A stretch of DNA of 64,000 nt. Origin: Utricularia gibba (Eukaryota; Plantae; Magnoliophyta). Location: positions 1,736,001 to 1,800,000 of the forward strand of contig NEEC01000012.1 in assembly GCA_002189035.1 (NCBI GenBank). Reading direction: 5' to 3'. How positions within the stretch are numbered: the first letter of the stretch is position 1; the number at the start of each line of letters is the position of its first letter. The notes under the pieces were generated by a model. The model did not search any database. It was not told the origin of the DNA and was given only the letters and a program-made list of their open reading frames with translations. Shown here in pieces: positions 1 through 64,000 of this stretch. A program made the position numbers and the translations under genes.

Positions 1-478
1 TTTCAGTGGATGTTATTTTAGCTAATGAATCTATTCCTGTTTGAATCCTTCAACTTTTAGTTCTTGAGTTCAACATGATTATTGTTCTCACAATCCTTTA
101 CTCTGTATTTAGGTGTAATACAGAGTTAAGAGGAAGACAAGAGGAAGATTCTGCCTAAGGTAGTTTTATGCCTAAGGACTCTCTTGAATGACAAGAGGAA
201 GATTCTGGTGTGGAACCTAATCAAATCACATCCACTTTATGGTTTCTATGCATTCACGTTATTTTATGTGCTCCTTCACCCCTGCAACTTGTTCACTTTA
301 ATGTAAATGTAAAGGACTTCGAGAAATTGCAATCATTCCCTGTAGATTCGATTTTTGATTGTCACACTACATTAATTTCTGTGATTTATATAGGAGAATA
401 GTTAGGTTTATAAATTTCTTTTGATATGTTGAACAAGCAAAACTGCTACATTTAGCATTCATTCTCAACATTCATTAG

Positions 479-1670
479 GTGACGTGGACATTTTTAATTC
501 CTAGTAAAAGGGACTTATATATCATACTATGCTCATTTGTCACCAAAATGGAGAAACTCTTAGGTCACCTTATGAAATTCATTCAGACAGATAACGCACA
601 AATTCAAAAATCATATTGTGAAATCTCATACTAATTTAGATGGCATATCCCAACAGTTTTCATGCCCATACACAACCCAAAAAAATGATAAGAGTCAAAC
701 GTAAACATCAACATTTACTAGAAGCTACTCGAGTATTGCTTTTTCAATCTTCTTTGCCTAAGAAATTTTGGGACGAGGCACTCCTCACGGTCACTTATAT
801 TATAAACTAAATTCCTTCATCGGTTTTAAGTTGGAAGAGACCCATTGAGGTGCTGATGGGAGAAGCACCAGATTATTCCTTTTTTAAAATGTTTTGATTG
901 CATATGCTATGCAAGTAACTTGTCCTCAAACCGTGATAAATTAGATCATTGGGCTAGGAAGTGTATTTTCCTTGGCTATCCATTGGTATCAAAGGGCTAT
1001 AAACTCTATAATATGGATAATCATGACATTTTTGTTTCCATGGATGTGGAATTCTATGAATTCACATTTCCCTATCAAGTGGCTCATGCATTACCTAATA
1101 ATCCAATCACTTTGCCCTCACCATCTTTTGAGTCTGACTTCAACACCTTAGGCCACAACACATCGGTATCTGTTGTTTTTGAGATTACTGTCCATACCCC
1201 TAATGATCATACTACTTCTTTTGAGCATATGGAGCCTGACTTCCCCTAGCCAACTTTGTTAAAAAGTGACACTCCTGTCCCTTTAACCTTTTTCCAGCCT
1301 CATAACACTTCCACATTAGCCGATATTGGTCGCCACCCCTTTCACCGAAGCACAAGACCACATCAATATCCCGATTGGCATAAACACTTTGTCCTTTCAT
1401 CCAATCTTAGGGGCTTACAATCAGCCATCTTATCTACCAATTCCAACTCACATCCTTTGATACCTCCTTGTATATTATCAGACATTGATGAGGATGTGAA
1501 AGCTCTTACATCTATGTTCTTTGAACCATGTTTTTATTAACAAGCAAAAAGATACAAGAAGTGGAGGCACCCATGCAAGAAGAGTTGGTTGCCCATGAGC
1601 GAAATCACCCCTAGGACAATCTAGACTTGCCACTCGGACAGCACACTATTCCATCCAAGTGGCTCTACAA
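479..1670 (+). mobile_element. Degenerate Ty1/Copia LTR-retrotransposon pol fragment (integrase core to start of RT)
   Basis: Hand translation across stops and shifts gives integrase-like VTWTFLI..K, IQTDNA, RKHQHLLEATRVLLFQSSLPKKFWDEALLTVTYIIN. ORF 920-1249 gives [32 protein letters not shown]. An RT-start motif MQEELVAHERNH..LPLGQHTIPSKWLY lies near 1570-1670. No LTRs identified. Confidence 0.85.
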
Positions 1671-1744
1671 TAGTGAAATATATATATATAAGAGTTTATA
1701 TTTTCTTATATATAGAAGAGTTTACAATCTACAGCCTAGGCAAT

Positions 1745-2225
1745 AACATTTTCTTTGAATTTAAAGTATTTGTGGAGGAACAACTTGGAACCTATATCAA
1801 GATGTTACTTTTTGATTGTGGAGGTGAGTATATCTACACTAACTTAACAGTTTTGTGTGAAAGATAAGTTTTGTGATAGATCTATCCTAACATGACTTAG
1901 TGCTTACTTCAAAAACATTTATCTGAATGTTTTTGGGAAGAAGTTATTTCTACAGTTATGTATTTACAAAACATAATTCTATCTTGAGATATGTGGCAAA
2001 ACTCCATACAAGCTTCTTAGAGGTAAACAAGATATTGGTCATGTGTGTATATTTGGAAGGCTGTGTCATGAGATGATTTCTGAACAAAAGAGGTAAAAAT
2101 TAGATAAGAGATTAAGATTTACCATTTTTATTGATTATAATAATATTACGAAGGGATCTCAAAATATTTATCCAGATATTGAGTCCATATGTGTAAGGAA
2201 AATGTAGCTTTTGATAAAAAAACAA
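1745..2225 (+). mobile_element. Second, separate Copia integrase remnant
   Basis: FFEFKVFVEEQLGTYIKMLLFDCGGEY resembles Copia F..FKA.VE.Q.G..IK.LRSD.GGEY; an EQKR.KLDKR-like motif follows near 2080-2110. It repeats a domain already passed in the first fragment, so it is a different insertion. Confidence 0.7.
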
Positions 2226-2779
2226 GAGTATTCACTCAACAACAGTCATATTGTTTGTAAATCACATGCAAATAGTGATCTTGAAAATCAACCCATACAT
2301 CTTTCTTGTGAACAATTAATAACTACTCACATGGTGTATTCTTGAAGCATTTTTGTTCATATCATATGATACAAGTGTAATTAATTGATTGTAATTTTAC
2401 AAGTGCACAAAAAATTAAAATAATAAATGAAAATCGTCATCTCTATGAGGGATTGATTATTTGGAGTTTCTTAAAAATGACAAAATAAGAAATTATAATA
2501 ATACGAAAAGATGAGTTTTAAATAATATAGAAAGCTAACTTTTTAGATAAGGTTCCATCTTATTAAAACTCAATCATGTGTGTGTATAAATCTCAAAAAA
2601 TTATTCTATTGCAAAAATTTTAGGAATATTATTCTAAAATAGTGTTATTTGGTAAATCTTTTTTTAGAAAGCAAATAGGAACTCAAAAATATTGAGAAAG
2701 GAAAATGTAAAATGGTAAAATAACCTAAAATAGATAAGAAAAATTATTTTTATATTACAAAAATCATTTAAACCAACAT

Positions 2780-3097
2780 TTATTGTTTATCCACATGGTG
2801 CCAAATATTTTTCAGCATCCACCGCCACCACACGCGCCGCCACCACACGCGCCGCCACCACCCACCTCCTCCGCATCCGCCGCCAGACGTAGCCGTGCTC
2901 GCAGCGATGGCCCCTGCCCCAGCCCCTAGAACCATCATTCCTCCATTGCTCCTCGTGGCACCCGCACCATGAACCGGCGGAGTCGAACCCTTATATGCGC
3001 GGTAACAATTCAGTATCACGGAAGACAGGATGATGAAGACAATAAAACCAAAAATGAAGTACCAGAAAAATATGAAGGGAAACACTACTGAAACCAT
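2780..3097 (-). CDS. Small single-exon membrane/secreted Gly-rich protein, copy 1 (about 105 aa as assembled)
   Basis: Hydrophobic N-terminus (MVSVVFPFIFFWYFIFGFIVFIILSSVIL), then GGMMVLGAGAGAIAASTATSGGGCGGGG. A TATATAAA box at 3138-3145 lies inside the longer ORF-track call, so the ATG at 3097 is the likelier start. Confidence 0.6.
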   Translation of the reverse strand: MVSVVFPFIFFWYFIFGFIVFIILSSVILNCYRAYKGSTPPVHGAGATRSNGGMMVLGAGAGAIAASTATSGGGCGGGGWWRRVWWRRVWWRWMLKNIWHHVDKQ

Positions 3098-3779
3098 GAC
3101 ACGAGATCGTGTTGCTGATTCCTTTCTACCTGCTCTCTTTATATAGCGAGTCAAGACAAGGATAAGCACGAGGAAACTTCCAAGGTCAACAGTGCAAAAC
3201 ATCCTTAATTATTGATGAGTTGAACATAAATGTTTGAAACCGCCGTACATGCGTTGACATTCCACAATGGATAGGTAGAAACCCAAATTCTGTCTGGTAT
3301 TGAACCTAGCTTGGATTCTCGTTCTTATTATTTCTATATCATATACATTTGGAATAAGTATAAAAGCCCTCTAACTGTTTGATATCTGTATTGATAATAT
3401 TTTTTATTTTCTTTTAGGAATTGGTACGATGAACATTACAAAAATATCGTTTCTTTAAAATAAATTGATGGTTTCTAAACTTTTTAGTTAGAATTATATT
3501 TTCATATGTATTGAAATTTGTATGATTCTTTTACTCGATGGATGCCTATTTTGTGAGTAAGGTGATAGATTGTTACGTGAACAAAAATTGCTTAATCCAA
3601 TAGTCTTTGCCCATGCTGAATTTAGGGTATGGGATTTTACAATCAATATCATAAACAAGATCGATTTTGCATCTTGATGTGTATTCAATAATTGGTAGTT
3701 TTGTATCAATACCGAACTCCCAATTGCAGGTATTGCTCATTGAAAATAATGATAGAGTTCAGATAAGTTATAATACGTA

Positions 3780-4190
3780 GAAACCCAAATTTTGTCTTCC
3801 ATCCGGGTTGTGTTTCACCTTAAATATCCATCGATTTTTTAGAGAAATTTTTCCAGCAAGAAGTTTCACAAGGTCATAGGTATCGTTTTTCCTTAAAGAT
3901 GTCATTTCTTCCTACATTGGCTCCATCCATTTCTCTATTTCAGGTGAGTTCAAGGCTTACATTACTGCCTGCGGTTCTCCCTCTTCGGTTATCAGAGCAA
4001 TATCAAACATTTCTTGATGAGGGAACATGTTGTCTCGATGATCTTCTCAAATTAGGTACTTCCTTTTGATTTGAGTTATCAACAGGTCGAGGAGTTGGTT
4101 CTGGTTCTGAGGGCCTACTTGGTGAATTGAGGCAGTTCAACCTTTCTGAATTTTCAGGTGTTAATCTGACCTTCATTACCTGATTAGTGT
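3780..4190 (-). mobile_element. Third Copia fragment (integrase-RT linker and RT N-terminus) between the two Gly-rich gene copies
   Basis: Minus-strand translation LRRSSRQHVPSSR..ALITEEGEPQAVM*ALNSPEIEKWMEPM*EEMTSLRKNDTYDLVKLLAGKISLKNRWIFKVKHNPDG matches the Copia RT-start pattern. Confidence 0.75.
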
Positions 4191-4377
4191 CATTTTGTTA
4201 TGGTATGTCAAGGATAGTTTCATTTTCCAAAAAAAAATCAGATTCATAAAAACTTGCAAAATCTAATAAAAATATTGAGAAATGAAAGTGTAAAATGATA
4301 AAATAATCTAAAATAGATATGAAAAACTATTTTTATATTACAAAAATCATTTAAACCAACATTTATTGTTTATCCAC

Positions 4378-4662
4378 CTAGTCCCAAATATTTTTCCTAA
4401 TCCACCACCACCACCCCCCACCTCCTCCGCATCCGCCACCAGACGTAACCGTGCTCGCAGCGATGGCCCCTGCCGCTGCCCCAGCCCTAGCCCCTAGAAC
4501 CATCATTCCTCCATTGCTCCTCGTGGTACCCGCACCATGAACCGGCAGAGTCGAACCCTGACATTCGCGGTAACAATCCAGTATCGCGGAAAACACCGTG
4601 ATGAAGACAATGAAATCAAAGAAGCACCAGAAAGCAATCAAGAGAAACAGAAGTGAAGGCAT
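4378..4662 (-). CDS. Small single-exon membrane/secreted Gly-rich protein, copy 2 (about 94 aa as assembled)
   Basis: Paralog of copy 1 (MPSLLFLLIAFWCFFDFIVFITVFSAIL...GGMMVLGARAGAAAGAIAASTVTSGGGCGGGGG), with a TATA-like box at 4703-4710 at similar spacing from the ATG. Confidence 0.6.
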   Translation of the reverse strand: MPSLLFLLIAFWCFFDFIVFITVFSAILDCYRECQGSTLPVHGAGTTRSNGGMMVLGARAGAAAGAIAASTVTSGGGCGGGGGWWWWIRKNIWD

Positions 4663-7600
4663 GGCACGAGATCGTCTTGTTGATTCCTTTCTACCTGCTC
4701 TCATTATATAGCGAGTCAACACAAGGATAAGCACGAGGAAACTTCCAAGGTCAACAGTGCAAAACATCCTTAATTATTCTTGAGTAGAGCATAAGAATTT
4801 GAAATCCGCCGTACATGCGTTGACATTCTACAATGGATAGGTAGAATCACAAAATTCTGTCTGGTACTGAAGCTACTTTGGATTCTCGTTCCTAATACTT
4901 CTACATCATATACATTTGGAATAAAACGTTTTTTTAAATAAATTAATGGTTTCGAAATTTTTTAGTTAGAATTATATTTTCATATGTATTGAGATTTGTA
5001 TGATAATTTTACTCTACGGATGCTTAACATTTCTTTTTTGTGTGTTAATTAATAAATAAATAAGATAGCACTTTGATACTTTAATATATTTTGTGTGGAT
5101 GATATTTGGTCTTTGATATTTTGTTTTATCACACTTTATCCAATGAAAAATGTTAGCTTGTAGTTGATAACAATTTAATACTCTGTTGATAACATCAGCA
5201 AAAGAACAGTTTTATTAATTGTGATTGAAAATCACAACTTAACTAAACATTATGACTCTTATTTTATTATTTCTAAAACATTGTATCAAACCATATGCTC
5301 TAACTTCTAAGAGTATTATAGTAACTTCTCATGTTATCCAATTACTAATTTTGCCGTGTGATCAAATTTTGCAATCGGCAAAAATTATTGTAACTTAATA
5401 CACTTCATTTTATACATTATGACACATATTTGAAAACAAGACAACATTATGAACATTTTTTGAAATTACACCATTGAAAAATCAGATATAGCCATTGTAA
5501 TTATGTATCATATCCACTCCCCCCCACCCTTCCCTCTACCACATGGCGTATACAAGCATGGGTTATACTCGCATAAATTTTTTGTAAAAAAGATAATCAA
5601 TTTCACAGAAATTATGATATATTTTAAGATAATTAGTTATATTAAAATTTTATATATCCAAATAATTATTTGATTTACTCAATACTATGAATCATAATAC
5701 TTTTTAAATAAAGAATATTGTATCCCATTTTGTGTAAATTAACAATGATTTCCGTATCTACAATATATACAAACATCATTTATGCATAACTTAGTTTCAA
5801 ATATTTAAGAAATTATGTATATATACCATCAGAGTGTATTATTATAACTTAAAAAAGGTAGCACAATGTTCAATAAATGAATAGATTTCAAATAACATCA
5901 TTCGTACTTTGTAACCCATGGTAGTTCATAGTGGTTTCGTCAGTTCATCTAAGTGCCTTGTGCCTTTCCAGTTAGTGTCATGTTGGACGGAAGAAACTTT
6001 ACATTTCTGATTACCATGTTTTGTTTTTTGGTGCATTTCTTTATTGAAATGCAAACCGTAAACATGATAAAATGGCCACACGGGCATCGCATACACGAAA
6101 GCCATGCTCGTCTTGAGCAAAAAAAGGTCACATGGGCATGGTTTTATAACTAACCCATCTACGTAGTGTCAAAAAAAAGATAATGTATAAATATAAAAAT
6201 ATATTTATTTTTTGTAATTAAATCATTACGATAGTTATAAAAAGATTAATATATAATCTTATTATAATGTAATATTATAAATTATCATAATAATGAAAAA
6301 CATAAATTTTGTGATAATTACACGACGTTACACATCCCAGCTTACCAAAGTCGTGCATATATTTAATGGTTTACCATGTGAACATCGAATAATCATATAA
6401 TAATTTAATAGGTGACAACATATTTTGTAGCAAAATACATTTTATTAGATAAAGACTAATTAAAAAAATCTATTATTCATTGAGTTATTATTAAGATGTT
6501 TATTGAAAAAGTATGTGGTTGCATAAGTTCCAACCATTTGTCAATTTACCAATGGTTCCATTGTATTCTTTTCTCCTGCTTCCCCTTTGTTAGGCTCAGC
6601 TACAACTCACTTTTCCTTGGCCAAAGTCTCCTCGTGCAAAATTATGAACGACAAAGTTTTGTACGTCAAAATTGTGCAAGATAAAGACATTTTTACCCAA
6701 ATTATGACAGTGAAGCACTGCACGGCAACTACTATTGTCCTAGATGAAAGCTGGGCCGGGCCTGTTGGGACAACACTTTCACTTATAGTAACTGTTGTCC
6801 AAGTTGAAAATACCATTTTACCCCTACCTTAAACAGATTATGCTAATCCCATGGCGTGAACCCACCCGCAGGACATGACCAGCCCCAATTGGAATCGCTC
6901 TCCCGGACTCCGCACTCTATTTTATTGGGCCAGGCCCATTATAGGTCAAATAGAAATCCACCACGAGGGGCCCACACCTTTGACCAATGATAAAAGATGT
7001 ATTTATTTATAAAAGTGAATTATTTCAGTATCTATGGATGTCAAAATAAACGCAAGTATGTTTATTGTCGGAAAATAAGCAGTACTTTTAGTACAACCTT
7101 GCGCGAGTTGATCCGGGTCATCTTCATGAGATCATTGATACCAGACCCGGTTAGGGAAAAGAATATTAAAATGTAGTTAAATTATTTTCTTGTATTTTAT
7201 TGGCAATCGGTCAATGCACCCAGGCTTGGCAGATCCGAATGCACTTTTGACCATACACAACAATATTATTAAAAAAGGAATATAATATTCACTCTAATTT
7301 ATTTATTTACTGTTAAGATCACAATCACATATTCCACTCAATCCCCGTTCTTTATCTTAGCATTTTAAACATTTTGGCATTAATGTTATTAAATACGAAC
7401 GATTTTTATTTCAAAAAAAATGTCGAATTTAGAAACGTTTTTTTTTTTTAGGAATCTGGACATGGACAACTTCTTGTATTTCATGAAAAATGCGTTGAAT
7501 GATCAAATTATGGTTTAAAACTGGGAGATATATTTGGGGAAGCAGATTGTGGGGAAAGTGAACATTCATTTTCCTGAATCTTGAGAGCAAAAACTAACAA

Positions 7601-10369
7601 GTAGAATCAGGAATGCGATGAAGAAGCGAATTAGGGTTTTTGACAGTGTGATCCTCTCCTCTTCTGAACTTTTATTACTGCATCAGAACGTTGGGTGGTT
7701 CCTCGCTTCAGACACGACTGTCGTGTACAATTCGAGTTGTCCACATCCCAAACTTTTTTTAATCCTCAATTTAATTGAATAAGACTTTAATATGCTATTT
7801 CCTGTGGGTGGAACAGATGTTTCTGCTGTACGCTCCCTTTCTCTTGACCCCTAGTCTGCATTCCAGCTTTCTTTCATATCAACATTCAATTTCCACATTC
7901 TGGGTGAGCGACCTGTAACACCTACAACTACATGAGAAGAGAAGCAAGGACACAGAGGAGCTCCAACACAAACCATAGGCTCTTAAGCACTTTGGTTGTA
8001 CTTAACACTGCAGCTGCTTCAAACACACAAACCCCACGCGAAACAAGGACCAGGTTTGGGTAGGAAAGAGGGACTCGAGAGTTGCAATATTTAGGAAGAT
8101 GTCCAACCGGAGGCAGCAGCAGCAGCATCAGCAGCAGGAGCTCCAAGTGATTCCCTGCAACCTAGGAATTGATGAATTCTCGATAATTGACCTAACTCAG
8201 GAGTCCCTCTCAACTGTCAACCGGATATGGGCACCCTCCTTACTCAACTGTCGCCCTCACCCCTGCCCTCGTACCCCCACATACCCCAACTCCCTTCCTC
8301 ACAGTCACATGCATGTGTATGTTCCCCGTCCTTACCATTTCTTTTCTTTTTCTTTTAGTACTCATCCCAAAAAGACATCACCCCCGTGACCCAATTCGCC
8401 TCTCAAGAGTCGAGCACATTATTGTTTTGGCGCCACCAAAGCATACATTATCAACATATCAACACACAGATGACAGATGCAACAACATGATTGCTATCAC
8501 TGTGACGATATTTTGTGTCACGTGACGAGATAAACATAACATTGACTGCAATAATACAGTTAGTTAATGGAGGGGGAAGTGAGTCCGGGAGCTCATGCCC
8601 ACATTTCGTAATTTGCGCCATGTTGTAAATGTAACTGGAAATGCCTGTGAGCGGCACAGAGGTTTTTTAATGAGGTGGGCATCGACTTGTTTTCATCATA
8701 TTTCCTTGTCAACTGCACTGCGTCGTCACCTGATCTGGAGCCGCCCGCGAATCACCGCCTCCCACGTTGCCCAAGCCCCACGTGTTGCATCAGAACCGCA
8801 ATAATTGACACAAGTGGGAGTGCGGGCCCCGCCACAATGAAATTTCAAAAATTGGCAAGTATTCATTCTAATGTATATATTTATTTATTTATTTATATTT
8901 CCCCCATCAAAAATTAAAAAAAATTAAGACAAAAACCCATATAATTATTTATCAAAAAAATATATATTTATTTAAGGATAAATAATTTTGAAATATTAAA
9001 CTATGTTATTATGAAAGGTGAGGAGAGTGAGTTGGCGGTCGTACCAAGGGAGCTACGAGGTTCATAAGGAACCACATGATACTGGGCCGAAAAGGGCCCC
9101 TGGCCCACGAATCAGCCAAGATGTGGGCCCTCCCTCTCACCCCACCATCGCGTATCTAATTATTTATTTATTTAAAGTAACCTCCATGTGTTCCGTGACT
9201 ACAGCTGCTAATGTCGCTTAATTTTCGCTAATCCCCTCTCTAATCATCTACGCAATGATAAACTTGTACTTTTGTATGTTAAGCGCAATCAAGCCTAACA
9301 ATAGCGTCTCTCTGTGCTACAACTTTTTTGCTATAAAAACATATTTTGGAAAAATATTGCAAATTACAATTCAATCCCCTTAACCAAACAAATTATTTTC
9401 TTACTAAGGGTAACTTTGTATTCATATTTCATAAAACTCCATAAAATATAATTTAGAAAGGTGGGCCCTCTGTTACATTAAAACAAGAAATATTCATGTT
9501 TTTGAAAAAAAAATGTTTAAAAAATTTTTAGAAATTTGATTTTTGCTTTAAGTTTAAGCAATCGTAAGTTATATCACAAATTATGTATTTGATATCTAAG
9601 AATAGAAGACATATGAGATATAATTTGATTTATGTAATTGTTTTATGGAGAATTTCATTTCATATAAAAAGATAAATAGAGAGATATTTATTTTTTAAAG
9701 AGATATAAATAAGAAAACATGTGTTAGTGTAAATATAATTAGCCCTCCATTTGTGTATACTACCAAATGTTCAATAAATGAATATTTGAGTGGTGGTATA
9801 CATAACTAGTATATACATATATGTATATAAGTTAATTAAATAACTGCTTATGTGTAAATTTAGTTATAAATCTTTTATAATATACTATCAAATATCTTGT
9901 AATTAACATAAGGTTTTGTTTTAATTAAAAATTAAGGTATCCCATAGAAGGTCCATTTCATGGAGGAATGATGTTTGAGTTGTGGAAGCAAATTTTAATT
10001 TTTAAAATGGCCGACAATTGTTATAGCGACTACTGAATGATGCTGACATGTTTACATAAATAAACATCACTTCCAGGTCACAGCAGGCATTATTATTACT
10101 TTATTTTTAAAATGAAAAAGGTGTATCATTCTGATTATTATATTTTATATAAGTCGATGTTATTTAATTTTATTTTTCGGGAATGAAATTAATAATAACT
10201 ATATAAAAAGAGGTCTGATTCTAGGGTCAGAAAATAAAAATATATGCATATAATGTTGAATAATTAATTGGAGTCATTTTTATTTTATTTATTTGTAATG
10301 CTTTTTTTGTTTATTAGTTATTAACGGTAATTATCTAATTTATTCAACCAAAAAAATGAGAAAACTACC

Positions 10370-10377
10370 TATAAATA
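10370..10377 (+). promoter_or_regulatory. TATA box of GA2ox
   Basis: CCTATAAATAG about 70 nt upstream of the ATG at 10447, followed by a CT-rich leader. Confidence 0.7.
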
Positions 10378-10446
10378 GACGGGCAGCTCCTTCCTCCCAA
10401 CGTATCCATATTTCTCTCTCTGTTCTGCAAAGCCGCCGCCGTCACC

Positions 10447-11773
<1,327 letters not shown>

Positions 11774-14700
11774 TCACATGGCCTCATTTCCATCATCTCC
11801 ATTAATAAAAAACGCTGCTTTCTCATTAAAAAACTCCAACCCTTCCTCTCTCGGGATTCCACTCCATCAGTAAAAGATGTATCAACTAGTGTCACACAAT
11901 ACTTTTGAAATTAAAGATTCAATGAGTTGGATGAATACATTAAACTTAATTACATAAAAAACATAAATTATATTATAAAAAATTAATTTTAATCAATTAT
12001 TAGTGATTTTCAATTTATTATATACTTTATTATCTCATTTTCATTTTTCGATGTAGTATATTATATTTTAACAACTGTTACCTGTGTTGCAAGTCCAATG
12101 GAGAAATAAGAGCTCCATCTTCTCAAAAAACCGATGATCGGAACTGGGGATGGAAACTCTCGTGTCCGCATTGAATCTTCGTCTTCTTTCCAGGTTGAAA
12201 ACGCCAGCACACCCTGATGCACTGCATCTAGAGACCCACCAGGGAATCCTTAATAAACTCTCCCCTTACAGAGTTACACAGGGAAAAAAAAACACACACA
12301 CACACAAATTCATCATTGTGCTTGCTGCCCCCACGCCCTTTTGTAGGATAAGCTTTGATCTCCCTGAAATGAAAAAAATGACACCAAAGGGACAGAAAGA
12401 CACCTTCGCCATCCCCCAATTTTCTGTGTTTTGTTATATTCCCATTAATTATTTAACATTTCAAATCCATGATTATTTTATTTTTCTACCAATCTTCCCA
12501 TCAGATGCTATGATACACAAAGACCCCAATATTTAATAGTATTACATACGTATGTATATATATAAAAAACAGGCCATGTGTCGGTGCATACCCCCGAGTG
12601 CCACTCCCGAAAAAATTGGGAGCAGTCGCTGGGCCCCAGTGATTATTTTCCTCTTTATTTTTTTGTCGTGCTGTGATTGGTCGGCTCTCTCGAGCACTAC
12701 TCGTGTGGGGCCGACTCACAACGACGAATTGAGACAGCCGGGCGGCCTGGACATGGGCTTGTAATGGATAAGATCGGATGGATTCTTAGACAATTTCACC
12801 CGATTGGTTTACTATCATTTTGGCCTACATAAATGTGAATATTGATCTGGTCCCCACTATGACTGGCAGTAAATTGAATTGAAAATTTTTTTATATTGAT
12901 TGGGAAATGTTAATTAGTATATTACAAAAATATCACATGATTTATTTAATATTTTTGTATTCTGAACTCTTTTTTATTTGCATGAAAAATAATAAAGTAA
13001 ACATTTTTCATCTCACTTACAATTTAATCAATTAAATATATCTTAACATATACATATTTCTCTATACCAGTCATATATTGCTATTAAATATTTTTAATAT
13101 ATTTAAATATTACAATTCAATTGAGGGATCATGCACGCACATAGAGAACGATGTTAGGACAGTGGGGTACGTTCACTCTCGTTAAAATTAAGAAATGGAT
13201 TGGTAGTATGATTAGAGTAAAATTTAAATACATAATAAATATGTATAGTATTAGAAAAAATTAAATTTAATGTATTATGAATAAATTTTCAATCTTTTAT
13301 ACATTTAATCATATTATTTTAATTTTTTTTTATGTAAGATCGTTTTGCTTTGATGATCACCCTATGCCGATCTAGTACTGGTTTGATTAAAGCAATGTTT
13401 TATAGAATTTTTAAAATCTATTTTTACTTTTTTAAAAATACTTTAAAGAAGTAATAATAATTAGTAGAAATAGAAAGAAATTCTAAGTATTCTAAAAAAA
13501 CTGTAAAAATAGATACAAAATTATTTTTCAAACTAAATAAATAAATGAAAAAGTAGAAATATATGTAAAAGTAGATTATTATTTACTTTTTTAAAAATAA
13601 TTTTGACAGTATAATTTCAAAATTACTTTTGGCATAATTACTTTTTATAATTAATAATATTTTAAAATAAAATTATTTTTATTTTTTGACAAATAAAAAT
13701 AATCTTTAAAAATTTTCCAAAATAGTACTTAAAAATGTAATTAAAAATAATACAAAATTATTTTTCAAACCAAAATTACTTTTGGTTTATTATTAGAGGT
13801 TGGAGTTTCAATCTAATTTTTATTATTTAAGTTCAATACATATTCTTGTTTTTTTAATACAAACTGAGACTAACATGATATCCATCCTAACTATTCAAGT
13901 CATGGACCAAGACAAACTATCTTATAGCATTTTGAAAATAAAGATTTAATGAATCAGATGATTATATGTAAAGTTTAAGTACATAAAAATGTAAATCACA
14001 TTAAAAAATATTAGATTTAATCTAGTACTAGTAATTTATATTATATTATATATTTAATCACATCATTTTAACTTTTTTGATGTAGAATTGTTTTTCTCTA
14101 ATACCTCTAAAAAACATATATAACCTATGGTTAAAATGGGCATGAAGCATCTAAGAAAAGATCACGTTAAGGGTGTTTTTAAAGATCACCTATGGTTAAG
14201 GGTGGATACTCTAGTAACGTGTTACCTTTGATCACGTTAATGGTCATATTAGTCTGCAAGAGAATGCGGTACTTGATCGTTAAACATTTTTCTATTGTAA
14301 ATGTATTGTGCATAATTGATTTAATTTATTTTCCCAACTTGTGTTAAAATGATAAATAATCTCCGATAGGAAGAAGATCAGAGACCATACAAACTACGAG
14401 GGAGTTGTTCGAAATGGCCCGTAATGTTATTGGGCTTTAACAGAATACGGATCCAGGCCCAATCTGTTTTTCGTAGTAATGCTTCAAATTTCGATAAAAT
14501 TTTGAATTTTAATGTTTTTAAATAATAAAATATTTTCAAAATTTTCCTGTAATTTGGTGAAATTTATCCAAAATTTTGATTTTTGAATCAAATTCAATTT
14601 CTTTTTGAAATTCGAATATTAGCATCTAAATCTTAATATTATAATCGATTAAATATGTTAATTTTGAAGTTTTAATGAGATCCGATACATTAGTGTTGAT

Positions 14701-15058
14701 ATGATAATAACTCTTGTACAAAAAAATGTAACATACATCGTACAACTTGATTCAAATGCAACATCTAATTAGTTCGAATCTTCGGAGCTTAGGTCCAATG
14801 GGTCTCCAACGCTGGAAAAGATGAAATATTAGTATTTGAGGATTCCCCGTAGGATCGGTGGAACAGATAGCATGTTTAAACTTTGAAATCACTGGTTTTC
14901 TTGAAATGCATGATGAAACAATGTTTGGTGGGAAGACTTGCATAGCAAAAGGATTAATTTCTGGAAACAAATGTCTAGAATCATGGGGTTGGGTAGAAGA
15001 AGCATCAAGCAGATGAAAATGGGGAGAAGCCATTGGAGAATAGGAAGGAGACCAATGC

Positions 15059-16153
15059 TCACTTCTGACCCTTCTTCTTTAACATGTCTCCCAACATTCT
15101 TATGCCAGAGGCCTTCCTCTTTTCGCTGTCGAACACATTCTGTGGATCGTCGATCATTGCGGGCGAGCCCATGGCATATCCAAGTGGGTTTATACCGTGT
15201 GCGTCCATGGAGCCACACCTCTCTGATATCTTCCGGCAGTTTGCATCCGCCCCTGCTGCAAGAACAGCTGCTGCTGCATCTGCTGCTTTCTTCCATTGCT
15301 CTGTATGCACGGTTAGTCTCTTCATTTCGTCGTCCATTTCTACTCTTGCTCTTTCGACAACTTCCATCCTCGAGTTTATCTGCATTACTGTGCTTCTGCT
15401 CTTATCAAGCTCCTGTTCGGCATCAGCCAGCTTTATTTTCAGTTCATTGATTTCGGATTGAGCAGTTAGGATCTTCGCTGACTTCTCCTCAAGCTGGGAG
15501 ACTAAGTTTCTGTTTTGGAGGGATAGAAGTTCCAGATCTCTGTTCTTCCGTTCTAAACTGGCCTTCAGAATGGAAATCTCATCTTTTACAGGCTCTTCAT
15601 CTACAGGCTCGATGGCTGCTTCCTCCTCTGGGACTTCGCAAACATCAGCTTTGAAAAAAGCATCACCAACTGCTTCATGCCGATCTTTGTTAGATGCATC
15701 AATCTGAATCCCGAAGCTCTTATCTTCAACTTCCACAGCGCTATGAAGCTTGTCCTGTTTCTTAGCTGATTTCAGTTGATTATGTGCAGCTTTCTTTACA
15801 ACATCTGTCGAAGACAGTTGATCCTTTAGACACTTGAGTTCCTCCTGAGCCAGTCCGAGTTGAGATTCCAAGTCTGCGATGCGAGTCCCAAGCTTCTTTG
15901 GATTCGAAAAGGATGAAATACGGGGTGATGGAGTTTCAGATGGTGATACTTTAGGACTCTTTTCAATCCTCGCACGAGAACGCAATGGATCCGAATTGGA
16001 GCTCGATGTTGAACTGGCCGGGGCTCGATTCGGAGGCCGCTGAACAACTTCTGCCACTCTATATTCAAAGAATGGAAACAAGAAATCACCCCAGGTGACG
16101 AGTAGCAAAAACTTAGCTCACAACAGTAATTTCAAGTACCTTGACCCTCTCAT
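15059..16153 (-). CDS. ICR: Interactor of constitutive active ROPs (ICR1/ICR4-like, RIP family) coiled-coil scaffold; exons 16153-16140 and 16058-15059 (337 aa)
   Basis: KKLGTRIADLESQLGLAQEELK and C-terminal EQWKKAADAAAAVL..RKISERCGSMD..SGIRMLGDMLKKKGQK. Start MRGSR joined by an 81-nt GT-AG intron; leader intron donor GTAAGA at 16572. Confidence 0.9.
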
Positions 16154-16344
16154 TTCTCCCTTGGAAAGGTAAAATCAGTTGCTCAGATGGGCGAAGAATG
16201 ATTCATACTGCTGCTTTATTGACAGAATCAGAAGGCTGCTAATCAGGATAACGAGGCAAAAAGAGCTTCAAATGCTGAATAACCTTGATGAAAACAGCAT
16301 ATAGATTGAAAATGGAAGCTTTATCTTTCAAACGAAGAAATTTT

Positions 16345-16660
16345 CCTAACTCAAAGAACAATTCACATGGATCTACACTAAAATGCAACATAACAGTAAG
16401 CCGACAAAGTCCCAGAAACCACTGCCCACAAAGACAGCAATTCTGCAGCCACTGAAATCAACAAAAACCAACGGCAGCCCAACATTTTAAACTATACATA
16501 TACATCTCTAGTCGAAGAAGTTCTCCATCCGAGAACAGTGCTGTAAGGGTCGAAAGTGGGAGCGAATCTTACACTGGTTCCCGGGTTTCATTCATCCTCC
16601 CATCCTCGAAAATGGTCGGTGCACGAAAATGGGTTTCGAGTGGAACTCAGTGGATGGCGT
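16345..16660 (-). promoter_or_regulatory. 5' leader exon and first intron of ICR; diverged third copy of the shared leader cassette
   Basis: Collinear blocks match 22651-22939 and 24921-25209 (see findings). Confidence 0.7.
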
Positions 16661-17053
16661 TATAAGACTGCGTCTACGTGAAAAGGTGCCTCGATTCACG
16701 AGCAGACAGGAGAAAGGGGTTCAAATTGTGGGACACAGCAGCGAGTGAAAAAGTTTTGAACTTTTGAAAGAATGGGGCACATTCAAAGGCCTTGTTTGAT
16801 ATGATGGTACAAGATTGGTTCATGGTAGGTTTAATAAAATTGTGTTATTTGGTATGTGAGTATAATTATACCTTATATATAGGTATAATAATCATTATAT
16901 CCATGTAATATCCTCAAATATGGGTATATGTATATCCAAAGGGAGGTATGGTATTTTTATACCCACATATTTGGATTTAGCCAAACCCAAATAATTTAAA
17001 CCCACTAATACCTAAACCACATCAACCAAACAAAGCCAAAGTGTTGAAATACA

Positions 17054-17984
17054 GGGTCAATTTGATAAATGTCAATCTCTCCCCATTGAAATTTGAGACA
17101 TTTACATGTTTCAAAAACTTTTTGTAATTTGGTCATCTCCAAAATGATCCATTAAAAGAAAATTATTTTTCATTCAAATACACTGACATGTTACTGTATA
17201 TACATGATATATTGATTTTTTTTAATTATTTATTTTCAAAGAAAACCTAATTTTGTTGATGAATATATATAATTACATAGTATTGTATATAATAGTATAA
17301 AATATGCAACAACAAATGAATTGTTAAATAATTTACAAATATAAAACAAATAATAACATACTATTATAGTTAATTATATATAAACATTTATATAATTAAA
17401 TTATTAGTGTAAGCAATCACATAATTAAATTATATAAATATATATACATAATTTATATATCAAAGATTAAATCCATTTTTTTTTATATAAAATGAATGAT
17501 TCAGAAAAAAATTGATGTATTTTTCGTTAATTTTCGTTTTCGAATTAAGTGTATCTCATACACTTACGGAAATACAATAATTTGGAAGAGTCATGCAGTA
17601 TCTACATTCTGCAATCTTCAAAAATCATTATAATAATTTAATTATACAAATTTTTATATATAATTAACTATAATAGGGCGTTATTATTTTTTGTATTTGT
17701 AAATTATTTAACAATTCATTCATTATTGTTTTATATTTTATACTATTATATACAATACTATGTAATTATATATATTTATTAAATAAATTAGTTTTTCTTT
17801 GAAAATATACAATTAAAAAAAATTAATATATCATATATATACATTGACATGTTAGTGTATTTGAATGAAAAATAATTTTATTTTAATGGGTTATTTTCGA
17901 GATGCCCAAATTGCAAAAAAAATTTAAAAGATGGCCATGTCTCAAATTTAAGTGAGGATAGATGGCCAATTCTCAAATTAACTA
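17054..17984. mobile_element. Non-autonomous Mutator-like (MULE/foldback) element with about 350-bp terminal inverted repeats
   Basis: Arms about 17054-17405 and 17627-17984 are reverse complements (e.g. attatttttcattcaaatacactgacatgt vs acatgttagtgtatttgaatgaaaaataat). Flanks ttgaaataca / ttgaaagata look like a degenerate 9-10 bp TSD. No ORF. Confidence 0.8.
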
Positions 17985-19084
17985 TTGAAAGATACGAGCT
18001 TTGAGGGGTGGGGTGCTCAATCCTCTCTTCGTTTGTCGACCGACTGCAATCCCAATCCAATTGCACAGACACGCCAAAACACACCGAAACAAGACAAAAA
18101 GAGTTCCCCACGTTCCATTTGATTTCCTGGAGTTATGATTTTAAAAATATATTAAATATATTTTTAGAATATTATACAAAAAACAGTTAATTAATATTCA
18201 GAAATTGATTTAAATCAATCATCTTCTCCTTCATAACCCAAATCATTTTCATAGTCAATTCTTGAAATTTAAAGTGCCTATTAGTTTTTGAAAACGCACT
18301 CTAAGTCTTTGTTTAATTCAGTTTCTCAAAAAATACATTGTGATAAATATTTCTAAAAAAATAAAATTGGTTATTCACATTTTTTTTAAAAAAAATAATA
18401 ACGTTCTTAAATTATGATCTTTTAAATTACATCTAAAATGTTTTTTTAATAAACATAAATTATTATAAAAAAATTTAATTTCTCAATTATTCTCAGAATC
18501 CATTTTTAAAATATATCCAAAGCACAACATTAGGATTAGAGACGATAAATATAAATAAAAAATGAAAATTGAAATTACTGTTTTTACATTCATTCAAGTG
18601 TTTAATTTTTTTATTTAAATGAAAAAAGACAGAAGCATGTGAAATTAATGTTGAATCCAACTACTACAATACACATTAAAGGCCACGTGTAACGTGCGCA
18701 AATGAATTTAGTGGGCCCATGTGGCCCAAAAACTATAGGGATGCCCAAAATTCATGTACAAAAATCTTCTAGATTAACAAATTTTAAAAGCATCAATCAT
18801 AATGATTAACGAGTTTACACGAAGCAAAATGAATAGAGATTTTCGCAAGAATAATAAAATGATAATTTATTATCCGAATGAATATTAATCGATGAATTAC
18901 TTAATTACGGCATGAATTAGAAAAACTCTAGGCTCCATTATCCGATTATAAATAATTCAAAGGATAAACAAAATAAATTAATTAATTATGCAATAAATTT
19001 ACATAGTATTAAATAGTGTAAAAGATATGAAATTCATTGAATCTTATCACTTAGAAAAAAAAGGGTATTTAGTCCATCATCACT

Positions 19085-19435
19085 TAAAATTAGTCATGAA
19101 CACAAGTATGTACTTATTGAGTCACGAGTTGAATTCGATAAGTTAGATTAAAAAATATAACTCATCGAATCACGAGTAGATGAGTTAGATAATTAGACTC
19201 AACTCGTATTACGAATTGATCCGAATTATATATTTAAAGTACAAATAAATATCTATAGTAACAACCAGATGTTTATGAAAAGAATAACAGGAATGCATAA
19301 CATGGATTATGCGTTAGCATGTGCTTGTCATAACATATGAGTTGAATCAAATCAAACTCAAGTAAGTTATTCATACTAATTCCATACCACTCAACTCACG
19401 AGTAAGTCGGGTCAAGTCATACCCACGTAGGGCTA
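19085..19435. mobile_element. Possible degenerate hAT-type MITE remnant
   Basis: Clustered GAGTT/AACTC(G) short motifs in both orientations at the two ends of an AT-rich core; no clear TIR or TSD. Confidence 0.3.
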
Positions 19436-19742
19436 CTTGAAATACCATGCGTACCTTTTTTTTATTCTAAAAACTTTTTGAATTTAATTACTTATTACGA
19501 ATATTTTAATAATATTATATATATAATTATATTATATTAAATACATAATGAATAATTATTTATTAAAAACGGATCCATGTTCTACACACTTGTCGATTCA
19601 TCAACTAAATTTCACACTTGGTGTGGGGCGGGAACCACATGATGCCATCCATATAAGCTATGTTGCATTGTAATTTGAAGGGATCCACGCGGACACGGGG
19701 ACACTTGAAAATATTTGTACTACAGGAATCCGATACCGGGAC

Positions 19743-19768
19743 ACGCACGCACGCACGCACGCACGCAC
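19743..19768. repeat. (ACGC)6 microsatellite downstream of the TMN12-like stop
   Basis: acgcacgcacgcacgcacgcacgcac read directly. Confidence 0.9.
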
Positions 19769-19918
19769 ATTCTAGGAACAGACGCACAAGCAACCATGAC
19801 ATGTACGACTTAAAACTTACTTCAGTCTCAATGGATTCGAACAAGAAAAAAAGAAAGCCACTCACGCAACAGACAGCTGCCTGCGAGAGGAATAAGCTCA
19901 AATCTGTGGATCAGCGGC

Positions 19919-21897
19919 TCAGTCGATCTTGACGGATGAGAAAAGGTAATGCACAAAGTAGAATGAGGTGAGGAAGCCGATGGTGCCGGTTGAGAGCATG
20001 ATGGCGATTGACATCAAGAGGGAGTAGCCGAGGTAGAGCATGGCGGAGACTGGTCCGCTCAGGCTCTGGAGGTCGAACACCAGGTAGTTGATGGAATACA
20101 GGAACACATAGACGGAGACCGAGCCGGAGGCGAAGAATGCTTTCCACCACCAGGCCCAGTCCTCCACACAGAGATGCATGTAAGTCAAGACAACCGAAAC
20201 TTCAGCGCAAACGATGACCAGCAGCAAAAGGACGATCAGAAGGAATCCAAACACATAGTAGAACCTCCCGAGCCAAATACTAGATAGGATGAAGAAGAGC
20301 TCGATGAAGAGAGTACCGAATGGGAGAGTTCCGGATCCAAGAACAAGCAGCCAGGATGGATATTTGCGTGCGGGGATCTCTCTTGGGATCTGGTTCGTCC
20401 GGACAGGGTATTGAATAGGCGTGGCCTTTGTGCCCAAGTGCCCACCCAAGAGCGTGAGAGGAACTGAGATACAAAACCAGAGAGCTAGAAGTTTGAAATA
20501 TAAAGAAATCGGTATAGCCCCGGTACTTCTGCTTCCCCACAGGATGAAATTCAAGATAGTAAGAATTGCAAAAGCAATGCCGGGAAGAAACAAGCGATTG
20601 ACCAAGCAATCGATCGCCACCCTTCAGAAGACCCTTTAATAGTTGCCCACAATCTCACACCAACATAACCAGCAGCAATTCCAAGGAAAAGATAAAGCAT
20701 TATCATTCCGGTCAACAGCATACCCCTAGAAGCAGGAGAAATGAAACCCAGGGCTGCAAAAACAATAGTGACAACTGCCATCCCAGTAATCTGAACCCCA
20801 TCACCAACCATCACACAGAGTAACTTTGGATGAGATGGTTCTCTAAAGACATCACCGACCACAAGCTTCCACCCTGAAAGCTCCTCATTCATCTGGGCCT
20901 GTGCTTCCTTATCCAATTCTTCATACCTTGTGAGATCCCTTCTCACTGTTCTCAAAAATATGACAAACACAATGCCAGCTAAAAAGAAAATAACCATTAA
21001 AGAGTTGAGAATTGAAAACCAGTGCACACGAGCACCCTCCATCTTCAAATAAACATCCCACCTAGATGGCCACCGGATATCACTTTTTACAAACTCAACC
21101 TCATATGTAAATGTGACTCTCTCCTTCTCTCGTATCACCTGAGAATTCTCCAGTTCTTGTGGACAGTTCACTGGTTCAATCGTATCATACATGTGCAGTT
21201 TTGCCATCTTTTCAGTGTCACGCTTTACACTACATGGAACAACCTCAAAGCCAACAATCTCATACCCAGAAGCCTTCTTGTTATCAGCTTCTGTGATAAC
21301 ACCCATGCCTTCTTCTCCTGTACCAATTATCTGCACGCCAGCTCCTTCGTACTCATGAATCAGCACTTTAAATTTCAGGTGGTTGATGATGTAGTCATCA
21401 TTGCTGTTTGGAGGACTATATCCCACTGGGTAACCAGTCCACAGGATTTTCACCCCATTTTGGATGGCATACCTCATAGCTGGAAGATTATCAAGAATCA
21501 TGTTAACTTGATACAGATCCCTAGTCCTCTGCTTCAAAAGCTTGACCTCATACTCACTCAATGGGGAAGTGGTACAGAGGAACAAAGACTCATTGACATT
21601 CATCTGAAAGCGGTAGGGGGAATTGTAAATCTGATCACCCATCAGTAGCTCTCCAAGATTTTCAGCACTTTTTTTGATGTTTCCGATAGGTTCACAATAA
21701 GGAAGACTATAATAGCTGAACGGAAGCTCTGTCTCTATGGATGTCAATGAATTCACTTTCGCAAGGATTTCATCTTTAGTAGAATATGTATGCATATAGC
21801 TCCCCGGAAGATAAAACGCACTGCATGCTTTGACTAAGAAGAACAAGCATGCTAATGGAAGGCAGAATTTCCATCTAGAAATATGACATAAGGCCAT
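19919..21897 (-). CDS. TMN12: Transmembrane 9 superfamily protein (TMN12-like), intronless CDS with a 1-nt frameshift near 20580-20584 (659 aa if repaired)
   Basis: FYLPGSYMHTY, KSAENLGELLMGD, VHWFSILNS, GWKLVVGDVFR, PVRTNQIPREIP, C-terminal SSVKID. The two ORFs join as CFFP|GIAF if one base is added. Leader-intron acceptor ttttgcag ends at 21967. Confidence 0.9.
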
Positions 21898-22494
21898 CGA
21901 AGAACAGAGGATGCAGAGAGAAATCCTCAAACCAACAATGAAAAGACAAGCTAATAGTAGTGAAATCTGCAAAAGGAAAATTTATAATTTAGCATAATTT
22001 TGGTGAAAAAAGTGCCAAAAATGATTCATGAAATCCTTTCGAATTGTCAGTTAGTTACCAAAGGAAAGAAGATACCTACAACACGCATCCACACACTCTT
22101 AAAACAATATCTCATATAAAGCTCAAGCTAGAATTGAAATAAAAGAATATGCATATTTCCTAAAAACGTAAAGATAGCACACGAAATTCATCCAGATGAA
22201 CAACAATTGACAACATGAACAAAGACACATATAACCTATCCAGAGATCAGTCGCTACAAAGCCAAAAAGTGCAGACAAAACATAATGAGAGTACGTTTTC
22301 CACTTTCTAAGTTTCCGCTATGCTGTCAGAAGGGCTTCACTTTCTAAGACTTTGGAACCAAAGTATAACCAGAGACACCAGTGACACACGCAAAGAAGTG
22401 GTCTCAAAGTATAAGATCGCTTTAGAAAGCATTTTGAACTTACCGTAGATTTGTTCTCAATTCATCAAGTAGGGTTGAAGTTGAAGAACATGTC

Positions 22495-23080
22495 AATAAG
22501 CAGAACCAAGTCCAGTAAACGGAATGAATGAGACCACAGTGGAATTCGAACAAACTGGAGGACCTGGCGTTTGTTCAGATTATAGAAAACCACGCAAACT
22601 CAAAATACAGGTAATAAGCAACCGCAGATCTACGATAATCGAACTATCCCAACTCACAAGAACAATTCAGCTGGATCTACAACAAAATGTAACATTATAT
22701 GCGAAAAATCGCAGAAACCAGTACCACAAAAACAGAACATTTTCAACCGCCCCAATCAAGAGAAACCAACAACTCATGCTTATATCCTTAAAGCCTAAAC
22801 CCCATTCACTATTACATCTCTCTATCTCTAAGATAATCGAAAAATTCCCCAAAAATTTAAACCTTACAGGAACAAACGAATCCAACTTTCGCTCCCAAAT
22901 TACTTCCTTCTCTGCAAATCGTCGGTGAACGAAAATGGGGATGAATCATGTAGGCAAGTAAAAGGCGTTGAAGGCGCTCTCTGTTAACGATATTGGGCCA
23001 GAACGAATTAAAATGGGCCTCCAGTAATCAAATCGAAGCCCACGTAAGCAGAGGATTTATTCTCTGGCCCATTAAGCTGA
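22495..23080 (-). promoter_or_regulatory. Promoter, non-coding exon 1 and intron 1 of the TMN12-like gene; duplicate of the bS6 promoter/leader
   Basis: Collinear similarity to 24708-25350; GTAAGG donor at 22867; site II motifs (TGGGCC/GGCCCA) at about 22995-23072. Confidence 0.8.
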
Positions 23081-24057
23081 GGTTTCATAGCATCGTGGCT
23101 TGTCAAGCTTCTCCTCCAGCTTGGCGACACCGTAAACGCGACGGTCTACGACATCGGTCCCACATCGTTTCTAATCATTTCTTGCTGCCGAAATGACGGA
23201 TTAAATAATATTATTTATTAACAATTTGACACAACATTTTTTCTTTTGTATTAATTTTCTCTTTAAATCTTAATTTATTTAATAAATACTCAACCACAAA
23301 GATTAGAATTACTTTTATTTTACTTCCTCTAATTTATTTTAGAAAAAACTAATAAATTTTATTAATTTGTAATATGCCTTGATCTATATAATAATAGTTT
23401 TTTTTTATTTTGAGTTTTGATTTATACATTCATTTCTTTTTAATTTTTCTTTTTGGTAAATAGAAATTAGTCAATTTTTTGCAATTCAATTTATACGATT
23501 TTCTAATGATTTGAATTTTTTTAATAAAAGACGTAATTATATTTCAAAAAACATTACCTTATGTGAGTTTTTTTTTAAAAAAAATCATATTTGATATTGA
23601 TTCATTTAAAAAAAAATACTAAGCAAAGTTTTAATCATGCAAATTTTTATTTATGGGCCCTTGTTCCATTCTTTGAGAAATTTACAAAACTCATTAAATT
23701 ATCATTTATTCATACTGTTAAAATTTTTGGATGTAATTAATTTTTTATTATTTTTAAAGAGTGATAAAATTGGTCCCAAAAAAATTAGTAATTATTATTC
23801 ACATAAATAATTTGATATACATAATAGTACCTAAGCGTTTATATATTTGATAAAAATAGTTTTTAAAAAATCTTCATATTTAAATCATTTTATTACATTT
23901 ATGTATATTTTTTCTTAATTGTAAAATTTTTTTGTCTGACCACATTTGACCATGTTGGAATATCATTGACTTCACAGTTACCGACAAATTAAACGTCAGA
24001 AAGCATACCAAGTGTGATATAATTTTCAATTTTAACCTGACTACCGTACTTCTTAGG

Positions 24058-24610
24058 TCATTGCTTACTCCCATCGTTGATTTGTGGGTATCCAGCTTCA
24101 GCATCATCTTCTTCATCTTCACTGTCATCATCTTCTGTTGTTTCTCCACCACGAGATGAGCTCCTGAAAAGCTTCAGATCCATATCAGCTTCCAAATCAT
24201 TGAAAAGATCATCCCCAATTTTCACATCACGGTGTTTAATCAAAAGCCACCGCAGTAGTCTGTCTTCCTTGTTCAGATAGTACAGCTCGCTGTTGAAGCT
24301 TGGTGGTGTCATCATTGTCATTTGCATCAGTTGAGCCTACATAAATAATAATTCTATGTTCATCAACATGGAGAGTAGTTCCAATAATACTGGAAGCAAC
24401 TGAACTCAAGAAAATGGCGCACAAAACCTGATAGTAACGACCATCCAGCTTCTTTATGCCATAACCCAGTTGAACACTTCCAAAGGACTTCACATCTGTA
24501 AGAACTCCATTTTTTCTGATGACATGCTTCCCCAATCTAGTAACCAGATCCAAAATAGCCTCACTGGTTACATTTGGCTTCAACAAAAGCATGCAGTTAT
24601 AAAGAGGCAT
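24058..24610 (-). CDS. RPS6: Mitochondrial ribosomal protein bS6; exons 24610-24428 and 24336-24058 (153 aa)
   Basis: MPLYNCMLLLKP..GVLTDVKSFG.VQLGYGIKKLDGRYYQ|AQLMQMTMM..ELYYLNKEDRLLRWLLIKHR, then an acidic tail. A 91-nt GT-AG intron joins the two ORF-track frames. Confidence 0.9.
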
Positions 24611-24707
24611 TTTTTTCTTGATCGATTTTGCCTCTAGACCTGTAAAGAAAAATTTCATAACAAAATTATGATAACAAATGCAGGCTTGAAGTTGGAGAAC
24701 AGAAGTC

Positions 24708-25350
24708 AAAAAGCAGAACAAAGTCTAGAAAACGGAATGAATGGCAGACCACGGTGCAATTCGAACAAACAGGAGGACCTGACGTTTCTTCAGATTAAAT
24801 AAAACAACGCAAACTCAATACTAGGGTCAGAAGTCATCGTCCTCACAAGCTACATCCACAGTAGTCGACTTTCACTAATTTGAATAATGTGCGCATCCTA
24901 TAATATGCATATAAATCTCGAACTACAATTACAATTCACCTGGATCTACAACAAAATGTTACAGCATTATATGCAAAAAAATTCCAGAAACCAGTACCAC
25001 AAAATCTGCAACATCCCAAATCAAGAAAAATTAACAACTCATGCTTATACCCTTAAAGCCCAAACCCCATTCAATATTGCACCTCTCTATCTCTAGAATA
25101 ATCGAAAAATTGCCCAGCTCAAGGACAAATTCAAACCTTACAGGAACGAATCCGACTTTCTCTCCCAAATTTCTTCCTTCTTTGCAGATCGTCGGTGAAC
25201 GAAAATGGGGAAGAATCATGAAGCCAAGTAAAATGCATTGAATGCACTCTAGGTTAAGGATATTGGGCTAGGAAAATTAACATGGGCCTCTAGTAATCAA
25301 GTCGAAGCCCATGTAAGCAAGGGATTTATTCGCTGGCCCATTAAACTGAA
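24708..25350 (-). promoter_or_regulatory. bS6 promoter/leader (donor 25141, acceptor ending 24640); site II cluster shared head-to-head with the kinesin
   Basis: TGGGCT/TGGGCC/AGCCCA/GGCCCA motifs at about 25263-25342; GTAAGG donor; tttctttacag acceptor. Confidence 0.75.
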
Positions 25351-25610
25351 CTTCTCACGACGCAGGTAGGAGGAGCATTCAAATTTCAAAAAACTAACGG
25401 CTTTTTCAGCATGACGTTACAAACGAATTTAACCGTCCCACAGAAACTGATTCAAAACTCGAAACAGCATCCTCTTGTAACATGGAGCATCACGAATGCC
25501 ACGCTTTCTCTCTGTGTTAACAACCCCGTTCTTACTTTATCATACATTATTTGGCAGCTGAAGTTTCAAACTTCTTGCAATAGATCTGTTTTGTTGATTA
25601 GAGTTGAAAT

Positions 25611-28600
25611 ATGGAATTCTTGGATGAATGCCCCATCAGTCCGAGCAAGAGTGATGGTAATTTCGCACAATTTTGTATCTTACATCGTTTCCTGATGTTT
25701 TTGGGACATGGGTTTATGGTATTAGACAATCTTTAGCAAGAAATCTTTGTTGATAGAAACTGTGTCTTCATCTTCATCCAACTGCTAGATGTTCTCTGTT
25801 TCAGGTAAACTAAGGGCTAGATTTTTCTTGACATCCCCTGATTTAGTATGTATTGGATCACCTGTTACTGATCAAGAGTCATTTGAATGTGTGAGCGGAA
25901 AAAGAGATACTATTTCTTTAGCTGAGGAGAGATCTGAATTGGAGGATGATTCCTGTAACGCCCCAGCTTCAGATTTGAAAAACTTGTGTCCTGAGATTTC
26001 TTTCGAGCTCGTTCAAGCACTATTAGTGCAGAGACACGCACTAGTGATTCCAATTCTTCAGTCGAGGACAAAGAGGGATTTGCAGAGGGTGTTGAACTTC
26101 AACAAGAAAGGATGTTCTTGTCAAGCAACAACCATCTAAGCCGAGCCAACGCCGCATCCAATGAAGTTATCATGTCATCTGAGCCTGAGCCGGAGATATT
26201 GAAGGTACCTCGCATAGCTTCAAGCAACAACGATTTAAGCCGAGCCAAGTCTGCATCCAATGAACTTATCATGCCATCTGAGCCTGAGCCGGAGATATTG
26301 AAGGTACCTCGCAGAACAAGCTATGTACTCATATTTTTTTTAGAGGTGATATAAGCAAACTGATAGAAGGTTTTAGTTCACCTCAACAAAAAATGCAATG
26401 CTGCTGATTGATGGAAGTAGTATTTTGTAATTGCTATAAATTTTGGGTGTGTTATTAGCAAGATTGATGGTTGAGAAGGCTTTGTATGCATAATACAGCT
26501 AGGATCTTCTATGAAAGTGTTGGGGTGCTAGAAGAAATCATTGATGGATTTGATTATCAACTTCTATTTTACAGAAGAATGAAATTTGCATTGTTGATGG
26601 AGACCTTGACAAGCTTCGAATTGAAAATGAGTTAGAAAAGAGGGAACTTTTGGATACAACAAAGGCTTTACAGCAACTTAGAAATGAATACAAGGCCAAG
26701 GATAAGGAATGCCAGGAAGCGTTGAAATCATTGAATGAACTGAAGAACGAGCTAATGCGAAAATCGATGCATGTTGGATCACTTGGTAAGGAAAGCAAGT
26801 GGGATCTTCAATTGCTCAAGGTAGTTAACTGCATCTGCTAATCCTTCATATGTTTTTTTTTTCTCTTGTGTAGCCTGTGCAATTGAAGGTCAAGTTAAAG
26901 AGAAAAGCCAATGGTTTTCATCTCTGAAAGAATTAACAAGAAGCCTAAAGGTGCATCAAATTTTTCCTTGTTTCGTGTTGCGGATTTTACCCAAACTCAA
27001 TTCGGGTTCTATTATTGCAATGAAACTCGAAATGCAGCGCACAAGAAGCTCTTTTTATTGTCATCATCCCAAATACTACTTTATATATCATTGGTAAACT
27101 TTATTGCAGATTCTCAAGATGGACCACTTCAGTTTGCTACAGGAAGCGTCGCAACTACAGCATTGTGTTGCAGAGATGGATGGTGTAAAATCAGCTATTC
27201 AGTCTACATGTAGCATCCTATTCACACAAAGAAGTTCTTATTCTTCTTCTTTTCTTATTGTTTTTCGGTAGTCTTATCCTTAATCTGGTTTAAATTTCTG
27301 GTAGTTCAACAGCATCTTCAACTAGACAGAGATATTGGATTGAAGTTCCTCCAAGCCGAAAAAGAGAGAAAAGAACTTTACAACAAAGTACTTGAGCTGA
27401 AAGGCAAGGATTTGGTTCTTTGAGTTTTGGATCAAACTTTCCCTTTGTCAACAGCTTCTAGAAAATGTGCATTGCTTTCTTTCAGGTAATATTCGAGTGT
27501 TTTGTCGTTGTCGGCCTCTAAATGCTGAAGAAATTGAAACAGAAGCATCAATGGCAGTTGAGTTTGGGTCAAAAAAAGATGGAGAAATAACTCTAAAATC
27601 AAATGGAATACCAAAGAAAACTTTCAAGTTTGATGCAGTTTTTCCTCCTGAAGCTGATCAAGCTGAAGTCTTTGAGGAGACAGCTCCACTTGCTAATTCT
27701 GTTCTAGATGGATATAATGTATGCATATTCGCTTATGGGCAAACTGGCACTGGGAAAACTTTCACTATGGAGGGAACTGCAGATGCTCGTGGTGTCAACT
27801 ACAGAACTCTTGAAAAGTTGTTTGATATCATTGAGGAAAGGAGAAACACTTTTCACTATGAGGTATCAGTGAGTGTGCTAGAGGTTTACAATGAGCAGAT
27901 ACGAGATTTGCTTGCCTCAGAATCACCCTCAAATGCTGTCACAAAGAGGTAGTTCAACACTTGCATATCTGTCTTCCTTGTTCATAGTTTCTACCCTAAA
28001 CTTCACAGTTTTCTTAATTAATATCGCTTCATCTGTTATGGGAGGATTTCAGGCTAGAGATCAAACAAGTTGGCGACATAGGACATCATGTTCCAGGTTT
28101 AGTTGAAGAGCAAGTGAACAATGTAAGTGAGGTTTGGGAAGTCCTACATACTGGAAGCAAAGCGAGGGCAGTTGGATTAACTAGCATGAATGAGCACAGC
28201 AGCCGGTCTCATTGGTAAGCAGTGAATTTTCGAGCTTTTAAGTTTTCTCCATCATGAAAAGCATAATGGTCCTAAAAGAGACATGGTTCATGATTGTAGC
28301 ATACATTGCGTGATGGTGAAGGCTGAAAACCTTATCAATGGAGAGTCCACAAGAAGCAAACTCTGGCTTGTTGATCTTGCCGGAAGTGAGAGATTAGCCA
28401 AGTCGGAAGTGCAAGGGAGCAGACTTAAAGAAACTCAGAACATTAACAGATCACTTTCTGCACTTGGGGATGTGATATCAGCTCTTGCAACAAAGAGCCC
28501 CCACATTCCCTTCAGGTTCATAAATCTTGTAACTTCATATGATACGTAACAAATGCCTGAACTTTTTCATGTTTCTGTTGGCGTAGGAATTCCAAGCTTA

Positions 28601-29891
28601 CCCACTTACTTCAAGACTCCTTAGGTATCCCTTGGATCAGCATACTTGTATGTTGAAAGAGACTACTGATACTTTTTCCCTCATCTTGTCCATGACAGGA
28701 GGACATTCAAAGGTGTTGATGTTTGTTCAGATCAGCCCAAATGAAAATGATCTGAATGAGACCCTTTGCTCGTTGAATTTTGCAAGCAGAGTTCGTGGGA
28801 TAGAGCTAGGCCCGGCAAAGAAGCAGCTGATGGACAAGACCGAGATCTTTAAAAACAAGCATATGGTTGCCATCTTTAAAAAATGGATCACCTTTTGCCT
28901 GCATATCTACCATGTGTTTCTGATATGATATGGTTTTAATCAAAGGTTGAGAAACTAAGGCAAGATCTGAAGAGCAAGGAATCACAAGTCAAGAAGCTGG
29001 AGGATATCAACTACTGTCTTGAGGTGAAGATAAAAGACAGAGACATGAAAAACAGAAGCTTTCAAGAAAAGGTGTGGTGCCATATGTTTATTAAGCTCCT
29101 TGCATCCGTCTCAAGCCAAGTGTTTTATAGTTCTGAATGAACATTTTCAGATTAAAGAGCTGGAATCCCAACTCGCTGTCGAGCGAAAGCTAGCACGTCA
29201 GCATGTGGACAGCAGAATAGCTGAACAAATGCAGCAACAGAAGCGACATGATATTGAGGAGAATCATATTACAGAAAGAGCTCCACTTTCTGAGAGAACA
29301 ACGCCCATATCAGCTGAGAATGTTGAATTTTCCTTTTTCCCTCCATGCCTGGACGAAAATCTGAATATCAGTGACTCAGTGGATAAGGAAAATCACCCTG
29401 AGATGGCTGACGAGATAGGCTTACCTTCACATTGTCCACAAAAGATTGATTGTGCAGCTTTGCAATGCAGTCCTCTCATTCCACTGCCGTATTCATATGG
29501 AGCCGCCAAGTTAGCTCCATTTGTTTCTGATGAACCTGAAGATTATGGAATTGGAGTTCCATGTTTGCCACAGCAGATGACCTGTTCTAGTCCAAAGGGT
29601 AAAATTAACAGAAGCAAAAAGATGATGAGGAGTTTGAGGAGAAGCCTTCAAAAGAAAATTCATCCCAAGCTCCCCATGCTGCAGCCACCCCTTCGACGGG
29701 TCGGTGTTAATGTTGGCACAGAGAGGCTCAGAGTTTCCATCGGACGACGACCGAATGGACAAAGAATGTTTCTGGGAGATGGTGCTAGAAGAGCTGTGAT
29801 GGCAAAGGAAACTCACCAAAAGCAAAGCCAAAGAGAAAAAGAAAGAGGATGGAACATTGGAGGAACAGCAGCATTGAGAACTCTTTCATAG
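25611..29891 (+). CDS. KIN14Q: Kinesin-14 (KIN14Q-like) with internal motor domain, multi-exon; apparent 1-nt frameshift near 26009
   Basis: [56 protein letters not shown]-loop [63 protein letters not shown]. The start at 25611 (MEFLDECP) is inferred. Confidence 0.85.
26121..26318 (+). repeat. Two-copy 99-nt (33-aa) coding tandem repeat in kinesin exon 2
   Basis: Units start at 26121 and 26220: [33 protein letters not shown] / [33 protein letters not shown]. Confidence 0.95.
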
Positions 29892-30643
29892 GAACAACCA
29901 TAGGATCCTAGAGATGATGACTTTTTTTTTGTTCCTTTTAGCAAAGTGATGACAAACTCCTAGTTTGATATGTATTGACCAATACATTGTATTTGCATTT
30001 ATGTTTTTAAGTGTAGTTTATGTTGATACACGAAAGAAGTATCCCTTACCTGAATTCTGCAAATCGTAGCACATCAATTTCGCTTCTTCTCAGAAGGATC
30101 AGGAGCCTTTACTGCGATTTCGAGAGATGTACGGTGCAGAAGTGTATGTAAACCGAAAAAGGAGAAAGGGGGAAGTGACAAGTAGCCAAATATCTATTAG
30201 TTTTTAGATTTTTTGTCTGAATTTTTTAGTTCATAAATATTTCATAGGCGCTCACGACTCCACATCAACCCATCTTCTAGTTGGCAGAGATAAGGTCCAA
30301 TTTCCCCTACGCTTCAAGGAATCTAGACTTGTAAATTCGGAAAGTTTGGTTAGTTGAACCCTGTTCCGTTTGCTTGATCGGTTTAGAATGATGAAGTTTT
30401 TCTGTCCACACAGTAGTGTGGCTTCCTATTCAATTCTTTCACGGCATAGCTGAGGGGTTCCCACCTTTTTATTCATTGAATTGTGGAATCCCAGTCAGTG
30501 TTCTTTCCCCCAGCGGAAGATTTTATTCTTTTCATTGGTGTAGTGTAAAAGTTTGGAGCTTTATTCAGATGCGCGCAGGTCCCAGTTTGTGAAGAAAGTT
30601 TTTTAGTTGACTGCTGCTTTATTTGGTGGGTTGTGTTTCGAGG

Positions 30644-32706
30644 ATGATGTCAATTACATGCCATAATCTTGATTCTGTGAAAACAAGGCTGGAATCTTTG
30701 GTTCCTGCATCTTCCTCCAGTGACCCTTTTTATATTTCGTCTGTGAGAAATCGGGAGGCAAAGGAAGGAATCAAGAATGCAAGTAAACGCCGCAAATCTA
30801 GCCAGCTTTTGTATTGCAGGCGAGAACCCAACCGATGCCAAGTGTTACCTACAAAAACTCAGGACGCTTTTGTCAACAGTTAGTTTCTTTTTTCTTTTTT
30901 TGTTAAAGAGATTTCTCTGCATCTCTCTATTTTATGTTGTTTTATAACTTATGACTGAATCCGGCGCCATGGCCGAAGGTCTTGCTGCTGGTCCTGTAGA
31001 TTTGACTATAGAGTCAAAGGGATTCCCTTCATTATCGGATATGTTTGAAGTGGTAGCTGACGATCTTCAAACTTTGAACAAGAATCTGCAGTCTGTGAGT
31101 CTCTTAATGCTTTGGCTGAACTCCTTCTTGATAACTGCTGCGTGTAGAACAAAATAGGTGCAGAATTTTTTTTGTGGGTTTCAAAGCAAAACTTTCAGTA
31201 GTTGCTTCAGATGGAGGTTTGAATCCTTCCTTTTGGTCTCCTTCCTACAGTAGCCCTTGCTTGCCTTGTAAATTGTCCCTAACACTGTGTGTTGTTAAAT
31301 GCTCAACTTGTTTGTGTTTCTTCTACCATTCATGGGCTTTGATGTCTACTTATCTGTTTACAATTCTTCTTTTCAGCAAGATTCAATGTCTGCAACTTGT
31401 TTCTTGTCTCTTTTAATCAAGAAATCATGTCCTTATTCGGTTGTTTTCAGATTGTTGGTGCAGAAAACCCCGTGCTGATGTCTGCCGCTGAGCAGATCTT
31501 TGGAGCAGGAGGCAAAAGGATGAGGCCTGCCCTGGTTTTTCTAGTGTCAAGAGCAACTGCTTTGATGTCTGGTCTGAAGTAAGATACATTCTCTTCCTCC
31601 CTGTAATTCTCATACATGATGCTGCCTGTGCTTCTTCAACAAAACATCACTAAATGGCATCTATTTCTGTGAATCAGAGACCTCACCAAGGAACACAGAA
31701 GGTTAGCAGAAATCATTGAAATGATCCACACCGCAAGTCTAATACATGATGATGTGCTGGATGAGAGCGAGCTGCGGCGAGGTTCGTGTTTCCGGAAGCA
31801 TTTTTTAGTAGAGTTTGGTTTCTCCTGAAACCAGAGAAAATCTTTGCCTCCTCTTCAGTTTTACAGAATAGGCAGCATTCTTAGTATGATGAGAAGATGC
31901 CCAAAGCAAAATATTTGATCTGAGCTGAAGTTGCCATCTCCTTGCTTCAGGGAAAGAAACTGTCCACCAAATATTCGGAACCAGAGTGGCGGTCCTGGCA
32001 GGAGATTACATGTTTGCACAATCCTCATGGTACCTTGCGAACCTGGAAAACCTTGAAGTCATAAAGCTCATCAGTCAGGTAAAACACAGTAAAAAAATCA
32101 CATCTCGTTGTCCATTTTCAGCATCTTAGACACTGCATTTGCAATGCTTTCCCACAGGTGATCAAGGACTTCGCCAGTGGTGAAATAAAACAGGCCTCCA
32201 GCTTATTCGACTGCGATATTCAGCTCGACGAATATCTGATAAAGAGCTACTACAAAACTGCATCCTTGATCGCAGCAAGCTCCAAGGGCGCTGCTGTTTT
32301 CAGTGGAGTCAGCAGCGAGATCAACGAGCAAATGTATCAGTTCGGGAAGAACTTAGGCCTGTGCTTTCAGGTAGTTGATGACATACTGGACTTCACTCAG
32401 TCAGCAGAGCAGCTGGGAAAGCCAGCAGGCAGTGACCTTGCCAAGGGAAACCTTACTGCACCTGTGATCTTTGCCCTGGAGAAGGAACCCAAGCTCAGGG
32501 CCATGATCGAATCGGAGTTCTGCGAAACGGGATCCCTTGAGGAGGCGATCGACATCGTCCGGAACTCCGGCGGCATCGAGATGGCTTGGAGTTTGGCGAG
32601 CCAGAAGGCGGATGAAGCCATTCAGAACCTTGGATGCCTCCCACAGAGCTCATTTAGATCAGCTCTGGAGCAAATGGTGAGATACAACTTGGAAAGAGTC
32701 AGATGA
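30644..32706 (+). CDS. SPS: Solanesyl diphosphate synthase (plastid-type trans-prenyltransferase), 6 exons
   Basis: Transit-peptide-like N-terminus [10 protein letters not shown]; [26 protein letters not shown]; first Asp-rich motif IHDDVLD; KTASLIAAS; second motif QVVDDILD; [12 protein letters not shown]. Confidence 0.93.
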
Positions 32707-32974
32707 GTGGAAGATGTGTGGAGGAGTTCACTAGGCCATGCCCTGGTCTATATTCATCATATCATTTGCATTATTACCTACTCAAAGTTCATTGCTTATG
32801 CATCCCATGTATAGCCTTATAATCAACCTAATTATGAAATTAAGAAAATGAATTTGAATATTCATTTTCATATTATTAAAATAAATTTGTATTTTGAATT
32901 TTTGCTACAAACATTCCATCTTCATGGTCTTAAGGGCTTCATATTTCAAGAAACATATGGATGTTCATAGTTTT

Positions 32975-33560
32975 GGGTAGGAACCGAAATTAAAAGTAAT
33001 GATTCAATTCAATTTTTATAATATGGTTCCATTGTTTAGTTTGGAAACTTAAAAAATAGGAACCAAAAAAATATGATTCAATTTCTACTATTTTATAGTA
33101 TCAAATGGGACCAGATCAAAGAAACCAAATATTTGATAATTTGATATTATATTAATATAATATCAATTATCATATTTTTAAATTAATGATGAGGATTATA
33201 TGACTATCGAAAACCATAAATGATTAATGATGAGAATTATATCACTATAAAAATGACATTTTTATTACTTTTTATTGATGCTTGAATGTTTTTGTAGTAT
33301 ATCAGCAATACACTTACTTTTCACACTATTATTTTAAATTCATGAATCTTTTTTTCCTTGCATGTAGAATTAATGTAAGAAAAAGAATATAAAAATAATT
33401 TTTTACGTGAAGTTCATTAACGTAATATTAATGATCGAGTAAGAATTAAATTGAACCGGATCGGACCGGACCCGAACTATTTATTAACAGATCCGATTAG
33501 GAATTGGAGGTTCTGATCCGATTCCAACTACTACATGGTACCCGAACCGGACCCGTCTCT
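32975..33560. mobile_element. Possible degenerate hAT-derived MITE between SPS and the MFS gene
   Basis: Dense GAACCG/GGACCCG/ATCCGA subterminal-type motifs at 33450-33560 ending ccgtctcta, with weaker GGAACC motifs at 32975-33125. Confidence 0.3.
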
Positions 33561-33807
33561 ATGAAACGTCACAGGAGGGGCGGCGTCAGCGACATTGATT
33601 TGCAGCGAGCTTGCTCTGAGCCGATCTTAGGATCTGAATGCGCGTGCCGCCTGCTTTTTTATTTCAGTCGAGGTTGGGATTGGCAGAGGGCAAAAACCCA
33701 AATTGAATCAGGGCGACACGGGGGTTCTCGTCTTGTTTTTTTTCCGCAACATTCCTGATGTTTAGAAGTTATGAGTAGAGTGCCCTTGGCTGAGTCGTTA
33801 CAGACCA

Positions 33808-35827
33808 ATGGAGGTGGAGATAGAATCACACATTTGGGTACCGAGTAAAACCCAGTTCGTGTTCTTGTTCGTCTTGTGTTTCCTCTCGCTCTTCTATTTG
33901 CCCCCCAAAACTACAGCTAATGTCTTCGATCACGCCTCTTCCGCCTCCTTTCGCAGATTTCAGCGAAAATTTCTTGCCCTCTTCGCCCTTTCCTCAGGTC
34001 TCTTGGTTCACCTTTTTTTTTTTCGTTACAGTTGTGTGGATGGGTCTCCTGTAATTCTTATTGGCTGAAAGTTGATGTTTTTCCTGTCTAAAAAGTCATT
34101 CAGGGGTCATTGGATGTGTTCGGGGAATACGAGTTTGCTTTCTATGGAGTGGGTAAAGACCAAATTTTGAGAGCACTGTGCATTGGATATGCAGCCTCTG
34201 TGATGACTGGGAGTTTTCTTGGAGTACTTTCTGATGTAATGTGAGCTTACAGTGCGCAACTCTCTTCCTTGCAGTTTTAGTTGAAGGGCTTAGTTGTAAT
34301 ACTTATTTATTTATGTTCTGCACAGCGGGCATAGGATATCATGTTTGTTGTTTCTCCTGCTGCATCTCTTTGTTAGCGCGTGGAAGATGTTGGCAGGAAA
34401 CTCTGCTGTATGGTTGACTTGCACTTGTCTTTCAATTGCCTCTTTACTGTTTTCCTTCAGTTTCGAGACGTGGATGGTAGTAGAGCATAGCAAGGTTAGC
34501 TGCATATTGTGTTTTGGTTCTGATGCACCAAACCTATTTTTGATCGGATGCTTAATGCATATCCTGATCTTTGCAGCTAGGACCGAGGCAAGACTCACTG
34601 AATGATATGTTCTGGTTAATGGCTTTCTTCGAGTGTGCAGCTTTTATTGGAAGCCAGGTTCTTGGTAACTATCTAGTTAATGTTAACCCAAACAAAAGCA
34701 CATCTCCTGCGTGGAAGGAGATTTTTTTCCTGCTCCTTGTTGCCATTATCACTCTTGGTCGAGGCTGGAAGGAGCATCATGAAAAACCAGCTCTCGACAA
34801 GTACATTGTTTCATTCCGAAGATATGTCATTAACGGTAAGTAGTATCACTCAGTCCATTTACAGATAATTATCCAAGAAACATTTGGGGGAAGATAATTC
34901 CTTACACAGTTAATTTTTGGGACAGATAAAAGGATTTGGCTGATAGGATGTGCTCAGGCCTGTGCCCACTTCTCAACTTCAGCTTTCTGGATTCTCTGGG
35001 CTCCAACACTTATTGTAAGTTTTGCAAGGTCCTACTTCAATCGTGATCTATTTATTTAGTGCTTACCTTACTAGCCTACTCATGTCACTGACATGTCCCA
35101 ACATCAATATATGTCAGGCAGATGGTAGAAGAGTATCTTTAGGTTTGATATATCCTTGTTTACTGGGATTTAAGATGTTTGGCAGCACTTGCTTCCCATG
35201 GTTCTATGGACCACTAGCCCTTCGGCTCGACGATTCCCTTATGTATGCTTTCATCACAATGGGTGTGACACTAGCAGTTGTTGCTTATGATTATCAGGTG
35301 CCTGTGTTTCCCCCCTACCCTCATAAAAACACACTACAAGAATCTCACATCTACTGCATTTACAGGACATTGTAGTTCTCATAGTCATGTTCTACATTTT
35401 TCATGCTTGCGCTGGAGTAGTATTGCCATCTCTAGCCAAACTGAGAACCATGTGAGAATCAGAAAACCACTTCCCTTTCCATGCTCTCCCCCTCCCCTCC
35501 CCTCCCTCATCTGTCTTGCCACTCCCTGCAGGTACGTTCCTAATGAAGTCCGTGGAGGAATGATGTGCATATCACTGATTCCTGCAAATGCCGCGCTCCT
35601 GTTCATGCTTTTTCTTGTAAGAGCACCGCACATTGATGGAAAATACTACTCTGGAAACCACATCTCTGGCTGAGTTGTCTGTTTTGTAGAGACTTCACCA
35701 TGGGGAATACATGGAGAACTCCATGATGCTAGCCATCGCAGCATTCGCCATGTTCTTAGCAGCTGGCTGCGCCCTGATGCTGAAAAGATGGGGAAAGCAG
35801 CTTCACCAAATCAATCGCACATTGTGA
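33808..35827 (+). CDS. Major facilitator superfamily, molybdate-anion transporter-like (MFSD5/DUF791 type), 9 exons
   Basis: SFRRFQRKFL, VFGEYE, FSFSFETWMVVEH, RQDSLNDMFWLMAFFE, FWILWAPTL, ADGRRVSLGLIYPC, YVPNEVRGGMM. All exons join in frame by GT-AG; stop TGA at 35825-35827. Confidence 0.85.
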
Positions 35828-36992
35828 TCTTCACAGTTTCTGAGTTCTATGGATCTTTGTATGCCAAACATGGCCATGGTTGGCTTTTTGATGCAAATAA
35901 CGTAACACTTTTACTTGAACAAAAAATACAGATGATTTTTATTTTAAAAATATAAAAATTTGAAAGCATCTCTTATTTTTAAGAAGTCGTAGAATTTTAA
36001 TTTCTAGAATCAATTCTGGAGAAGTTATACCAAACAAAGTTTAATTTTCATTTGTGTTCATATATTTATATTATTTAAATAAAAATAAATAATTTTAAGT
36101 GAACCAAATGTAATTCAAACATCATCCTTTTATTGTTTTGCTGCAAAGAACTGATATATATGTTTTGTGTTTTGGATTTTGATACATCGTTATTTAAAAA
36201 TTAAAAAAATATTATGTTATCTATTTTTTATGTATTTGATGATTTTAAGATTATTTTTTTAATGAATTATGTTTTATCTAATTTATTAATTATTTTTTAT
36301 ATTAATAAAAATAATAAATTTTAAATAAACTTACTTTAATCATATTCTAATAGAATATTTTTAAATTTATCGGATCCGTATATCGTATGAGCATCAGTGC
36401 TTTGTAGTTGTTATAGCACCTTTATCCACTTGTCTAAATGTTCTAGAAACAATTTTACGTGAATAAAAAATAAAAAAACGAAAAATCAAGGTTCATATTA
36501 ATTTTTAAATTTAATTTGAAAAGAAAACTTGTCATAATTTAAAAAAAAAAAAGGACTGGCAGCAGAGCAGCCAAATAAAAAAGTATGAAAATTCAAAATG
36601 GGCAGGGCCCACAGAATAAGGGCCTGTGGTTATCCAGCTCTTTGATTTTTATTCGCGAATCAGCTGCCTTATCTCTCTCTTTTTTTGCTCATTTCGCATT
36701 TTTTCAAACCCTACAGACTGCTACTTTTTTCTCAGAGAATTGCATCTTCACACTTTTTTTGTTTAGTTATTTTGTTTGTATTCAAGGCTTTCGGTGTTGT
36801 TGTTGATTAGACTGGGCTTGTAGTATCCTATGATTCGAGTTCCAGTCAGTTTCTCTATTTTTTTGGTTGACTGATTCGTGGGCGAACTGCAAGGTGTGAT
36901 TACGTTTCTCTGTTCTTTGTGCGGATGATCGTTGCTTTCCTGACCTGATCTTGGGTAAAAGAATCAGATTTGGGGTTTAAGTGAGCGACGTA

Positions 36993-39998
<3,006 letters not shown>

Positions 39999-42668
39999 TT
40001 TTCAGTTCTGTAAATGGTAGCTCGTTCCCCTGTTACAATTGCTCCTCACCTGAGATGTTATGCTCATTACGTGAGGAAAAAAAACAAGTATTTCAATACA
40101 CCTTATTAGGGTTCTTTTCTCTCGAAATTCATGTAAACTTTACATCCATGAAAACTTGAATCCAACACCATGTATGTATGCATGAGTGTGACAAACAAGA
40201 TCATCTGCAAGTTTTTAAGCTGTCAAAGTGATGTAAAAGTGATGAAAGTATGGTACGCTTCAAATAAGCAGCAGAAAAACAAAATGGCCTGTGTAAAAAA
40301 TATCTTGAAGTTGTTAAGCTGTCATTATTTCAAAGAATATAGCACAATTTTTTGAATACGTCTGCACTTAAGCATAATTTTTTAAAACAATCACCTCTTA
40401 AATCAAATAAAGTGCTGTCATCTACTCTATTTAACAGAGTATTTTCTTTTGGTAAATGAACCTAAGTATTTCATTGTTAATGCAAAGTAGAAATGCAACA
40501 TGATAAAATCATAAGTCGCATAATATGTAGATGCTGACTAGCAGAATGGGTTACAACAATTGCACTCAATCTAATCTCATTAGAAACTATTGCAGCATGC
40601 TTAAATGAGCAATGAACAACCTAAATTAATTTTTTTCTAATCAATCGATCAAAGTGGACAGCTATAAAATGAAAACAGCAATGAACAACCTAAATTGAAA
40701 CATAAGCTTTCATTGAAATTATGAAATTTAGATTCAATTACCTTCAATTTGCACTAGAAATTACAATTAAACTTAGTAGACAATGAAGAGGATAATAAAA
40801 AAATAAATAAAATTATACGCTCCATTCACCTTTTAAAAAAAAGTTAATATCGTCTTTAAAATATTAGTTCATACAAAGTTTAAAATATCAGATGAGTTTT
40901 ATAAAACCATGATATATAAGTTTGTAATGAGATAATATATCATGTATTTAACTATTTATTATAACAAACATACGCATCATCTTTTATTAATGGGATTAAA
41001 GTATTAAATTCACATACGAAAAGTGACTTAAATAGTTTGAAAAACACTCATACAAAAAAATAAATCAAAACACAGAAGACAAAACACACATGAAATAAAA
41101 ATGAAGTATTGAATATATAAATTAATCATAACGAATAAAGTATTAGAAAATATATTAAAATATTGGAATGAAAGAAAATGTAATGGAGTCTATTCCAAAA
41201 ATTGAAGTTGATCAACGCATTGACTTTAAATGTCTCCAACGATCATTCTAAACAGTATAAATGAAAGTGGACATGTCTTATGTGACAGGATTGTTTTAAA
41301 ATGACTCATCTTTCATGTCATTATAATTTTCCGATGAATAAATATTAACATGACAAGATGTCAACCCGAACAGTGAAGTGTGAGGGGAATCTTTCAATGT
41401 TTGTTCTAACATCTATTGGAAAGTAATCATCTACTGTGAATATATGTGAAAAATAATTATTCTATATATAAAATTTTAATGTTAGTGTGTGAGATAAAAT
41501 GTTAAAATGATTAGTTTTCAAAAAATCTGTATCTTTTGGATTTATCTTTAGCGTTTCCAAACCATATCTTTCATGTAATGCACGGATCAAGCAGGCTAAT
41601 CATGATGAGCATCCATGGATCCTCGTCTCGTGACAAAAGTAGATGTCTGAATATCATTCAAAAATGCCCGACGAGCATCATGATACTAAGCATCTGTCGA
41701 GCATCATTAACCTCCACTTGCAATGATACCTCGGCGCACACAAAAAGAAGATCGCCTCCTCTCGTGGCAAAAGTGGATGGATGGGTGTAGGGTAAAACTT
41801 GCTTAAATCTTTTGAATCCCACTTTGTTTGCACGCTAAAGGGCGTCATGATATCCATCCATATGATATGATCTCAGCTGTAAGAGAACAAAAGGGAGGAA
41901 GCCTGTCATCTGACTCAACACCCAAACACCAAAAGGCACTCGCTACTCGAATGCAGTTGTGTTGTCTCAATGGATTCATGCTTTAGCCTTACCAACAGGG
42001 TGTAGATTGGAAAAGAGCAAGAACACATAGAATCAAGAAATCATAGACCTGATAATCTAATGTATTAAAGGTATTTTTGATCGTTCAGTTGATCAGTTGA
42101 TCCTACGATTCAAGTATTTGGTTACAACCATGTAAGACTTCCTCAAATCTTTGATTTCATTTCCTCTTCCTATAATTAAATTATTGTAATTAAATATTAC
42201 AACACAGGGCACTTAAAGATAGTATACGAGTTAATGACGCACTAAACAAAAGCAAGCTTGTTGCATTCTGCTTTAAACTCCATAGTGTCAGAAAAATCAA
42301 AATTAGATTCATATGAAAATTGATTCGCATTGCAGAAGACTTTGAGCAAGTGGGTGTGCATCATCATTATAAACTCGACTGGATGTGATTTTTCTTTCAT
42401 TTTTTTACAGATATGATGCTGGATAATTGGAAAACTGAAGTTAGGGTTCTTATGGAAGGTCCCAAGGCAATGAATGATCCATAAAAGCATATATCTCCTG
42501 CGACTGAAGTACCTTACGCTTTAAAGCATCAAAGAGAGTTCAAGATCAGAAGTAAAACTACTAGCGAAAAACAGCAACGACTGTGGGAGATCTGTGTGTG
42601 TGTTTGTGTGTGTGTGGCAAGTGTTGGGAGCTTATACTTTCTTTGTTTGTGCTGTAAAAACTTACTCC

Positions 42669-43193
42669 TCATCTGAGCTGAGCATCCCTGGTTTTCCTCC
42701 TCTTCTTCTTCTTGCTGTACGGAATCCCTCTAGCCTTAGCTTGAGAATCCCTAATCTCCCTCAAGTAAGCCCTAATAGCACCATTGGCAAAAGGGTTTGT
42801 CTCCTGCGTCCCGCCGTTCTCCTCGTAGGCGGCGCGTAGCCGTCCCACGAGCGCGTCGAGGCTCCCCCAGGCCTGTCTCAACGGGCACGTGCATGCCCTG
42901 GCGGGCTCGGTCTTCCCATAAAAGGCGCAGTTCTGGACATGTACCTTAGTTTTCCCGAACTGGTCGAGGTACCGGATGAAGTCCAAAACATGTGTGTACT
43001 CGCACTTTCCTACCTCCACCGGGGGCTGCTGGTTCCTCAGGTACTGCCCGAAAGTGTTCCAATCTCGACGCTTCTGCGACTCGTAGCGGCTGAGCTGCGG
43101 CGGCGGAGGGGCCGGGGCAGATCGTGATGATGTGGCCGCGGCTTCCGGCGGTGGTGTCGCCGTCGTCACGCCGCCGGGATCATTGGAAATCAT
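42669..43193 (-). CDS. LSH: ALOG-domain transcription factor (LSH7/8-like), single coding exon, 174 aa
   Basis: [82 protein letters not shown] at 43238-43247 supports the ATG at 43193. Confidence 0.95.
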
Positions 43194-46100
43194 AGCTATA
43201 GTGGCTTGAGATGGGAGGAGGGGGCGCAGTGTGAAAGTTATATATAGCACAAGGGACTTCCAGGGAGGCGATCGGAGTCGGATTGGGCAATCAAATCAAG
43301 AGGAGGCTACATGGTCCAACTACAAATAGCTCCTCCTTCTTCACCAACAATTACTTTTTTTGGTAACTGTTGGGGTGAAAAAAGTAAATGGTAAAAGGCT
43401 TAGATTCAAAACCCGGTCTACCGACCCACCCGACCCGAGCCAACAACACATGGCATTGTGAACCCATGGCAAATACATAATATAATATATATTCCATTTC
43501 AAAACTAAAACCATTTGAATTTTTATTATATTAAAATATTTATATTATGGATTCAAAATATCAATACCATTTGAAAATTTAATTTTTTAGATTGAATTAT
43601 TAGTCCATATTTTGTAAATCCATCTACATCACACATGATGTCACATGTTGTTCCTTATGATTAATAATTGTGAGTAGTTTGGTGCATATGATGTACACCT
43701 TCATTTACCACATTTGCATGAGGATTGGACGACGTACCCAATCATCATTCATCATCGTCAACCTTTAACTTTCCAAAATTCAATTTAATAAAAGTAAAAA
43801 AAATAAATTTTAATAAAATCCATTTAGAGTATTTTTTTCAAAAAACAAAGATTGCTGCAAACATACTGTTAATATACAATAGGATCCTACTTAGAGCCCG
43901 GTCTAAGAATGGATATAATTGTCTTAGATGAATTTCACATCAATTACAAATAGGACAAAAGGATAGTTTATATGGAGTTAGATTCCCTAATTTTGCATAA
44001 AACCTTTTTCTCAAAATGAAAAAAACATAAAATCGTGAGAATTAAATATCTAAAATGCATAATATCATGTAAAAAAAAAAGTGAATTGTTATATTATGAG
44101 TATCATAGCTTTTTCAAATTGGAATCTAAAATTGGAATGGTATGACACGAGTTAGATTCAAAACCGTGTTTTGATGGATCAAAATTGGATTTGATTGGTC
44201 AAACCTAAAATATCACGTTAACATCGATAATTTTAGAATCCTGGATTATTTTTTATTTAAAAAACTAAATTTTAGACTTAAAAATGTTTTAAAGCTAAAA
44301 CCAATAATTGAATCTTTGAATAAACAATTCTACCCATTGGTTAACCGGCGAGTTTGAAAACACGGTGGGATCTCCACAACCATATGAATCATGTCATGTT
44401 CATTTTTATTGTGAAATTTACAATTTATAAAAAATATATGTAGCAATTGGGCGGGATTCATTTTAATGCCTCATAGTTAATTAATTATATAATAAGATTA
44501 AGGTGACGTGGAGGGGCTGCTCCCAAGATGGGAGCAGGGGGGGGGGCAGTGGGCATGAGTTACCAAAATCATACAATAATGCATGTATGTTATTGTTACC
44601 CATACCATGCCATCCCCCCAGCCTTCATTAGCCCTGGGAGACAAATTGGATGTATTCCCAATTATTTTTCAAATTCATTTATTAACCTCTGCCAATAATA
44701 ATGACAATAATAACTCGAGATATTTATTCCTCCATCTACGTTGTCCCCCAGCACAACCCCTCATGCAAACCAAATAAAATAGAATATGTCAATATAATTA
44801 AATAATACTATAATTTTTTTTAGTACATGGATTGGATATTCAATCATATTGGCTTAGATTATCATATATTTTCATATTTATTCATATAATTTGTTTTAAA
44901 TTTTAATGATTCATTCTCTTTTTAGACAAATTATTCGTTTTGACTATTTAATTCTTATAATTTTACGTTTTTTATTTTTGAAAAAAATATATTATACAAG
45001 ATTAGCGAAACATCTCTATTTAGATGCCTACTTTCCTCTGTTCATAATTAAGATGAAATACCGTCACTAAGCATCTTACACAAATACTTGTTATTTCTTC
45101 ACTTTCAAATGGACTAAAGTGAAATACATTAGATAAATGATGAAACCGATCAGAAAAGGGTATTTCACTTACCTATTTCTGTTATTAGGTTAAATTGGGT
45201 AAAATATTTTTGTAACAAAAATAATGCCACCATATTAAATTGAATTAAATGGAGAAGACAATTTTTTGGGTTTTGGTGTTGTGATTTGAAAATCCATTAG
45301 GAAAAAGGTTGTGGGTTTGGGTAATTTGTTTTTGTACACGGGCGGGCAGTAAGTAATCAAAGTTACTGGATTAAAGTGCACTTTAATAGAGAGATTATTG
45401 TGTGGGAGATATTATTAGAGAATGGACCATGCCTTTTCGGTTGAGATGAGTCAAAATTATTTATTTCGAAAGTAAATACAAGCAACATGTTTATTTGACT
45501 AGCCCTGGACTGATAAATAAGCACACGAACCAATAATTCACTCGGGACAAACCCAATAAAATGCTAATAATTTCCTTTTCATTTTTTTAAAAAAAACACA
45601 AGTTTTGATTTCTTAATTGTTTTGGTTCTAGCTGTCCATACTTTTCTGTCTCCCGGCATCGGGTGTATCATTTAGAAAAGTGACAATTGTTAATCTATAA
45701 TATACTCAATCAAAAAATTTACATATAGAATAACTATTTTTTTCATACAATCTTTCACACATGCCTACTTTTCTAATTCATTCCGCATATTATTAATTAT
45801 TATTACTGATAATGGTAACTTTTAACTCTTAGTTAGTGTTTGATTGATAGGAATTAGATAAAATTAGATTTAAATAAAGCTGATGTACAAGAATTAGGGT
45901 TAAACTGTATCAAGCAAAATAAAGAGGGAGTCTAATTTTAAATAAAACTATGTACCTCAAATTAATATATGTATATATATAATCATATCTAATACTTCCA
46001 GAGATGAAATACTATCTATGCTAATGTTTTTTGTAAGAAAAATATAAAAAAAATTAAAAAAACAAGCATTTTGTCTATCTAAATTCAATTTAACTAACAA

Positions 46101-49100
46101 ATTTCAGCTTTTTGTTTTTTTATGAGAGGAGGCTTTCTCCCCTCTGAATTCTATATTGCATGTCTAATTTTGAGAGCTAAAAAAAATGAATTCAAAGTAT
46201 TATTTCACATAATAATAAAAAATATGGATTATGCTCACCCATGCATTTTTGGTGTGTTTGGGGTTATAAATATTAATTTAATACTCATATGATACGCTTC
46301 CCTTCTGACTTGAAGACTACATTTTCAACTGGGATGCATAATAGGGACTGCTTTTGTGACGGTTCACTCATTTGTTAAAAAAACATATATTTTAAATGTT
46401 CTTACACAAAGTATAAATTGATTTTTTAATAAAAACCAACATATAAGTATAATATAAGAATAAAGTTTGAAATTAATTTAATATAAAATTAATGAACATG
46501 AAATAACCATAATTAAAAAATGATAAAAATGACATCAAATTCAAATAAAATAAATAATACAAATAATTTTATAACATCGTTCTAAAAAATTTTTGGAAGT
46601 TATTTTTACTTTTTTTAAATTATTTTAAAATATATAATTATTACTTTTCCAAATTAGTATAATTGTAATAGTTATTAATTTTAAAAATATTTTTAGTATA
46701 ATTACTTTTATAATTGATAGTATTCTAGAACATAAATATTTTTATTTTTTAAAAAATAGTAATAAATTTCAAAAATCATCCGACGCATTTTTCTTTTCAC
46801 GCCAATTCAACCCAACGGTATATGGAAAACCTACCTTGAATAAAAATGTTGTATCAGTTAAGCAAATTGTTGGAGCCTGGAGCCACTAATGGGCCCCCAG
46901 TTGCCGCTGGTCCAGCCCAAACCAGTCACCCCTCCTCCAATCTAAATCTCTTTTTGAAGGATTTTTTTTAAAAAAATAGAAACTATTCTAAATAAATTAT
47001 ATCTTATATTTTAGTGATTTATGCTTATAAATGGTTTGTTATTACAAACAAACGATTTCTATTGCAAGAAAAAAAGTATAACTTTAGAAGTATTTTTTTT
47101 AATTTTTTACAAATAATTGTATTTTTTTCTAAACGTTTCTAAAAAAATGTTTTTTTAATAAATACAAACACATCCTTACGAAAATACGTCCATTGGAACT
47201 GGGGTGGAAATGAAGGCGGCATGTGATGGGCCGGGCCGAAGATGAGAGCAAAGCCCATTTGAAGGACGTAATGTGACGTGGCCATACCACCACCCTCAGT
47301 TCAATTGAAAAAAAAATGGAATCCTCACTTGTGTTTTATTTATAAAAATGAATTATTTTTTAAAAGGGTTTGAAATTATTCTTGGATTCAATCACCAATA
47401 GAAGCTTCCATGTCGCCATGCGTTGTTTACCAAGATAATGAATGATCTGACGTGGGTTTGATAAGGAGAACAGTCTTATAGTTTTCTTGGAACATGATAT
47501 ATTTCTTATTTATTTAGTAGATGAATGTGCATAAGCATAGGCCATATTTTTCCAGGTTATATTTGAAATTCTTAAACACAGGACATGTTTCATTCATATT
47601 TTATGGATGGAAACGGGGAAACATAATTAAATAGAAGGATCATATTTATCTTATATACGGTATCTTATTTTTATTACCAACCAACATCTCAATGTTTTAA
47701 AATTATAAATTTAAGTCAGTATGAGACACTATTCCATTCCCAAACTTATAAATAAATAAATAAATTTATTTTTTAAAATATTTTAAAATATAATTAAAAA
47801 TTATGTAATCGTTTCAAAAATCTATTGTATGAAGTATTTCAACTCAAATTCATAATAATTAAATAAAAAATCCAAAGTTGGATACATGATGAGTAGTCTC
47901 GTTTTCCATCATGTGTTTCACTCCATTTATTTATTTATTTAATAGGGCAAGGCAACTCCTTTTCCCTCCATGTCCTTTTACAACAATTCAATTACGTCTC
48001 CTTTTCGATCCATTTCAACCATGACTTCTTCTTCTTCTTCTTCTTCTCTTGTGCTCCATTGCTGCACGTGCCTCCCATTTAGTTCTGGATAGCGAGGGGA
48101 AGAACCCCAAACCCAGCAACTGCTGAACTGCAACAAAGGCTTTCTGAGGGGAGGCGATAATGGAACGCTCATTCCCATTGTGTTGCGACTTTGCGCATCG
48201 GTCTGTCTGGTGCACGTCCCCACTGCCAAAATGTAGCTGTTGGCCTCTCCTGTGCCGCCATTAATGGCGGATAACTACATACAACACACGCACCCATCAC
48301 CTCGTGGCTTGCCAAAGTGAACAAGCTTCCCATCAAATGATCCCCACCACCACCTCTTTGTTTCGTCTGCTGCAGCTGTGTTTCAAAGGATATTCTATAT
48401 TATTATAACAAATAATCACATATTTAAATTTGAAATTAAAATAATTAAATATATAAAAAATTGTATATAACTAATAATCAATTGAATCTAATTTTTTTAA
48501 TGTAATTTATGCTTATATATATAATTTGGTTTTACATGTATTCTTCTGACTCATTGTATCTTTAATTTCAATATACTATTAGAGTGTTTGACTTACTATA
48601 TGATTTGGGTGTAGTCATCATGAATTGAGTATTGATCTAACTTTTGATTAAAAGAACAATGAAATGTATTGAGTTTAAATAACAAAAATAAAATCAACCT
48701 ATAATCTAACCATTAACTACAATCACAAAAATTTTTTTTAACCAAATCAAGTATCAGTTCGACTTGATGTCAAATATTAAAACAAACAATTTTATGTGAT
48801 AACTTGAAAATGAAATAATTAAATATATAAAAAAAATTAACGATAAATTGTAATTGATTAAACATAATATTTTTTAATATGATCTATTTGTGTTTCACGT
48901 GTAATTTTTCCACACATCGAATACTTACTTTCAACATATATGACATGAAAACCAATTTAATTGTTTGTCAAAATAGTGTGCTACTTAATCTCTACTATTT
49001 AATATATTTGGTTTCTAATGTTTTCATTATACTAAAATTGATTCTCATAATTAAACCTTAATTCCTATCTTGTTTTTCAGTCGCCCGCCCGTCCCACGTT

Positions 49101-50555
49101 CGCCTCCGCGGGTGAGCGAGGCATTGCGACCGGTGCCGGAGCAGCAACCGCCGGACAAGAATGCAGGCGATTGGTGGCCGGCCAATAACAAAGGTCAATT
49201 TTCACATAATAAAAGAATAGTGATCAATTTATCTACGTAAGTTTTCCAAAACCAACCAAAAAAATCATGTAAAACTTGAATTTATAAATCCTTTAATTGT
49301 ACTCTTATTTAAAATGATAAAAAATATATAATATATGTATTTGTGTTATATATTATTTTATGAGTTTTACTTCAGAGAATGTAAGGAGTTAAAATATGAG
49401 AGGCACATAGGTCTTGAAAGGGACCCATCCACACCCTAGGGCAGGCCTGTTGCAACAAGTATCACCCAGAGAACTTACTTTTTTTCCTCAGCAATTAAAA
49501 AAACATTTTTTTCTCAAACCCCATGTAACATTTTCCAGAATTAAACAATATTCAATAAGAAAATATTATTCAAAAATAGCAGGGTGGGTAGTAGGGGTGG
49601 AGGAATAACCATAGGAATGGGAGTATGGGGCATATGTGGTGTCATAATATGTGGATGGAATAAAATATGTTTAATTGATAAATTGTATTTCATATAAAAT
49701 ATAATCAAATAAAAAATAGTTTCTTGATGAAATATCAAATGAGAAAAAATTAGAATATCAATTCCCAATCCTAATATGTCATAAATTATAATATATTTAT
49801 TAATATTTTTCATCTTATACACCATATCAAACACAATCTTGAATAATAGTGAATGGGTTGCAAAAAAATACTTGTAAAACTCAAATTTAAAAGATATTAA
49901 ATGAATTTATTTGTTTATTTTATTTTTTTAATGAAAATAAAAAGGAGGAAGAGAGAGAGTGTTGGGGAATTTTGAAGGGAAGAAGGTAAATTTGGGTAAA
50001 GAAGTTTTTTACGCTGATGTTTTTAATCACTGTTCTGTTCTGACCCAAACACTGACACTCGCACCACTGCCATCAACGCCTCTTTTAGGACAGAGAGCGA
50101 CAGAGGGTGCTGAGACCTGTCAACCGGAGTTCTCTCTTCCTCCTTTATGCCCTGCTTTTCCCCTTTCGGGGCTTCTGTGTGTGTTTGAGTGTATTTGTAA
50201 AGGAAGAAAGGGCTGCTGCTGCTTCTGCTGCAAGCTTTCTAGATTTTTTTGTTTCAGGGAAGGAGGAGGAGGTTGATTTCTTTTTTTCTCTTGATATGTT
50301 GTTGATGGAAAGATGGATTGAAGGTTGAATTTTAATGGTCGGAGAATGAAAGCAGCCGGATTTGATTTCTGGGTTTTTGCGGATGCATCGGGTTGAATGA
50401 TTTAGAAGCTGGATTCTCAGAGCAATTTACACCAAGACCAGAACCAGTTTTCTACAGGAGTAGGCGGGGGGGAGCCGCCGTCGCCGCTAAAGAAAAGGGC
50501 ATCTTACTTTTTACCTCCTGCGGTCACCCCCGAATATGCGAAATTTCGACAAAAC

Positions 50556-51797
50556 ATGGGGGATAGCAGCAACTTCACTGCGCCGCCGCCATCGCGGTTA
50601 GCTCCGAGAGGCGAGATTGTTGAAGTACAAGGCGGCCACATTGTACGGGCGACCGGAAGAAAAGACCGTCATAGCAAAGTTTGCACTGCGAAAGGCCCCA
50701 GAGACCGCCGCGTGCGTCTCGCGGCGCACACGGCGATTCAGTTTTACGATGTTCAGGACCGGCTTGGATACGACCGCCCGAGTAAAGCTGTAGACTGGCT
50801 AATCAAAAAGGCGAAAACTGCAATTGATGAGCTCGCGCAGCTGCCTCCTTGGCACCCCACTGGGCAAAATGTGAACTTTGAGCGAGATGAGGAGCACAAC
50901 AAGTGTGAAGAGGAGGAGCAGCAGCAGCAGCAGCAGCATGGGGAGCTGGTGGCTTCTGAGGCGTCAAGTAAACGGCAGGTTATGATGGCTGGAGGTGAAG
51001 ATGGCATGCACAAAAATCCCAATTCGCAGAATTCCAGTTTTTTGCATTCATCTCTACATTCTGATGCCATTGCGGATACAATGAAGTCCTTGTTTCCAAT
51101 GGGTGCTTCAGCAGAAGCTAGCTCTTCGTCTATGCAGTTTCAGGGCTTCCAAGCTTCAGACTTGCTATCAGGAAATAGCACTAATAGCCAGGATCTGAGG
51201 CTCTCGCTGCAGTCATTTCAAGATCCAATTTTGCTTCACCATCAGCCTCCAGAGCAAGCGCACCAACGAGCATACTCTCTCTTGGGCTTCGATGGAACAG
51301 CCAATTGGGCAGAGCACCATCAACACGCAGCAGCTGCTGCTACGGCAGCGGCGGAGCTCAGCCGATTCCAGCGGTTAACAGCTTGGAATCCCGGCGGTGA
51401 AGACTCAAACAATGGAAATGGAGGCGCAGCTCAGGGTTTCCTGTTCAATTCACAGCAGCCGACTCTGCAGCAGCTTTCAGGGCATACCCATTTTTCTTCA
51501 CAGAGGGGACCCCTTCAGTCCAGTAACACACCCTCAGTTCGTGCTTGGATGGACCCATCAGGCGTAGCAACAGCCATTGCTTCATCTCATCATAACCAAC
51601 ATCAGCAGCAACACCAGCACCTCCTCCTCCCTACTGTAGTTCCTATTTATCCATCTTCAACGCAAGGCATTGGATATGCATCTGGATCCGGCGGTTTCTC
51701 TGGATTCCCAATTCCTGCACGAATTCATGGTGATGTAGAGGAGCACGATGGCTATTCCGATAAGCCGTCCTCCGTCTCCTCCGATTCTCGCCACTAA
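50556..51797 (+). CDS. TCP4: CIN-class TCP transcription factor, TCP4-like copy A (413 aa from the first in-frame AUG)
   Basis: [65 protein letters not shown]; [14 protein letters not shown]; RGPLQSS; PARIHG; SSDSRH end. Confidence 0.95.
51503..51523 (+). promoter_or_regulatory. miR319 target site in TCP4-like A
   Basis: GAGGGGACCCCTTCAGTCCAG, complementary to miR319 (UUGGACUGAAGGGAGCUCCCU), in the RGPLQS coding motif. Confidence 0.92.
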
Positions 51798-53915
51798 TCC
51801 ACCTCACGCTCCCTTCTTCCATCAAAGGTGAGACGGGTACAGTCATACACTCCCTTGTCATACCTTTATAAAATCTCAACCATGCTCCTCATCAAATCTT
51901 CCTTTTCCCTCTTTTCATTTCCCATCTTTATACAGACAGCGTTGCTCCTTTTGCGATGGAGAAGCTGCTCGAGTGGATTTTGCTTCTACCTGTGGCTCCA
52001 AGAATCATCCTTGGGTACAAGTTCTTTTCAGTTACTCTATCTCATTTGACTAGAAGCGTGTTAGTTTTCTTCAGCTTTAGTTGCTCATCGGTTATCTCCT
52101 AGAAGCTTGCTCTCTGTTTTCTTTTGTATCCTCTGCTACTTCTGCTAGTGCTTGAATCCACCACATTGCAAGGACAATGAACGCAGGTCCCTTCTCTTGA
52201 GTTAGTGACAGATTATTGAAGTTTATCTGAGTGATTAAGACCAGATTTCTTCTGATTAACTCAGTGGGGGGTGAGAGTGTGATTGCTGCGCACTTTCTTG
52301 TCGTCTTCATTGTTTTTTCTTTGGAACCAGTAGAGTAGTAGTAGTGTGTGTACTTGGTGGTCATCATCAAGAACCCCATTGGGGAATGGTCCCCCTGCAC
52401 TGCAAATCTGCTGCTGTGATGAGAAGCTCGCTTTGCTCTCAACTCTCAACTCTTCCATGGACAGCGCATTGCAGGGCAGCCAGTCAGGGGCGCCCCTTCT
52501 ACACACAGAGAACCTCCCTCCCTTCATCTTCTGTTACATCCAACTCCATCTACTTTTTTTCACCATTCGCTTTTAGGTGTTTCAACTCAAAACTGAAGGA
52601 TTGGATTTTATAATAATTAGAATTAGAAGTTAATTTTTATAACAAGTAAAGATATTTTATAAAATACTTATTTTTACTTGTATTTTAAATTATAAATTAT
52701 AAAATAAATCATACATACTGCATCTTTAACATCAACAATTATAAAGAACAGAAATAAATAATTTATTATTTTATTTATAATTTTTTTTTATTTTTTATAA
52801 TATTGTTCATTTAAAATACTCAATTTTTTTGATTTTAAATTATTTCATTTCAGAAAAAAAGAGTTTATATAATATTAGTAAAATTATTTTATTTGAATAA
52901 ATCCATTCCCACATTCATAACTAATGTGGATACTATCATTAGGTCTCTAATTTTATAATCTATCTCTTTTAGATACTTAGAGTTCTCGTTCAATACCATC
53001 TTGTGTTACTATTAGTACGTGTTTGGATTTGATTCTTATACCCAATGTAACAAAATATCATTTCTTTTTACGATACTGTTTGTTTTAGACATTTAATCCT
53101 TACGATTTAATGTTTTTTTCTTTTTAGAAAAAGATTTCATGTAAAATTATAAGATTCTCTCTATTTAAGAATATACTTTTCTCTATTTGTAAGCAATGTG
53201 TGATATCATCACTCGATCCCTCACATTACATTGTTATTTGAAAACCAGTGGAATTGGGCTTTTAAACATGGCCCATTATATATTGGGCCATTCTGGTACG
53301 GTCAAAGGTCCCATCGGGTGTAATGGGCTCAACGCCTAAATGTTTGTTTTTTCAAAATTTTGTCGCCGAAAGTTTTGAAAATCTGGTTTTTTTGACTCAG
53401 ACAGGATGTCTCAAAATCCATTCCCGAAATTGCTACCAGCTTCAATGAGTCAGGACAGAGAGCGACAGAGGGTGCCGAGAGCTGTCAACCCTAGTTCTCA
53501 GCTTCTTTTTTAGTTCTTGTTCTCCTCCCCCGCATTGTACTGTTCTGATAAAGGAATTTGCTGGGAGGAGAGAAGCCCTTGTTTCTTAGACCTTCTTTCT
53601 AGTTTTTTCTTTTTTTTTTTGAGTTTCCCCATTCTGGATTTTTCTTGCTGTGTTAGTGTTTTTCTTTTGATGGAGTGTTGATTGAAAGATGGGTTAGGTT
53701 GAATTGAATTTTTGGGTCTGGGAAATGAAAATTGGCGAGATTCGATGGCGGGGTGTTGGCAGATGAGCCGGTAGAAGCTGGATCCTCAGAGAATTATACT
53801 CGTAGCCCAAAACCAGTTGCTCACCAGGCAAGACGGCCGAGAACCGCCGAAGAAGAGGGCGTCGTCGTATTCTCCTTCTGAAGCCACCCCCGAATATGCG
53901 AAATTGCGACGAGGG

Positions 53916-55166
53916 ATGGAGGAAAGCAGCAACCACCGCGCAGTGCTGCCGCTGTCGCGGTTAGGTCCGAGAAGCGAGATTGTTGAGGTACAAGGCGGCC
54001 ATATCGTGAGGTCTACCGGAAGAAAAGACCGTCACAGCAAAGTTTGTACTGCGAAAGGTCCCAGAGACCGCCGCGTGCGTCTTGCGGCGCACACGGCGAT
54101 TCAGTTTTACGATGTTCAGGACCGGCTTGGCTACGACCGCCCGAGTAAAGCTGTAGACTGGCTAATCAAGAAGGCGAAAACTGCAATTGATGAGCTCGCG
54201 CAGCTACCTCCTTGGCACCCCGCCTCGCAAACTATGAACTTTGAGCGAGACGAATTGCAGAAAAAGTGTGAAGAGGACCAGCAGCAGCAAAAAGAGGAGT
54301 TAACCGTGCATCATGGGAAACCGGTGATTCCAGGAGCGTCGGGTAAGAAACCGATGATAATGGTTGGAACTGAAGATGAGGTGCATAATAATCCCAGTTC
54401 ACAGAATTCAGGTTTTTTGCCTTCATCTTTAGATTCTGATGCTATTGCTGACACTATAAAGTCATTCTTCCCAATGGGTGCTTCAACAGAAGCTAGCTCT
54501 TCATCCATGCAGTATCGGAGCTTCCAAGCTTCAGATTTGCTGTCAGGAAGCAGCAGCAATAGCCAGGATTTGAGGCTTTCTCTGCAGTCATTTCAAGATC
54601 CAATTTTGCTTCACCATCAGCCTTCGGAGCATTCCCACCAACAAGGACACTCTCTATTGGGTTTTGATGGAACACCCAATTGGGCAGAGCACCATCAACA
54701 AGCTGTAGCTGCTGCAGCGGCAGCGGAGCTCAGCCGATTCCAGCGGTTAACAGCTTGGAATTCCGGCGGAGGAACCTCAAACATTGGAAATGGAGGAGCA
54801 GCTCCAGGTTTCCTGTTCAATTCACAGCAGCCGGCTCTGCAGCAGCTTTCAGGGCATACCCATTTTTCTTCACAGAGGGGACCCCTTCAGTCCAGTAATT
54901 CACCTTCAATTCGTGCTTGGATGGACGCATCAGGCGTAGCAGCATCTGTTTCTTCATCTGACCATAGCCAACATCAACAGCTACACCACCAGCTTCTCCC
55001 TTCATATATTCCAATGTATCCGTCTTCAATGCAAGGCAACGGATTTGCATCTGGAGCTGGTGGCTTTTCCGGATTCCCAATTCTTGCACGAATTCATGGT
55101 GATGTAGAGGAGCACGGTGGCTATTCTGATAAGCCGTCGTCCGCCTCATCAGATTCTTGCCACTAA
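53916..55166 (+). CDS. TCP4: CIN-class TCP transcription factor, TCP4-like copy B (416 aa from the first in-frame AUG)
   Basis: Same TCP domain and motifs as copy A. The ORF-track start at 53817 is TTG; the first in-frame ATG is 53916. Confidence 0.95.
54875..54895 (+). promoter_or_regulatory. miR319 target site in TCP4-like B
   Basis: GAGGGGACCCCTTCAGTCCAG, identical to the copy A site. Confidence 0.92.
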
Positions 55167-57223
55167 GTGATACCCATCTCACCCTCCCTTCTTCAGTCAA
55201 AGGTAGATTGATACTCAATTGTTATACTGCTCTATTTAAATTCACTTTACTCTCTATCATGTTACTCATCAGACCTGCTTTTGCCTGTTTTACTTTCCCA
55301 TCTTTGCGCAGAAGGACTCCTGCTTTTGGAAATAGGGAGCTCCATGAGTGCAGCAAGAATCATCCAAATTCCAACTTCAGTTGAGGATACTTGATTCCAT
55401 TCGGCTGCTAGTCCTCTGTTAGTCTTTTTCAGCTTTGGTTGGTCCAAAGAGCTGAATGGAGGTCATCTATTTTGTCTTAACCTTGTTTCGTATTCTGTCT
55501 CCCTGATACATTTGTTAGCAAGTTTAATCAGCTTTCCAGACACAATGACCCACTCTTGAGCTAACGACAGATTAATCAAGTGCATCTGTTTGATGTAGAC
55601 CAGATTAGTCTGATCACATCAGTAGGCAACAAGAGTGTGATTGCTTCACCCTTCCCAGCTGCATTTTTTATTAAGAAAAAAGACACTGCAGTAGCATTGT
55701 GCGTAGTCTGTGGCCAGAGTAAATGAATCCCAGTAGCACCCCTTCACTGCAAGTCTACTAGTGTTAGGTGATCCCAGTGGCAATACAAGGTGCAGGGAAC
55801 TGATTCAGGGCCAGGCCAAGGGTGGCCACCTGTTAGACCCTTCATCTTCTAGTGCACCAGGGGGATCTCCTTTTTGGGTGCAGGGAACCGATGCAATGGC
55901 ATTGCATACTCCAAAAGAACAATGAATCTTGAGCCCTGCTGGGAATATACACCAGATCCCACTCTTATGGATGCGGCATGTTTAAGGGGTTTGCCCTCGA
56001 AAACTGTGGATCATAATTGGGTTGGAGAATCCAACACTCTTTGATCTGATGAAGTAGGTTGTGCTGCAGTTTCTCAATTATGCTCAAGTGAAAGATATTC
56101 CAGATTTATTAGGATGGCTGTGGCAACGACAGCATGATTGCAGAGGGACACGTCAAGCCTATCAGCTACTGGTTCTTGCACATAATTCCTACGGCCCAAC
56201 TTGTCGGTAGTTGGACAGCTAATCTTATGACCCATAATTCGAAAGGCTCGTTAGCTGACTTCCTTTTCCAAGCCCATTTATCCTACTGGGCCCATTATTG
56301 GTTTTTCTTTTTTGATTTTTCAAGAAGTGCAAATTCCAATTTCCAGTCTCTTAAAGTTTTAATTGTTGAAATGGGTACCAAAAAGTTTGAATATTTGTCA
56401 TCAATCAAGATATCTTTGTAATAGTTTTTAGCTACAATGCAAAACTATTAATATGTTGATATTAATAAAAAAATTTAAAAAATATTAAAGTGTTTCTATC
56501 ATTTCCATGATTTCAATCACCCACCATCTATTATTTAGTTTTGCCCCTTCTCATGATTGGATTGCTATTCTTTTCCATCAATACTTTTTGGGTTATTATC
56601 ACTTGTTAATAACTCAATTAGGTTGAAAATAGACTTCTAATTTTATGCATTTCATTTAGGGCCACGTTTAATAAATACATTTTATTGGTATAAAAGATAA
56701 TTCTTATTTGATTGGTGAATATAATTTATTTGGTTTTAAAATCAAAATATGATTGATATGTGAATGTAAAAGTATGATTATATTGAATTTTTTTGTAAAA
56801 TTACTAATATACTTTTTAGTTAATTAAAATTAGTTTCATTAACTTTTAATTATATGTATTATAAATATAAATCAGAAGAAAAATAAAGTTATTTCATTTA
56901 GTCCAAAAAATCTTGAATTCAGATGATGTAATTCAAGTTGAACTCATTATTTTCAAACATTAATTTTCGAATTACTTATTAATCCTCCAAAAAATTACTC
57001 GAGAAAGAAAAAAAAAAGACCCCACAATCGAGCACTCAGAATGCACGAAGTGATTTACAGTTTTACACTACACATTTACCGCCGCCGCGAACTGGTTCCA
57101 CTCCGGTGGCTGAGGAATCCTAAGATGAAGCTCAAGAAAAAAAGGGGCCCACAAGCGAGCACTGAGCACATGAAAGAAAAGAAAGGGACACGCCACATGA
57201 CCGACCACTAAGCCTACTAAAAG

Positions 57224-58387
57224 CTAATCCTCCGTGCAACGGCGGTTGTCGTTGAATTCCACCGCCGTGCCGTCAATCTCCTTCTTCCTCTTCAGTTTCT
57301 GCTCCTCGTAGATTTCTCTCAGCCTCTCAATCTCCTTCTTCAACGCCTCCTGATGCGCTGCACATATGCACAAGTTGCTCTGTTTTATAACGTGTAGATC
57401 GAAACGCTCCCACGCGCAGGCAGCCAAATTCTATGGATAACAGAGTAGTGAATGAATGCTGGGCTCACCGTCTTTGAAAATCTTGTCTTGAGCCAGGGCG
57501 GCGATCCTCTGCTTCAGGGCGCTGTTGTCCATGTTCAGAAGAAGCCTCTGGTGGTCCAGAAACGCGACTCTCGGCGACAATGCAGAGACTTCACTCTGCA
57601 ATGCAAAATGCAAGCAGAAGTTTATCGAATCAGGAATCTTCCTCCTTGTGGAGTATAGCATTTCCATTGCAGATAAAAAAAACTTCGAAACTGGATGGTT
57701 TTGGGTGATAATGTCGGGTTTAGATGAAAATGGAATGCTACAAACAGCAACACAAAAGCACCCTTACTTGCAAAGTTGTAACGCTTCGTTCCAACTCTGA
57801 GATGTAGTGCAGTTTCCTCACCCTTGACCTCTGTGCGGATTGACGATTAGCCAGGATTCTGTGTTGGAGATACAATGTGGAATTAGAGGTGAACCAATGG
57901 GGAGGATTAGATTGAGTAATGTGATTGATTACCTCTTGATCCGCTTTGGGTCGACGATTGTTTCCGATGATGCGTTTTCAGAGGATTTAACTCCCGGCGG
58001 TGTCTCCGGCGGACTCCCGCCCTCTACGGGTTCATTCTTGGGCGCCACTAGGGGTTGCGCCGGTGCACCCTTTTGACCATCGTTCTCGCTGTGGTGATCC
58101 GACGGCGAGGACGGATCCGAGGAGGAAGCATTAGGCATCGGCGCATCCTGGGTGCACATATTTCTAATCTGCTCTTCATCCAATTTCTCAAACCCGTTTC
58201 CCCCGCCGTCACTCCGGGGGTCCACCGGAACCTCGACGAAAGTAATGGGATCGCTCACAGTCCGGCGGTGGGCGCTCCGCCGCAATGCCGAGAAGTCAAG
58301 GAACTCGTCGACCCACGGCGGCGCCGGAAGAGACGGCCAGAAGTTCTGGGTCATTGCTATAGGCGCGCGAGGGGGCAAGCCTCCCAT
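57224..58387 (-). CDS. Group E bZIP transcription factor (bZIP34/61-like), 4 exons
   Basis: MGGLPPRAP, PWVDEFLDFS..RR.AHRRTVSD, DPKRIKR|ILANRQSAQRSRVRKLHYISELERSVTTLQ|SEVSALSPRVAFLDHQRL..ALAQDKIFKD|AHQEALKKEIERLR. Confidence 0.92.
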
Positions 58388-61027
58388 GCAGTTAACCAGC
58401 GAGCGGAAGAATCTCAGAAGCAGGAAGCAAGCAAGCAAGAGAGCTCGTTGGCGCGAGGAGATCGAAAAAGATGGGAATTTTTGGGATCAAGATTCAGTTG
58501 GGATGGATGTTTTAATAGTAGTTTTTGTCGGGGCGTGGACAGAGCTCCGACCAATTGAATACATGATAACATGGGCACCTGTTCAGAGTTGGACATAACT
58601 GCTGCACAAGCTTTTTACCCGGTAACTCGATCATTACTCCCAACTCCTCCTCCTCCTCCTCCCCTCCACTCTACTTATTACAACAAACAATCAAATTATA
58701 AATTAAATTAAAATAATTAAGTATATAATAAATCGTATGTAATGTATTTGAGTTTCATATATATTAGATTGATCTATCGGATCTTTAATTTCAATAATAA
58801 TATCATCAAATGAATTCACTAAACCCAAGTTCAAATCATCTATGAGTCAAAACATGAGAAGCTAGAAGAACGACAAAAAGGAAGTGTTTCTTTCTTGACT
58901 TGTCTTTTCTATAGCAAAAGTCTGGTAATAGCATGGTTTCATAAGCTTATTATAGCGCACAATATAATTCTCATCTCCACTCAACTATGATGTGATGGTT
59001 TTGGTGATCAATGAAGTCTTAATTTTTCTTCTTTTGGAGAAAAATATAGGGATAATAAAAAAAATCAATTCATGCAATAAAATGATTTCTAATTATTTGA
59101 ATTTCGGATTTCGGATAAGATTAAAAAAACAAAATATTGGGAGAAATTTTTATCTCCCAACTGCCTATTATTTTATATATCGTATGAGTAATTTAAAAAT
59201 GGTATTCTTTTTTCATGTGTAAGTGGTGGGGCCTCAGGATCGTGCAAGTCACGTGGACAGCTGGATGATGCTGTGAGAGAAAGACCCAACGCCAAGAAAC
59301 TTTGTTTTTTACATTTTATATTCTTTTCTTTCTGACTTAAAAATAATCATTTTTTAAAAATCCTATGCAACTCCCAACTTGCTGCTCTCAACTCCTCCAT
59401 CTCCATAACCCAAAACCCTAAATCCAAAATCCCGATAATTTTCTTTTCTTTTTCGAATAATAAATAAATTTTTGCATTTTTTGTTGTGTGGCACAGCGGT
59501 GCACCCGCACACACAAAGTCACCTTTTGAAGTAGAAGAATAAGGGGAAATTCGAAGGGGGGGCAGCACGAGGAGGAGCAATCCGGTGGCCCCCACGCCCA
59601 CGCACCCATGTGCGTGCGCCTAAGTCCTCCGCTGCACCACTTTCTTGTTTTGGTGAGATCCACTCGCCCTCTCCAGTTTTTTTTATATTTGTTATAAAAT
59701 ATATATGTACTAATAATAGAACATAAATATTGTACTATTTGAATCATATAAAAAAATATTCAATATGATAGATTTTTTAAGTGATATCGTATTATCAGTT
59801 TCAATTATTGCAATCAATCGTCAATGTATTTTTTTCCTGCATATGATATCTTAAAAAAAAGATGATATTGTAATCTCTAGAAAATAGACATTCCTATGAA
59901 GACAAATAAGTTACTATATGATCATAAATTTTAGCACAACATTAATATGTTTGGTTTTCAAATATCATGATCTTTATCTATCGTTATATATGATATTGAT
60001 TAACAATCTTATCATATATACAATTCTTTGTGTGTAAATTCTTTTTATAAATAAAGTGAGATATATCTAGCTACACTTACAAAATTTGAGAAAAAAACTT
60101 GTTTTATACAATTTTTTTAAAACATACAATAGATTATTTATTCATTCATACCAACTTTGTACTCGTAAGAATAACTATTTTAGTACTAGTATGCAAGTAG
60201 AACATAGATTCTTGTTGACTCTAAATTAATTTACATGGCTATTTTACGTCTAATGTATAAAACTCTAGGTTTATTTTATGTATAATGTGTTGTTAGTACA
60301 ATTCTAAAATCATATACCAAATGTCATGACTCAACTTTGTCTAATATAATATTGTTCACTTCGATCACCTAACTTTAATAATTTTATATTTTATCTTTAC
60401 ATGAAAAGTATGTAAGATTAGAATGATCAAGTTATTTCATTACATTTTCTTTTACATTCGTATCCAATATGGAATATCGTCATAAGACTTTTGGTCTTAT
60501 ATTTTTTACCTTTTAGATACTTAATAACATCTTGTTAAATGTTACTTCATTCCACCATCGAGATAAACCCGAATTTGACTTTAATACCAAATATTATGAT
60601 TTATCATTGTTTTACACGATATTATCTATTTTGAATGTCCAATTTTCATGATTTTACGTTTTTTTTCTTTTAGAAAAAATATTTCATACAAAATTAAGAG
60701 AGTATATTTATTTAAATACATGATTTATTCGATGGATAACATATTTTAAAAATCCTATGCCTTACACCAAACATATTTTAAAAATTAAAAAGCATATTTA
60801 GATTCAACTAAATTCTATTATAATAATCTCATTTTTAATACCCTCCCCTCGATTCTATGACCGAAGTAAAGATTTCAGTTTCTGGTAATTTTAATGGCGG
60901 TCGCCTTGGATTATCCGAATGAATATTGTCCAGGAATTTGTTTTTGATTGTTTTATGTTGGAAATATTCCAACTTATCCAATTCCGTACACTCCCAAGCT
61001 TCCGAAAGTACTCCGAACCGTTCACAT

Positions 61028-63437
61028 CTACGGAGGGTTAGTTATGATTGAACAGGTTGACGGTGAAAGTAACAGGGTTGGTTGCTCCATGAAAACTCCA
61101 CAAGAAAGCATTCCAAGAACAGCAAAGAAGGGTGCGCCAACACCCACCAACCATCCATTGATACGCATGCGTCTGGGCTTCAGGTTGGTGTCTTCTTCAA
61201 GGGGTGTCTTCGGGGTGAAGTGAGATTTCAGGCCAAGCCAGCACTGGTGGTAGTCACGGTCGACCGCCGGCGAATCGAGCGCCCAGGAGCACACCCGGGG
61301 GATCAGACAGGACTCGAACATGAAGGCCAGGGTCTTGGAGAGCCTCTTTGGCGCTGCTTCACTCCCCTCTGCGATCGTCGCCTGATGGAGATGCATTATG
61401 AAGCACAGGAGCCTCTCGAATCAGGAGTAGTAAGTGGTGAGTACCTCGTATGTCTTTGAGTCTGGGCCATGGGGAGTCATGCAGCTGTGGAGGCTCGCTC
61501 CCCCGGCGACAAATCCGCCGGCTTTAGCCTGGAACAGAGACGGTGATCAGATGGTCGGGAACGCGGCGGCTAGAACACTTGGTGATAGGTATACCTCGTA
61601 TTCTCCATGTATCAGACCCATGAACTCACTCATACAGTTCCGGTGGTAGTAGGGAGGCCGGAATGTGTGCTCAGCTACAAGCCATCTAGGTGGGAATATG
61701 ACGAAATCAAGCATCGCTACGCCGGCACGATCTGTCGGAGCCGTCAAAACTGCAATGCATTCCATGAAAGTGATGTCGGTTGAAAAAGAATAAGAACACA
61801 CAGAATCAATAAACCACAGCTTTGATAATCTAATGTTCTAAATGGACCAATTACCAAGTGGTTCATTATGAAAAGAACAGAAACAACCGAACAGAATGCA
61901 ATCGAACTCACAAATTTAGGAAACGGAAGAGATGTAACCACAATAATCCAACAAGTGAAGGATGGTGGCATAGTAGAGTCAATGGCACAGAACAGCATCA
62001 CACAGAGGAGAAAGTGCCACATTTACCTGTGTTTATGGATGGATCGGAATGATCGAATAGAACGGTATTGTAGGGGCAAAACTTCATGAGATCATACTGG
62101 AAGCAATGAAGCAAGTTCTCAGAAACAGAGACTCAAATGCCTAGTGATTTTGAAGGGATCAAACCTTGTAAGGTACATAGTTTCCATGCCATGCCACTAC
62201 ATTGAATGGAGAGAAATCTTGAACAGCAGTGAACAAAGTTCCTCCAAACTTTTGCACAACAGTAAAACCAGGGCAAGGATCATCCTGATACCAAGCAACA
62301 GGGGCCAGAAAATCCCGTGGATCAGCAAGACCGTTAGCACCTAAACCCCAACAAGTAATCAGATTTCGAAACTTGGCTGAGAGATGAAAAAATGTAGGAA
62401 CTTTGGTGCACCTATTGGTCCAAGATCAGGAAGCTGAAAATGTGTTCCATATATTTCAGCAACATAACCCTTGGCTACTTCATCTTGCAGATCAACAGCA
62501 AAGCGGAATCCCTGTGGTATAACTACTATCTCACCTGGAGAAACCCGCAGTTTGCCACATTCTGTGGTGATGCACAATACTGCATAAAATTATCAATATA
62601 AGGAGACAACCCAATCAGTGATTAGCAAGCAATTGTTCTCTGAAGAGATGATAAATCAGAGTAAGGTTATACTGTTCTTCCTCTAGGAAAAATGGCATAT
62701 AATTGAGGCTATTAGCAGAGCTACACTGGTTTAAACAGGTTATTGCTATAGATTTCTCACCCCCTTGTTGAGGAACAATCAAAAAATCCCCATCAGCGTT
62801 GCAAAATGCGCAATCCTCCATTGACTTGTTAGCAGCGTATCTGCAATCCGATGAGAGTTAATTCTCTGAACCACAACCCAATGGAAGAACATGGAGCAGG
62901 AATTACATGTGAATAGCGAAGCCCTGGCGGAGAAACGAGCTCCCGGCGCCACAAACAGTAGACAACCCATCGATAAAATCAGTTGGGGACTCCGGGATCT
63001 CAGCCGGCCTCCACCGGAGTTGTGTCGGGGTGACGGTGCTATTTGATTCATTGAACTCGCTTACCAATTTTCCGTGAACGGGAACCCTGGGAGTGAACGG
63101 CTCATGCGAAACGGATGGCTTAACGCGATACAGCCAACTGCCAGCTCCAAGTAAACCTCCATTAAAAACTCAGCATTTCAAGGGGAACAAAAGAAACAAC
63201 TTGAAACAAAGAATTCGTAAAGCAGTACGTGCGCTTGTTGAGATTGCGGGGAGACGTGAAGGAGGTGCCGGAGATTTGCTCTGCGTAGAGGCCGTACGGG
63301 CAGATAAGGGGACTGTTTTGGTTTGTGGGTAGCGCTCCCTTGATCGCTTCGGAAGACAAATGGTTACCAAAGCCAGATTGATACTCCAATTCCTCCGGGA
63401 ACGCCCGCCGCTTTGCCGTAGCCGTGTTTTTCGCCAT
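61028..63437 (-). CDS. HGO: Homogentisate 1,2-dioxygenase, 9 exons
   Basis: [133 protein letters not shown]. The stop position is uncertain (see findings). Confidence 0.95.
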
Positions 63438-64000
63438 ATGTGATGATCAATCGGCAACTGGAAACCTCTCGCTTTATCCACTTGTCTGAACTCATTACTA
63501 TTCTCTTCGGACCCATCAGATAGATAAAAAAAAACAAAGTCTGTGAAGTGGAAATGGAAAGGAAAACCATAATCACCAGTTAGTGACAACAAAACCAACA
63601 TATTTCCCTCTTTCTTATCCAAACTTCTGCAAATGTTGCATGAAGCTCTGCTTTTTATTTATATTCATTCGTCTGAGACACTGCGAGAAACCAGACAAAT
63701 TGCTATCGATTATGAATGCTTGAAGTCCAGTGATTCTAAGCAGCGTACCGCATTCTCGCAGCCATCCTAAGGGTGAGCCACGGCCTTTCCGGAACAGGAT
63801 CAGGTTCGATGATGGAATGTGCAGGGAACTCAGCTTCCTCGTCGACCAACTCCATTGCCCCTGAAACTAGCTTCAATAATGAACTCCCTGCCCCGAAGCA
63901 CTTATAACTGGAGAAAAGATGCGACCCGAAATGGATGAAAAGGGCAGGGTTCTAATGTAAAGTTCGCTTCTTTCGTTCAGCCTTGCCCCGGTTGTCCCAG

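Follow-up and report, generated by a model that had tools for sequence, protein, structure and literature searches.

A promoter and leader-intron module duplicated locally and used by two adjacent, unrelated genes in Utricularia gibba

We found support for a local duplication in which a module consisting of a promoter, a non-coding first exon, its splice donor and most of a leader intron has come to be used by two adjacent, unrelated genes, those for the mitochondrial ribosomal protein bS6 (bS6m) and for TMN12. This is promoter capture by local duplication, a clean case but one with precedents. An older and partial copy of the same cassette lies at a third gene, ICR. The analysis covered 64 kb of DNA, referred to below as the window.

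The duplicated module

The segments 5' of TMN12 (22471–23080) and 5' of bS6 (24682–25349) are collinear paralogs with 86% identity (blastn E=2e-131). The original prediction had described about 600 bp of such paralogy, which turned out to be real and slightly longer than stated. The two copies align locally with a score of 354.5, whereas shuffles averaged 14.7 (z=177), and their overall divergence was K2P 0.155. Identity was 84.6% in the promoter, 92.9% in exon 1, 83.8% in the intron and 89.0% in the distal part; exon 1 is thus conserved modestly above the rest (92.9% versus about 84%). In the bS6 copy, indel blocks add about 55 nt of sequence. The features of the two copies are as follows.

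24682–25349, minus strand: bS6 cassette copy, the probable source, made up of the site II promoter, the non-coding first exon and the greater part of the leader intron; homologous to 22471–23080; nhmmer E=3.5e-238
25264–25345, minus strand: site II cluster of the bS6 copy, four TGGGCY/RGCCCA motifs about 47–125 nt upstream of the 5'-most RNA contig base
22471–23080, minus strand: TMN12 cassette copy, homologous to the bS6 copy; covered unbroken by a DNA contig, X3 record 5 (21691–23110)
22994–23076, minus strand: site II cluster of the TMN12 copy, four motifs by motif scan

Searches with blastn and nhmmer recovered three cassette copies in the window, all within 9 kb, and no fourth. Every copy has the orientation of the gene downstream of it, which uses it. 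The paralogous non-coding segments thus stand upstream of coding regions (bS6m, TMN12 and ICR) that are unrelated, as had been predicted, being Ribosomal_S6, EMP70/TMN12 and ICR1/4-like; this is the arrangement that defines capture of a promoter and first exon. In a protein collection without the organism's own proteins, the best matches of the coding regions were 74%, 85% and 50% identical. No remnants of the bS6 coding region or gene body, and no further paralogs, were found near TMN12 or ICR. A misassembly of the TMN12/bS6 duplication was considered and rejected, as there is a 14% difference between the copies, and several RNA runs and an independent DNA run cover them. The DNA contig, which comes from an independent study, passes through the TMN12 copy into unique flanks at flank-like depth, and therefore argues against misassembly.

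Clusters of at least four site II motifs per 100 nt occur only four times in the window, and two of these are the cassette copies. In both the bS6 and the TMN12 copy the clustered motifs lie within about 200 nt 5' of the putative transcription start, so that on sequence grounds both promoters are of the site II/TCP type. They resemble the TCP-bound site II promoters of ribosomal and mitochondrial protein genes (PMC3884152, PMC3212954) in having four motifs in about 80 nt just 5' of the transcribed leader, and bS6m orthologs have similar clusters. They differ in that TMN12 is a gene for an endomembrane protein and lacks such clusters in relatives, and in that the ICR copy has no such motifs; TCP binding at the cassette is putative.

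Both young copies share an upstream ATG (22949 and 25219), which is absent from the ICR copy. The reading frame that it opens differs between the copies by four non-synonymous and two synonymous changes, and the RNA contig stops at its third base. For these reasons, and because the ATG is missing in ICR, we do not claim a peptide-coding upstream open reading frame. A search of positions 15500–26000 for structured RNAs or snoRNAs in the leader intron gave no Rfam match at E<=1, and therefore no known RNA in the cassette. The conserved leader block, sought as an exact pattern in metagenome contigs, had zero matches there.

Leader transcripts of bS6 and TMN12

RNA contigs define the leaders of the two genes as follows.

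25137–25217, minus strand: bS6 non-coding exon 1, minimum extent; contig 21 of RNA run X8 has 83 nt here, joined to exon 2
24640–25136, minus strand: bS6 leader intron, 497 nt, GT-AG; donor AAG/GTTTGA, acceptor TTTACAG/G; joint 24637 to 25135, cut +2, CT..AC
22863–22894, minus strand: TMN12 non-coding exon 1, minimum extent in RNA; X8 contig 19 has 32 nt past the joint
22564–22862, minus strand: TMN12 intron 1, 299 nt, entirely from the cassette; donor AAG/GTTTAA, acceptor CGCCAG/G; joint 22561 to 22861, cut +2, CT..AC (X8)
22444–22563, minus strand: TMN12 non-coding exon 2, 120 nt; X8 contig 19; homology boundary at 22471
21967–22443, minus strand: TMN12 intron 2, 477 nt, GTAAGT...GCAG; joints in X8 and X5; no cassette homology and no paralog in the window

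In both genes the X8 contigs include the copied first exon and splice it from its own donor by GT-AG joints, which bears out the expectation that transcripts start and splice within the cassette in the two young copies. The donor is not the GTAAGG that had been proposed; the contigs use AAG/GTTTAA in TMN12 and AAG/GTTTGA in bS6, 5 nt 3' of GTAAGG. The contig pieces sum exactly (276+118+32=426 for TMN12 and 116+211+83=410 for bS6). Each exon 1 junction is carried by one contig from one run (X8), and the short side of the TMN12 exon 1–exon 2 joint is 32 nt. TMN12 intron 1 was retained in X5 and X6 contigs and the bS6 leader intron in an X5 contig (24501–25161). With the cassette-derived intron of each gene retained in X5, the spliced isoform may not dominate everywhere.

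The two genes process the shared intron sequence differently. In bS6, the last 45 nt of the intron lie outside the homology; exon 2 begins at 24639, and the start codon (ATG) is at 24610. In TMN12, what had been taken as a single intron 1 is an intron in part, and another part of it is the spliced non-coding exon 22444–22563. Of this exon 2, 93 nt correspond to intron sequence in the bS6 copy, and 27 nt are unique to TMN12 (22444–22470). Exon 3 starts at 21966, with the ATG at 21897. The acceptor context of TMN12 intron 2 resembles that of the TMN12 acceptor in Erythranthe guttata (25 nt, 88%, E=0.03), and TMN12 orthologs have a long leader intron that, like intron 2 here, ends just 5' of the ATG. 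Intron 2 is thus probably the ancestral leader intron of TMN12 itself.

The duplicated intron is the first one, promoter-proximal and in the 5' untranslated region, as are the introns of intron-mediated enhancement, which is associated with the signal TTNGATYTG (bioRxiv 10.1101/269852). Unlike those, the cassette introns contain no exact match to TTNGATYTG in any copy. Near-matches differ among the copies, being enriched only in that of bS6 (uncorrected P=0.014), so the position but not the motif is that of an enhancing intron and enhancement here is putative.

The older copy at ICR

The cassette at ICR and the predicted leader of that gene consist of the following features.

16343–16662, minus strand: ICR cassette copy, older and partial; covers the leader exon and ~230 nt at the 5' end of the intron, with no site II cluster; z=35 and 23; nhmmer E=1.4e-21
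16573–16650, minus strand: predicted ICR non-coding exon 1; donor CAGT/GTAAGA at 16572; four RNA runs of study P5 contain 4/4 sampled words
16160–16572, minus strand: predicted ICR leader intron, 413 nt; from splice consensus in the sequence alone
16140–16159, minus strand: predicted 20-nt ICR exon with the ATG (16153), likewise from the sequence; its frame runs on into the ICR open reading frame

The ICR copy is about 64–65% identical to each of the other two, and a three-way alignment sets it apart from TMN12 and bS6, which pair with each other (exclusive shared sites, 16 against 19). A diverged third copy had been predicted here, and this stands for the leader exon and the start of the intron. 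It does not stand for the site II promoter part, as no TGGGCY or RGCCCA motif was found upstream of 16633. The letters of the 22/24 block (16610–16633 versus 22916–22939) and of the GGATCTAC block are as originally given.

The identity of only about 64% would also be expected if the similarity were a chance or compositional likeness of AT-rich first introns, and the 22/24 block taken alone falls within patchy decay: it shows no selective constraint in ICR beyond permutation (P=0.13). Against chance, the alignment is collinear over about 300 nt and lies far above dinucleotide shuffles (z=35 versus the TMN12 copy and z=23 versus the bS6 copy), and a profile built from the TMN12 and bS6 copies only recovered 16343–16662 (the nhmmer E value listed above) with no other match in the window. 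We therefore reject a chance origin of the ICR similarity.

The ICR junctions are predictions from sequence; the sampled words show that exon 1 is present in RNA. In X8, one of the four RNA runs with these words, neither introns nor intergenic DNA gave a signal at TMN12 and bS6. Some RNA runs that contain TMN12 and bS6 lack words of the ICR leader, which is weak evidence either way on the putative co-regulation of the cluster.

Origin and meaning of the shared cassette

The most probable origin is a segmental duplication on a local scale, without a transposon, which copied an expression module from bS6m into the 5' untranslated region of TMN12, with an older partial event at ICR. About 610–670 bp would have been copied 2.27 kb downstream. 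The copied piece would comprise the TCP-type site II promoter of bS6m, the non-coding first exon with its donor, and the leader intron minus its last ~45 nt. TMN12 would now be transcribed from the copied promoter. As the copied intron came without its original 3' splice site, the copied donor is spliced to an AG within the copy, giving rise to the new 120-nt non-coding exon. This exon would end at the probable original donor of TMN12 exon 1, followed by TMN12's own leader intron. An earlier event of the same kind, about three times older by divergence, would have given ICR its leader exon and the beginning of its intron as a partial copy.

We infer that bS6 is the likely donor because site II clusters precede bS6m in 4/5 Lamiales relatives and TMN12 in 0/4, in a motif survey that is small for judging the direction of copying (five bS6m and four TMN12 relatives). 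The four species with bS6m clusters are Genlisea aurea, Sesamum indicum, S. alatum and Salvia miltiorrhiza; these clusters have 2–3 motifs per 100 nt and lie 470–1020 nt 5' of the ATG. When the promoter and exon 1 of the cassette were aligned with the sequence upstream of bS6m and of TMN12 in Genlisea aurea, Sesamum indicum and Erythranthe guttata, the result was no better than with shuffles, and DNA orthology is therefore no guide to the donor. The opposite direction would make the cassette native to TMN12, with two leader introns, and bS6 would have taken a copy and spliced the copied donor to its own acceptor. Relatives of both genes have leader introns, so either could have received a graft, and the end of the homology short of the bS6 acceptor is as expected for a graft on a native 3' splice site. 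However, the site II clusters are typical of the upstream regions of bS6m and not of TMN12 in relatives, and the extra exon/intron boundary of TMN12 coincides with the end of the homology. We consider transfer from TMN12 to bS6 quite unlikely.

Transfer from bS6 to TMN12 might also have taken two steps, a tandem duplication of the whole bS6 gene followed by a deletion of the coding body that fused promoter and leader to TMN12, in a small genome prone to deletion. The spacing of the copies (2265–2270 bp) is about one bS6 gene unit, and the window holds other tandem duplicates. Between the TMN12 copy and TMN12, however, there is no trace of a bS6 exon or 3' flank, and this route needs two events where one is sufficient; it is conceivable but doubtful. 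The cassette as a mobile element or its cargo (a gene-fragment-carrying MULE, a Helitron or a MITE), dispersed and only incidentally near these genes, is highly improbable. Its three copies do lie close together, and a hairpin element, unrelated to them and with arms of 260 nt, is nearby (17056–17982). Yet the homology boundaries (22471/23080 and 24682/25349) show no terminal inverted repeats, and no direct repeat common to both flanks that would mark a target-site duplication. Nor are the ends those of a Helitron (5'-TC, 3'-CTRR, subterminal hairpin, A/T insertion), since the gene-strand unit begins with TC but after C, and ends in CCCT/GCCT. The lack of a fourth copy in the window, the unbroken DNA contig and the shared orientation and use of the copies also speak against such an element, and the suggestion that the module had been mobilised is not upheld.

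Local duplication of the module resembles promoter capture by segmental duplication in the primate LRRC37 family (PMC3371713), where the duplicated segment likewise gives a promoter and a non-coding first exon that is spliced into the recipient's exons. In contrast to LRRC37, the present case is in a plant, spans only 2–6 kb and involves adjacent, unrelated single-copy genes; furthermore, the leader intron was copied too, and part of it was turned into an exon. Because exon 1 is non-coding, copying of the cassette would alter only regulation and the 5' untranslated region, and any regulatory consequence for the cassette genes is a putative one. It is tempting, if speculative, to regard the copying of ~0.5-kb modules of this make-up to neighbouring genes as a recurrent route by which regulatory DNA is replaced or rewired in a deletion-prone, gene-dense genome. 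TMN12, and earlier the ROP-interactor gene ICR, might in this way have come under promoter and leader elements of a mitoribosomal gene and been coupled to growth-linked TCP/site II control.

The locus is a naturally occurring test of exchanging a promoter and its leader intron, with one module at two unrelated genes. One intron is processed in two ways: bS6 removes it as a full intron, whereas TMN12 divides it into an intron and a new exon. This shows the fate of a copied intron without its 3' splice site: part of itself was made into an exon. The copies also provide matched sequences with which site II promoters and leader introns could be compared in reporter assays.

Three consecutive genes and their upstream copies

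The window is plant nuclear DNA, and three genes follow one another on its minus strand.

15059-16108, minus strand: main ORF of an ICR1/ICR4-like coiled-coil gene (best matches 45-50% identity, Lamiales 'interactor of constitutive active ROPs' proteins)
TMN12, minus strand: EMP70 family (Pfam E=7e-104; 83-85% identity to Lamiales TMN12)
bS6m (bS6), minus strand: mitochondrial ribosomal protein, Ribosomal_S6 (best match Genlisea aurea, 74%)

In G. aurea the neighbours of bS6m are PPR and Arf genes, not TMN12, and in E. guttata bS6m and TMN12 lie ~2 Mb apart on the same chromosome. Because these arrangements differ from the one seen here, the adjacency of TMN12 and bS6m is a derived state.

The original prediction held that one cassette of about 600 bp (promoter, non-coding exon 1 and most of the leader intron) was reused by all three genes. 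When each upstream region was compared with the entire 64-kb window by blastn, we found three cassette copies and no others, and on re-reading the sequence the quoted blocks and spacings were the same. The TMN12 copy (22471-23080) and the bS6 copy (24682-25349) are collinear paralogs, as had been proposed (E=2e-131; local alignment score 354.5, against 14.7±1.9 in dinucleotide shuffles). They share 86.1% identity over 596 aligned positions (K2P 0.155), with 84.6% in the promoter, 92.9% in exon 1, 83.8% in the intron and 89.0% in the distal 91 nt. The bS6 copy has ~55 nt of additional sequence as indel blocks.

Logan contigs of three RNA runs (X5, X6 and X8) and one DNA run from an independent study (X3) were placed on 19500-25450. 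A misassembly of the duplication, raised earlier as a possible explanation, is implausible: a 14% difference between the copies speaks against a collapse or duplication artefact, and a single X3 contig runs unbroken over 21691-23110, covering flank, TMN12 copy and flank at a depth of ~43, similar to its neighbours. A second X3 contig extends from 23546 to 24907, reaching inside the bS6 copy. The suggestion that the cassette had been mobilised fared less well, as the repeated unit had neither inverted repeats at its ends nor flanking direct repeats, and Helitron ends did not fit. Near TMN12 and ICR there was no trace of the bS6 gene body or its 3' flank, and an exact pattern scan of metagenome contigs for the conserved leader block gave no match. 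The case is promoter and first-exon capture via a small segmental duplication, a process known, for example, from primate LRRC37 (PMC3371713). Particular to the present example are a captured exon that is non-coding, a leader intron that was copied along and partly made into exon in the recipient, and copies of two ages on three consecutive unrelated genes.

Two other features lie in this interval. Between ICR and TMN12 the AT-rich spacer contains an inverted repeat (17056-17315 and 17723-17982; 260-nt arms, 85% complementary, separated by 407 nt, plus additional nested arms). It is of hairpin or MITE-like type and has no relation to the cassette. Immediately upstream of the TMN12 copy is a GC-rich island of ~120 nt (23084-23200). 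X5, X8 and X3 each have contigs that follow 23084-23115 and part from the window sequence on either side of it, indicating a related expressed sequence elsewhere in the genome; a plus-strand open frame is common to both versions, and the island may be a gene fragment.

Splicing of the TMN12 and bS6 leaders

In X8, depth was zero in intergenic DNA and introns, and contigs crossed exact GT-AG joints on the minus strand. For bS6, contig 21 (410 nt = 116+211+83) links 24220-24336, 24428-24639 and 25137-25217. For TMN12, contig 19 (426 nt) links 21691-21966, 22444-22563 and 22863-~22894; its pieces of 276+118+32 reflect the aligner's leftmost joint placement, and the coordinates given are the canonical GT-AG boundaries. 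TMN12 therefore has two leader introns.

24337-24427, minus strand: bS6 coding intron (contig 21)
24640-25136, minus strand: bS6 leader intron, 497 nt (contig 21)
21967-22443, minus strand: TMN12 leader intron 2, 477 nt (contig 19)
22444-22563, minus strand: TMN12 non-coding exon between the leader introns, 120 nt (contig 19)
22564-22862, minus strand: TMN12 leader intron 1, 299 nt (contig 19)

With joints set on the sequence letters, both genes use a homologous donor (AAG/GTTTAA in TMN12, AAG/GTTTGA in bS6), which lies 5 nt 3' of the GTAAGG previously named as the donor. Of the TMN12 middle exon, 93 nt correspond to intron in the bS6 copy and 27 nt (22444-22470) lie past the end of homology. 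In X5, from a diverged accession (~1-1.5% exon differences), the intron derived from the cassette stays in the contigs of each gene (22445-22867 in TMN12, 24501-25161 in bS6), and the neighbouring introns from outside the cassette (intron 2 of TMN12, the coding intron of bS6) are spliced out. The weak donor, GTTTAA/GTTTGA, may therefore be used inefficiently under certain conditions, or retention may depend on condition. The TMN12 5' contig of X6 is unspliced.

The two copies also share an upstream ATG (22949-22947 and 25219-25217), at the G of which an RNA contig terminates. Its ORF has four non-synonymous and two synonymous substitutions between copies, which looks neutral; in spliced bS6 mRNA the predicted ORF would extend over the main start codon in a different frame. 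Indel polymorphisms distinguish the accessions here: 9 nt at 22547, within TMN12 non-coding exon 2, and 35 nt of the spacer at 23803-23839 are missing from X3. An extra G directly after 20581 is present in each of the three informative runs (RNA X5 and X8, DNA X3), and without it the TMN12 frame is broken into two overlapping ORFs (20551-21972 and 19919-20620); a 1-nt assembly error or a frameshift allele of the sequenced individual probably explains its absence from the window.

The older ICR copy

The ICR copy exceeds shuffled controls, as anticipated, and is collinear over ~300 nt (z=35 against the TMN12 copy, z=23 against the bS6 copy). An nhmmer profile of the two young copies only matched 16343-16662 (E=1.4e-21) and nothing else in the 64 kb. 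In ungapped three-way columns TMN12 equals bS6 at 84.5%, TMN12 equals ICR at 64.4% and bS6 equals ICR at 65.5%, and sites shared exclusively with ICR in the three-way alignment are symmetric (16 versus 19). The ICR copy is therefore the outgroup to the younger pair, at roughly threefold divergence. Its homology spans from ~30 nt ahead of the conserved leader block to ~230 nt inside the intron, with no counterpart of the site II cluster region and no TGGGCY/RGCCCA upstream of 16633. One promoter for three genes is thus overstated: promoter and leader are common to TMN12 and bS6, and ICR has the leader sequence only. Its conserved blocks (permutation P=0.13) are compatible with patchy neutral decay.

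From sequence only, ICR junctions are predicted on the minus strand at a donor CAGT/GTAAGA at 16572 and an acceptor before 16159, with a 20-nt ATG-bearing exon. The four 31-mers sampled from predicted exon 1 (16573-16650) are all present in four RNA runs of the X8 study. For the proposed co-regulation of the three genes, the lack of ICR leader words in some small RNA-run assemblies containing TMN12 and bS6 is weak evidence either way.

Donor gene and regulatory context

The cassette DNA did not align to the orthologs' upstream regions, so the donor was judged by architecture. In bS6m orthologs leader introns end shortly before the ATG, and a site II cluster (2-3 motifs) lies 470-1020 nt upstream of the ATG in four of five relatives (present in G. 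aurea, S. indicum, S. alatum and Salvia miltiorrhiza, absent in E. guttata). TMN12 orthologs have one long leader intron region and no such cluster (0/4; 0-1 motifs each, with a telo-box in three of these orthologs), and the acceptor context of TMN12 intron 2 resembles that of E. guttata TMN12 (25 nt, 88%, E=0.03). Under the capture model, the simplest reading of this architecture is that bS6m was the donor and TMN12 the recipient, which we regard as reasonably likely. With bS6m as donor, its duplicated module would have come to lie within the original 5'UTR exon of TMN12, 27 nt before the splice donor of that exon, and the copied intron would be spliced to an internal AG because it had lost the bS6 acceptor.

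Site II clusters of this type are a known feature of genes for ribosomal and mitochondrial proteins, where TCP factors bind them (PMC3884152, PMC3212954). Clusters of at least four motifs per 100 nt occur four times in the window, and two of these are the cassette copies; we infer that TMN12 would now be under bS6m-type proximal control. The proposed intron enhancement found no sequence support, as the enhancement motif TTNGATYTG (bioRxiv 10.1101/269852) has no exact occurrence in the cassette introns and near-matches differ among copies. No Rfam family was found in the region.

The TMN12 copy has no divergent partner gene. A plus-strand kinesin gene begins next to the bS6 copy, head-to-head with it (25350-25620), so the site II cluster of that copy may act as a promoter in both directions. 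Within its 5' coding sequence this divergent kinesin gene contains a tandem 99-nt (33-codon) duplication of 93% identity (26121-26313).

Follow-up and report, generated by a model that had tools for sequence, protein, structure and literature searches.

The window, a stretch of 64,000 nucleotides of Utricularia gibba (contig NEEC01000012.1), contains two tandem TCP4-like paralogs, here called genes A and B. Both match the TCP domain PF03634 (E 1e-33 and 7e-32); in protein comparison the top relative is a Sesamum TCP4-like protein (67% identity), and Antirrhinum cincinnata and TCP4-type proteins of petunia and tomato are also among the matches. Exact-protein look-ups gave no match for the gene A protein or for Vitis P0040. 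The motif GGGGACCCCTTCAGTCCAG is the same in the two coding sequences, and we take it to be the miR319 target site. Genes A and B are miR319-targeted, CIN-type class II TCP genes of the TCP4/LANCEOLATE/CINCINNATA clade. Around their annotated starts lie the following features (positions are those of the window).

Gene A, 50313 to 50321, plus strand: minimal uORF ATG GAT TGA, differing from the conserved ATG GGT TAG
Gene A, 50346 to 50396, plus strand: MKAAGFDFWVFADASG and stop, a shortened relic of the conserved-peptide uORF MEFGRLNGRAFWERQ..., ending 12 nt 5' of the CTG
Gene A, 50403 to 50405, plus strand: in-frame TAG adjoining AAG-CTG, the 5' limit of the extension
Gene A, 50406, plus strand: AAG codon between the TAG (50403-50405) and the CTG at 50409
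Gene A, 50409 to 50411, plus strand: candidate CUG start, AAGCTGG, with A at -3 and G at +4
Gene A, 50409 to 50555, plus strand: proposed N-terminal extension, 49 codons from the candidate CTG to ATG 50556
Gene A, 50536 to 50601, plus strand: out-of-frame uAUG at -20 and its uORF, 21 codons, overlapping the annotated ATG
Gene A, 50556 to 51797, plus strand: annotated TCP4-like CDS, 413 aa
Gene A, about 50655 to 50999, plus strand: TCP domain, within the CDS
Gene A, 51505 to 51523, plus strand: miR319-type site, within the CDS
Gene B, 53689 to 53697, plus strand: conserved minimal uORF ATG GGT TAG (M-G-stop)
Gene B, 53725 to 53766, plus strand: MKIGEIRWRGVGR and stop, a shortened relic of the conserved-peptide uORF, ending 11 nt 5' of the CTG
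Gene B, 53772 to 53774, plus strand: in-frame TAG adjoining AAG-CTG
Gene B, 53778 to 53780, plus strand: candidate CUG start, AAGCTGG
Gene B, 53778 to 53915, plus strand: proposed N-terminal extension, 46 codons from the candidate CTG to ATG 53916
Gene B, 53896 to 53964, plus strand: out-of-frame uAUG at -20 and overlapping uORF, 22 codons
Gene B, 53916 to 55166, plus strand: annotated TCP4-like CDS, 416 aa
Gene B, 54877 to 54895, plus strand: miR319-type site, within the CDS

The TAG and CTG of both genes, the CTG context in gene A, the 49 and 46 codons and the peptides that they spell are as the preliminary description gave them. Its comparison of the two paralogs as evidence for a translated extension fares less evenly. 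The synonymous codon pairs that it listed are genuine, yet they are insufficient alone: dN/dS between A and B is 0.57 in the extension (47 codons) against 0.32 in the CDS, the former not being clearly below 1. The compensated local indel, on the other hand, dissolves on alignment; there is no frameshift pair, the difference in length is a single 9-nt gap (MAFFT), and beyond it there are at most whole-codon indels near ASYF/ASSY. Nor is the open frame in A and B by itself beyond chance: frame 0 is still open in 14-16% of dinucleotide shuffles of the window genes, and gene A has a longer open stretch, 63 codons, in frame +1 than in frame 0. What the pair does display is a step at the TAG, where identity rises and gaps turn phase-preserving, the upstream leader being 55% identical (gaps of 5, 16, 3, 1 and 11 nt), the extension 72% (the one gap of 9 nt) and the start of the CDS 84% (gaps of 3 and 3 nt). 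A and B agree in 18/29 of the columns that are conserved between species versus 8/17 elsewhere, an excess that is not significant. Constraint on the extension inside this lineage is weak, as is the evidence for an arm from two paralogs alone; it is the orthologs that decide.

We compared 12 loci, genes A and B plus 10 ortholog loci, from Nelumbo to Lamiales. In every one, frame 0 is open 5' of the annotated ATG, for 47-296 codons back to an in-frame stop, and the annotated Met is the first in-frame Met, no ATG occurring in frame in the upstream stretch; the other frames are mostly short. Seven loci (Nelumbo, S. indicum, Erythranthe, Jatropha, Durio, Nicotiana, and Genlisea) were reached via ordinary short gene models, so that subset was not chosen for having an extension. 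The distance from AAG-CTG-GA to the ATG is a multiple of three in 10/10 loci, with ten lengths between 138 and 453 nt, and over this stretch frame 0 is without stops, whereas frame +1 has 1-6. The shuffle probability of an open frame is 0.013-0.16 per locus. Stops or frameshifts in the orthologs, which the preliminary description had named as contrary evidence, are absent from the extension region of the loci compared; depletion of ATG inside it is mild only. Genlisea has the AAGCTGGA anchor out of frame, and its only CTG in frame is a second one (LLDLQRN).

The peptide itself is conserved. Recurrent motifs in the orthologs are KLEQEKHKGLSLDPQRN, an acidic run, LLYGRLD, PPKKRSYFPSSSS, and E[HY]ARLREK-M; arm motifs are present in >35 species or gene models, Ranunculales and Proteales included, with a range from Nelumbo and Coptis to Lamiales. 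The third codon position is the most variable (minority bases at positions 1, 2, and 3: 10, 13, and 25). The Arg of KKR is spelled by five codons of both codon families (AGG and CGC three times each, CGA twice, CGG and CGT once), and that of LDPQR is CGA in Cucumis versus AGG in others. Of the motifs singled out in the window genes, KKR (a putative NLS) and TPEYAK, the orthologs have KKR and E[HY]A[KR], their codons differing synonymously or by codon family. By frame, phase, and codon usage, comparison of the leaders shows this stretch to be conserved as coding sequence and kept in frame across eudicots. The unannotated N-terminal arm proposed at the outset is supported by ortholog frame, phase, and motifs, and the real TCP4-like protein probably carries it. 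A word-index protein search with the window species' own extension found no match: its arm is too short for this and has diverged too far, and gene models mostly begin at the AUG.

Neither the 8 orthologs nor the two window genes deviate from AAG CTG GA, and Leu is always encoded by CTG; this codon, in good context, sits at the 5' edge of peptide conservation, in line with its initial description as a candidate start in strong context. An in-frame stop adjoins AAG-CTG in Durio and in window genes A and B; in Jatropha and S. indicum the stop is 7 codons upstream of it. The tomato cDNA record AAG43412.1 has an ATG (Met) in the CTG column. Val takes the place of the annotated Met in Solanum paralogs, P0062 and P0135, and the ORF runs on. 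A downstream hairpin that might favour the CUG was considered but is not supported, RNA structure 3' of the CUG not being significant (z -0.7 to +0.6). Judging from this pattern of conservation, translation of the arm most likely starts at the invariant CUG.

Overall, we favour, at a probability of roughly 0.6, a model where the leader of A and B encodes a shortened form of a clade-wide, CUG-started N-terminal extension. Some scanning or re-initiating 40S subunits would start at the CUG (A at -3, G at +4), and the long proteoform would bear a disordered arm with LDPQR, the basic, phosphoacceptor-like PPKKR(A)SY(F), and E[HY]A[KR]. Subunits passing the CUG would first meet the conserved out-of-frame AUG at -20, which in gene A falls within the E-Y-A codons of the extension; its ORF overruns the annotated AUG, so that less of the short form would be made and the balance would shift to the long form. 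Also in the leader are the conserved MG-stop uORF and, with its end 10-40 nt 5' of the CUG, the conserved-peptide uORF; the two probably gate the arrival of ribosomes. With seven AUGs before the CUG in gene A and five in gene B, few ribosomes may reach it. In the window species the arm, about 47-50 codons versus about 120 in most eudicots, lacks its middle two thirds; a 30-nt deletion between two CTGGA repeats, together with loss of the His/Gln/Glu-rich middle, brought it down to 49 and 46 codons.

Such shortening invites another explanation, namely that the arm is coding in most eudicots and, cut to a third in this small-genome Lamiales species, is here neither translated nor needed any more, a fairly recent tandem duplication accounting for the leftover open frame and for the likeness of A and B. 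The dN/dS of 0.57, not clearly below 1, would fit, as would the lack of excess identity between A and B at motif columns, the shuffle probability of about 0.15 per window copy, the missing two thirds, and the upstream uORFs, degenerate in both copies alike. Nonetheless, we regard such decay as unlikely, given that TAG-AAG-CTG-GAT, PPKKRAS, PEYAK, and the -20 uATG are retained in both copies despite a CDS dS of 0.35, that exactly at the TAG identity climbs from 55% to 72% and all gaps from there on are multiples of 3, and that Genlisea, of the same family, keeps LDLQRN, PPRKKRS, and PEHAR in frame.

An untranslated regulatory leader would be conserved at the RNA or DNA level, for the uAUG and protein-binding sites, with the open frame 0 a by-product of triplet-like low-complexity sequence. 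This would account for wobble positions that are also kept (AGT CTG GAT CCT CAG AGG AAT is near-identical from Nelumbo to Sesamum), for the invariant yAT of E[HY]A, by which the out-of-frame ATG is retained, and for an arm made largely of His/Gln/Glu/Pro/Ser repeats. We find it highly improbable, however: Arg persists under both AGG and CGN codons, the wobble base of the Ala that follows the uATG varies freely, ten lengths are every one in phase, the same DNA has 1-6 stops in frame +1, the annotated Met is absent in some species, and the peptide of the +1 uORF overlapping the annotated ATG is not conserved.

There is also a slim chance that the arm is translated from a different start, either an AUG supplied through an upstream exon or a minor splice form, or a near-cognate codon other than this CUG. 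Gene models of Vitis, Escallonia, and Phaseolus fuse the uORF AUG (MEL..LNG.AFW) in frame to the arm, predictors attach an upstream ATG exon in S. alatum and Cucumis, and gene B has in-frame ATT, ATA, and TTG 3' of the CTG; yet between the stop and the conserved LD.Q the window genes have just AAG and CTG, and the frame of the conserved-peptide uORF relative to the arm varies between species (0 or 1). The preliminary description had itself raised the TAG as a splice acceptor for an upstream AUG exon, adding that the candidate donor at 50324 yields no in-frame AUG; in our reading of the sequence, with the AAG/GT donor at 50323/50324, the joined frame meets TGA 50303 before any. Five RNA runs belonging to two studies, RNA being the tool's guess at their label, have contigs with 11/11 sampled words of 50294-50435, unspliced. 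The TAG is therefore transcribed, not merely a splice acceptor, and the upstream exon is disfavoured; as acceptor of an intron 50324-50405 we reject it for the main form, since the contigs span the stretch. Contigs prove presence, not absence, and a minor spliced form may also exist. A far-upstream block, GIWKVEWQGLLGEA, which lies in frame 0 in some species, was also considered as further arm and rejected, being a separate AUG-started uORF read out of frame.

Beyond the CUG-started extension as such, the orthologous leaders may point to a wider role, which we put forward tentatively and at clearly less than even odds: the CUG-started long proteoform, with its arm of about 120 residues, would be the main TCP4/LANCEOLATE/CINCINNATA product across eudicots, under three-tier control by the leader. 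The tiers would be the M-G-stop uORF, the conserved-peptide uORF (MEFGRLNGRAFWERQ...SEWWQ) with its end 10-40 nt 5' of the CUG, and the out-of-frame uAUG at -20 or -11, the last suppressing the annotated AUG.

The arm has parallels in other genes. According to the summary that van der Horst et al. (2019, PMC6380273) give of Simpson et al. (2010), Arabidopsis FCA and the conserved extensions with a CUG(G) start likewise have no in-frame AUG and a conserved peptide between; FCA belongs to another gene family and its CUG was shown experimentally, whereas the TCP4 CUG is a candidate from sequence comparison, lying in a leader that also has a minimal uORF, an out-of-frame uAUG just before the annotated AUG, and a conserved-peptide uORF. 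The "5' extended mORFs" of van der Horst et al. (2019, RNA 25:292, PMC6380273) are of the same class and signature, with peptide conservation from stop to AUG and a near-cognate codon in a Kozak-like context. That screen was anchored on Arabidopsis, and its main text names no TCP gene or TCP4/3/10/2/24 locus code, though the supplementary lists may include one (PMC6380273). Human non-AUG extensions follow the same logic, an AUG-less conserved in-frame ORF with a conserved near-cognate codon that is AUG in some species (Ivanov et al. 2011, PMC3105428); those cases are animal and several are backed by reporter or footprint data, whereas the TCP4 arm is from plants and from comparison. A further parallel is the tomato "cycloidea" cDNA protein (AAG43412.1, UniProt Q9FR55, P0125), where the same arm (MEREIANKGLSLDPQRN...PKKRSYLPS...EHAAALRGK-M) is joined to the TCP domain; it has an ordinary ATG start in the CTG column, and the C-terminus of the record diverges. 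We found no link drawn between this record and the AUG-less arm of other species. CPuORFs are also conserved peptides of 5' leaders; unlike them, with their own stop, the arm is in frame and runs into the main ORF uninterrupted. Further 5', the TCP4-type leader does have a true CPuORF. In the literature searched we found no paper describing a CUG-started TCP4 arm and nothing joining TCP4 with non-AUG initiation or CIN-TCP with uORFs; among papers joining TCP4 and uORF, none concerns the arm by title or abstract. TCP genes receive no mention in the main texts of Hiragori 2021, Li & Liu 2020, and Wu 2023, or in the main text and eight supplements of ESUCA 2020. The petunia PhLA study treated the region as 5'UTR, its "UTR" fragment for silencing running from -235 to -5 (PMC7498528).

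If the arm is real, these findings would bear on the design of crop transgenes and CRISPR edits, as with that petunia fragment, and would account for the erratic "long" TCP4 gene models with invented upstream exons. TCP4, LANCEOLATE, and CINCINNATA regulate leaf shape, senescence, and flower form; they are central to these processes and much used, and their control by miR319 is a textbook case. To this pathway the arm and its layered uORF leader would add translational control, together with new protein motifs, including a basic Ser/Tyr motif. Should the long form be the main product, constructs of the past two decades that begin at the annotated AUG would have assayed a truncated protein, cut off from its translational control. 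To our knowledge, documented cases of non-AUG initiation in plants are few, and the TCP4 arm would offer a very clean comparative case.

Two tandem TCP4-like genes, A and B, provide the frame of reference for the extension discussed here.

Gene A: 50556-51797, + strand, TCP4-like coding sequence of 413 aa with a TCP domain.
Gene B: 53916-55166, + strand, TCP4-like coding sequence of 416 aa with a TCP domain.

The closest relatives of both proteins are Lamiales TCP4-like (67% identity in Sesamum); the matches further include Antirrhinum cincinnata and Solanaceae TCP4/LA-type proteins. A GGGGACCCCTTCAGTCCAG site, of the type that miR319 targets in this family, is identical in the two genes. As the preliminary description had it, TAG AAG CTG GAT occurs exactly upstream of both (CTG at 50409 in A and 53778 in B), and from this CTG to the annotated ATG frame 0, that of the coding sequence, runs without a stop for 49 and 46 codons, respectively, yielding the very peptides it proposed. 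Within the window, the excess over chance of such an open extension is only weak: the +1 frame of A is open for 63 codons, longer than frame 0, and frame 0 is left open in approximately 15% of dinucleotide shuffles of the window genes. Between A and B, dN/dS (Nei-Gojobori) is 0.57 in the extension, with 12.8 synonymous and 27.2 non-synonymous differences, and 0.32 in the coding sequence (dS 0.35); A/B identity shows no significant excess at columns that other species conserve (18/29, vs. 8/17 elsewhere). The only clear signal within the window is that conservation steps up at the TAG: the upstream leaders are 55% identical, with gaps of 5, 16, 3, 1, and 11 nt; the extensions 72%, a single 9-nt gap accounting for their difference in length, as described; and the coding starts 84%, with gaps of 3 and 3 nt.

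It is the orthologs that decide the case. A full-length search returned some 20 "long" entries, either gene models or ORF calls, with N-termini running uninterrupted through the leader and sharing the motifs ...NQKLEQEKHKGLSLDPQRN-(His/Gln)-...SRHVEEEEE...QLLYGRLD...PPPKKRSYFPSSSS...E[HY]ARLREK-MGE... (Vitis, Liquidambar, Cucumis, Camellia, Impatiens, Escallonia, Cornus, Ipomoea, Sesamum, Phtheirospermum, Buddleja, and Abeliophyllum); more searches recovered the same motifs in Rhodamnia, Salix, Bauhinia, Coptis, Papaver, Castilleja, Cichorium, Populus, and Phaseolus. Since long models are a biased sample, the DNA of ten loci was compared, seven reached via ordinary short models (Nelumbo, S. 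indicum, Erythranthe, Jatropha, Durio, Nicotiana, and Genlisea) and three via long models (S. alatum, Cucumis, and one Logan contig). Together with the two window genes this makes 12 loci; in all 12, frame 0 has no stop for 47-296 codons ahead of the annotated ATG, the first frame-0 Met is always the annotated one, and the other two frames over the same leaders are mostly short. The window peptides align with the family at LD.Q, QNQ[FL], PP-KKRAS-Y, and PE-Y-A-K-[FL]-R; Genlisea, of the same family as the window species, retains LDLQRN, PPRKKRS, and PEHAR in frame. In Genlisea aurea (locus L005, 586-816), however, an in-frame TGA overlaps the AAGCTGGA anchor, which is shifted by one base from the phase of the arm and adjoins a (GAG)n run; of the two CTGs, just the second (LLDLQRN) is in frame. 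The shift could be a true change in this lineage or an indel of the draft assembly. In Sesamum alatum (L001) and Cucumis melo (L006), public models P0008 and P0095 add a predicted upstream ATG exon to the AUG-less arm; the contiguous genomic ORF of the arm is without ATG in both, and it is probably the non-AUG arm that led to these exons as artefacts of annotation.

Constraint on the frame-0 protein is argued by the preserved phase, the switched Arg codons, the loss of Met with the ORF intact, and the aligned motifs. Frame preservation, named in the preliminary description as a check on its reading, is borne out: the AAGCTGGA anchor and the annotated ATG are separated by ten different lengths, from 138 to 453 nt, in 10 loci, and all 10 are divisible by 3. 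Over this stretch frame 0 holds no stop and frame +1 holds 1-6, and the shuffle probability of an open frame 0 is 0.013-0.16 per locus. Five codons serve for the Arg of KKR, namely AGG (three times), CGC (three), CGA (two), CGG, and CGT; the Arg of LDPQR is CGA in Cucumis versus AGG in the others, and minority bases across K-K-R-S-Y number 10, 13, and 25 at codon positions 1, 2, and 3. In the Solanum paralogs P0050, P0056, and P0057, as well as in protein records P0062 and P0135, the annotated Met is replaced by Val with the ORF intact; translation of these TCP4-like paralogs must begin upstream of where the AUG usually lies. A new Met has arisen within the arm of some Solanum copies (MYQDLD, at the LLYGRLD motif). 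The arm contains no Pfam domain and has the look of a disordered segment that carries short linear motifs; a role of KKR-S-Y as NLS or phospho-site is a guess.

CAA AAG CTG GAA (Q-K-L-E of KLEQEKHK) is invariant in eight orthologs, the Leu codon always being CTG, and TAG AAG CTG GAT of the window corresponds to this site. Deletion of 30 nt between two CTGGA repeats yields the window form KL[EQEKHKGLSL]DPQR, the short KL...DPQR form being shared by Ipomoea. In Durio and in genes A and B, AAG CTG directly follows an in-frame stop; the stop lies 7 codons upstream in Jatropha and in S. indicum, 13 codons in Cucumis, and 16 codons in S. alatum. Peptide conservation starts at AAG CTG. Conserved sequence farther upstream was rejected as part of the arm, being a separate uORF whose frame differs among species. 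The tomato cDNA record AAG43412.1 (Q9FR55) starts MEREIANKGLSLDPQRN, with its Met in the column of the conserved Leu/CTG (protein alignment A3), and the candidate CUG is flanked by A at -3 and by G at +4. Such a pattern is the classical sign by which comparative studies recognise non-AUG starts, among them Ivanov et al. 2011 (PMC3105428) and, in plants, van der Horst et al. 2019 (PMC6380273). Tiny AUG uORFs, MI-stop at 50397-50405 (A) and MSR-stop at 53763-53774 (B), end on the TAG itself, and termination would thus fall 3 nt before the candidate start.

Alternatively, as the preliminary description considered, the TAG could be a splice acceptor joining an upstream AUG exon, with a candidate intron at 50324-50405. 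Against this, 11 of 11 sampled words of 50294-50435, which covers that intron plus both junctions, occur unspliced in contigs of five RNA-labelled runs from two studies, the RNA label itself being a guess and contigs proving presence, not absence; from the AAG/GT donor (50323/50324), moreover, the joined frame meets TGA at 50303 ahead of any in-frame AUG by our own reading of the sequence, in line with the earlier one. The CUG-started extension is backed by strong comparative evidence, with the CUG as candidate start: comparison across loci shows the arm as a conserved, AUG-less, in-frame and apparently coding stretch with an invariant CUG as its boundary.

The leader holds further elements.

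Out-of-frame uAUG uORF inside the E[HY]A codons: 50536-50601 (A), 53896-53964 (B).
Minimal uORF ATG GGT TAG: 53689-53697 (B); variant ATG GAT TGA, 50313-50321 (A); in ortholog loci L001, L002-L004, and L006-L010, -297 to -736 from the ATG.
Conserved-peptide uORF: reduced in the window, 50346-50396 (A, 16 codons) and 53725-53766 (B, 13 codons); also in L001-L004, L006, L008, and L010.

E[HY]A is in every case encoded by GAA yAT GCN, with a wobble T that is invariant in 12 loci and a free wobble in the Ala codon after it; an out-of-frame ATG is therefore retained at -20 (-11 in rosids). Its ORF of 9-22 codons overlaps the annotated ATG and shows no peptide conservation among the orthologs. All 9 nt of the minimal uORF (M-G-stop) are preserved in 10 of the 12 TCP4-like leaders (Nelumbo to Lamiales), usually after a GA-rich tract and in varying frame relative to the main ORF. 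The conserved-peptide uORF, AUG-started and of 32-56 codons (ME[FLIV]G[RK]LNG.AFWERQ...SEWWQ.QK), lies in frame 0 or 1, ends 10-40 nt upstream of the conserved CUG, and is absent from the ESUCA CPuORF paper and its supplements. Downstream of the CUG no significant RNA structure was found. Upstream of both leaders lies a near-identical 45-nt block, GGACAGAGAGCGACAGAGGGTGC.GAGA.CTGTCAACC (50090-50135 vs. 53453-53498), near a TCTGACCC-type element (about 50034-50075) that recurs far upstream in Nelumbo, Ipomoea, Erythranthe, and S. alatum, where its translation reads "SDPR/SDPN"; probably this is conserved promoter sequence or an element close to the TSS.

A fraction of 40S subunits would initiate at the CUG to give a long proteoform, and those passing it would reach the -20 uAUG first, lowering use of the annotated AUG, with the flow of ribosomes probably metered by the two upstream uORFs. 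Non-AUG extensions are a known kind of N-terminal extension. We found no literature linking them to TCP4-type genes, with an earlier listing being possible; TCP is mentioned neither in the main texts of the plant screens (van der Horst 2019; Hiragori 2021; Li & Liu 2020; Wu 2023) nor in the ESUCA main text and eight supplements. In petunia, the PhLA study explicitly used -235 to -5 as untranslated 5'UTR (PMC7498528). The conserved leader around the TCP4-type arm is unusually elaborate, and the arm itself would be an addition to the known non-AUG extensions, in a prominent gene family.
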